In this document: piece by piece, positions 1 to 64,000 of the stretch | Numbering within the stretch: the stretch's first letter is position 1 | How the letters are laid out: each line of letters starts with the position of its first letter | From: Escherichia coli | GTDB taxonomy: Bacteria > Pseudomonadota > Gammaproteobacteria > Enterobacterales > Enterobacteriaceae | Reading direction: 5' to 3' (one strand) | Assembly: GCF_044324785.1 (NCBI RefSeq) | Contig: NZ_CP172127.1 | DNA length: 64,000 nucleotides | Translations under genes and position numbers: made by a program | The notes under the pieces: generated by a model | The model's database searches: none | The model's input: only the letters and a program-made list of their open reading frames with translations | Told to the model about the DNA's origin: nothing

Positions 1-11600: not shown

Positions 11601-12364
11601 CACAAAGAGGACGAAAAGATTCGCTGCAGCCACGTAAAATTATCTCCAGCCCCACATGGTCTGGTCTGGAAAGCGATCACGTCTCCTATAACGCGGGATA
11701 CACCAACGTTCATGAGTTAATTCCGTGGCGCACGCTGTCGGGACGCCAGCAGCTTTATCAGGATCATCCGTGGATGCGTGCCTTTGGTGAAAGCCTGGTG
11801 GCTTATCGCCCGCCTATCGACACCCGTAGCGTCAGTGAAATGCGCCAGATACCGCCAAACGGCTTCCCAGAAAAAGCACTTAACTTCCTGACGCCGCATC
11901 AGAAATGGGGCATTCACTCAACCTACAGTGAAAACCTGCTAATGCTGACGCTCTCTCGCGGTGGACCGATTGTCTGGATTAGCGAAACCGATGCCCGTGA
12001 ACTGACCATTGTCGATAACGACTGGGTGGAAGTGTTTAACGCCAACGGCGCGCTGACTGCCCGCGCGGTGGTCAGCCAACGTGTACCGCCGGGTATGACC
12101 ATGATGTATCACGCCCAGGAACGCATTATGAATATTCCTGGTTCGGAAGTAACTGGCATGCGCGGCGGCATTCATAACTCGGTCACCCGCGTTTGTCCGA
12201 AACCAACGCATATGATTGGCGGTTACGCGCAGCTGGCCTGGGGCTTTAACTACTACGGCACCGTCGGCTCGAACCGCGACGAATTCATCATGATCCGCAA
12301 GATGAAGAACGTTAACTGGCTGGATGATGAAGGTCGCGATCAGGTACAGGAGGCGAAAAAATGA
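8640..12364 (+). pseudogene. narZ: respiratory nitrate reductase Z alpha subunit, reading frame broken near 11625
   Basis: NarZ/NarG-like protein in frame 0 from MSKLLDRFRYFKQKGETFADGHG to ...HLALHKEDEKIR, then continues in a different frame (...QPRKIISSPTWSGLESDHVSYNAGYTNVHELIPWRT... to stop at 12364); span is 3725 nt, not a multiple of 3. Confidence 0.75.
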
Positions 12365-13905
12365 AAATACGTTCGCAAGTCGGCATGGTGCTTAATCTCG
12401 ATAAATGTATCGGCTGCCATACCTGTTCGGTGACCTGTAAAAACGTCTGGACCGGACGCGAAGGCATGGAGTACGCATGGTTTAACAACGTCGAAACCAA
12501 ACCGGGCATTGGTTATCCGAAAAACTGGGAAGATCAGGAAGAGTGGCAAGGCGGCTGGGTGCGTGATGTGAATGGCAAGATCCGCCCGCGTCTGGGCAGC
12601 AAGATGGGCGTAATAACCAAAATCTTCGCCAACCCGGTGGTGCCGCAGATTGATGATTACTACGAACCTTTCACCTTCGACTACGAACATTTGCATAGCG
12701 CACCGGAAGGCAAACATATCCCTACTGCTCGCCCGCGTTCACTGATTGACGGCAAACGGATGGACAAAGTGATCTGGGGGCCAAACTGGGAAGAATTGTT
12801 GGGCGGCGAATTCGAAAAACGCGCCCGTGACCGCAACTTCGAGGCCATGCAAAAGGAGATGTACGGGCAGTTTGAAAACACCTTCATGATGTACCTGCCG
12901 CGCTTGTGCGAACACTGCCTCAATCCCAGTTGCGTGGCGACCTGCCCAAGCGGCGCTATCTACAAACGCGAAGAAGACGGCATTGTGCTGATCGATCAGG
13001 ATAAATGCCGTGGCTGGCGTTTGTGCATTAGCGGTTGTCCGTACAAAAAAATCTACTTCAACTGGAAAAGCGGCAAGTCAGAAAAATGTATCTTCTGTTA
13101 CCCACGAATTGAGTCAGGCCAACCCACCGTGTGCTCAGAAACCTGCGTGGGTCGCATCCGGTATCTGGGCGTGCTGCTCTACGACGCCGACCGCATCGAA
13201 GAAGCAGCGAGTACCGAACGCGAGGTTGATCTCTATGAACGCCAGTGCGAAGTGTTCCTCGATCCGCACGATCCCTCGGTGATCGAAGAAGCCCTGAAAC
13301 AAGGTATTCCACAAAACGTGATTGACGCTGCCCAGCGTTCGCCTGTCTACAAAATGGCGATGGACTGGAAACTGGCACTACCGCTGCACCCTGAATACCG
13401 CACCCTGCCGATGGTCTGGTACGTTCCTCCGCTGTCACCGATTCAGTCCTACGCTGATGCGGGAGGTTTGCCGAAAAGCGAAGGCGTGCTGCCCGCCATC
13501 GAAAGCCTGCGTATTCCGGTGCAATATCTCGCCAATATGTTGAGTGCCGGTGATACCGGTCCGGTACTGCGGGCGCTGAAACGGATGATGGCGATGCGCC
13601 ACTATATGCGTTCACAAACCGTGGAAGGCGTTACTGATACTCGTGCCATCGACGAAGTAGGCCTGAGCGTCGCCCAGGTCGAAGAGATGTATCGTTACCT
13701 CGCCATTGCCAACTATGAAGATCGTTTTGTTATCCCGACCAGCCATCGGGAAATGGCGGGCGATGCCTTCGCAGAACGCAACGGCTGCGGTTTTACCTTT
13801 GGCGACGGTTGCCACGGTTCGGACAGTAAATTCAACCTGTTCAACAGTAGCCGTATCGATGCCATCAACATCACCGAAGTGCGCGACAAAGCGGAGGGCG
13901 AATAA
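12361..13905 (+). CDS. narY: nitrate reductase Z beta subunit (Fe-S), 514 aa
   Basis: MKIRSQVGMVLNLDKCIGCHTCSVTCKNVW...; ATGA overlap with narZ stop. Confidence 0.92.
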   Translation: MKIRSQVGMVLNLDKCIGCHTCSVTCKNVWTGREGMEYAWFNNVETKPGIGYPKNWEDQEEWQGGWVRDVNGKIRPRLGSKMGVITKIFANPVVPQIDDYYEPFTFDYEHLHSAPEGKHIPTARPRSLIDGKRMDKVIWGPNWEELLGGEFEKRARDRNFEAMQKEMYGQFENTFMMYLPRLCEHCLNPSCVATCPSGAIYKREEDGIVLIDQDKCRGWRLCISGCPYKKIYFNWKSGKSEKCIFCYPRIESGQPTVCSETCVGRIRYLGVLLYDADRIEEAASTEREVDLYERQCEVFLDPHDPSVIEEALKQGIPQNVIDAAQRSPVYKMAMDWKLALPLHPEYRTLPMVWYVPPLSPIQSYADAGGLPKSEGVLPAIESLRIPVQYLANMLSAGDTGPVLRALKRMMAMRHYMRSQTVEGVTDTRAIDEVGLSVAQVEEMYRYLAIANYEDRFVIPTSHREMAGDAFAERNGCGFTFGDGCHGSDSKFNLFNSSRIDAINITEVRDKAEGE

Positions 13906-14600
13906 TGCAGATCCTCAAAGTGATCGGCCTGTTGATGGACTATCCGGACGAGCTGTTATGGGAATGTAAGGAGGACGCGCTGGCGTTGATCCGCCGCGAC
14001 GCACCGATGCTTACGGATTTTACCCGCAACCTGCTTAACGCGCCGCTGCTGGATAAACAGGCCGAATGGTGCGAAGTGTTTGACCGTGGACGTACCACAT
14101 CGCTGCTGCTGTTCGAACATGTTCATGCCGAGTCCCGCGATCGCGGCCAGGCAATGGTGGACCTGCTGGCGGAGTATGAAAAGGTCGGTCTGCAGTTGGA
14201 TTGTCGAGAACTGCCCGATTATCTGCCGCTGTATCTGGAGTACTTAAGCGTACTGCCGGACGATCAGGCGAAAGAAGGCTTGCTCAACGTTGCGCCGATC
14301 CTCGCCCTGCTTGGCGGACGCTTAAAACAACGCGAGGCACCGTGGTACGCGTTATTTGACACCCTGTTGCAACTGGCAGGAAGTACACTTTCAAGTGACA
14401 GTGTCACAAAACAGGTGAACAGTGAGGAGCGCGATGACACCCGCCAGGCACTGGATGCGGTGTGGGAAGAGGAACAGGTGAAGTTTATTGAAGATAACGC
14501 CACGGCGTGTGACAGCTCGCCGCTTAATCAATATCAGCGACGCTTTAGCCAGGATGTCGCGCCGCAGTATGTCGACATCAGTGCGGGAGGTGGGAAATGA
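13905..14600 (+). CDS. narW: nitrate reductase Z assembly chaperone (NarJ paralog), 231 aa
   Basis: 231-aa ORF between narY and narV. Confidence 0.9.
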
Positions 14601-15277
14601 TTCAGTATCTGAACGTCTTTTTTTATGATATCTACCCGTACATTTGTGCGACGGTGTTTTTCCTCGGCAGCTGGCTGCGCTACGACTACGGGCAGTACAC
14701 CTGGCGCGCCTCCTCAAGTCAAATGCTCGATAAACGCGGGATGGTGATATGGTCGAATCTGTTCCATATTGGCATTTTGGGGATTTTCTTCGGGCACCTG
14801 TTCGGCATGTTAACGCCGCACTGGATGTACGCGTGGTTTTTGCCAGTGGCAGCGAAACAACTAATGGCGATGGTACTCGGCGGCATTTGTGGTGTGTTGA
14901 CGTTGATTGGCGGCGCAGGACTGCTGTGGCGCAGGCTGACTAATCAGCGCGTGCGTGCAACTTCCACTACGCCGGATATTATCATCATGAGCATTTTGCT
15001 GATCCAGTGTCTGCTGGGGCTAAGTACCATACCGTTTTCAGCACAGTATCCTGATGGTAGCGAAATGATGAAGCTGGTGGGTTGGGCGCAAAGCATTGTC
15101 ACTTTCCGTGGTGGATCGTCAGAAATGCTTAACGGCGTAGCGTTCGTTTTCCGCCTGCATCTGGTATTGGGAATGACCATCTTCCTGCTCTTCCCGTTCA
15201 CCCGACTGGTGCATGTGTGGAGCGCTCCGTTTGAGTACTTTACTCGTCGGTATCAGATTGTGCGTTCGCGGCGATAA
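14597..15277 (+). CDS. narV: nitrate reductase Z gamma subunit (cytochrome b), 226 aa
   Basis: 226-aa membrane ORF overlapping narW stop. Confidence 0.9.
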
Positions 15278-15356
15278 TTTTCACCCTGGCCGGATAGCCC
15301 TTCGCTCTCCGGCCACTTGCAGGCTATGATAGTTCTCCAGCCACAGGAGAACGTTA

Positions 15357-16250
15357 ATGAAACCGCAGGTGTACCACGTCGATGCTTTTACATCACAACC
15401 GTTTCGCGGCAATTCTGCCGGTGTTGTTTTCCCCGCCGATAATCTCAGTGAAGCGCAAATGCAGCTTATTGCCCGCGAATTAGGTCATTCGGAAACTGCT
15501 TTTCTGCTGCACAGCGACGACAGCGATGTGCGCATCCGCTACTTTACGCCAACGGTTGAAGTTCCGATTTGTGGCCACGCGACAGTAGCTGCGCACTATG
15601 TACGTGCAAAGGTGTTAGGTTTAGGAAATTGCACGGTCTGGCAAACGTCACTGGCAGGAAAACACCGCGTGACTATCGAAAAGCATAACGATGATTATCG
15701 TATTTCGCTGGAACAAGGTCCGCCGGGCTTTGAGCCACCGCTGGAAGGTGAAACACGTGCAGCGATTATCAACGCGCTTCATCTCACTGAGGACGATATT
15801 CTGCCAGGCTTGCCAATTCAGGTGGCAACAACAGGACACTCAAAAGTGATGATCCCGTTGAAACCAGAAGTGGATATCGACGCCCTTTCGCCTGATCTTG
15901 CTGCGCTGAGCGCTATCAGCAAACAGATTGGCTGCAATGGTTTCTTCCCGTTCCAGATCCGCCCAGGCAAAAACGAAACCGATGGTCGTATGTTCTCGCC
16001 TGCCATTGGTATTGTGGAAGATCCGGTGACTGGCAATGCCAATGGCCCGATGGGTGCATGGTTGGTACATCACAACGTATTGCCCCACGATGGCAACGTG
16101 TTGCATGTTAAAGGCCATCAGGGGCGCGCATTAGGGCGTGACGGCGTGATTGAAGTGACGGTGACAATTCGCGATAACCAACCGGAGAAAGTCACCATTT
16201 CTGGCACAGCGGTGATTTTGTTTCATGCCGAATGGGCAATTGAATTCTGA
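15357..16250 (+). CDS. yddE: PhzF-family isomerase-like protein, 297 aa
   Basis: MKPQVYHVDAFTSQPFRGNSAGVVF... Confidence 0.9.
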   Translation: MKPQVYHVDAFTSQPFRGNSAGVVFPADNLSEAQMQLIARELGHSETAFLLHSDDSDVRIRYFTPTVEVPICGHATVAAHYVRAKVLGLGNCTVWQTSLAGKHRVTIEKHNDDYRISLEQGPPGFEPPLEGETRAAIINALHLTEDDILPGLPIQVATTGHSKVMIPLKPEVDIDALSPDLAALSAISKQIGCNGFFPFQIRPGKNETDGRMFSPAIGIVEDPVTGNANGPMGAWLVHHNVLPHDGNVLHVKGHQGRALGRDGVIEVTVTIRDNQPEKVTISGTAVILFHAEWAIEF

Positions 16251-16290
16251 AACCGTTGCCTGGTGCGCTTCTCTTATCAGGTCTACAACC

Positions 16291-16317
16291 GAGCTAACGT
16301 ATGCCGGATAAGGCGTT
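16291..16317. repeat. left half of a REP/palindromic unit split by the IS insertion
   Basis: GCCGGATAAGGCGTT...; joining both flanks with one copy of GTT restores GCCGGATAAGGCGTTTACGCCGCATCCGGC. Confidence 0.7.
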
Positions 16318-16841
16318 TGAACTGCACCCCAAATGTTGGACATAATCTGACATCTGAAGGTGCAGTTTATGAAACATTCATTTGAAGTAAAACTTGCCGC
16401 TGTAAATCATTACCTGGCTGGTCATGCAGGCATCATTTCTACGGCAAAACTCTTTCAACTTTCTCACACCAGCCTCTCACACTGGATTAATCTTTTTCTT
16501 CTTCACGGTCCTCGGGCACTGGATTGCAGACACAAGCGTAGCTATTCTCCTGAAGATAAACTTTGCGTGGTTCTTTATGCTCTCGGGCATTCTGAGTCTC
16601 TACCCCGGGTAGCTGCCCGGTTTAACATTCCCAGCCACAACACGGTTAAAAACTGGATAAAAGGCTACCGCAAATCTGGTAATGAGGCCTTTATCAGGCG
16701 CAGGAAGGAGAAAAGCATGACCCGTTCTGATGATACCCATGAAAACGAGGCAAACATGACGCCGGAAGAGATGAAGAATGAGCTGCGTTATCTTCGCGCA
16801 GAAAATGCATATCTGAAAGCCATGCAGGAGCATCTCCTGGA

Positions 16842-17749
<908 letters not shown>

Positions 17750-17776
17750 GTTTACGCCGCATCCGGCAACCTGACA
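17750..17776. repeat. right half of the REP/palindromic unit split by the IS insertion
   Basis: GTTTACGCCGCATCCGGCAACC. Confidence 0.7.
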
Positions 17777-17780
17777 TAAA

Positions 17781-18626
17781 TTATTTTCCCGCCTCCGGGT
17801 GCGTATCAAACGCCGCCATCACCAGCGCTAACTCATCCACGGTAAAGCCATGTTTCGCATCATCCACCCCCAGACCAAACTGTTCCTGCATCACGGCATA
17901 TAACGACGCCACATCTGGTAGATTTCGCTGCTCCACCGCGTGCCCATTTTCATAATGGGTAAAATGAAAATTGGTCAGTGTCAGCTTGCCGCCGTCCGGC
18001 AAATGGCGGCACATCAGCAAATGATGGCGAAAATGCGACTGCGGCCAGTGCGCAGACCAGAAATTGCCCATTACATAATCGCTTTGTTGCTGCTCGCAGA
18101 GATCAAAACGGTACATCGACTGCCAGTGCTGATGATGATTAAACTGCAACACCCAATCATCACCCGCCTGTAACAACCGATACTCTCCGTGTGGCGTGAT
18201 CTGCACGAGATCGGGAACTAAACGAATCGGCGCGGTTAGCGTCTGTCCACCGAAACCGACATCAGCAATCCATTTTTCCCCTTCCAGTTCCACCAACAAC
18301 AAACGATGGGTGCGCGGCGGTAATGCTGGCGGATTTGATAACACTACGCGCCCTAACAAGCTGCGAACGTTAAACCCCAGCTCGCGTAACACCCGCTCAA
18401 ACACGCCATTCTGCTCAAAACAGTAACCGCCACGACGGGCTATCACCAGTTTCTCTTCCAGCGATTGATCATCAAGCTGTATTTCCCTCGGCAGCAAAAC
18501 GTCGAGATTTTCAAACGGAATGGTGCAATTGTGTTTCAGGTGCAATGCACGCAGCGTATCAATATTGGCCGCAGCAGCTCCCGACCAGTTAATACGGGCA
18601 AAATAATGATTCAGAATGGGCGTCAT
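17781..18626 (-). CDS. nhoA: arylamine N-acetyltransferase, 281 aa
   Basis: MTPILNHYFARINWSGAAAANIDTLRALHLKHNCTIPFENLD... Confidence 0.9.
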   Translation of the reverse strand: MTPILNHYFARINWSGAAAANIDTLRALHLKHNCTIPFENLDVLLPREIQLDDQSLEEKLVIARRGGYCFEQNGVFERVLRELGFNVRSLLGRVVLSNPPALPPRTHRLLLVELEGEKWIADVGFGGQTLTAPIRLVPDLVQITPHGEYRLLQAGDDWVLQFNHHQHWQSMYRFDLCEQQQSDYVMGNFWSAHWPQSHFRHHLLMCRHLPDGGKLTLTNFHFTHYENGHAVEQRNLPDVASLYAVMQEQFGLGVDDAKHGFTVDELALVMAAFDTHPEAGK

Positions 18627-18798
18627 CAGGCGTTTCCCTTAGTGGTTTTCTCAACTTATAACCTGGAATAGACGCCGCACCGGCTATTTTGTGCGATCGC
18701 GGACATGCATCACGTTTGCAAATCGCCAATCCCGTTAATTTCGTTACTTATTGCGTTACGGGCTACGCTTAAAAAAACCTTCTTCGCGAGGCGATACC

Positions 18799-19368
18799 AT
18801 GAGCCGATTTATCCCCGTCGAATTACACCATGCCAGCCGTCTGTTAAATCATGGCCCAACTATTTTGATAACAACTTTTGATGAAAAATCACAGCGACGT
18901 AATGTGATGGCTGCGGCCTGGTCGATGCCGGTAGAGTTTGAACCGCCACGTGTTGCGATCGTGGTAGATAAATCGACATGGACCAGGGAGTTGATTGAAC
19001 GTAACGGTAAATTTGGCATCGTTATCCCGGGCGTTGCAGCAACTAACTGGACGTGGGCGGTGGGAAGTGTGTCGGGGCGTGATGAAGATAAGTTTAATTG
19101 CTATGGTATTCCGGTTGTGAAAGGTCCGGTACTTGGTTTGCCTCTGGTCGAGGAAAAATGTCTGGCGTGGATGGAGTGTCGCCTGCTACCTGCGACTTCT
19201 GCGCAAGAAAAATACGACACACTGTTTGGCGAGGTAGTATCAGCAGCGGCAGACGCACGGGTATTTGTCGAAGGCCGCTGGCAGTTTGATGATGATAAAC
19301 TCAATACACTACATCATTTAGGTGCTGGCACGTTTGTTACCAGCGGCAAGCGAGTCACCGCGGGCTAA
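18799..19368 (+). CDS. yddH: flavin reductase-like protein, 189 aa (alternative upstream start 18751)
   Basis: MSRFIPVELHHASRLLNHGPTILITTFDEKSQRRNVMAAAWSMPV... Confidence 0.85.
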   Translation: MSRFIPVELHHASRLLNHGPTILITTFDEKSQRRNVMAAAWSMPVEFEPPRVAIVVDKSTWTRELIERNGKFGIVIPGVAATNWTWAVGSVSGRDEDKFNCYGIPVVKGPVLGLPLVEEKCLAWMECRLLPATSAQEKYDTLFGEVVSAAADARVFVEGRWQFDDDKLNTLHHLGAGTFVTSGKRVTAG

Positions 19369-19434
19369 AGAATCATATGCAGCAACCAAGTTGCTTAAGC
19401 AATGTTTCAATATGAGTTAAAAGCATATTTTATC

Positions 19435-19635
19435 TCACGATTGCATATTTTTAGTGAAGATTAATTTATCCTCACCAACATCATAGTAATTGCGTATTAT
19501 AGCTTCATTGATAAAGCCCTGTTTTGTATAAAATGCGCGGGTGGCACTAAAATCGATATGGCTGGAAGTCTCTACTAAAAGTAGTCTTGCGTGATTGGGA
19601 CAGGTCAAGAAAAAGCAGTTTTGCAGTTTTTTATT
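19435..19635 (-). pseudogene. remnant of a GNAT-family acetyltransferase (C-terminal motif only, no start codon)
   Basis: Minus-frame translation ...HIDFSATRAFYTKQGFINEAIIRNYYDVGEDKLIFTKNMQS* resembles the C-terminal motif of RimI-type GNATs; open frame bounded upstream by a stop. Confidence 0.3.
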
Positions 19636-19997
19636 TTAGGGCACAGTTGCGAAAATTGAATCCCTTATGGACTAATGTGAGAAAATCCCGAGGTATGACT
19701 GTTTTGATATAGTGGACAATCAAGCGTCTCGAATTAACAATGAATTTCAGGTGCCAAGCCTTACAATTTGTAGCATGACGGATATAGGACAACATTAGGA
19801 AATCGGACAGAAAATTCATCATAATAAAATGACAACTTATCTCTTTCTCTCACTTTCTGAGAAATTTCACAAAAGTATAAACTGAGCCAATATGCCTTTA
19901 TATATAAAAAATACTCATGTTTATTATTATCGGAAAAAGCCAAGATTTGATTAAGGTGTATTAGTCGCGACTTGATCTGACACTGAGCCCTGAAAGG

Positions 19998-20243
19998 TTG
20001 AGAGTTACCGGTTTTGATATGGGTGTCGAATCCTTATACAAAACACGGGTAACTCTCATGCTTCATACTACCAATCCCGTTATCAAACACAAAGCCAGTT
20101 TGCTCAATCTGGCTGAAGAACTCAGCAACGTATCAAAAGCCTGTAAAATCATGGGCGTTTCGCGTGATACGTTTTATCGTTACCGCGAACTGGCCGATGA
20201 AGGCAGGGAAAGATTACGAAAGCCCGCTCCCTGCAAGGACTGA
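19998..20243 (+). pseudogene. transposase N-terminal HTH fragment (IS481/IS3-like), truncated
   Basis: 81-aa ORF ...[34 protein letters not shown] matches the GxSRxTxYxWxxRY HTH pattern; 3' end overlaps the H-repeat transposase. Confidence 0.3.
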
Positions 20244-21287
20244 CGCCAGGTAGTTTCTGTCCATGGCTGCTTTTCGCATCTTACGTCTTAACCCTGCCTT
20301 GAATACCTTATCATTCGTTAAAATATTAATAGCGATGTGCCGTATCCCTGAAAATAATTCTGCTGCATTTCCTCTTCTTATTTTGCAGTCGTCTTCATTC
20401 ATTACCACGTCCAGACGCCAGTGCAGCTTATTCTCCACGTGCCAGTGATTTCGGATCGCTGTGGCGAACTTCTCAGCGGTTAAATCAGCAGAACTGATGT
20501 AATATCTGACCGTCATTTCTGGCTCTTTCTTTTGTTCTGCTATTATGGACCGAAAGGAGACTGCCACGCATAATTTCTTCAGTCCTTTCCATTCAAACGT
20601 GAAATCAATAAGTTCATCAGGGACATCGCAAACAATATGAAGACGGATTTCTTCTCTGCCTTGACTTTTTTCACTAATTGCGTAACTGTCATGCTCTGGA
20701 TTATTTAATTCTTTCAGTGGGAATTTTTCCTCAAAGGCTTTATTAAGCCGCCCCTGATTTCCTTTTACAGCGAATAAATAATCACCGCCCTGTTTTTGTA
20801 TCTTCTCTGCGATATCTTTCTGGCAACCCATCGCATCAGTTGTGATAATTTTTCCTTTAATATCCAGCATGTTAAGAAGTTCAGGGATAGCTGTGATCTC
20901 ATTGGATTTCTTATCCGTCCTGATCTGTCCGATGACAAGACTGTGCATTGTTGAGAACGCACTAATGACATGAATCGCTCCCCTGCGGCGACTCTTGTCA
21001 TAAGAATGCCGGAGCGTTTTTCCATCAATTGCAATAACGTCTTTATCATCTGAAGAATGGCAGTCACGCATCCCGTTAATAAAGCACTCGTGAAATTTTA
21101 CAGGACTGATACAGGATACAACTCTGGCAATGGTATCGTGAACAGGAATACCATTTTCAAAATCACCATATTGCTTCAAAAAATCGAGATGTGTTTCCCC
21201 AAAATCCTCTATATCTTCCCAGCATTCTGCACCAGAAATAACGGCACAAATAGTCAACAGTAGAATATCCGACAATTTATGTTCCAC
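20214..21287 (-). CDS. ISAs1-family (H-repeat-associated) transposase; frame extends to ATG at 21350 but is interrupted by an in-frame TAG at 21291..21293
   Basis: 357-aa ORF (V/M)[35 protein letters not shown]... typical of Rhs-linked H-rpt ORF-H; upstream in-frame MELKKLMEHISIIPDYRQA-TAG-K. Confidence 0.8.
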
Positions 21288-21630
21288 TTTCTAGGCTTGT
21301 CTGTAATCGGGGATAATAGAAATATGTTCCATCAATTTTTTCAGTTCCATTTTGTTCTCCTTAATTATGTAAGGAGTATTTGATCATGTATACGCAATAA
21401 AAAACAGCTTTAGGTAATAAGGAATATCTCAATTTTTAAACATAAAATGCGAATTATTTAGTACAAAAAGTGAACTTCTGATGATCTTTCCCTGCCCATT
21501 GGGTTCATTAAGATCAAGAATAATGGGAATATGCTCAAGAAGACTTTGAATGTTCACCAGACGTCCTTTTCTAATATATTTAATTATTTGGCGATTAAAT
21601 TTTAATCAAATCAACAAGGTAAAACCAAGA

Positions 21631-21660
21631 TTAAAGTTGTGATGATAATCACAACTTTAA
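21631..21660. terminator. perfect 13-bp inverted repeat (TTAAAGTTGTGAT-GATA-ATCACAACTTTAA), candidate terminator downstream of the Rhs immunity gene
   Basis: seen directly; on the minus strand it is followed by TCTTGGTTTT. Confidence 0.4.
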
Positions 21661-21696
21661 TGATCTTCCCCTGATTCCTCCAGTCCTTTTATTTGG

Positions 21697-22071
21697 TTAC
21701 TCTAATGGTTTTATTAATTGTAAATTTTTAAATGTCATGCTTAATAAGCCATCAGAAAAATAAAGAAAAAATTTATATATCCTTTTGTTTTTTAATTTCT
21801 TTATATACCCATTACTTATATTACCTGACTTGTGATTATCGATTAACTCAGCAGAATCCATAGCGAACACTAAATCATCTACATCAGAAAATTCAACTAT
21901 CATTTTTTCCCTAATGTTCTCATTTTTATAAATGTCAATAAATAACGTCATGTTAAAATGAGATTCTTTGAATGTCGTTTTTACTTCTAACAAAACCCCA
22001 TCATGCCAGTCAATTGAACTCACAATGTCAAAATCGCTCATTATATAATCTCCATTATCCGTTTTAATCAT
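21697..22071 (-). CDS. ydcD: Rhs-associated immunity protein (YdcD-like), about 124 aa
   Basis: [31 protein letters not shown]...; ATG (22071..22069) overlaps the Rhs stop TGA (22070..22068) as ATGA; no signal peptide; AT-rich. Confidence 0.7.
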
Positions 22072-25000
22072 GGAGTAACAACGTTTGCAGGTATTGACCA
22101 CCAAAGAGGTGGTGCAAGTGAAGGTATAAATCGAATCACTCTATATATAACATACCCTGCGCCAATTGTAGCACCAGTTGCAAGAGCCGCATCAGTAGTT
22201 GATAGCCCGGAGGTTTTGCATGACAGATCTTTACTTGGTTCTGGCTCGAAACCATATTTTTTTGCACATTTCTTAATGCTATTTGGTGCTGATGAGTAAT
22301 CCTCACCATGGGACATACCTCCAAATTCCCCCATTACACCACTCCCATTTTTACACTCCCAATGCAAATGTCTTCCGTCACCAACAGCATCGCCATCTAT
22401 TCGGATTCGACAACCTTTACCACAGTCCTTCCATTTTCCTGAAGTATGAGCTAATCCCAATGGATCAATCCATTGCACAGGATTGTTCATAACATAACTG
22501 TACGGGTTTATTCCCCCCGCCAGCCCTATCGGATCCTGGATGATATACCGCCCCTGCAACGGATCGTAGTACCGGTGACGGTTATAATACAGCCCCGACT
22601 CCTCATCGTGTTGCTGCCCAGGCAGACGGTAGGGCTGGTGCAGGTGATGCGGGTTTTCCTCATTCAGCAGGTTTCCCCACTCATCATACTCCCCGCTCCA
22701 CGCCGTATTGCCGTCTTCGCTGATGAGCGCCAGCGGCAGGCCCCGGTGGTCGCAGTGGTAAAGATGAACTTTTCGCGCCGGTGTGTATTCCGGCTCCACC
22801 TGTCTGGCCAGTTGCTCTACCGTCAGCCCGCACTGCGCAAGCCACGCCCGGCTTTCACTGCTCACGCGGTCTGCCCGGATTTCCCCCTCCAGCCTGTCCA
22901 GCATCCTCACAAGTTCTGCCGGGAACACCACACCGTGTCCGTTCTCGCTCCCTTCCTGCTGCAACTTCTCCGCCAGGCTCCGCCGCTGCGTTTTCTCCCG
23001 CTCGCCGTTGTCTGTTTCGATGCGGATGAGTGGTGTGAAGCTTCCCGGCTCGTATACCGTCTGGATACGTGTGCTGTCGGTCTGCACCGTCGTCAGGTGG
23101 TCGCCGTCCCAGCCGTACCACGTCACCTCCGGTTTACGCGACAGCGACATCCACCCCGTCAGGTCACGTACCCGCCGCCACACCCGTTTACCCGTCCGGC
23201 GGCCCAGCGGGTCGTAGAGGTAGCGGCTCTCCACCTGCGGCTCGCCATGCTGTATCCGCGTGTAGAACACCAGGCGGTGCTGGCTGTCGTAGTGGTAGTG
23301 GTGGGTCCGCTCGTCGTCCGTCCGTATCACACCCGCCGGGATGCGGTCCGTCTTCTCCGTCAGCCTGCCGTATTCATCGTGGCGGTAGACATAGTGCGCA
23401 TCCTCCGCGATGCGGTTATCCGGCCACACTGTGAGTGTACTGTCCGGGTGCAGCTCCGGGTCCGGCAGCCGGTTGCCCGCCGGGTCCGTGGCATACGGGA
23501 TGCGGATGTCCAGGTCCGGTGCGAGGGTGCGCACACTCTCCAGCCTGCCCGTGGCGCTGTAGCCGTATTCCCGCGTCTGTCGCGGGCCGCTGATGCGCAC
23601 CAGGTCGCCGTTGTCATTCCACCCGTAGTCACGGTCATACACCAGGCTGTTCAGGTGCTGGCTCTGTAACTGGCCTGCGGGGGTGTATGTGCTGGTCAGT
23701 TCGTATGCGGCATTACTGCCTGCCATGCTGCCGAAGCTGCGCACCGTCTCCCGGTGCAGCCTGTCCCGCGTATACTCGACCCGCGGCGTCCCGCCCAGCT
23801 TCATTCCCGCCAGGTAACCGCTGCCATACGTCAGCCACTCCACCGGCGGCAGGCTGTCCGGCGTGACGCGGTTTGCCAGCCCCTGCTCGTTGTATGCGTG
23901 TTTCGTCTCATGCTGCCACAGCAGTTCCCCCGTCTCCGGGTTCTCCACCGTCTGGCGTTCGCCGGTCAGGCGGCCTTTATCGTCATAGCCGTAGTGGACC
24001 GCCACACGGTGGCCTTCACTGATATGGCTGAGGGTGGTTAACCACCCGTGCTCATCATACTGCCACTGCTCTGCCGGGTCGCCGTTCACCGTCCGGTGCG
24101 TGATGCGGTCTGCTTCATCGTAGTACCACTGCGTGACCTGCCCCTCATCCTAGCTGCGGATGAGCTGCCCTGTGGCGCTGTACCGGTAACGCTGTGTCCT
24201 GCCATCAAAGCCGCGCTGCTCCGTCAGGCGGTCCAGCACATCGTAGGTAAATTCACTCCGGCTGCCGTTCTCGTTGGTCAGCACGGTGATGCGCCCGGCA
24301 GCGTCATACCCCATGCTGCGCGTCAGCCCGCCTTCCGTCACACTCACCGGACGCCCGCGTTTATCATATGCGATGGTGCTGCGTTTACCGTCCGGTGATA
24401 TCGTTGCTGTCAGGTCGCCTGCGGCACTGTACTCATAACGGGTTTCACGCCCCTGCGCATCCTTCTGCCCTGTCAGCCTGCCGCGGCTGTCATAGAGACT
24501 ATAAATACTGAGACCTTCCTCCCGGTGAACGGCGATTTGTTGACCGTACCGGTCATACTCATACCGCGTCATGTACCCCGAGCAGTCCGTGAAGGCCCGA
24601 AGCTGACCGTACCGGTTTCGCGTTATTCTCCGCGTTACCCCGATTCCGTCTTCCACCGCGCCGGGCAGGCTACTGCGGGGGGAGTCATAAAACCAGCGTG
24701 TAATGTTACCGTTGCGCGAGGTCTCTTCTGCCAGTCGGCCCTGACGGTCATATTTCCGGCTGCTGCGTAAACCATCCGGATATGTCACTGAAGTCAGTTG
24801 CAACTGGCTGTTATAGCCATACCACACCGTCCTGCCGTCCGGCAGTATCACTGAAGTCAGCTTTCCAGACGCCATATGCAGCCGGTTCACCGTCCGCCGC
24901 CCCGCCGCATCCGTCTGCGCCTTCAGCCTCCCCGCCTCATCATACTCGCTGCGGGTGATGCTCCCGTCCGCATGCTCCTTCTTCACCACCCGCTTCAGAC

Positions 25001-26242
25001 CACCTTCGCCTTCCGTGTACAGCACCTCCCGCCGGTTCAGGCTGTCCGTGATGGTCACACGGTCCTGCCCGTACTCAAAGCGGTAGTCCAGTCCCTCCTG
25101 GTTGACCTGCTCCGTCACCCGCCCGGTATCATCATACCGGTAGCGGCTCTCCGGCCTCCCTGCATAATGGCGCGCCACCATCCGCCCGGCGTGCTCCGCA
25201 TCATAAGTAAACCCGCGCACCTGCGTCCCGCTGCGGTCATACACCGCCCGCAGTTCTCCGCTGGCCGTGTACGTGTAGCGCGCCAGCGGCGCAGTCGGCT
25301 GTTCATCCGGGTATGCCGGGTCGTGTGTCAGCCACACCGCCTCCAGACGGATACCGTTATCCGTGCCGTATTCTGTACCGGCGGGCAGCGTGTCGGGGAA
25401 AGCTGAAGAAGAGGAAGCAGAACGGGGACCTGCAGGGGAAGATAAAGACGTGGCGCGCTGTTTACGGAGGGCTTCCGCCCGCTGCGCCTGTGTGGTCAGC
25501 GCCAGATGAAAACGGCGGCCCGCGCCGTCCGTCACCCCCGTCACCGCGCCCGCCGCTTCCCCCTCTGCCGCCCGGTGGAAGGCCAGCGTCCGCCCGAAGC
25601 CGTCCACCACGCCCGTCAGCACCCGGTATGCGGGCGGCTCCGGCGGCAGCACCTCGTCCGCCTCCGGCACCCGCTCCGGCCAGCCGAGTATCAGCCACTG
25701 CCCGGTTGTGCTGGCAGCCATCATATAGATGTGTGGACTCAGACGGACCGCTTCCGGCAACGCCCGCCAGAGCCGCGCAAGCGGGTGGCCTTTGTGCTGT
25801 TTCAGCACCCCGCCCCGCGCCAGCCAGAACGACTCACTGCGGCTGTAACTTATCTCGCCGGGAAACAGGGGTTCAAAGTGAATACTTCTGCCGCCACTGT
25901 CGTTGAGTATCAGGCCTTCATCGCGTATCTGTAAGCGGATATCGAAGGGGGCTTTCCAGCCGGGACCAAACACCCCACCGGCGCGGGTGTCCTGGTCCGG
26001 TAGCTGCTGTAAGCGCGAGAAAGAATAAACGGCAGCGGGCCGGGCAGCGCAAGGTCCGTCTCGCCCGGCAGCACCTTCGCACCCAGTAGCGGGTTCAGCG
26101 GGTTAGCATAGGTAATCCCTCCCGGACACACCGAGCAGGCCACTCCCGTCGGCGCACCTATCAGCCCCCCTGCTGAACCCTGCACAATATCCAGTCCCTT
26201 GCGGGTCATGTCACCCTGCCGCGCCGCCGGTTTTCCGCTCAT
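22068..26242 (-). pseudogene. rhsE: Rhs family protein, full-length copy inactivated by a 1-nt deletion (about 25968) and an in-frame TAG (24150..24152); C-terminal tail differs from the upstream Rhs
   Basis: Three collinear minus ORFs (25910..26242, 24150..25973, 22068..24089) together align along the intact Rhs at 26781..31043; core ends ...[28 protein letters not shown] then a 127-aa unique tail. Confidence 0.8.
22480..24089. repeat. Rhs core segment nearly identical to 27286..28895 (direct repeat, constant offset 4806 bp)
   Basis: Identical encoded protein over about 380 aa ([28 protein letters not shown]...KLQQEGSE) and identical antisense ORFs at 22473..23669 and 27903..28475. Confidence 0.85.
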
Positions 26243-26318
26243 GGTTTATTCCTTTTCTTTTACCTTACATGTCCATACAAATAGTTACCTATACTGTCTT
26301 TGAATATTGCCCTACCAT

Positions 26319-26768
26319 TTAAAGCCCACCTATTTCTTGCGACAGAAAAGGGATTTCTTTTTTAATCCAATCTACCATTTCATTTTTTTCAAAACATACG
26401 TTAATGCCATTCACACTTCCACATTCACCAAAACCATCAAAATAAATTTCACATTTATTATTTTTATTCGAAACAATGTCAATCCCCCATCTTATATCGT
26501 TATTCTCCTCCTTCCTGAAATACTTCATTTGCAATAAATCAATTATCTCACCAGCATAAAAATCGCTAACCCCATTCACCACCACTTTATGTTTGTATAT
26601 TCTCTTGAGACCTTCCTTGCTAAGCGGGGTTAAGGTGGTAACATATGCTGGAAGATTAATTATTTCTATCGTTTTCACACTATCTATTCCACACAATTCA
26701 TTCACTCGCCCCATCCCCAATACCGAAGCAGAAAATAGAGACAATAAAACCATCAAATATTTCATCAT
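26319..26768 (-). CDS. candidate immunity protein for the Rhs HExxH tail; predicted exported (N-terminal signal peptide), 149 aa
   Basis: Starts 12 bp after the Rhs stop; MMKYLMVLLSLFSASVLG hydrophobic N-terminus; four Cys (C26, C116, C123, C131); AT-rich. Confidence 0.7.
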   Translation of the reverse strand: MMKYLMVLLSLFSASVLGMGRVNELCGIDSVKTIEIINLPAYVTTLTPLSKEGLKRIYKHKVVVNGVSDFYAGEIIDLLQMKYFRKEENNDIRWGIDIVSNKNNKCEIYFDGFGECGSVNGINVCFEKNEMVDWIKKEIPFLSQEIGGL

Positions 26769-26780
26769 AAAAAAATCTCA

Positions 26781-29700
26781 CTATTCTGGCGTGCCATTTA
26801 TTGTTGCCGTCTGTGTTGGTGTATTCACACGATAATACACTCCATTATATGCTGTTCTGGTACACTCACCTAAAGTTTTCGCCGCATGCTGTTCAATTAA
26901 AGTGATAACTCTCGCCTCTTCTTTATTTTTATATTGTTCATCCGCACGTCTCACAAGCCCCATATAGCCATCCTTATCAATAAGATATAAGTGCGCATGA
27001 GCAAACTCATGCCCCAAACCTAATGCAGGTGATTGTGATTTCGATTTTAAATCAGTTGAACAAAATAAAGCCGCCTTACCATTCCAATATATAGTCATTT
27101 TATCCGGGTCAAATCTAACGTCGGTTTCATCAATATACTCTATCTTTATGGTTTCTTCAGAGCTTGATAAAAAATCTATAGCTTCTTTCATTCGTGAATC
27201 TTGTTTTAAATACTCAACAGCCTGATTAAAATCACTTGGATCATCGTTAACATGGAATTTTAAACCCAAAGAATCTATAAACCGAACAGGGTTTAATGGA
27301 TATTTATACAGATTCCATTCACCTCTTAGCCCGATTGGATCCTGGGTGATATACCTCCCCTGTAGCGGGTCATAGTACCGGTTCCGGTTATAGTACAGTC
27401 CTGATTCCTCATCATGCTGCTGCCCCGGCAGACGGTATGGCTGGTGCAGGTGATGCGGGTTCTCCTCATTCAGCAGGTTGCCCCATTCATCATATTCCCC
27501 ACGCCATTCCGTTGCTCCTTCGGTACTGATGAGCGCCAGCGGCAGCCCCCGGTGGTCACAGTGATAAAGATGAATTTTTCGCTCAGGTAAATAAACCGGC
27601 TCTATCTGTGCCGCCAGCCGCTCCACCGTCAGCCCGCACTGTGCCAGCCACGCCCGGCTTTCACTGCTCACGCGGTCTGCCCGGATTTCCCCCTCCAGCC
27701 TGTCCAGCATCCTCACAAGTTCTGCCGGGAACACCACACCGTAGCCGTCCTCGCTTCCTTCCTGCTGCAACTTCTCCGCCAGGCTCCGCCGCTGCGTTTT
27801 CTCCCGCTCGCCGTTGTCTGTTTCGATGCGGATGAGTGGTGTGAAGCTTCCCGGCTCGTATACCGTCTGGATACGTGTGCTGTCGGTCTGCACCGTCGTC
27901 AGGTGGTCGCCGTCCCAGCCGTACCACGTCACCTCCGGTTTACGCGACAGCGACATCCACCCCGTCAGGTCACGTACCCGCCGCCACACCCGTTTACCCG
28001 TCCGGCGGCCCAGCGGGTCGTAGAGGTAGCGGCTCTCCACCTGCGGCTCGCCATGCTGTATCCGCGTGTAGAACACCAGGCGGTGCTGGCTGTCGTAGTG
28101 GTAGTGGTGGGTCCGCTCGTCGTCCGTCCGTATCACACCCGCCGGGATGCGGTCCGTCTTCTCCGTCAGCCTGCCGTATTCATCGTGGCGGTAGACATAG
28201 TGCGCATCCTCCGCGATGCGGTTATCCGGCCACACTGTGAGTGTACTGTCCGGGTGCAGCTCCGGGTCCGGCAGCCGGTTGCCCGCCGGGTCCGTGGCAT
28301 ACGGGATGCGGATGTCCAGGTCCGGTGCGAGGGTGCGCACACTCTCCAGCCTGCCCGTGGCGCTGTAGCCGTATTCCCGCGTCTGTCGCGGGCCGCTGAT
28401 GCGCACCAGGTCGCCGTTGTCATTCCACCCGTAGTCACGGTCATACACCAGGCTGTTCAGGTGCTGGCTCTGTAACTGGCCTGCGGGGGTGTATGTGCTG
28501 GTCAGTTCGTATGCGGCATTACTGCCTGCCATGCTGCCGAAGCTGCGCACCGTCTCCCGGTGCAGCCTGTCCCGCGTATACTCGACCCGCGGCGTCCCGC
28601 CCAGCTTCATGCCCGCCAGGTAACCGCTGCCATACGTCAGCCACTCCACCGGCGGCAGGCTGTCCGGCGTGACGCGGTTTGCCAGCCCCTGCTCGTTGTA
28701 TGCGTGTTTCGTCTCATGCTGCCACAGCAGTTCCCCCGTCTCCGGGTTCTCCACCGTCTGGCGTTCGCCGGTCAGGCGGCCTTTATCGTCATAGCCGTAG
28801 TGGACCGCCACACGGTGGCCTTCACTGATATGGCTGAGGGTGGTTAACCACCCGTGCTCATCATACTGCCACTGCTCTGCCGGGTCGCCGTTCACCGTCC
28901 GGTGCGTGATGCGGTCTGCTTCATCGTAGTACCAGAGGATGACAAGCCCCTCATCTTCACTCTGCGTGAGTTTTCCGGTCAGGTCATAATGATAACGTTG
29001 CGTCCGCCCGTCAAAGCCGCGCTGCTGTACCAGGCGGTCCAGCGCATCGTAGCTGAAGTCGCTGTGACTGCCGTTCTCGTTGGTCAGGCTGATGACACGT
29101 CCGGCAGCATCGTACTCCATACTGCGCGTCAGCCCGCCCTGCGTGGTGCTGACCGCCTTTCCCCACGCATCGTACTGTGTCTCGCTCCGGTTGCCGTCCG
29201 GGGTGATAACGGCAGTCAGGTCGCCTGCGGCGTTGTACTCATACTGCGTTTCACGGCCCTGTGCGTCTTTCACCGAGGTTAACCGGCCACGGTTGTCATA
29301 GCGGCGGTAACGGCTGATACCTTCCTCACGGTGGACCGCCGTCATCTGACCAAAGCGGTCGTATTCATAACGGGTCTGGTAGCCCGAGCAGTCGGTGAAC
29401 GCCAGCAACTGCCCGTAGCGGCTCCAGGTCATCTGCCGGGTGCTGCCCGTCGCATCCGTTGTCGTCGCCGGTAATTCACTGTGCGGATTATCATAAGCAT
29501 ACCGGATGACGTCCCCACTGCGCGATGTCTCCGTTACCAGCCTGCCCGGTTCATCATATGCCCGGCGGCTCTCCAGCCCGTCCGGGGACACCACTGCCGT
29601 CACCTGGTTCCCGTCGTTATAGTAAAATTTCGTCTCCCGCCCGTCCGGTGTGGTGATGTCCGTGATATCGCCTGACACCACATTCAGACCGTACTCTGTC

Positions 29701-31043
29701 CGCCGTCCCGCCGCGTCCGTCTGCGCCGTAAGCCGCCCCACCGGGTCATACCCGCTGCGCGTGACGCTGCCGTCCGCCAGTTCTTTTTTCACCACCCGTT
29801 TCAGCCCGCCTTCACCTTCTGTATGCAGCACCTCACGCCGGTTCAGGCTGTCCGTGACGGTGATGCGGTCCTGCTCATACTGGTAGCGGTAACTCAGGCC
29901 TGCCGGGTTCAGCTGCTCCACCACCCGCCCCGCATCGTCGTAGCGGTAGCGCATCTCCGGCCTTCCCGCGTAACGGTGCGCCACCATCCGGCCCGGGTGC
30001 TGCGCGTCATACGTGAAAGCGCGCACCTGCGTATTGCTGCGGTCATATACCGCCAGCAGTTCACCGGCTTCCGTATACGTGTACCGCGCCAGTGGCGCAC
30101 CGGGCAGATTCTCCGGGTATGCCGGGTCGTACATCAGCCACACCGCTGAAAGACGGATACCCCTGTCGGGGCCGTATTCCGTACCGGGCAGTGTGTCGGG
30201 GAAAGCTGAGTCTGAAAGAGGGCGGGGGGTGTCAGGGGAAAATAAGGAAGCGGTGTGCTGTTTACGGGCCTCTTCCGCCCGCTGCGCCTGCGTGGTCAGC
30301 ACCAGACGGAACTCCCGCCCGGCACCGTCCGTCACGCCGGTGATTTCCCCGGCCAGGTCACCGGCGGCCTCACGCCGGTACGCCAGCGTCCGCCCGAAGC
30401 GGTCTGCCAGCCCGGTAAGCACCCGGTACGGCGGCAGCGGCGCTGGCAGTACGTCCTCAGCACCCGGCACCCGCTCTGACCACCCCAGTATCCACCACGG
30501 CCCCTGTGCGCTGTTGGTCGCCAGGTAAAGATGCGGGCTTAACCGGATATCCGGCGGCAGCGCCCCCCACAGCCGTGCCAGCGTGTGGCCGTCCGGCTGC
30601 GCTGCCTTACCACCGCGCACCAGCCACATTGACTCGCTGCGGCTGTACACCGCCTCACCCGGCAGCAGCGGCTCAAAGTGAATGCTCCGCCCGCCGTTGT
30701 CGTTGAGTATCAGTCCGTCATCACGTAGCTGTAAGCGGATATCAGAAGGCGCTTTCCAGCCGGGGCCGAAAACGCCCACCGGCGCAGGCGTCTTCGTCCG
30801 GTAGCTGCTGTAGGTGCGGGAGAGAATGAACGGCAGCGGGCCGGGCAGCGCAAGGTCCGTCTCGCCGGGCAGCACCTTCGCCCCCAGCAGCGGATTTACC
30901 GGGTTGCCCGAAGTCATCCCGCCCGGACACACCGAGCACGCCACGCCGGTGGGCGCGCCAATTCTTACACCTGCCGAACCCTGGACAATGGGACCGCCAT
31001 ACTGAGTCATATCTCCCTGACGCGCCGCTGGTTTTCCGCTCAT
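26781..31043 (-). CDS. Rhs family protein with conserved PAAR-like N-terminus, YD-repeat core and C-terminal tail containing an HExxH motif, 1420 aa
   Basis: [42 protein letters not shown]...; YD repeats; core ends ...[27 protein letters not shown]; tail 26781..27260 contains [10 protein letters not shown] (codons at 26997..27011). Confidence 0.9.
27286..28895. repeat. Rhs core segment nearly identical to 22480..24089
   Basis: see paired repeat. Confidence 0.85.
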
Positions 31044-31109
31044 GATTCAATTCCTTCTTCTGTTTATTTTTAATGCTTGTTTGTTACTGAATACCGAACA
31101 GGTACGGGA

Positions 31110-33218
31110 TCAGTACTCTCTCATATCCGGCGTATCCTGCTTTTCATCAGGGGTCTTCGGTGGGGATTTCGAGGCTGCACAGTTCCAGTTAATCAACAGT
31201 GAGTCACCATTAACCTGCTCCTTACCCTGCAAATGAATTTTTGTGCCGTTGAGAAAAATTTGTCCGTCCTTAGTCAGCACCAGCCTTGCCTTACCACAGC
31301 AGAGTTCCAGATGCTCACCGGCGGAGTAAATCGCGGTCTGCCCGGTATCATCCTTTTTCGTTTTACCAACGGTGAAGGTAACGTTATTTCCGACTTTGAC
31401 GTCATAACCCAGCCCGACCCTCAACGATTTATGCAAACCGATCTGCGAGGACTGCATCAGGGCCACCGAGGTGTTCATAATGCCACCTACCGTCGTCTGA
31501 TACGCCACGCCCACAGTCAGCGCACGCACAAGTCCAATCGTTTCCACCTGAACAGAGCCCACTTTAATGATCTGGTTACTGCCCACCGTCTCTATCTGGT
31601 TAACACCCACCGTCTGTATCTGATTGTTGGTAACCGCAATCATCTGATTGTTGCCAATGGTCTCAGCATGGTTGTTTATCACATCCGTGGTGCGGTTATT
31701 CAGCACCTCGGTGTTCATATTCTTCTGCGCGTGGATGTAGACCTGTTCTTTCCCTGTCGCATCGTCAAACTTCAGTTCATTAAACCCGCTGCCCTTATAG
31801 GTTTTCGAACGAATGGTCATCTGCGTCTTTGTTCCCGGCAGGCTGCCGGGGGTGCGGTTTTCCTGGTGGTAGGTACGCCCCATAATAATCGGCTGGTCCG
31901 GATCGCCGTTGAGGAAGTCCACAATGACTTCCTGACCCACACGCGGTATCGCCAGGTTGCCAAAGCTGGTGCCTGCCCACGCCTGTGCCACACGGATCCA
32001 GCATGAACTGTCCTGGTTTGACGGGTTATAGCGGTCCCAGTTAAATTTCACCCGCACGCGGCCATGTTCATCACAGAAGATTTCCTCGCCTGCCGGTCCT
32101 GTCACGACGGCGCTCTGCGGGCCATCCACCAGCGGTTTCAGCAACGGCTGTGGTCGCCATGTTCTGTCTGCCGGTATTACCGCAAAGTGGTTATTCAGTG
32201 TGGTACCCGAACCACTGCGTCCCGGCACCGCCTGCGGCTGCTCGCCGTGCAGATCGCTCGCCACCACCTGCCATTCACGGTTCAGGTTCGCCTGCGGATG
32301 CCCCGTCAGCGCAATTCGCCGTCCCGGCCATATCTCCGGCGAACGGCTTGTTCCGCGCGCCACTTCTGCGTTGTTTCGCCAGCCATCCATCTGCCAGCGG
32401 GCAAAGTTCTGCCCGTGGGCACCCTTGAAACGTCCGGGGTAGTCATACACTTCATACTGTGTGCGCTGGTAATCCTGGTGCTGGCCTTCCTGATCAAAAC
32501 GCCCTGCCCAGCCGGGTCGTTTAAAGGTGTAGTCTTTGGTCACCACGGAAGATGGGCGGATTTGTGCGCTGTAGCGGAACTGGCTGATGCAGAGGGTGCT
32601 CACCTCGGTACGGGTGTTCGGATTCCAGGGGATCTCAAAGGACTCCGGCAGATAACGCACGGTGTCGCACAGGACCAGGCTCTGGTCGGTACTTTTTTGC
32701 GCGTGCTCCTCATAAAAGAAGATGCCTTCCTCCGCCGCCATCCGGCACAGGAAATCGTAATCGGTCTCACCGTACTGGACACAAAATTCACGGGAAGGAT
32801 GCGGCTCGCTGAACAGCGGACTCCACTCGGTCACCCCGTTTTCTTTCAGGATCGTCACGAGGATGCTTTCGATGTCCTCATTCTGGAAGATACGGAAGTT
32901 CTGGCGCAGCCCTGTGCGCCACAGCGGTGGGCACACCTTCATGCTGTACAGCATCTGGTTTTTGTCGTTCTCCCCCAGTTCAAACCAGGTCACCACACCT
33001 TTCACCCGGCGCTGTACGTCATCGCCCTGCCATACCGTCAGGTAGGCCATTTTGTCCAGCACCTGCGCAAATTCAAGGGAAAGAAACTGCTGACTGACCA
33101 GAGAAAGGTCGAGGGAAAAAAGTGAAGAGAGTGACTGGTTCAGATGAAAGGAGACCACCGCAAACGCGTCCGGTGGCAGGCCGTCCACTTCCAGCGTGAA
33201 ACGTAATCCGGTTGACAT
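31110..33218 (-). CDS. vgrG: VgrG (type VI secretion spike protein), about 702 aa
   Basis: MSTGLRFTLEVDGLPPDAFAVVSFHLNQSLSSLFSLDLSLVS... with GGAGG RBS; ends 67 bp before the Rhs start; track ORF extends to 33323 but the RBS supports 33218. Confidence 0.88.
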   Translation of the reverse strand: MSTGLRFTLEVDGLPPDAFAVVSFHLNQSLSSLFSLDLSLVSQQFLSLEFAQVLDKMAYLTVWQGDDVQRRVKGVVTWFELGENDKNQMLYSMKVCPPLWRTGLRQNFRIFQNEDIESILVTILKENGVTEWSPLFSEPHPSREFCVQYGETDYDFLCRMAAEEGIFFYEEHAQKSTDQSLVLCDTVRYLPESFEIPWNPNTRTEVSTLCISQFRYSAQIRPSSVVTKDYTFKRPGWAGRFDQEGQHQDYQRTQYEVYDYPGRFKGAHGQNFARWQMDGWRNNAEVARGTSRSPEIWPGRRIALTGHPQANLNREWQVVASDLHGEQPQAVPGRSGSGTTLNNHFAVIPADRTWRPQPLLKPLVDGPQSAVVTGPAGEEIFCDEHGRVRVKFNWDRYNPSNQDSSCWIRVAQAWAGTSFGNLAIPRVGQEVIVDFLNGDPDQPIIMGRTYHQENRTPGSLPGTKTQMTIRSKTYKGSGFNELKFDDATGKEQVYIHAQKNMNTEVLNNRTTDVINNHAETIGNNQMIAVTNNQIQTVGVNQIETVGSNQIIKVGSVQVETIGLVRALTVGVAYQTTVGGIMNTSVALMQSSQIGLHKSLRVGLGYDVKVGNNVTFTVGKTKKDDTGQTAIYSAGEHLELCCGKARLVLTKDGQIFLNGTKIHLQGKEQVNGDSLLINWNCAASKSPPKTPDEKQDTPDMREY

Positions 33219-34036
33219 AGCAACCTCCGTGAAAATGAATAATAATCCGCACATATTGCATGTACAACATGTCGGGCGGATGAGATAAGCGAGTCGACAT
33301 CTGGCGTTACCGGGGAATATCAAAAAATGTCATGGTTATGTGATGATTTAGTCTGGGATTTTACTTCAGAGAAACGGGTGTCTGTTTAGTCAACAAAATA
33401 ATCACAAACGCAACGGATGGGTTCTCGACGTTATTCACGACAGGCTCGTACATTACAGCGAGTAATAAAAACCTGATATGCAAAGTCAAACCAATATTCA
33501 TAATGTCTTTTTATTCACAACAATAAATAATTCAATAACAATCATTGAAATGAATGATGGTTTGTATAAGGAATATACGCTGCCGCCCCACCCTGATAAC
33601 ATGATCTGCACATTGCCATCTTAACGTCGTTAAACACTGGCTTAATAGTGGATATTTAAAATTAGGAATTTATTAAATTCACCTGATGAATATCATAAGC
33701 AAATAGCATAGAAAATAATGACAACTCCCCCGAGGGGACCATTTCCAAAGCACTGCACCACCACCTGGTGCCCGGATGATCTTGCTTCAGTGGTAAGAGT
33801 ACCTGATTCATTGTTCCCAAAATGGTGTTTTCCCCTGCCCCTCCAATAATGTGCAGCTCTCACGTGATAATCTATTGATTAGGTTATATTAAGAATCAAT
33901 ATTTGAAATACATCCATTTTCTTGAATAAATCAACATGTTTATTTATCAATTGCTGTTTTAGCTCTGACTCATCAAGCTCTCCATATTTGTCCTACAGAT
34001 AATCGCGAATAAATACAGAGAACGCCATTTATCCTT

Positions 34037-34249
34037 TTAGCATACCTGCCGGATATTTTTATTTGTATTAATATTAATTGCATCTCCAACTCCGAGCATA
34101 TCCATCATTAAAAACATTTTGAGATTATAGAATGCCTGTAATAACAACTGAAACATCAGCACAATGTGAATAGTTAGTTTCTTTTCAGAGGAAATGAAAT
34201 AGACAAGCTGAATGAAAGGGAGAGTGATATAAATTAAAAAACATAACAT
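34037..34249 (-). CDS. yncH: small 70-aa ORF at the position of yncH (DUF5445); could also be noncoding
   Basis: Size and position downstream of yncG match K-12 yncH; sequence is hydrophobic and AT-rich, so coding status is uncertain. Confidence 0.35.
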   Translation of the reverse strand: MLCFLIYITLPFIQLVYFISSEKKLTIHIVLMFQLLLQAFYNLKMFLMMDMLGVGDAININTNKNIRQVC

Positions 34250-34324
34250 GAATCTAATTAATTACGTTCATCATTGTGGATAAAGTTACTGAATAATAAA
34301 TAACATAATCTTCTGGTATCCCAC

Positions 34325-34942
34325 TCAAATAATTCCATTCCTTTTTAATACTTCTTGTAATTTCGGTAACTGACATACAGCATCAGCAATCGCACTGATA
34401 TTCGTGGCATTATCCTGAAACCATTCATGCCCAGGCCCCCATGTGCGCATAGTGCAAAGATAACAGTCCACCAGCGTTAGTTGCTCACCAAACGCATAAG
34501 GTTCAGCGGTCAATTGTGAATTCAGCCATATATAAAGTGATTTGCGATATTCAATAACATTCTTCTTTAACTGTTCAGGTGCGTCAGGAGCCCAACGCTC
34601 AGGGTAATCGGCGAAAGTGAATGTTGGATAGACATTAGCAACCAGCCAGACCAATAGCCGTTGAAACTGCTGACGTTCGGCGCGCCCAACCGGTGGCGCA
34701 AGGTCCGGGCGACGATCGAGAACCATCAATGCAATCGCCGCTGTCTCCGTCATAATCTCGTCATTTTCCAATGCCAGTGTCGGAACCTGACACAACGGGT
34801 TCAGGGTTTTCAATAACTCGCGTGAAGCTCCCTCGTGGTCAAAACCACTGACATCAACGAACTGATAAGGAATATCAGCCAGTGTTAGCATGAGCTCACT
34901 GATTGTAGAGCCCCATTCGGGTACGCCATACACCTTAATCAT
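34325..34942 (-). CDS. yncG: glutathione S-transferase homolog, 205 aa
   Basis: MIKVYGVPEWGSTISELMLTLADIPYQFVDV... Confidence 0.88.
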   Translation of the reverse strand: MIKVYGVPEWGSTISELMLTLADIPYQFVDVSGFDHEGASRELLKTLNPLCQVPTLALENDEIMTETAAIALMVLDRRPDLAPPVGRAERQQFQRLLVWLVANVYPTFTFADYPERWAPDAPEQLKKNVIEYRKSLYIWLNSQLTAEPYAFGEQLTLVDCYLCTMRTWGPGHEWFQDNATNISAIADAVCQLPKLQEVLKRNGII

Positions 34943-35208
34943 ATGCCCCTCACAATCTTTTAAAGATTAAGTGTAGGACAGTACACAGGTTAACCAGCAA
35001 AAGGATTTGTCATTTTTTCGTCAGTTGTATTAATCCCCTTCAGGATTGTAAGGGGATGTTTTGCATCGTTTATCGATAACGGGTAGGATGCTGCGCCGAT
35101 AGTTTTATACCCATAAAGAATAATGGTGATAACTATCATCGCCAGGATGAATAAACATTGTTCATGGCAACTTATATGACTTTTTCATTAAAGCAATCAG
35201 GGAGAGCA

Positions 35209-36708
35209 ATGAGTAAACACGACACCGACACTTCAGATCAACACGCCGCGAAACGCCGCTGGCTTAATGCCCACGAAGAGGGGTATCACAAAGCGATGGG
35301 CAATCGCCAGGTACAGATGATCGCCATTGGCGGCGCGATTGGTACGGGTTTGTTTTTAGGCGCGGGAGCCCGACTGCAAATGGCGGGGCCAGCACTGGCA
35401 CTGGTCTATTTGATCTGCGGCCTGTTTTCATTTTTTATTCTGCGTGCATTGGGTGAGCTGGTGTTACACCGCCCTTCCAGTGGCAGTTTTGTCTCTTATG
35501 CCCGTGAGTTTTTAGGAGAGAAAGCCGCTTACGTTGCAGGCTGGATGTACTTCATCAACTGGGCGATGACGGGGATTGTCGATATTACCGCCGTCGCTCT
35601 GTATATGCATTACTGGGGTGCGTTTGGCGGCGTGCCGCAGTGGGTCTTTGCGCTCGCTGCGCTGACCATCGTTGGCACCATGAATATGATCGGTGTGAAA
35701 TGGTTTGCTGAGATGGAGTTCTGGTTTGCGCTTATTAAAGTGCTCGCCATTGTGACCTTTTTGGTCGTGGGTACAGTGTTCCTCGGTAGTGGTCAGCCGC
35801 TGGATGGCAACACCACTGGCTTTCATTTAATTACCGATAACGGCGGCTTCTTCCCCCACGGTTTGCTGCCTGCGCTGGTGTTGATTCAGGGCGTAGTGTT
35901 TGCTTTTGCCTCCATTGAAATGGTGGGTACAGCTGCCGGAGAATGTAAAGATCCGCAGACCATGGTGCCTAAAGCGATTAACAGTGTGATTTGGCGTATT
36001 GGCCTGTTTTACGTCGGCTCCGTGGTGTTGCTGGTTATGTTATTGCCGTGGAGCGCGTATCAGGCGGGGCAAAGTCCGTTCGTGACGTTTTTCTCTAAAC
36101 TGGGTGTGCCATATATCGGCAGCATTATGAACATTGTGGTGCTGACCGCTGCCCTCTCCAGCCTGAACTCAGGTCTGTACTGCACCGGACGTATTCTGCG
36201 CTCGATGGCGATGGGCGGTTCCGCACCGAGTTTTATGGCGAAAATGAGTCGTCAGCATGTGCCGTATGCCGGAATTCTGGCGACACTGGTTGTGTATGTC
36301 GTCGGCGTATTCCTCAACTATCTGGTGCCGTCGCGCGTATTTGAGATTGTGTTGAACTTCGCGTCGCTGGGAATCATCGCTTCATGGGCGTTTATCATCG
36401 TGTGCCAGATGCGCCTGCGTAAAGCGATTAAAGAAGGCAAAGCAGCGGATGTCAGTTTTAAACTGCCTGGCGCGCCCTTCACTTCCTGGCTGACATTACT
36501 GTTTTTGCTGAGCGTCCTGGTGCTGATGGCGTTCGATTACCCGAACGGGACTTATACCATCGCGGCGCTGCCGATTATCGGTATTCTGCTGGTTATAGGC
36601 TGGTTTGGTGTGCGCAAACGCGTTGCTGAAATTCACAGCACTGCGCCAGTCGTCGAGGAAGATGAAGAAAAACAGGAAATTATGTTTAAACCTGAAACGG
36701 CGAGTTAA
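35209..36708 (+). CDS. ansP: L-asparagine permease (APC family), 499 aa
   Basis: MSKHDTDTSDQHAAKRRWLNAHEEGYHKAMGNRQVQMIAIGGAIGTGLF... with GGAGAG RBS. Confidence 0.9.
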   Translation: MSKHDTDTSDQHAAKRRWLNAHEEGYHKAMGNRQVQMIAIGGAIGTGLFLGAGARLQMAGPALALVYLICGLFSFFILRALGELVLHRPSSGSFVSYAREFLGEKAAYVAGWMYFINWAMTGIVDITAVALYMHYWGAFGGVPQWVFALAALTIVGTMNMIGVKWFAEMEFWFALIKVLAIVTFLVVGTVFLGSGQPLDGNTTGFHLITDNGGFFPHGLLPALVLIQGVVFAFASIEMVGTAAGECKDPQTMVPKAINSVIWRIGLFYVGSVVLLVMLLPWSAYQAGQSPFVTFFSKLGVPYIGSIMNIVVLTAALSSLNSGLYCTGRILRSMAMGGSAPSFMAKMSRQHVPYAGILATLVVYVVGVFLNYLVPSRVFEIVLNFASLGIIASWAFIIVCQMRLRKAIKEGKAADVSFKLPGAPFTSWLTLLFLLSVLVLMAFDYPNGTYTIAALPIIGILLVIGWFGVRKRVAEIHSTAPVVEEDEEKQEIMFKPETAS

Positions 36709-36820
36709 TTGCAAAATTGCCCGGCTACGTGCCGGGCAAATTCAAATTACTGACGAAGGTGCCGGATACGGCGTGATAAAAGTCAGGCAAGTCTCTCCGT
36801 TTTCACCCTCGCCATATCTA

Positions 36821-37882
36821 TTACAGCGCAATACGAATCACATCATCCGGCTGGGTTGCTTCCTGCTGTTTAGTGGATTTTTGTTTCACACTGACATACA
36901 GCGTTTTACCATCGGCAGACAGCGCCAGGCTGTTCGGATGAGTCGGCGTATCGAACGTTTTCACCACTTTATAGCTTTTCGCGTCAATCACACTGACTTT
37001 ACCTGCCTGACGATGCGTTACGTAGGCTTCATTACGCGCGGGGTTAAACAGCACAGCCAGTGATTCCGGTGCCGCAACCTTCGCCAGAATATTGCCATTA
37101 CGGGTATCGACCACTAACACTTCTGCCGCTTTAGAATCGGTGATAAATGCACGCTGCCTGGCGGTATCAAGGCTGATGTTGATAAAGAAGTGCTCTTTGC
37201 CGTCATCCAGCAGCTTTTTACGGCTGAGGATTTTATTGTCGGCGGTGTCGATGGTAATCAATTCACCGTCAGCGTTAGTGGTGTAAAGACGTTTGCCTTT
37301 GCTATCCAGCGCTAAACCGGTACTCATTTTACCGGTGTTCTGGATGGCGGTTTTCAGTTTGATATTCTCGCCATCAACGACCCAAATCACGCTCTCTTTA
37401 CCAATACCACTGATGTAAACGGTGTTCGTGGCATCGTCTGCCACCAGCTCACGCGGTTGCAGCGGGCGCACCTCTTCAGTGCGCTTACGATCATCCAGCA
37501 CCAGACGGCCTTTCACTTCGCCCGTTTTGGCATCTATCGCCGTGACCGCGCTGTTTACTGTGTTACCAAACCACAACGTCTGAGTCGTGTTATTGATGGT
37601 GGCACCAAACGGCTTGAGATCGTTATGGATCGCCTGCGTCACTTCCAGAGTGACCGGATCAAGACGATAAACCACGCCGCCTTTATCCAGTTTGCGGCTT
37701 TGCGAAGTGGCGAGCCACAGCGCGTTTTCTTGCTGGCTATAAGCCATTTCGTAGGCACCTTTACCTACCGCTTTACGCAGCATTTCTTCTGCGGCCTGCG
37801 TACTGAATGATGAAGCAACAAGCAATGAACCTAACAGTAATGAACCACGCAGGCGCGATGAAAACAGATGACGTAAATGCAT
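36821..37882 (-). CDS. yncE: PQQ-like beta-propeller protein, exported, 353 aa
   Basis: MHLRHLFSSRLRGSLLLGSLLVASSFSTQA signal peptide; 353 aa. Confidence 0.88.
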   Translation of the reverse strand: MHLRHLFSSRLRGSLLLGSLLVASSFSTQAAEEMLRKAVGKGAYEMAYSQQENALWLATSQSRKLDKGGVVYRLDPVTLEVTQAIHNDLKPFGATINNTTQTLWFGNTVNSAVTAIDAKTGEVKGRLVLDDRKRTEEVRPLQPRELVADDATNTVYISGIGKESVIWVVDGENIKLKTAIQNTGKMSTGLALDSKGKRLYTTNADGELITIDTADNKILSRKKLLDDGKEHFFINISLDTARQRAFITDSKAAEVLVVDTRNGNILAKVAAPESLAVLFNPARNEAYVTHRQAGKVSVIDAKSYKVVKTFDTPTHPNSLALSADGKTLYVSVKQKSTKQQEATQPDDVIRIAL

Positions 37883-38123
37883 GACGACTCCCTTTGATGA
37901 ACCGATATTTTTGCTGCTTCACAATGCTTCGCTAAGCGTAATCATCGTTACGCCCTTGTTATAAATGGGAATGGTAATCATTATTTTCTCAAATGTGGAG
38001 CATTTCTTGCCGTTACGACTACAATTTTCTCAATTACTTAACGTATCGTGCCGTTTCGTTTTCCATAAATTTACAATTTTATTACCATGACGGCGTTTTC
38101 CCATTCTTAACCTGGCTTTTTTC

Positions 38124-40226
38124 ATGAAGATTTTTTCCGTCCGACAGACCGTTTTGCCCGCACTGCTTGTCCTTTCCCCCGTTGTTTTTGCCGCTGATGA
38201 ACAGACCATGATTGTCAGTGCCGCGCCGCAGGTGATTTCAGAACTGGATACCCCAGCAGCCGTGAGCGTGGTGGATGGCGAGGAGATGCGCCTGGCAACA
38301 CCGCGCATTAACTTGTCTGAATCACTGACTGGCGTGCCTGGTTTGCAGGTACAAAACCGGCAGAACTATGCGCAAGATTTACAGCTGTCGATTCGCGGAT
38401 TTGGCTCCCGCTCCACTTACGGAATTCGCGGTATTCGCCTGTATGTGGACGGTATTCCCGCCACCATGCCCGACGGACAAGGGCAAACATCCAACATCGA
38501 TTTAAGCAGTGTGCAAAATGTGGAAGTGCTGCGTGGCCCCTTCTCTGCCCTGTATGGCAACGCGTCTGGCGGTGTAATGAATGTCACCACCCAGACCGGA
38601 CAACAGCCACCAACCATTGAAGCCAGTAGTTACTACGGCAGTTTTGGCAGCTGGCGCTATGGCCTGAAAGCAACGGGCGCAACGGGAGACGGCACACAGC
38701 CTGGCGATGTCGATTACACCGTCTCAACCACGCGTTTTACGACCCACGGCTATCGTGACCATAGTGGCGCACAGAAAAATTTAGCTAATGCCAAACTGGG
38801 TGTACGCATTGATGACGCCAGCAAATTAAGCCTGATTTTCAATAGTGTGGATATCAAAGCAGATGACCCTGGTGGGCTAACCAAAGCAGAATGGAAGGTG
38901 AATCCACAACAAGCGCCTCGTGCAAAACAGTACGACACGCGAAAAACCATCAAGCAAACTCAGGCTGGGTTGCGCTATGAACGTAGCCTGAGCGCTCAAG
39001 ATGATATGAGTGTGATGATGTATGCCGGAGAGCGAGAAACGACCCAGTACCAGTCAATCCCGATGGCCCCCCAACTTAACCCGTCGCATGCGGGCGGCGT
39101 GATTACTCTGCAACGCCATTATCAGGGGGTAGACAGTCGCTGGACACACCGTGGCGAGCTGAGCGTTCCGGTCACGTTCACTACCGGCCTGAACTACGAA
39201 AACATGAGTGAAAACCGCAAGGGCTACAATAACTTTCGCCTGAATAGCGGCGTGCCGGAATACGGGCAAAAAGGTGAGTTGCGTCGCGACGAACGCAATC
39301 TGATGTGGAACGTCGATCCCTATTTACAGACGCAGTGGCAGCTGAGCGAAAAACTGTCGCTGGATGCTGGCGTGCGCTACAGCTCCGTGTGGTTTGATTC
39401 CAACGACCATTACGTTACTCCGGGTAACGGCGATGACAGCGGTGATGCCAGTTATCACAAATGGCTACCTGCCGGATCGTTAAAATATGCAATGACCGAT
39501 GCCTGGAATATCTATCTGGCAGCCGGGCGCGGTTTTGAAACGCCGACGATTAATGAACTGTCTTATCGTGCTGACGGTCAAAGCGGTATGAACTTTGGTT
39601 TAAAACCATCCACCAACGATACCATTGAAATCGGCAGTAAAACGCGTATTGGTGATGGGCTGCTTAGTCTCGCATTGTTCCAGACCGACACTGATGATGA
39701 AATTGTTGTCGATAGCAGTAGCGGTGGGCGTACCACATATAAAAATGCCGGAAAGACCCGTCGTCAAGGCGCTGAACTGGCATGGGATCAACGTTTCGCG
39801 GGAGATTTTCGCGTAAAAGCGTCCTGGACCTGGCTTGATGCGACCTATCGCAGCAATGTTTGCAATGAACAGGATTGTAACGGTAACCGGATGCCAGGGA
39901 TTGCCCGTAATATGGGCTTTGCGTCGATAGGTTATGTACCGGAAGATGGCTGGTATGCAGGTACAGAAGCGCGTTACATGGGCGATATTATGGCAGATGA
40001 TGAAAATACGGCCAAAGCGCCGTCTTATACTCTCGTCGGCTTATTCACCGGGTATAAATACAATTACCACAATTTAACTGTGGATTTATTTGGTCGTGTC
40101 GATAATTTATTCGATAAAGGATACGTTGGTTCTGTCATTGTCAATGAGTCAAACGGGCGATATTACGAACCTGCGCCCGGGCGAAATTATGGTGTCGGCA
40201 TGAATATTGCGTGGCGATTTGAGTAA
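38124..40226 (+). CDS. yncD: TonB-dependent outer-membrane receptor, 700 aa
   Basis: Signal peptide, TonB box region, C-terminal ...NIAWRFE beta-barrel terminus. Confidence 0.88.
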   Translation: MKIFSVRQTVLPALLVLSPVVFAADEQTMIVSAAPQVISELDTPAAVSVVDGEEMRLATPRINLSESLTGVPGLQVQNRQNYAQDLQLSIRGFGSRSTYGIRGIRLYVDGIPATMPDGQGQTSNIDLSSVQNVEVLRGPFSALYGNASGGVMNVTTQTGQQPPTIEASSYYGSFGSWRYGLKATGATGDGTQPGDVDYTVSTTRFTTHGYRDHSGAQKNLANAKLGVRIDDASKLSLIFNSVDIKADDPGGLTKAEWKVNPQQAPRAKQYDTRKTIKQTQAGLRYERSLSAQDDMSVMMYAGERETTQYQSIPMAPQLNPSHAGGVITLQRHYQGVDSRWTHRGELSVPVTFTTGLNYENMSENRKGYNNFRLNSGVPEYGQKGELRRDERNLMWNVDPYLQTQWQLSEKLSLDAGVRYSSVWFDSNDHYVTPGNGDDSGDASYHKWLPAGSLKYAMTDAWNIYLAAGRGFETPTINELSYRADGQSGMNFGLKPSTNDTIEIGSKTRIGDGLLSLALFQTDTDDEIVVDSSSGGRTTYKNAGKTRRQGAELAWDQRFAGDFRVKASWTWLDATYRSNVCNEQDCNGNRMPGIARNMGFASIGYVPEDGWYAGTEARYMGDIMADDENTAKAPSYTLVGLFTGYKYNYHNLTVDLFGRVDNLFDKGYVGSVIVNESNGRYYEPAPGRNYGVGMNIAWRFE

Positions 40227-40261
40227 TTACCTTGATGCCCGGTATTTGCCGGGCATTTACT

Positions 40262-40927
40262 TTAACGATTGTATTGCTGATATAAAATAGCAATATTCTG
40301 TTGCATAATTTCAGCAAGACAATGTCTGCATCCCTCTTTGTCTTTTGCTTTTAACGCGGCGAGTAATAGATGATAGTTTTCTATACGCTCCCGTAATTCT
40401 GCTGGATTAATCGTTTCATAGAGATAATGTAAACCAGGTCCCATCCTGACCCACAGTTGCTCAATCATCTCACACAGGATGGGCATATTTGAACGATGAT
40501 AAATCGCTAAGCGAAATAGCCTGTTCGCATTAATGATTTGTTCCATGTCGCCCTTTTCTTGCGCCTGCTGTAATTTCTCGAGTAAATCATGGAATTCCGC
40601 CAGGTCTTGCTGGGTGAGGTTTTCAACAGCCAGAGCAACTGCCATTAATTCCAGTTCGTAGCGGATCCGATTGATTTCGTCTAATTGACGTTTCCCCACT
40701 TCCGGAACTGTAAATGCTTGCGCAGGTGCGACAGAGAGCGCATTCACCGAAACCAGACGTAATAATGCTTCACGCACGGGTGTAATACTTATACCTAATT
40801 GCTCCGCCAGATTTTTAGTAATCAGGCGTGCGCCAGGTTTTAGTGCTCCAATACTAAGCTGATGTTTCAGGTCGTTCTCAACCTTCATAGTTAAACTGAT
40901 ATGCGGTATTTTTTCCGTTCCAGGCAT
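40262..40927 (-). CDS. mcbR: GntR-family transcriptional regulator, 221 aa
   Basis: HTH ...LAEQLGISITPVREALLRL...; 221 aa. Confidence 0.85.
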   Translation of the reverse strand: MPGTEKIPHISLTMKVENDLKHQLSIGALKPGARLITKNLAEQLGISITPVREALLRLVSVNALSVAPAQAFTVPEVGKRQLDEINRIRYELELMAVALAVENLTQQDLAEFHDLLEKLQQAQEKGDMEQIINANRLFRLAIYHRSNMPILCEMIEQLWVRMGPGLHYLYETINPAELRERIENYHLLLAALKAKDKEGCRHCLAEIMQQNIAILYQQYNR

Positions 40928-41125
40928 GTTATTTCCTTCAGGTGTTTTCGTTCCAACTCTGCCAGCACAGCAGAAGTCGTTTACCTGGCGTATGAAGCTG
41001 AATAATCATTATCCACTCACCTTTATTGTTATTAGCTACAGAACAGAGAAGTGGTAAGTTAATTAAAGCTGGAAATAAGATTTTTGCCTGGATTTTTATG
41101 GCGGCTTTACGCCGCCGTCGTATCT

Positions 41126-42163
41126 TTAATCATCACCCGCCACGCGGATCACCACTTTGCCGAAGTTTTTACCCTTCAGCAGGCCGATAAATGTCTGTGG
41201 CGCATTCTCTAAACCGTCAGTAATTTCTTCGCGGTAGTGGATTTTATCCTCTTTCACCCATTGCCCCATCTCCTTCTGAAACTCATGGATGCGGTGACCA
41301 TAATCCTGAGCGATAATAAATCCTTGCAAGCGAATACGTTTTTTCAGCACCGTAGCCATCAACAGAGGTAATCGATCCGGGCCGGGTGGTAGCTCTGTAG
41401 CGTTATAGCTGCTCACTAAGCCGCAGACGGGAATGCGCGCAGATGTATTAAGTAACGGTAGCACCGCATCGAATACCTTACCGCCCACGTTTTCATAATA
41501 GATATCAACGCCTTTTGGGCACGCTTTCGCCAGTTGTTCGGCAAAATCATCCGCGTGGTGATCAAGGCATACATCGAAGCCTAACACCTCGGTAGCATGG
41601 CGGCATTTTTCCGCGCCACCGGCTATCCCCACCACCCTGCAACCTTTAAGTTTGCCGATTTGACCCACCGTCGCCCCCACTGGTCCTGTCGCCGCAGCTA
41701 CCACCAGCGTTTCGCCCTCTTTGGGCTGACCGATATCCAGCAGCCCCATATAAGCGGTAAAGCCTGGCATCCCCAGCACACCCAGCGACCACGATGGATT
41801 TTGCGGATGATCGCCAAGTTTCACCAGATCATCACCACTGGATATGTCATAGTCCTGCCATCCACTGTAGCCCAGCACCCAGTCGCCAGGCTGATAATCA
41901 GGATGATTCGACTCCACGACACGGCTCACCGTGCCGCCGACCATCACGCCGCCAATATCAACCGGCGGTGAATAAGATGGCTCATCGCTCATACGTCCAC
42001 GCATATACGGGTCCAGTGACAAATAAACTGTGCGCAGTAACACCTGTCCTTCACCCGGTGTGGCAACATCATCTTCTTCAAGACGGAAATTTTCCTGAAC
42101 CGGCGCGCCATGCGGACGCGAGGCCAGAACCCAACGTCGATTACGCTGCTTTTGTTGCCCCAT
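41126..42163 (-). CDS. curA: NADPH-dependent curcumin/dihydrocurcumin reductase (MDR family), 345 aa
   Basis: MGQQKQRNRRWVLASRPHGAP...; Rossmann AATGPVGATVGQ. Confidence 0.88.
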   Translation of the reverse strand: MGQQKQRNRRWVLASRPHGAPVQENFRLEEDDVATPGEGQVLLRTVYLSLDPYMRGRMSDEPSYSPPVDIGGVMVGGTVSRVVESNHPDYQPGDWVLGYSGWQDYDISSGDDLVKLGDHPQNPSWSLGVLGMPGFTAYMGLLDIGQPKEGETLVVAAATGPVGATVGQIGKLKGCRVVGIAGGAEKCRHATEVLGFDVCLDHHADDFAEQLAKACPKGVDIYYENVGGKVFDAVLPLLNTSARIPVCGLVSSYNATELPPGPDRLPLLMATVLKKRIRLQGFIIAQDYGHRIHEFQKEMGQWVKEDKIHYREEITDGLENAPQTFIGLLKGKNFGKVVIRVAGDD

Positions 42164-42343
42164 AATGCTCTCCTGTGCTTTTGGCATGAATCCATCAATA
42201 GTAGCAGGCTCACGGGATTGGTTTTGTTTGCAGCCGTCACACCCCCTCTGCAACACGCGATAATTTCATCGGGGAATCCGTTGCTTCGGGCTGTTTTCGA
42301 TAGTATTGATAACATCATCATCATTATTTTATCGAGGCCAGAC

Positions 42344-42862
42344 ATGTCCATCCGTTTTGCCCGCAAAGCCGACTGTGCTGCCATTGCGGAAATTTATAAC
42401 CACGCTGTGTTGTATACGGCGGCTATCTGGAATGACCAAACGGTGGATGCAGATAACCGCATTGCCTGGTTCGAAGCGCGGACTTTAGCAGGTTATCCAG
42501 TGCTGGTGAGCGAGGAAAACGGCGTAGTGACGGGATATGCCTCGTTTGGCGACTGGCGTAGTTTCGATGGTTTTCGCCATACCGTGGAACATTCGGTTTA
42601 TGTCCATCCCGATCATCAGGGCAAAGGTCTGGGGCGTAAATTGTTAAGCCGATTGATTGATGAAGCGCGGGATTGCGGGAAGCATGTCATGGTCGCGGGG
42701 ATCGAATCACAAAATCAGGCTTCGCTGCATCTGCACCAGTCGCTGGGATTTGTCGTCACCGCACAAATGCCGCAGGTGGGCACTAAATTTGGGCGCTGGC
42801 TGGATCTGACATTTATGCAGTTGCAACTCGACGAGCGCACTGAACCGGACGCGATTGGATGA
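42344..42862 (+). CDS. mnaT: GNAT acetyltransferase (methionine sulfoximine/sulfone N-acetyltransferase), 172 aa
   Basis: MSIRFARKADCAAIAEIYNHAV...HQGKGLGRKLL. Confidence 0.88.
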   Translation: MSIRFARKADCAAIAEIYNHAVLYTAAIWNDQTVDADNRIAWFEARTLAGYPVLVSEENGVVTGYASFGDWRSFDGFRHTVEHSVYVHPDHQGKGLGRKLLSRLIDEARDCGKHVMVAGIESQNQASLHLHQSLGFVVTAQMPQVGTKFGRWLDLTFMQLQLDERTEPDAIG

Positions 42863-43308
42863 ATCAGTCGCTTACCCTTGCTTTTTTGATTGCCGCCGGA
42901 ATTGGTCTGGTGGTGCAAAACACGCTGATGGTGCGCATCACCCAGACCTCCTCTACCATTCTCATCGCCATGCTGCTGAACTCACTGGTGGGGATTGTGC
43001 TCTTTGTATCTATTTTATGGTTTAAACAAGGCATGGCGGGGTTTGGCGAACTGGTGTCCAGCGTGCGCTGGTGGACACTTATACCTGGCTTGCTGGGATC
43101 GTTTTTTGTCTTCGCCAGTATCAGCGGATATCAGAATGTGGGGGCGGCTACGACTATTGCGGTACTGGTCGCCAGTCAGTTGATTGGCGGTCTGGTGCTG
43201 GATATCTTTCGCAGTCATGGCGTACCACTACGGGCGTTGATCGGCCCAATTTGTGGCGCAATTTTACTTGTGGTTGGTGCCTGGCTGGTGGCCAGGCGCA
43301 CATTTTAA
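42859..43308 (+). CDS. ydcZ: DUF606 inner membrane protein, 149 aa
   Basis: 149-aa membrane ORF overlapping mnaT stop. Confidence 0.85.
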   Translation: MNQSLTLAFLIAAGIGLVVQNTLMVRITQTSSTILIAMLLNSLVGIVLFVSILWFKQGMAGFGELVSSVRWWTLIPGLLGSFFVFASISGYQNVGAATTIAVLVASQLIGGLVLDIFRSHGVPLRALIGPICGAILLVVGAWLVARRTF

Positions 43309-43542
43309 TCAGAGGATGGTGCCACCTTTGGTTAACTGTTCGTGGCGCGCTTCCATATCTTCTTTATGCTTGCGACCGTGATGAGCAATAGCGGTGCGCA
43401 AACGCTGCTGCTGGGTGTAGCGATCTTCCCGACTTAACTCCGCGTCATCGCTCAGGGCGATTAATAATTCGTTCATATGGGCAATGACGCTCTCTTCAAT
43501 CGCGGCATCCACGCGCGCGATGACTTCATCCAGATGCGACAT
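43309..43542 (-). CDS. ydcY: DUF2526 protein, 77 aa
   Basis: MSHLDEVIARVDAAIEESVIAHMNELLIALSDDAELSRE... Confidence 0.8.
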   Translation of the reverse strand: MSHLDEVIARVDAAIEESVIAHMNELLIALSDDAELSREDRYTQQQRLRTAIAHHGRKHKEDMEARHEQLTKGGTIL

Positions 43543-43627
43543 ACTTTCTCCTTAGCCACTTGTGAAATTTATCGATTCATCCAAATGATATAAGTCTGCG
43601 TGGTGCCGTCAAGCCAGTGCGTAAGAT

Positions 43628-43801
43628 TTAAAACAGAGAAAACAACAGCGCCACCGGGAAACTCATCGGCCATGTAGCCCCCACCAGAAAGGCACTTAAG
43701 AAACGGATGCGTTTCTTATCGTGAGAAAGAAACCAGGTGATAAGAAATGCGATTGCTGCCATAACCGCATAAAAAACAAGCATGTGTTGATAGAGAGACA
43801 T
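43628..43801 (-). CDS. ortT: orphan membrane toxin OrtT (YdcX), 57 aa
   Basis: MSLYQHMLVFYAVMAAIAFLITWFLSHDKKRIRFLSAFLVGATWPMSFPVALLFSLF. Confidence 0.8.
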   Translation of the reverse strand: MSLYQHMLVFYAVMAAIAFLITWFLSHDKKRIRFLSAFLVGATWPMSFPVALLFSLF

Positions 43802-43995
43802 GTACGGGCGTCCAGCCAGATGAATAAAACGCGCGCAAATATGCGTCATTTTTTGACGTGCATCAAGTTTTTTAACCGGTTTGAGAAGAAAACATCAAAC
43901 AGCAACTTGCCCTTATCCATCTTCAGAATGAGTATTATTGCGGATTTTCTTAACCCGTACTATACACATAGGGGCAATGATAAAAGGTGGCAAAA

Positions 43996-44091
43996 ATGAA
44001 TGTTTCCAGTAGAACTGTAGTACTGATAAATGTCTTTGCTGCTGTTGGTTTGTTTACTCTTATCTCTATGAGATTTGGCTGGTTTATTTGA
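43996..44091 (+). CDS. yncL: small protein YncL, 31 aa, single transmembrane helix
   Basis: MNVSSRTVVLINVFAAVGLFTLISMRFGWFI; not in ORF track (<60 aa), read directly from DNA. Confidence 0.7.
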   Translation: MNVSSRTVVLINVFAAVGLFTLISMRFGWFI

Positions 44092-44114
44092 TGTAGTGAT
44101 TTTGCACGCAGCAC

Positions 44115-44147
44115 GTACTGTCAGAGAAATCAACTCTCTGACAGTAC
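44115..44147. repeat. perfect 12-bp inverted repeat GTACTGTCAGAG / CTCTGACAGTAC with 9-nt loop, downstream of yncL
   Basis: seen directly; no flanking T-run on either strand. Confidence 0.5.
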
Positions 44148-44492
44148 ACAAGATCTTCTCATACTCTCCAGGTTTACAACATTATCCTTAATATTTACTT
44201 CTTTTTGCTGGCATCTACATTGAAATGAGTAGAAAACATCCCCCTACTGTCGTCTATACAAACAGCTTACTGATTCAAAGGGAATCTTGTTTTCACATTT
44301 TTCTATCATCAATACTTTAGACGCGCGGGAGTCTATAAATGCTTTATACTTTCAAGGAATAACGTAAATATAAAAAGATGGCGTAAAGTATATGCATGGC
44401 AGGATGATTGCAACCTCCTTGATGACGCTGTCCCATTGAAATTGCAAACCCCGCACTGGTTATCTTACTCATTTATCATGTAAAACAGACAA

Positions 44493-45302
44493 TTATAGGT
44501 CTCTGAATATCTCAGAAAGATTGAATTTTTTATAGTCCCTCTCTTGAATATTTCCATTTGATATCAATCGATTCATCTCTTCAACAAAATAATTTATATC
44601 ATCACATTTGTTATTATCCGGAAGATCTGAGTAATTATAATTCCACCACTTTATTCTCAACAATTCATCAATAATATTTGAATCAAATCTAAATCTGATT
44701 ATTTTTGCAGGAACTCCTGCAACTATGGCATATGGGGGCACATCTTTGGTAACAACGGAATTGGCAGCAATAACAGCACCATCACCTATTGCGATACCAC
44801 CTTTCAATACAACATCATTTCCTATCCAGACATCATTTCCTATAATCGGATTTTCAGGTTTGGTAATGAATGGTTTCAATGCCCAGCTACGTTCAAACTC
44901 ACTCATAGCAAACTTATCAAATTCACCGTTATAAGTCATCATGTGAGTAGTAAAACGATTCAAAGGATGATTTCCACCCATTATTTTTACATTTGATGCA
45001 ATACTACAAAATCGACCTATATGTATATTCCCTGTAAAATGACAGGTCGGAAATGAAAAAGCGCCGACACTGGAGAAATTTTTTACAGGCATTGTTGAAT
45101 ATTCTTCAGCAATAACATTATCTTCAATTGTTATCTTGTCACCTTTTGAGAAAAGAAATAAATTCCTTTCTTTATACGACTTCTTCCCCTTATGATTTAA
45201 AAAGATTTTATTATCCATACAAAACTCAAAGTGTTTTTTCGTCCACCTGAAGGTAAGGGTTTTATTTTTATCTTCCGTGAATTTATACAATTGAACTTTC
45301 AT
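44493..45302 (-). CDS. hexapeptide-repeat xenobiotic acetyltransferase, Vat/CatB-like, 269 aa (start uncertain)
   Basis: HIGRFCSI...GGNH...IIGNDVWIGNDVVLKGGIAIGDGAVIAANSVVTKDVPPYAIVAGVPAKIIRFRFDSNIIDELLRIKWWNYNYSDL closely parallels streptogramin A acetyltransferase motifs; strongly AT-rich. Confidence 0.75.
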   Translation of the reverse strand: MKVQLYKFTEDKNKTLTFRWTKKHFEFCMDNKIFLNHKGKKSYKERNLFLFSKGDKITIEDNVIAEEYSTMPVKNFSSVGAFSFPTCHFTGNIHIGRFCSIASNVKIMGGNHPLNRFTTHMMTYNGEFDKFAMSEFERSWALKPFITKPENPIIGNDVWIGNDVVLKGGIAIGDGAVIAANSVVTKDVPPYAIVAGVPAKIIRFRFDSNIIDELLRIKWWNYNYSDLPDNNKCDDINYFVEEMNRLISNGNIQERDYKKFNLSEIFRDL

Positions 45303-45524
45303 TGTTAATACTTCTACTTATAAATTATTAGGTTAATAACGATACTCTAAAGCCTTATGCGAATCAACTATGACAGGATGAAAAATCACCAACATACATT
45401 TAGATCATAATAACTGCCTAATTTTTCCGCTAGTTATTAATGTAATCATTCTGATACTTAATCACCATTACACTCAGAACCTAAAACGATAGTGGCCGCC
45501 CTATAACAGCCACTAACATTTAAC

Positions 45525-46949
45525 TTAATGTTTAACCATGACGTGGCGGACGACGGTGTAATCCTCCAGCCCATAAAGTGACATATCCTTGCCGTAACCA
45601 GAAAGTTTCTGCCCACCGTGCGGCATTTCACTTACCAGCATGAAATGGGTATTGACCCAGGTACAACCATATTGCAGCCGCGCGCTGACGCGATGCGCCC
45701 TGCCCACATCTTTCGTCCATACCGAGGATGCAAGTCCGTACTGGCTGTCATTTGCCCAGTTCACCACCTGTTCTTCGTTGTCGAAATGCGTAACACTCAC
45801 TACCGGACCAAATACCTCTTTTTGCACGATGGCATCGTCCTGTAATGCGCCAGCCAGTAGCGTCGGCGCATAGTAATAGCCATTACCCTTGCGCTTTTCA
45901 CCGCCAGTGATCACTTTGATGTGCCCTGTCGCTTTCGCCTCTTCTACCGCTTTGCTGACGCGTTCGAGATGCGCCAGCGAGCTTAAAGGTCCAAGCTCCG
46001 TAGACTCGTCATCCGGTGCACCAGATTTTAACGTTGCCACTGCAGCACCGAGTTTTTCCACCAGCGTATCGTAAATACCTTTTTGCGCGTAGATCCGACA
46101 AGCCGCAGTACAATCCTGTCCGGCATTGTAATAGCCAAAAGTACGTACACCTTCGGCCACCGCTTCAATATCCGCATCATCAAAAACTATCACTGGCGCT
46201 TTGCCTCCAAGTTCCATATGAGTACGCTTTATGGACGGCGCGGTATGGCTGATGATGTGCTCGCCAGTGGCGATAGAGCCCGTCAGTGACACCATCCGCA
46301 CTTTGGGATGTCCGGTCAGCGGATCGCCCACCGTTTTGCCTCTGCCAAACAGTACGTTAATCACGCCTGCCGGGAAGATATCTTTCGCCAGCTCTGCCAA
46401 CTTCAACGCTGTCAGCGGGGTAATTTCTGATGGTTTGAGCACTACGCAGTTCCCTGCCGCCAGCGCCGGAGCCAGTTTCCACGCAGCCATCATCAGCGGA
46501 TAATTCCACGGTGCGATAGAAGCCACGACCCCCAACGGATCGCGACGGATCATCGAAGTATGACCTTCAAGATATTCACCTGCCGCCAGACCATGCAGGC
46601 AGCGAGCTGCTCCGGCGAAAAAGCGAAAGACATCGACAATCGCCGGAATTTCATCATTGAACGCACTATGCAGCGGTTTACCACAGTTACGGGACTCCAG
46701 TTCGGCAAAAACCTGACCATTTTCTTCGATAACATCAGCCAGTTTCAGCAGGCATTCCGCACGCGCTTTCGGCGTGGTTTGCCCCCATTCGGCAAATGCT
46801 GCATCTGCCGCGCGCACAGCAGCATCCACCTGTTCTGCGGATGCCTCGGAAATCTCCAGTAAAACGTCCCCCGTTGCCGGATTATAGACAGGCTGTTTTT
46901 CCCCTTCGCCGCTAACCAGTTCTCCGTTTATCAGTAACTTATGTTGCAT
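45525..46949 (-). CDS. patD: gamma-aminobutyraldehyde dehydrogenase, 474 aa
   Basis: [33 protein letters not shown]... aldehyde dehydrogenase family. Confidence 0.9.
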
Positions 46950-46970
46950 AGCATATTCCTGTATCAGTGG

Positions 46971-47765
46971 TTATTGACCATTGTCGCCTTCGCGGGTTAG
47001 CCACCAGGCTCCCAGGATCGGCAAGGTTGTTACCAACATAACCAGCAGTGCCACCACGTTGGTTACCGGTACATCACGCGGTCGCCCAAGCTGATTGAGC
47101 AACCACAACGGTAACGTTCGTTCATGACCTGCCGTAAAGGTCGTCACGATGATTTCATCGAACGACAAGGCAAACGCCAGCATTCCTCCTGCCAGTAGCG
47201 CCGAACTGAGATTCGGCAACACTACGTAGCGGAAGGTTTGCCAGCCATTGGCCCCAAGATCCATTGACGCCTCAACCAGACTCCAGGAGGTGCGGCGAAA
47301 ACGGGCGATGACATTGTTAAACACCACCACTACGCAAAAAGTCGCATGACCGACCACGATGGTGAAAAATCCCGGCTCCAGATCGATGGTTTTAAAGGCG
47401 GTTAATAGCGCCAGACCAGTGACAATGCCCGGCAGCGCAATGGGCAGCAGCAGTAACAGCGAAATGGCGTTTTTGCCGAAAAAGTCTCGTCGCCACAGCG
47501 CGGCAGCGGCCAGCGTCCCTAACACCAGCGCAATTAATGTCGCCAGCGCCGCCACTTTAAGTGACAGTGTCACGGCATCAAGAATATCACTACGCTGTGC
47601 TGCCACGCTAAACCAGCGCAGCGTCAGGCCTTGCGGTGGAAAACTAAACGCCGCATCTTCAGTGTTAAACGCATAGGCGGCGATAATCAGGATGGGAAAA
47701 TGTAGGAAAACTACGCCGCCCCAGGCCGCCAGTTTGAGGAAAAACGGTGCGCGTTCAGAGTGCAT
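46971..47765 (-). CDS. ydcV: ABC transporter permease, 264 aa
   Basis: 264-aa permease ORF in ydcSTUV order. Confidence 0.88.
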
Positions 47766-48696
47766 CGAACGCTCCCAGACGTTTCACGAACGCCAGGTAC
47801 AGTGCGATGAGAACAATCGGCACCAGGGTGAATGCCGCCGCCATCGGCATATTGCCAATCGCCCCCTGCTGGGAATAAACCATATTGCCGATAAAATATC
47901 CTGGCGGGCCAACCAGCTGCGGGACGATAAAATCGCCCAGTGTGAGTGAGAAGGTAAAGATAGAGCCAGCGGCAATACCCGGGATCGCCAGCGGCAGCAC
48001 CACATAGCGAAAGGTTTGCCGTGGACGTGCGCCGAGATCAGCTGACGCCTGCAACAATGACGGCGGCAAACGCTCAAGCGCCGCCTGCACGGGCAGGATC
48101 ATGAACGGCAGCCAGATATAGAGAAACACCAGAAAGCGCCCCAGCCCGGAAGTTGACAGCGTATTGCCGCCCACCGCTGGTAATGTAAGGAACGCAGTCA
48201 GCAGTGGTTCCAGCCCCAGATGTTGTAAAAACCACTGAGCCACGCCATCTTTTGCCAGCAATAACGTCCAGGCATAGGCTTTAACAATGTAGCTCGCCCA
48301 CATCGGCAACATTACCGCGATATAAAAAAACGCTTTCATTTTTCCGCTGGTATAGCGCGCCATATACCACGCCATTGGAAAAGCCAGAATGGCGCTGGCG
48401 ATAGTGACTGCCACAGCCATAGTCAGCGTGCGGAGAATGATGTCGTAATTCGCCGGATTAAACAGCGCACGGATATTCGCCAACGTCAGTTCCGGCGTTA
48501 CCGACATGGTGAAATCGTCAAAGGTATAAAAGCCCTGCCATAACAGCGTTAGCAGCGAGCCGAAATAGACAATGCCAAACCACATTAGCGGGCCAAGCAG
48601 CAGTAAAAACAGCCCCAGCCCCGGATTATGCCAGAAGAAACCGGACACCTTACCCAGACCTGGACGTGAAGGTGATTGCAATACATTCATCGCCAT
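47755..48696 (-). CDS. ydcU: ABC transporter permease, 313 aa
   Basis: 313-aa permease ORF. Confidence 0.88.
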
Positions 48697-49710
48697 TCAC
48701 CTCTCCTCAACCAGCGGTACCATCACATCACGCGACCAGGAAACCATCACCTGTTGTCCGGGCGTGAGCGCGGCAGGCAGTTCTTCGCCTGTCATATTGG
48801 CCTGACTCACAAGCAGTTTTTCACCGCCGTTCAATTTCAGTTCAAAACGAGTTGCCGCGCCCTGATATTGCACCGCCTGGATCGTGCCATTGGCCTGCAG
48901 TTCACCAGGGGTGTTGAGGCGGATATGTTCCGGTCGCAGGGCGAAGCTTCCCGTCATGCCACAAAGTTTCTCTGCCATCAGTCCATCAAAAACATTCGAT
49001 GTCCCAACGAATCCCGCAACAAACGGCGTGCGCGGGCGCATATAGAGATCGCGCGGGGAATCGACCTGCTCAATGCGACCATTGTTGAATACCGCCACAC
49101 GATCGGACATCGATAACGCTTCGCCCTGATCGTGGGTAACGAAGATAAAAGTGATACCGAGAGACTGTTGCAGCTTTTTCAGTTCCAGCTGCATCTGCTC
49201 ACGCAATTTGAGATCCAGTGCGCCGAGCGGTTCATCCAACAGCAATACGCGCGGTTCATTCACCAATGCTCTGGCGATAGCAACCCGCTGGCGCTGACCA
49301 CCAGAAAGTTGTGACGGTTTACGTTGCTGTATAAACCCCAACGCCACTTTCTCCAGCGCCTCTTGCGCCATTGCGTGCCGCTGCTTTTTATTCACGCCTT
49401 TGACCATCAGCCCATAGGCGACATTGTCAAGAATCGACATATGCGGGAATAGCGCGTAGTCCTGAAAGACAGTATTCACGTCCCGCTCCCACGGTGGCAG
49501 ATTGCTGGCGGGTTTACCAAAGATAGAGATAGCCCCGCCGGAAAGCTGTTCGAAGCCAGCAATCAGGCGCAGGCAGGTGGTTTTGCCGGAGCCGGACGGC
49601 CCCAGCATAGAGAAGAACTCACCATCTTTTATCGCAATACTGACGCCATCTACTGCGCGCACGTCACCGTACAACCGCGAGACGTTGTCAAACTCCACTG
49701 CGTACGTCAT
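48697..49710 (-). CDS. ydcT: ABC transporter ATP-binding protein, 337 aa
   Basis: Walker A GPSGSGKTT, signature LSGGQRQR, Walker B LLLDEP. Confidence 0.9.
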   Translation of the reverse strand: MTYAVEFDNVSRLYGDVRAVDGVSIAIKDGEFFSMLGPSGSGKTTCLRLIAGFEQLSGGAISIFGKPASNLPPWERDVNTVFQDYALFPHMSILDNVAYGLMVKGVNKKQRHAMAQEALEKVALGFIQQRKPSQLSGGQRQRVAIARALVNEPRVLLLDEPLGALDLKLREQMQLELKKLQQSLGITFIFVTHDQGEALSMSDRVAVFNNGRIEQVDSPRDLYMRPRTPFVAGFVGTSNVFDGLMAEKLCGMTGSFALRPEHIRLNTPGELQANGTIQAVQYQGAATRFELKLNGGEKLLVSQANMTGEELPAALTPGQQVMVSWSRDVMVPLVEER

Positions 49711-49727
49711 AAAACACCCCAGCGAAG

Positions 49728-50873
49728 TTAGCGACCGCCCATAATGGCAATGTAATCCTGCGTCCAGCGACTGTAGGGAACAAACTTGCCCCCTTCTGCT
49801 ATAGGCGTTTTCCAGAAGGCGATTTTATCGAAATAGTTAAAACCGTTGGTTTCACAACCTTTTTCGCCTAATAACGGACTGGCTTTACACCCTTCCGGCA
49901 CTACCGGTAACGAGCCAAACCAGGCCGCCACATCACCCTGCACTTTTGGCATTAATGACCAGTTCATCCATTTGTAGGCGCAAACCGGATGTTTCGCTTC
50001 GCTATGTAGCATGGTGGTGTCAGCCCAACCGGTAACGCCCTCTTTCGGGAAAACGGTAGCGACAGGCTGGCCTTCGGCTTTCAAGGCGTTGGCCTGATAG
50101 GGCCAGGCACTGGAAGCAACCACACCCTCGTTTTTGAAATCGCTCATTTGCACGGTAGTGTCATGCCAGTAGCGATGGATCAAACTATGTTGATCGCGCA
50201 GCACTTTCAGCACCGCCTGGTACTGTTCTTCGGTGAGTTGATACGGATCGCTGATGCCCAACTGCGGCTGAGTGGCTTTAACGAACAACGCAGCGTCCGC
50301 AATGTAGATAGGGCCATCATAAGCCTGGACGCGGCCTTTATTGCTCTTGCCGTCCGGCAGATTCTGCTCAACAAAAACCACTTGCCAGCTATCCGGCGGC
50401 GTCGGGAAGGTTTTAGTGTTGTACATCAGCAGGTTCGGCCCCCATTGGTAAGGTGTGCCGTAAACTTTGCCACTAACGTTAAACCAGTCGCCTTTAACCA
50501 CGCGCGGATCGAGCGTTTTCCAGTTGGGAATCAATGCGGTATTAATCGGCTGCACGCGTTTGCCCATAATCAGGCGCAGCGAGGCATCGCCGGATGCCGT
50601 AACCAGATCGTAACCCCCTTTGGCCATCAGACTGACCATTTCATCAGAAGTCGCGGCGGTTTTAACATTCACCGCGCAGCCTGTCTCTTTTTCGAACTGC
50701 GTTACCCAGTCGTATTGTTTATCAGTTTGTCCGCGTTCGATGTATCCCGGCCAGGCGATAATATCCAGTCGCCCTTCCGGTTTATCTAAATTGGTAGGTG
50801 GTTCGGCGGCGTGAGCGGTCATTATTGTCATGGTGAGCGCACACAGGCTGCTGCGGGCAAATGTCTTGCTCAT
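49728..50873 (-). CDS. ydcS: periplasmic substrate-binding protein of ABC transporter, 381 aa
   Basis: Signal peptide MSKTFARSSLCALTMTIMTAHA; 381 aa. Confidence 0.88.
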   Translation of the reverse strand: MSKTFARSSLCALTMTIMTAHAAEPPTNLDKPEGRLDIIAWPGYIERGQTDKQYDWVTQFEKETGCAVNVKTAATSDEMVSLMAKGGYDLVTASGDASLRLIMGKRVQPINTALIPNWKTLDPRVVKGDWFNVSGKVYGTPYQWGPNLLMYNTKTFPTPPDSWQVVFVEQNLPDGKSNKGRVQAYDGPIYIADAALFVKATQPQLGISDPYQLTEEQYQAVLKVLRDQHSLIHRYWHDTTVQMSDFKNEGVVASSAWPYQANALKAEGQPVATVFPKEGVTGWADTTMLHSEAKHPVCAYKWMNWSLMPKVQGDVAAWFGSLPVVPEGCKASPLLGEKGCETNGFNYFDKIAFWKTPIAEGGKFVPYSRWTQDYIAIMGGR

Positions 50874-51117
50874 AAAGTCTTACTCCTGTCGTAATTAATT
50901 GTTCAGCCGCCGTGCCGTAAAAATATCTCCTTGTTTAACCATAGACGGCGGCTAGCAGGCACACCTTCGCCCCTGAGAAAATTTAATCAGGTTGTGAGCT
51001 ACCGCGCATTATGCCGTCTGTAAGGTTATCTTCTGGAGTATAGACAAGGAGTTAGGAATTATGACTGCTATTCGAAATTCATATTACCCAACCTGAGAGG
51101 AATTTAATTAAACGCTA

Positions 51118-52524
51118 TTACAGCCGTTCTTGAATAAGTTTGCCTAATTGTTTAACCGCCTGTTCTTCGCGCTCGCCCCACTGCCACGCGGTATTAAAAC
51201 GGAAAAAACGTGACCAGTTTTCACCGGTAGAAAACATTTTACCCGGCGCAATACTGATATGATGCGTCAGTGCCGCCTGGCTTAATTCGCCCGCATCTAA
51301 CGGCGCGGGGAGCTCCAGCCAGAGAAAATAACCGCTGTCATTATGATGAATTTTCACTTCCGCAGGCAGATAACGCAGCAGTGCCTGCCAGGCACGTTGT
51401 TTACGTTCCGCGAGCTGGCGACGCAAGCGACGAAGATGGGCGTCGTATCGGCGCGTGGAAAGGTAATCCACCAGTGCAAGCTGCATCGGTGAGCTGGTGG
51501 AAAGCGTACTCATCAACTGCAAGCGTTGAATTTTACGTGCATGTTTTCCGGCGGCGACCCAACCAATACGAAAACCAGGCACCAGGCATTTCGAAAACGA
51601 AGAGCAATGCAAAACACCATCGTGGTGATCCCACGCTTTCGCAGGCAGCGGTTTTTCCCGTCCAAAATAAAGTTCGCTATAAACGTCATCTTCAATCAGC
51701 GTTACGTTGTACTGATTGAGCAACGCTACCAGCCGCGCTTTTTTCTGCGGCGTTAAGGTAAATCCGAGTGGATTCTGGCTATTAGTCATCAGCCAGCACG
51801 CTTTCACCGGATACTCCTGCAACGCCAGTTCCAGCGCCTTGAGATCAATCCCTTCTTTAACGTCCGTCGCCACCGATAACGCCTTCAGCCGTAACCGCTC
51901 CAGCGCCTGCAACGCGCCGTAGAAACAAGGATTCTCTACTATCACCCAATCGCCCGGTTCAGTGACCGCTTGTAAACTGAGGTTTAATGCCTCTAACGCC
52001 CCGGCGGTAATGACAATTTCATCAGGAGAAATAGTGATGCCCTGTAAGGCATAGCGACGAGCAATAGCCTGACGCAGTTCTGCGTTTCCTGGCGGTAAGT
52101 TTTCAATCACGCTCATCGCCGTGGCGGTTTTGCTTACCTGCGCCAGCGAGCGGTTTAGTTGTTGGAGGGGGAAAAGTCGCGGGTCGGGAAAGGCCGAGGC
52201 AAACGGAACGACCGACGGGTCGCGACTGGCCTGCAACATATCAAAAATATAGGTGTTGATATCGACTGCTTCATCTCGAGTGACTGGAATGACTGGCGCT
52301 TTCGGCATTTTTATTGCCTGTGGCGCAACGTAATAACCCGACTGCGGTCGCGCGATAATATGTCCCTGACTTTCGAGCAACTGATAGGCATGGCTGACAG
52401 TCATAAAGCTCATGCCAGAAAGCGCCACCTGGTCACGCAACGAAGGCAAACGATCGCCGGGTTGCCAGATACCCGACGCAATCTGCTCGCGTAATTGTTC
52501 TGCAAGCTGCTGGTATTTTTTCAT
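51118..52524 (-). CDS. ydcR: MocR-type regulator (GntR HTH fused to aminotransferase-like domain), 468 aa
   Basis: N-terminal HTH then PLP-fold domain; 468 aa. Confidence 0.88.
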   Translation of the reverse strand: MKKYQQLAEQLREQIASGIWQPGDRLPSLRDQVALSGMSFMTVSHAYQLLESQGHIIARPQSGYYVAPQAIKMPKAPVIPVTRDEAVDINTYIFDMLQASRDPSVVPFASAFPDPRLFPLQQLNRSLAQVSKTATAMSVIENLPPGNAELRQAIARRYALQGITISPDEIVITAGALEALNLSLQAVTEPGDWVIVENPCFYGALQALERLRLKALSVATDVKEGIDLKALELALQEYPVKACWLMTNSQNPLGFTLTPQKKARLVALLNQYNVTLIEDDVYSELYFGREKPLPAKAWDHHDGVLHCSSFSKCLVPGFRIGWVAAGKHARKIQRLQLMSTLSTSSPMQLALVDYLSTRRYDAHLRRLRRQLAERKQRAWQALLRYLPAEVKIHHNDSGYFLWLELPAPLDAGELSQAALTHHISIAPGKMFSTGENWSRFFRFNTAWQWGEREEQAVKQLGKLIQERL

Positions 52525-52602
52525 TATCGAATCGTAATTATGTGCAGATGATTCGGCAGTCTATATCAGTTGTTAAAAATGACAACTTTTCATTAACTGT
52601 TA

Positions 52603-53019
<417 letters not shown>

Positions 53020-53064
53020 AATTTCGACTGTCTCTCGCATGTCATTAACCTTTCTAATTGGCGA

Positions 53065-53241
53065 TTAACTCAAACCGAGTTGTTTCAGGATTGCTTTACG
53101 CAATGGTTCTTTAATCTCATCGCAGGGGTGACGCGGCATGACACTGCGCCTCCCATGAAACCTGAGTTTCAAATGGTTGCTGCCATTCGCTACATCGACG
53201 CCCTGAGATTCGAGCCAACGTCTGAACTCGCTTTGTTTCAC
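53065..53241 (-). CDS. hicA: HicA mRNA interferase toxin, 58 aa, GTG start
   Basis: Read from DNA: (V)KQSEFRRWLESQGVDVANGSNHLKLRFHGRRSVMPRHPCDEIKEPLRKAILKQLGLS; not in track (<60 aa). Confidence 0.85.
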   Translation of the reverse strand: MKQSEFRRWLESQGVDVANGSNHLKLRFHGRRSVMPRHPCDEIKEPLRKAILKQLGLS

Positions 53242-53462
53242 ATCGCCTCCCTGCCGCTGAGTATATCAACAAAGTAAACATTAGTGTTTACCTCCGTGTG
53301 TAATTTGCTCGAAAATAGCACTAAATCGCCGCAACGGCAGAATGCAATGCAAAATCAGGAAGGAAGATTCCAGAATTTCTTTGCGCTAATTTGCAAAACT
53401 GAATAATAACCTCAAGAAACGATCGGCATCATAGCGGCAAAAGGTAAGAAAAAGGTGGCAGG

Positions 53463-53693
53463 ATGTTTACGAAGGCGTTATCGGTTGTCTTATTAACGTG
53501 TGCGCTGTTCTCAGGACAACTCATGGCAGGGCACAAAGGACATGAATTTATGTGGGTAAAGAATGTGGATCATCAACTGCGTCATGAAGCGGACAGCGAT
53601 GAATTGCGTGCTGTGGCGGAAGAGTCGGCGGAAGGTTTGCGCGAGCATTTTTACTGGCAAAAATCGCGCAAACCAGAAGCGGGACAACGTTGA
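53463..53693 (+). CDS. yncJ: small exported protein, 76 aa
   Basis: MFTKALSVVLLTCALFSGQLMAGHKGHEF... Confidence 0.8.
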   Translation: MFTKALSVVLLTCALFSGQLMAGHKGHEFMWVKNVDHQLRHEADSDELRAVAEESAEGLREHFYWQKSRKPEAGQR

Positions 53694-53784
53694 GTCAGTT
53701 ATTGCCGGATGCGGCGTGACGCCTTATTCGGCCAACAATATCATGCAGATTCAATAAGTTGTGAGTAACCAGAAAACTGGCGTT

Positions 53785-55788
53785 TTACCCTTTTCGCTTC
53801 GGCAATGTTTTCAGCAGCTCATCCGGACTTACGGAGGCGACAACACTTCCCGGTAACGGCATTTTCAGAATGTGATTTTTAATTTTGCCGATGACGTGCA
53901 TCTCACACGGACGGCAATCGAACTTTAGCGTTAATACTTCATCGCCATTAACCAGTTGCATTGGCGTCGCCTTCCAGCTTTTGATATTGCCTTTCGCCTG
54001 TTTCGGGCACAAATTAAAGGCAAAGCGCAGACAATGCTTGGTGATCATCACCGGGACTTCGCCCTTCTCTTCATGTGCCTCATACGCCGCGTCAATCAGC
54101 TGCACACCATAGCGATGATAAAATTCACGCGCTTTCTGGTTGTATACGTTCGCGAGGAAACTCAGATGCGTTTGCGGATAAACCGGCGCAGGATCAGCAA
54201 CCGGTTTACGGCTGCCGCGCTGGTAACTGGCAAGACGCGCAGCATCCAGCATGTCGGCGGCTTCACGGCGGAACTGGTTTAACAGACTGTTTGGTACAAA
54301 CAGCGCCCCGGGCAAATTAATTTGCACATCGCGGGCGTAATAGATGGTTTGCCCCAGTTTTGCCAGACCATCCTTCAGATTGTTCATTGCTTTTTCGGCG
54401 TTATTGGCTTCGTCGAATTGCCCGTCCAGGGTATGCGTGACGCTGACACCCTCTTCACTGGTGAGGGTCAGAATCAGTTGTTCCTGCCAGCCGCCCAGTT
54501 CAATGTCTACCGCCACCCGACGTTCGCTGGAGGTTTTTGTCAGTGCCTGCTGCCAGTTATGATCAAGATTACGGTTTAGTGGGTGATGCGGGCGAATTTT
54601 GTGCAAATCTGCTGGCATTTCATTGGGCCAGACGCGGTACTGATTTTCTCCGGTTTTTTCGACTGTATTGGCGCGAAAGCCAACCACTTCACGTTTAATC
54701 ATCACATTCAGACCATCGCCATTTGCTAACGGCTCGGTGACGGCAACATCGAGATGATCCTTCGCCACTTTTAATACTTCACCGACCGGGAGGCCGATAA
54801 ACTTGGGGGAGTCGAACGCGCCGATATCCCCTTTACGGGCGTTAACAAAGTAGTCGGTACTGCCACGATGGAAGGTTTTTTCCGTCGACGGTACGAAGAA
54901 ATGCTCGGTACGACCGGATGAAGCACGCGCCAGATCGCCACGTTCGTCAATAATGGCATCCAGCATCTGGCGATAATGCGCGGTGATATTCTTCACGTAG
55001 CTCATATCTTTGTAACGCCCTTCAATCTTGAAGGAGCGCACGCCAGCATCAATCAGCGCGCCAAGGTTGGCAGTCTGATCGTTATCTTTCATCGACAGCA
55101 GATGTTTTTCATAAGAAACCACCCGCCCCTGATCGTCTTTCAATGTGTATGGCAAACGGCATGCCTGCGAGCAATCGCCACGGTTGGCGCTACGCCCTGT
55201 TTGCGCATGAGAAATGTAGCACTGACCAGAATAGGCCACGCACAATGCACCATGAATAAAGAATTCAATGGTCGCGTCCGTGGCCTGGTGAATCGCGCGG
55301 ATCTGCTCAAGATTCAGCTCTCGCGCCAGCACAATCTGCGTGAAGCCAACATCAGAGAGGAACTTCGCTTTTTCTACTGTGCGAATATCGCACTGCGTAC
55401 TGGCGTGCAGTTCAATCGGCGGAATATCAAGTTCCAGAATCCCCATATCCTGAACAATCAGCGCATCGACGCCGGTCTGGTAGAGGTCAGTAATCAGCCG
55501 TTGCGCGGGTTCCAGCTCATCATCATGCAAAATGGTGTTAAGCGTGACGAAAATTTTTGCACCATAACGATGGGCAAATGGCACCAGTTCGGCAATATCT
55601 TTCAGGCTATTACTGGCATTATGACGAGCACCAAAACCAGGGCCGCCGATATAAACAGCATCGGCACCGTGCAAAATAGCTTCGCGGGCAATGGCGGCAT
55701 CGCGTGCCGGGCTTAACAGTTCAAGTCGATGAGAAGATACGGTCACATTCTTATCCAGTAGCTGAAAAATGGCGGCTATTTTAGCCAC
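53785..55788 (-). CDS. rlhA: U32-family peptidase-like protein, 23S rRNA hydroxycytidine synthase RlhA (YdcP); annotated start may be the internal GTG at 55746
   Basis: 667-aa ORF; U32 family features. Confidence 0.85.
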   Translation of the reverse strand: MAKIAAIFQLLDKNVTVSSHRLELLSPARDAAIAREAILHGADAVYIGGPGFGARHNASNSLKDIAELVPFAHRYGAKIFVTLNTILHDDELEPAQRLITDLYQTGVDALIVQDMGILELDIPPIELHASTQCDIRTVEKAKFLSDVGFTQIVLARELNLEQIRAIHQATDATIEFFIHGALCVAYSGQCYISHAQTGRSANRGDCSQACRLPYTLKDDQGRVVSYEKHLLSMKDNDQTANLGALIDAGVRSFKIEGRYKDMSYVKNITAHYRQMLDAIIDERGDLARASSGRTEHFFVPSTEKTFHRGSTDYFVNARKGDIGAFDSPKFIGLPVGEVLKVAKDHLDVAVTEPLANGDGLNVMIKREVVGFRANTVEKTGENQYRVWPNEMPADLHKIRPHHPLNRNLDHNWQQALTKTSSERRVAVDIELGGWQEQLILTLTSEEGVSVTHTLDGQFDEANNAEKAMNNLKDGLAKLGQTIYYARDVQINLPGALFVPNSLLNQFRREAADMLDAARLASYQRGSRKPVADPAPVYPQTHLSFLANVYNQKAREFYHRYGVQLIDAAYEAHEEKGEVPVMITKHCLRFAFNLCPKQAKGNIKSWKATPMQLVNGDEVLTLKFDCRPCEMHVIGKIKNHILKMPLPGSVVASVSPDELLKTLPKRKG

Positions 55789-55818
55789 AAGCGCGACGTT
55801 GCGAAATAGTTTTCCCGC

Positions 55819-64000: not shown

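Follow-up and report, generated by a model that had tools for sequence, protein, structure and literature searches.

Orphan vgrG-Rhs islands are the source of much of the toxin diversity of Escherichia coli, and their expression from H-NS-coated DNA is poorly understood. The locus analyzed here raises the question of what the long stretch between yncG and vgrG, which appears almost empty of genes, might do for the island that follows it. An earlier note, drawn from the letters of the window alone (the window is the whole 64,000-nucleotide stretch of DNA), had described this stretch as an AT-rich leader with a doubtful 70-codon ORF, typical of H-NS-bound silencing regions and possibly carrying regulatory logic or a small RNA. 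We computed its composition, its boundaries, a test of coding constraint on the yncH ORF, its conservation pattern, and its allele counts. Our results lead us to favor, with somewhat more confidence than doubt, an H-NS-silenced leader that carries a promoter and an ops cassette for RfaH-dependent read-through, a cassette that would be crippled in this strain.

A long, AT-rich gap precedes an orphan T6SS cargo island

The region is 100% identical to strain N3 in a comparison with the RefSeq N3 record, and its landmarks are the following.

31110..33218, minus strand: vgrG, 702 aa, the first island gene (Pfam Phage_GPD, Phage_base_V, Gp5_trimer_C)
33224..33228, minus strand: Shine-Dalgarno GGAGG of vgrG, read from the sequence
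34037..34249, minus strand: yncH ORF, 70 codons (ORF list; Pfam DUF5445)
34942..34325, minus strand: yncG CDS (RefSeq annotation and ORF list)

The two RHS core genes that lie 3' of vgrG, both of them frameshifted, are on the minus strand together with yncG, the yncH ORF, and vgrG. From the yncG stop to the vgrG start (ATG at 33218), the gap covers 33219-34324, exactly 1106 bp, and its GC content is 35.5% versus 49.9% for the 64-kb window, in which just 5.9% of stretches of equal size reach such an AT content. By the RefSeq annotation of the N3 record, the 818 bp between yncH and vgrG are the largest gap within 50 kb. The yncH ORF is the only one of at least 60 codons in the gap, the next longest being 56 aa. 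These values confirm that the gap is long and AT-rich, a correct observation, though an ordinary one that for K-12 was mostly known already. We lean toward regarding the gap as the 5' control region of an RhsE-type orphan T6SS cargo island, in which vgrG is followed by rhs.

The leader is a composite

The gap occurs in 3539-3575 of the 5426 E. coli genomes, and in its full length only together with the vgrG-rhsE haplotype. Where a genome carries yncG with a different island, homology reaches precisely to the yncG stop codon and no further, and the whole 1.1 kb, including yncH, therefore belongs to the vgrG-rhsE haplotype. This variable presence, with other islands occupying the site elsewhere, bears out the proposed horizontal acquisition. 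Within the gap, three parts can be told apart upstream of the vgrG start and downstream of the yncH ORF.

33219..33573, minus strand: proximal leader, non-coding, the least polymorphic DNA of the locus
33574..33691, minus strand: 118-bp element defined by cross-island alignment, with the palindrome GAATTTAATAAATTC, a promoter-like half, and a JUMPstart/ops-like half
33722..34036, minus strand: distal AT-rich spacer, single-copy and unannotated, found only in yncH-bearing genomes

The distal spacer occurs in 3575 genomes, always at an identity of at least 95%. It has a GC-richer stretch at about 33740-33870, and its hairpin at 33738-33726 is no more stable than shuffled sequence (z=0.16). The proximal 503 bp (33219-33721) recur at 84% identity ahead of a cusS-adjacent vgrG-DcrB-Rhs island (L003, L008), and homology to that leader ends at 33721. 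The leader is a composite, and neither this make-up nor the likeness of its most conserved piece to an RfaH loading site had been noticed in the earlier note.

A 118-bp element with a candidate promoter is shared by four kinds of island

The 118-bp element is common to four kinds of orphan T6SS cargo island at two chromosomal sites. It lies inside the leader shared with the cusS-adjacent island, is 75-81% identical in ansP-adjacent islands of the hyp-hyp-vgrG-DcrB-Rhs type (L004, L007, L009), and is represented ahead of PAAR-vgrG islands (LF82 L006, O145:H28 L023) by a 37-bp core, 33575-33611, at 92% identity. In all four island types, the cassette is in sense orientation and precedes the first island gene by 250-360 bp. 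A 111-bp probe around the core matches 4714 of 5426 complete E. coli genomes (87%). Among 100,044 GTDB species representatives, the core turned up in a single Escherichia species besides E. coli, and apparent matches on plasmids proved to be mislabelled chromosomes. Since the element is confined to Escherichia, its conservation could partly reflect recent common descent.

In an alignment of seven sequences (A3), the invariant columns are a -10-like TAnGAT (33623-33618) and positions 2-9 and 11 of an ops-like site, which is discussed below. The hexamer belongs to a candidate promoter that can be read from the sequence.

33618..33645, minus strand: candidate promoter, -35 TTAAGC at 33645-33640, 16-nt spacer, -10 TAAGAT at 33623-33618

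Transcription from it would be predicted to start near 33611. The -35 is poor in this haplotype, and the promoter does not rank among the best position weight matrix (PWM) hits of the window. Its cusS counterpart, TTGAGC-16-TAAGAT, reaches 9.2 with an approximate PWM. A scan of the gap for consensus promoters and terminators gave fewer hits than in shuffles, and readings of the core as a sigma-54, CRP, Fur, IHF, or sigma-E site, judged by eye against consensus sequences, did not fit. Judging from sequence conservation, the suggestion that the gap carries regulatory logic appears to be borne out, in the form of a conserved promoter-like and ops-like element followed by a very conserved proximal leader.

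The conserved core resembles JUMPstart and contains an ops-like site

The ops consensus is GGCGGTAGCGTG, at which paused RNA polymerase loads RfaH, and JUMPstart/ops leaders head the RfaH-dependent operons rfb, waa, kps, hly, and tra. Two features of the element resemble these signals.

33575..33611, minus strand: JUMPstart-like core, 37 bp, GTGCAGATCATGTTATCAGGGTGGGGCGGCAGCGTAT (JUMPstart alignment)
33576..33587, minus strand, same sense as vgrG: ops-like 12-mer GGCGGCAGCGTA (sequence comparison)

The core shares CAGTGC...CAGGG...GGCGGTAGCGT with the classic JUMPstart beside galF in strain B379. The likeness surfaced from an alignment of ISAs1 left ends, one of which adjoins the galF JUMPstart. 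The ops-like site lies 357 bp upstream of vgrG, and the -10-like TAAGAT is 31 nt upstream of the site.

Within the window alone, ops matches with two mismatches number 3 versus 5.2 expected, no better than chance, and the case for ops consequently rests on the comparison between genomes. All 11 other orthologues read GGCGGTAGCGTA. By exact-word counts, this T allele is present in 3336 of 5426 genomes, and the C allele GGCGGCAGCGTA in just 1 of the 5426, strain N3 itself. The ansP-adjacent and PAAR-vgrG islands (classes C and D) read GGCGGTAGCGT(A/T), while the cusS copy reads AGCGGTAGCATA and departs from ops at positions 1 and 10 as well. On the correct strand, the match to GGCGGTAGCGTG is thus 10/12 in the window, 11/12 in the 3336 genomes, and 9/12 in the cusS copy. 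Position 12 is A or T and never the consensus G. The only departure at positions 2-9 and 11 (G2-C9 and T11) in any of the four island classes is the T-to-C change at position 6 (T6C) in this strain. We take position 6 to be a base that RfaH contacts. Our comparison suggests that this site probably adds a member to the ops/RfaH class, one common to orphan T6SS cargo islands.

The Rfam model RF01707 did not match the K-12-type core, even in a 171-bp search. It was the top Rfam match of the LF82 core, at 19.7 bits (E=0.031), which is below the gathering score of 35, and the galF JUMPstart, used as a positive control, reached 52.6 bits. A perfect ops that lies between hcp and tssH/clpV in the sci-1 T6SS cluster of EAEC 042 scored only 19.8 bits. 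Because this perfect ops is also below threshold, failure with RF01707 is no evidence against ops function, and the gathering test is specific to the polysaccharide-type JUMPstart.

The same block could in principle be a plain H-NS-silenced promoter, consisting of a promoter plus the operator of some activator or repressor, with control at initiation only and a fortuitous likeness to ops. The palindrome GAATTTAATAAATTC and the conserved -10-like hexamer inside the block are what such a promoter might be expected to have, but the bases that are invariant coincide with ops positions 2-9 and 11. Also in its favor, a sigma-70-like pair of hexamers, TTATCA-16-TATATT, overlaps the core at a position kept in the orthologues and the cusS copy, yet the hexamers themselves vary between classes (TATACA, TTTACA, TATTTA). 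We rejected this pair as the promoter on account of its variable -10; moreover, if the ops has to be transcribed, a pair that overlaps it cannot be the promoter. The departure at position 12 and the lack of an RF01707 match for the K-12 type also speak for a fortuitous likeness. Against it, an exact 11-mer ops match within 1.1 kb has a chance expectation of about 5e-4, and the flanking CAGTGC and CAGGG match JUMPstart too. We consider a plain promoter unlikely, though it deserves to be kept in mind, and retain the promoter-plus-ops cassette as our preferred reading.

The yncH ORF is most likely not a protein gene

The distal part of the gap contains the yncH ORF, which the earlier note had doubted. 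A search of 5.8 billion proteins returned 158 homologues of yncH, all at least 84% identical and all from Escherichia where the source names the organism; beyond close relatives, none were found. In comparisons with K-12 and cryptic-clade Escherichia, pN/pS is 1.2-2.2 for yncH versus 0.13-0.23 for yncG and vgrG. Segregating sites at the first, second, and third codon positions number 6/8/8 in yncH (12 sequences), as against 22/7/34 in yncG and 30/28/114 in vgrG. Sequence inspection revealed no Shine-Dalgarno ahead of the yncH ATG, and the ATG itself is absent from two widespread alleles (P0077 and P0082, on 778 and 896 contigs). An ORF of at least 70 codons arises in 29% of shuffles of the gap (P=0.29), and the length of yncH is therefore, by itself, no evidence for a gene.

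It is improbable, in our judgment, that yncH is nevertheless a real gene for a small hydrophobic protein and that the rest of the gap is its 3' flank plus the vgrG promoter. Such a gene would be in keeping with the Pfam DUF5445 match and the YncH family annotated by RefSeq, with an ORF that is open in 12/12 sequences, and with the presence of yncH among the hits of an ASKA overexpression screen (PMC8228696). However, the DUF5445 family was built from these very sequences, and a pN/pS of at least 1, a flat codon-position profile, the missing Shine-Dalgarno, the lack of homologues outside Escherichia, the loss of the ATG in alleles on hundreds of contigs, and an ORF length expected by chance all count against it. 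The gap is accordingly not conserved coding sequence: yncH is restricted to Escherichia and carries no protein-level constraint, and the view of the gap as non-coding holds. The yncH ORF is most likely not a functional protein gene but an annotation artefact or at most a proto-gene, and DUF5445 very likely represents a spurious gene model that has been propagated through thousands of annotations.

The core persists while its flanks diverge

A very improbable alternative is that the core marks a recombination or insertion junction, either a preferred breakpoint or an IS-related scar at which alternative cargo islands are exchanged, instead of a regulatory signal. It is true that in classes C and D homology breaks off no more than 1-2 bp from the core's 3' edge (33574/33575) and that in LF82 a left-end fragment of ISAs1/H-rpt begins 3-6 bp past it. 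Nonetheless, the core persists while both of its flanks diverge, and a scar would not keep an allele purity of 3336:1. The boundary of the cusS island lies about 755 bp upstream of vgrG, within the 3' end of cusS, which places the core inside that island. Nor does the core belong to ISAs1; the window's own H-rpt copy is flanked by unrelated sequence, which rules out the core as an ISAs1 terminus.

The proximal leader is highly conserved and ends in a stem-loop

Only 6 of the 355 sites of the proximal leader segregate among 10 E. coli (pi 0.0048), compared with a pi of 0.029 for yncG and 0.04-0.06 for vgrG, and the difference from yncG third positions is significant (Fisher test, p=4e-9). None of its small ORFs (25, 31, 37, 46, and 48 aa) is kept across orthologues and paralogues, and none has an NCBIfam match. 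Folding identified one local structure.

33245..33281, minus strand: stem-loop with an AU-rich tail behind it, 17 nt before the vgrG Shine-Dalgarno

This stem-loop has a dG of -17 kcal/mol (z=-3.77), a stability reached by 0 of 200 shuffles; in the cusS paralogue, all that remains of it are the outer ATCCG/CGGAT arms (dG -3.5, z 0.04). The 503-nt leader as a whole folds no better than shuffles (z=-0.40), and no Rfam family matched 32500-35500 at E<=1. RNAalifold found compensatory changes in 0 of 86 pairs of the element (alignment A3) and in 0 of 13 pairs of the proximal leader (alignment A4, which includes a paralogue differing at about 16% of sites). For K-12, the 3' ends listed in the Term-seq supplements, a list that may be incomplete, include none between about 1526900 and 1528099 (PMC7815308). 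The idea that the gap encodes a small RNA finds no backing in these searches, and a structured cis-regulatory RNA (riboswitch, thermometer, or attenuator) or small RNA seems to us hardly credible, the strong conservation of the non-coding leader and the significant stem-loop before the Shine-Dalgarno being outweighed by the lack of an Rfam family, of overall folding, of compensatory pairs despite the paralogue's divergence, of listed 3' ends, and of a stem-loop in the cusS paralogue.

Evidence for H-NS comes from the K-12 orthologue

K-12 retains window positions 33286-34324 at 97.8% identity and has lost, by a deletion, vgrG, the last 67 bp of the leader (with the Shine-Dalgarno and the stem-loop), and the RhsE N terminus. 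Genomic SELEX found sites for H-NS and for the RpoD holoenzyme in the K-12 spacer between yncH and rhsE, and TTGACT-17-TATTAC was proposed as its promoter (Shimada et al., PMC3946193). A weak PhoB ChIP-seq peak upstream of K-12 rhsE, at coordinate 1527862, is flagged 'H-NS-bound x' (PMC10294691, Table 1). Both of these motifs were located in the window.

33318..33334, plus strand: orthologue of the PhoB ChIP-seq motif, in an H-NS-bound region of K-12 (PMC10294691)
33462..33489, minus strand: sigma-70-like TTGACT-16/17-TATTAC, match to the K-12 spacer (PMC3946193)

We rejected TTGACT-16/17-TATTAC as a conserved promoter; neither Escherichia sp. E4742 nor the cusS paralogue retains it. In a TraDIS study, yncH and ydcD were among the genes with few Tn5 insertions (PMC5821084), which is consistent with occlusion by H-NS. 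The H-NS nucleation motif TCGATAAATT occurs at 4 sites in the gap versus 2.5 expected, which makes the motif count uninformative. The published SELEX data and ChIP-seq flag thus lend support to H-NS binding for the orthologue, as proposed for the gap, with the qualification that the K-12 locus they describe has lost vgrG and 67 bp of leader.

A proposed layered model for expression of the island

We propose that the leader works in three layers. The distal 600 bp, made up of the yncH ORF and the spacer, would be AT-rich island DNA and an H-NS substrate. The 118-bp cassette would combine a weak sigma-70 promoter (-10 TAAGAT) with a JUMPstart/ops-like site, which follows the predicted start by about 25 nt and is on the non-template strand. 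The third layer would be the highly conserved untranslated leader of about 350 nt, ending in the stem-loop and a strong Shine-Dalgarno.

H-NS would coat the AT-rich leader and the island and keep them silent. The weak cassette promoter would start transcription near 33611, and co-directional read-through from yncG could supply transcription too. RNA polymerase would then pause at the ops-like site, where RfaH would be loaded, and RfaH may suppress Rho- and H-NS-dependent termination across vgrG-rhs, such that the 7-12 kb operon would be read through. The start site, the recruitment of RfaH, and antitermination at the vgrG leader are what we infer from the sequence comparisons. RfaH has been described as counter-silencing H-NS-StpA filaments in pathogenic E. 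coli (PMC9765446), and a 2025 preprint links RfaH, ops, and the T6SS in EAEC (bioRxiv 10.1101/2025.02.08.637259). In the titles and abstracts of the literature searched, RfaH was not found paired with rhs or orphan vgrG islands. In strain N3, given the private T6C change and the frameshifts in both rhs genes, the vgrG-rhs island is probably decaying.

A broader and more tentative proposal, which we hold to be possible but somewhat short of an even chance, is that the promoter-plus-ops cassette of about 118 bp is portable and stands at the head of orphan T6SS cargo islands of every kind in Escherichia (vgrG-Rhs, vgrG-DcrB-Rhs, and PAAR-vgrG-DUF2169), with RfaH as their common counter-silencer and the leader of about 350 nt as a second layer of control. 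If this is true, the orphan cargo would be expressed in step with LPS, capsule, and, in EAEC, the T6SS machinery. If the site is a working ops, T6SS cargo islands would join the small RfaH regulon, and it would be explained how AT-rich operons of 7-12 kb escape termination by Rho and H-NS. The single base, T versus C, that separates 3336 genomes from this strain provides a testable handle.

Comparison with known systems

Salmonella SPI-6 T6SS DNA is bound or silenced by H-NS. The same holds for the EHEC T6SS, as cited in PMC7216683. Like these loci, the island studied here is AT-rich, horizontally acquired T6SS DNA; the SPI-6 and EHEC reports concern main secretion clusters, whereas we are dealing with an orphan vgrG-rhsE island. 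The K-12 yncH-rhsE spacer is the same DNA as window positions 33286-34324, at the identity given above, and is a SELEX target of RpoD and H-NS, but it has the T allele of the ops-like site where this window has C.

The ops of the EAEC 042 sci-1 cluster is likewise in sense orientation within an E. coli T6SS transcription unit. It differs in being a perfect 12-mer inside a main cluster, after the hcp terminator, while the site described here matches 11/12 (10/12 in this strain) and belongs to a 118-bp cassette that heads orphan islands in an unrelated context.

With JUMPstart, the core shares its layout as a 37-38-nt element with a CAGTGC-like 5' end, CAGGG, and GGCGGTAGCGT. Like JUMPstart, it is in sense orientation and would lie in the untranslated leader of a long operon that is AT-rich and was acquired horizontally. 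In contrast to JUMPstart, the central hairpin is not kept here, three extra bases precede the ops, and position 12 is A or T, and the cargo consists of T6SS spike and toxin genes and not of genes for envelope polysaccharide, haemolysin, or pili.

Variation within and around the leader

Elsewhere in the window, the stretches that equal the leader between yncG and vgrG in AT-richness are 3000-6500, 20000-21500, 26000 and 43000-44500; among them are the ompC/leucine-rich-repeat region, the H-rpt region, the interval separating the two rhs copies and the ortT-yncL region. The leader itself is interrupted by a single-copy block of different composition:

33740-33870, GC-richer block (47% GC) inside the AT-rich leader

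This block contains the chi-like sequence GGTGGTGG, and its open reading frames gave no protein-family match. In strain TUM1223 (L018), which carries an orthologue of the leader, two substitutions fall in the 5' half of the JUMPstart-like core (GATC to GTTC and TTATCA to TTTTCA, orthologous to window positions 33600-33595), and the ops-like 12-mer is intact despite both of them. The yncH allele of this strain has 71 codons and an altered N terminus.

Islands and their boundaries

In genomes with an ansP-adjacent class C island, yncG is reduced to a remnant (L007:6386-6487; also L009) that is only 68% identical; this divergence marks the alternative haplotypes of the hot spot as old. The two REP-like hairpins in the yncE-ansP interval (L010:418-526), which give weak, subthreshold Rfam matches to naRNA4, are ordinary REP elements. 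The cusS-adjacent vgrG-DcrB-Rhs island takes the place of approximately the final 20 bp of cusS (L003:6737-6760), and homology in island-free genomes breaks off some 22 bp into the 3' end of this gene; the C terminus of CusS therefore differs in island-bearing strains.

The record of the identical strain N3 lists the two RHS core genes that follow vgrG (window 22064-31043) as pseudogenes with frameshifts, and the island's toxin portion is probably inactive in the present strain. The island is closed by an ISAs1/H-rpt element (window 20210-21500; ydcC, with an internal stop), whose left end starts with CAGGGAAAGATC. The same left end recurs in LF82 as a 155-bp fragment lying 3 to 6 bp downstream of the ops-like core.

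A perfect ops in a known T6SS cluster

A perfect ops is found in the sci-1 T6SS cluster of enteroaggregative E. coli 042:

L027:24298-24309 (NC_017626.1 4859297-4859308), sense orientation, perfect ops 12-mer GGCGGTAGCGTG

It lies between hcp and tssH/clpV, just after the strong terminator hairpin of hcp.

Follow-up and report, generated by a model that had tools for sequence, protein, structure and literature searches.

The conspicuous palindrome that follows the small gene yncL in the stretch of DNA analysed here (64 kb in length, referred to below as the window) can be explained as the element that closes the yncL transcription unit at its 3' end. We think that, with a probability of about 0.7, it is the protective 3' stem-loop of a short, Rho-dependent yncL transcript, the RNA being trimmed back to the hairpin. 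Two published data sets already list this hairpin as the 3' terminus of yncL, and neither the type of element nor the locus is new. Its importance beyond correct annotation is small in our opinion. It does provide one clean U-tract-less 3' stem-loop that is backed by covariation and conserved over three genera, and it should lend itself to testing how the Rho-dependent mRNAs that encode very small proteins gain their stability.

The yncL Locus

The window is a segment of an Escherichia chromosome, colinear with E. coli K-12 near 1.517 Mb, in which the gene order at the locus is curA, mnaT, ydcZ, ydcY, ortT, yncL, and patD. The features relevant to the hairpin are collected in Table 1. A previous inspection of the letters alone (the sequence-only reading) had described an OrtT-like ORF of 57 residues and a yncL ORF of 31 residues, both intact. 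The ORF list and the comparison with K-12 bear this out: the OrtT translation is identical to K-12 OrtT at 57/57 positions, and YncL is identical at 31/31 positions to WP_001303494.1 and at 30/31 to K-12 YncL.

Table 1. Window coordinates of the features discussed in the text.
Feature	Position	Strand	Basis or detail
ortT (ydcX), 57-aa orphan membrane toxin	43628-43801	-	ORF list; PGAP annotation of homologous loci
Putative yncL promoter	43938-43966	+	-35 TTGCGG (43938-43943), 16-nt spacer, CTATACA (43960-43966)
yncL, 31-aa single-pass stress-response membrane protein	43996-44091	+	ORF list; PGAP annotation
3'-UTR stem-loop of yncL mRNA	44115-44147	+	arms 44115-44127 / 44135-44147
Expected steady-state yncL RNA 3' end	44151-44156	+	transferred from K-12 1517039 and 1517034/5
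C-rich, G-poor tract, putative rut region	44148-44198	+	native yncL-patD spacer kept left of the insert

OrtT is a characterised orphan membrane toxin (Islam et al. 2015, PMC4344625); its gene is divergent from yncL and has no functional tie to the hairpin. As to an ortT-yncL toxin-antitoxin pair, the tests of the intergenic RNA and of a genomic library in that same study yielded no antitoxin. As for YncL, it is stress-induced, and its production leads to membrane depolarisation and nucleoid condensation (PMC12542507).

Besides the yncL palindrome, the leader of ortT has a small hairpin of its own, ACGCATATTTGCGCGCGT followed by TTTATT, at 43829-43846 of the window on the minus strand, about 30 nt upstream of the ortT ATG. 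It overlaps an in-frame upstream ATG, from which a 73-aa ORF would result. Term-seq in K-12 places a 3' end at this hairpin (1517357+), with an intrinsic terminator score of 3.18 and no Rho dependence, which points to transcription that ends prematurely, or is attenuated, before the toxin gene is reached.

On the other side of the intergenic region, the -10 element of the putative yncL promoter, TATACA, is preceded by the -13 C that is typical of sigma-S promoters. Both the -35 and the -10 are kept in 15 loci, which belong to Escherichia, Citrobacter, Salmonella, Intestinirhabdus, and Pluralibacter. This putative assignment would fit the behaviour of the Salmonella gene, whose expression requires sigma-S and whose RNA was catalogued at first as the non-coding sRNA STnc1110 (Lago et al. 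2017, PMC5437024).

Geometry and Stability of the Hairpin

The stem-loop starts 23 nt after the stop codon of yncL and is formed by perfect 13-bp arms (GTACTGTCAGAGA / TCTCTGACAGTAC) that enclose a 7-nt loop, AATCAAC. The sequence-only reading had rightly located a perfect inverted repeat after yncL, with dimensions that need correction for this strain: it gave a spacing of 24 bp, and arms of 12 bp with a loop of 9 nt, which is the K-12 allele of the hairpin. It is confirmed that the inverted repeat is not a chance occurrence. For the 43-nt hairpin RNA the folding energy is -21.6 kcal/mol (z = -6.7), a stability reached by 0 of 200 shuffles. The 64-kb window has just three distinct hairpins that are perfect over arms of 11 bp or longer and have loops of 3-12 nt, and the expectation for one with a 13-bp stem is, by our own estimate, about 0.01 per 64 kb.

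The same reading had held that the repeat is not a standard terminator because it lacks a T-run, and this stands. On the yncL strand, the 8 nt that follow the stem contain only 1 T (tail ACAAGATC), no A-tract precedes the stem (upstream sequence GCACGCAGCAC), and a terminator scan gave no call at the hairpin on either strand, neither of which carries a T-run. An Rfam scan of positions 42500-46000 returned zero matches at E <= 1. The opposite strand folds at least as stably as the yncL strand, and more stably in 18 of 23 sequences, so sequence alone cannot assign the hairpin to yncL; G-U wobbles and folding energy were both uninformative for strand assignment over these 23 sequences.

Just past the stem the composition changes in favour of C, with 12 C vs 3 G in the first 40 nt of the window and 11 C vs 4 G in K-12, and a GATCTTC(C/T)CA motif recurs at this place in Escherichia and Citrobacter. 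We propose this tract as a putative rut region.

Conservation and Covariation

When a 79-nt query was used, the hairpin was found at one place per genome in 5411/5426 complete E. coli genomes, and no further copy with up to 3 mismatches is present in the 64-kb window. With a single place per genome, the hairpin does not belong to a repeat family. The loop occurs in two alleles in E. coli, AAATCAGTG in K-12 and AAATCAACT in the window, where the stem is one pair longer; the window-type allele is carried by roughly 1090 genomes, a figure derived from mismatch counts and identity bands. The base next to the stem, at 44148, is A in the window and G in every E. coli match. For window positions 43550-45560, the best match that the 5426 complete E. 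coli genomes offer has an identity of only 98.2%. The window therefore probably stems from a lineage that this collection lacks, or from a near relative such as Shigella or a cryptic Escherichia clade.

For the comparison between species, 80 loci were taken from species-representative genomes with OrtT as the anchor. The yncL gene adjoins ortT in Escherichia, Citrobacter, Salmonella, and Intestinirhabdus, and distantly in Pluralibacter. In the first three of these genera a hairpin is found 20-35 nt past the yncL stop codon with compensated sequence changes, the 5' and 3' arms being CTGTCAGAG and CTCTGACAG in Escherichia, CTGGCAGAGAG and CTCTCTGCCAG in Citrobacter, and TGTTGGCGGGGAGG and CCTCTCCGCCGACA in Salmonella. 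Conservation of the palindrome across strains, which had been proposed as a check, is thus found within E. coli and also, with compensatory changes, across genera. The Intestinirhabdus locus is without a comparable hairpin after yncL.

To evaluate covariation, 23 distinct sequences were aligned with MAFFT on sequence only, and a stem of 12 pairs was scored. Of the alignment cells of this stem, 89.9% are paired, vs 33-53% when the 3' partners are slid, double changes occur in 6/12 stem pairs, and the covariation score was reached by 0/500 shuffles. RNAalifold, independently, recovered a 9-bp core with 3 covarying pairs. In Escherichia and Citrobacter, GCAGAG...CUCUGC forms a core that hardly varies. 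The compensatory substitutions are those of a conserved structured RNA, covariation being blind to the strand that is used, and they indicate that selection acts on pairing, which favours a nucleic-acid structure and disfavours a sequence-specific protein site. The sequence-only reading had left a choice between a protein-binding palindrome and an RNA structural element; the second part of it is upheld by the covariation and by the RNA 3' ends described below, and the first part is not supported, given the covarying arms.

RNA 3' Ends and Rho Dependence in K-12

The Term-seq study of Adams et al. (2021) lists for MG1655 a 3' end at 1517039(-), on the yncL strand, under all three growth conditions (PMC7815308, Supp. 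file 1). Its average read count was 75,264.6 in LB at OD 0.4 and 536,300 in LB at OD 2.0. The flanking sequence printed for this end in the same file finishes in ...CTCTGACAGTACGCAA, and a check on the MG1655 sequence places it 4 nt past the stem, which is equivalent to position 44151 of the window. Independently, Supplementary Data 3 of the TRS study (PMC10687069) gives 1517034/5(-) as the 'Primary' yncL terminus, 8-9 nt after the stem, with the same hairpin printed at -21.6 kcal/mol. Mapping of RNA 3' ends had also been suggested as a check on the palindrome, and these published K-12 data answer it with a yncL-strand end 4-9 nt after the stem. The TERMITe tables have no yncL entry, and yncL is absent from the supplement of a ProQ paper.

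Further downstream, the bicyclomycin (BCM) data of Adams et al. define a region of Rho termination at 1516753(-), which is 286 nt past the RNA end at the hairpin. The upstream/downstream coverage there is 220/9 without BCM and 106/72 with BCM (PMC7815308, Supp. file 2). The Rho score of this region is 16.6 (p = 5e-21), a value that is computed over 800-nt windows of K-12 data, that is to be read for a strain differing from ours beyond 51 nt past the stem, and to which unrelated antisense transcription induced by BCM inside patD can also contribute. The K-12 data show abundant yncL-strand RNA that ends directly behind the stem, together with Rho-dependent read-through downstream of it.

On this basis, we think that the yncL unit would work as follows. 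The conserved promoter elements and the 3' stem-loop together would define a short yncL RNA of about 180 nt, sigma-S dependent and induced in stationary phase. RNA polymerase would pass through the hairpin because no U-tract comes after it. Rho would then load on the C-rich, G-poor RNA just past the stem, and transcription would stop within a few hundred nt. The tail would be trimmed to the base of the hairpin by 3'-5' exonucleases (PNPase, RNase II), which the hairpin would block, so that the RNA end would become fixed 4-9 nt past the stem and the mRNA would be stabilised. The observed end would be a product of exonuclease trimming rather than of direct termination. The K-12 picture would probably apply to the window strain as well, with one difference: an insert replaces the sequence from 51 nt past the stem, and therefore the Rho termination zone is not the same as in K-12.

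Such an element has close relatives in the literature. Dar and Sorek (2018, NAR 46:6797) described a class of Rho-dependent transcripts with precise 3' ends just past stable stem-loops that lack a U-tract. In this class, C exceeds G (rut) just downstream, transcription terminates at a more distant point, and the RNA is then shortened by PNPase and RNase II as far as the protective stem. The protective stem-loop hypothesis itself is that of Peters et al. (2012). Like the members of this class, yncL has a stable stem-loop of terminator-like energy before its 3' end, neither a U-tract after it nor an A-tract upstream, and an excess of C over G downstream; in K-12 it also has a precise 3' end a few nt past the stem and, by the 800-nt windows of the published data, read-through that appears to be sensitive to bicyclomycin. 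Unlike in that class, the trimming by PNPase and RNase II is a step that we infer for yncL. Moreover, the yncL mRNA differs in being very short, highly abundant, and devoted to a small protein, and its hairpin is placed in a convergent spacer.

The AT-Rich Insert and patD

The insert occupies positions 44199-45534 of the window (1.34 kb, GC about 0.27-0.41) and encodes a 269-aa CatB-related O-acetyltransferase (44493-45302, minus strand). A 2-kb query spanning ortT to patD matched 5415 of the 5426 complete E. coli genomes, and 1154 of these carry the insert, which is present as well in Escherichia sp. MOD1-EC7003. Alignment to insert-free Escherichia shows that the native spacer runs 51 nt past the stem to ...CCTTAATATTTA, the patD stop region. 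The point of insertion is exactly the patD stop, and about 22 bp of the patD 3' end flank the insert on both sides as an imperfect direct repeat (44177-44198 and 45513-45534). A strain-variable acetyltransferase insert has landed downstream of the yncL unit, at the patD stop, and has left the unit untouched.

In the window, patD lies 1.4 kb from the hairpin and is no longer adjacent to it; patD and yncL, whose convergent overlap has been described as an excludon, are set apart by the insert. On the minus strand, a canonical intrinsic terminator (TAGTGGCTGTTATAGGGCGGCCACTA, then TCGTTTTAGG) runs from 45515 to 45490, inside the insert and just past the patD stop. In insert-bearing strains, therefore, the patD 3' end differs from that of K-12.

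Alternative Explanations

The hairpin could be a two-way element of convergent transcripts, either forming or protecting a 3' end on the opposite strand or lying within a sense/antisense overlap that is processed by RNase III, as in an excludon. The opposite-strand RNA would come from patD in insert-free strains and from the acetyltransferase gene in the window. We regard this explanation as conceivable and somewhat doubtful. On the opposite strand the stem is no less stable and often more so, and in K-12 it is situated 41 nt after the patD stop in a convergent spacer of 96 nt, which is conserved in Citrobacter and Salmonella; in the window, however, patD has the terminator of its own described above. 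ExcludonFinder lists patD-yncL as overlapping convergent transcripts, so the hairpin may also act on opposite-strand RNA, and the levels of yncL mRNA are altered in RNase E / RNase III mutants (PMC3082872). Nevertheless, neither the Adams tables nor the accessible part of the TRS data contain a patD-strand 3' end near 15170xx, an absence that is weak evidence, patD being probably expressed at a low level there. The comparison with the bidirectional terminators described by SEnd-seq (Ju et al. 2019) is similarly divided. They share with the K-12 element the arrangement of one symmetric hairpin between convergent genes that is stable on both strands, but the A-tracts and U-tracts that characterise them are missing here, the ends in the published tables that were covered fall on the yncL strand only, and in the window patD is not adjacent.

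It is unlikely, in our view, that the hairpin, perhaps with the help of a factor, halts some of the polymerases itself as a weak intrinsic terminator that lacks a U-tract, with Rho only removing the read-through. This explanation would account for a sharp 3' end 4-9 nt past a stem of -21.6 kcal/mol, and Dar and Sorek (NAR 46:6797) do allow for a mixture of inefficient intrinsic termination and Rho. Against it, the downstream coverage with BCM amounts to 68% of the upstream coverage (72/106), so that little Rho-free termination seems to be left. The hairpin is like a canonical intrinsic terminator in the length and stability of its stem-loop, in its position near a stop codon, and in that the RNA ends just after it. 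It is unlike one in having 1 T in the following 8 nt, in giving no call in the scan, and in that most transcription continues under Rho inhibition; the U-rich tract of 7-8 nt that is expected of an intrinsic terminator is found on neither strand.

The related genera add to the case for intrinsic termination. In two Salmonella loci, a G+C-rich version of the stem is extended by 3 pairs and followed by 6 T in 8 nt, and the distant yncL-like gene of Pluralibacter has a canonical terminator of A-tract, stem, and T-tract (AAAAAAGCAGCCCCGAGGCTGCTTTTTT). The simple scan made no call at the Salmonella locus either, despite the T-run that comes after the 3-bp stem extension in the fold. The Salmonella STnc1110 RNA (PMC5437024) is otherwise a close counterpart of the E. 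coli transcript, as an orthologous small, sigma-S-dependent, YncL-coding RNA with an orthologous hairpin after the stop codon; it differs in the compensatory changes of its stem and in the T-run that follows.

Returning to the protective stem-loop, we can ask whether it does more than block exonucleases passively. An extension of this kind has, we think, rather poor odds, as has the separate proposal that the mode of 3'-end formation was switched across genera. A 3'-end-binding protein of the ProQ/FinO type could use the stem-loop as a specific handle, or the yncL RNA could be a dual-function RNA that is coding and at the same time regulatory or a sponge. What leads to these readings is the near-invariant core, the abundance in stationary phase, the cataloguing of the RNA as an sRNA, and its pairing with RprA and KilS, seen in RNA-RNA interactome data. 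As for the second proposal, the orthologous 3' end seems to have moved among a canonical intrinsic form (Pluralibacter), a hairpin with a T-run (Salmonella), and a U-less, Rho-dependent form (Escherichia, Citrobacter). If true, this would be a natural example of what Dar and Sorek predicted. The possible switching of termination mode between genera and the possible use of a near-invariant core as a protein handle on an abundant RNA are, in our opinion, the mildly interesting residue of this analysis.

A DNA site for a dimeric DNA-binding protein, such as a LexA-like operator, is a very improbable explanation. The dyad symmetry is perfect, and the K-12 allele holds CTG-N10-CAG (TACTGTCAGAGAAATCAGTG), the minimal spacing of a LexA box and the only motif resemblance that came up. 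However, the arms shift between genera by compensatory substitutions (TGTCAGAG/CTCTGACA, TGGCAGAG/CTCTGCCA, GGCGGGGAGG/CCTCTCCGCC), and the site lies between two convergent 3' ends, not near a promoter. The LexA-like match is moreover confined to the K-12 allele, the window allele (loop ...AATCAAC) reading CTG-N10-CAA, and this candidate was rejected.

Finally, that the hairpin is an end, scar, or attachment site of the insert, or belongs to a repeated palindrome family such as REP, has practically no chance of being right: the hairpin is indeed close to a strain-variable 1.34-kb AT-rich segment, at whose boundary the sequence-only reading had wrongly placed it, but the junction is 51 nt downstream, K-12 and W have the hairpin and lack the insert, both loop alleles are found with and without the insert, and the single copy per genome, with none elsewhere in the window at 3 mismatches, refutes a mobile-element end and a repeat family alike. 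With REP/BIME elements it shares the position of an extragenic palindrome at an mRNA 3' end and the ability to block exonucleases; unlike them, it is single-copy and without the REP consensus. In sum, the yncL hairpin lacks the defining features of a canonical intrinsic terminator and of a bidirectional one, and likewise those of REP elements and of operators.

Other Perfect Palindromes in the Window

A second perfect hairpin, of 11 bp, is located at 5525-5550 of the window (CTGATTTATCA AGGG TGATAAATCAG). At 21630-21661 there is a perfect 14-bp palindrome, ATTAAAGTTGTGAT GATA ATCACAACTTTAAT, which contains TGTGA-N6-TCACA and thereby resembles the CRP consensus. The 500 bp around the latter are multi-copy in E. 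coli, with a median of 4 places per genome, and in strain N3 the palindrome is found between a transposase pseudogene of the ISAs1 family (H-repeat) and a hypothetical gene beside an RHS core gene.
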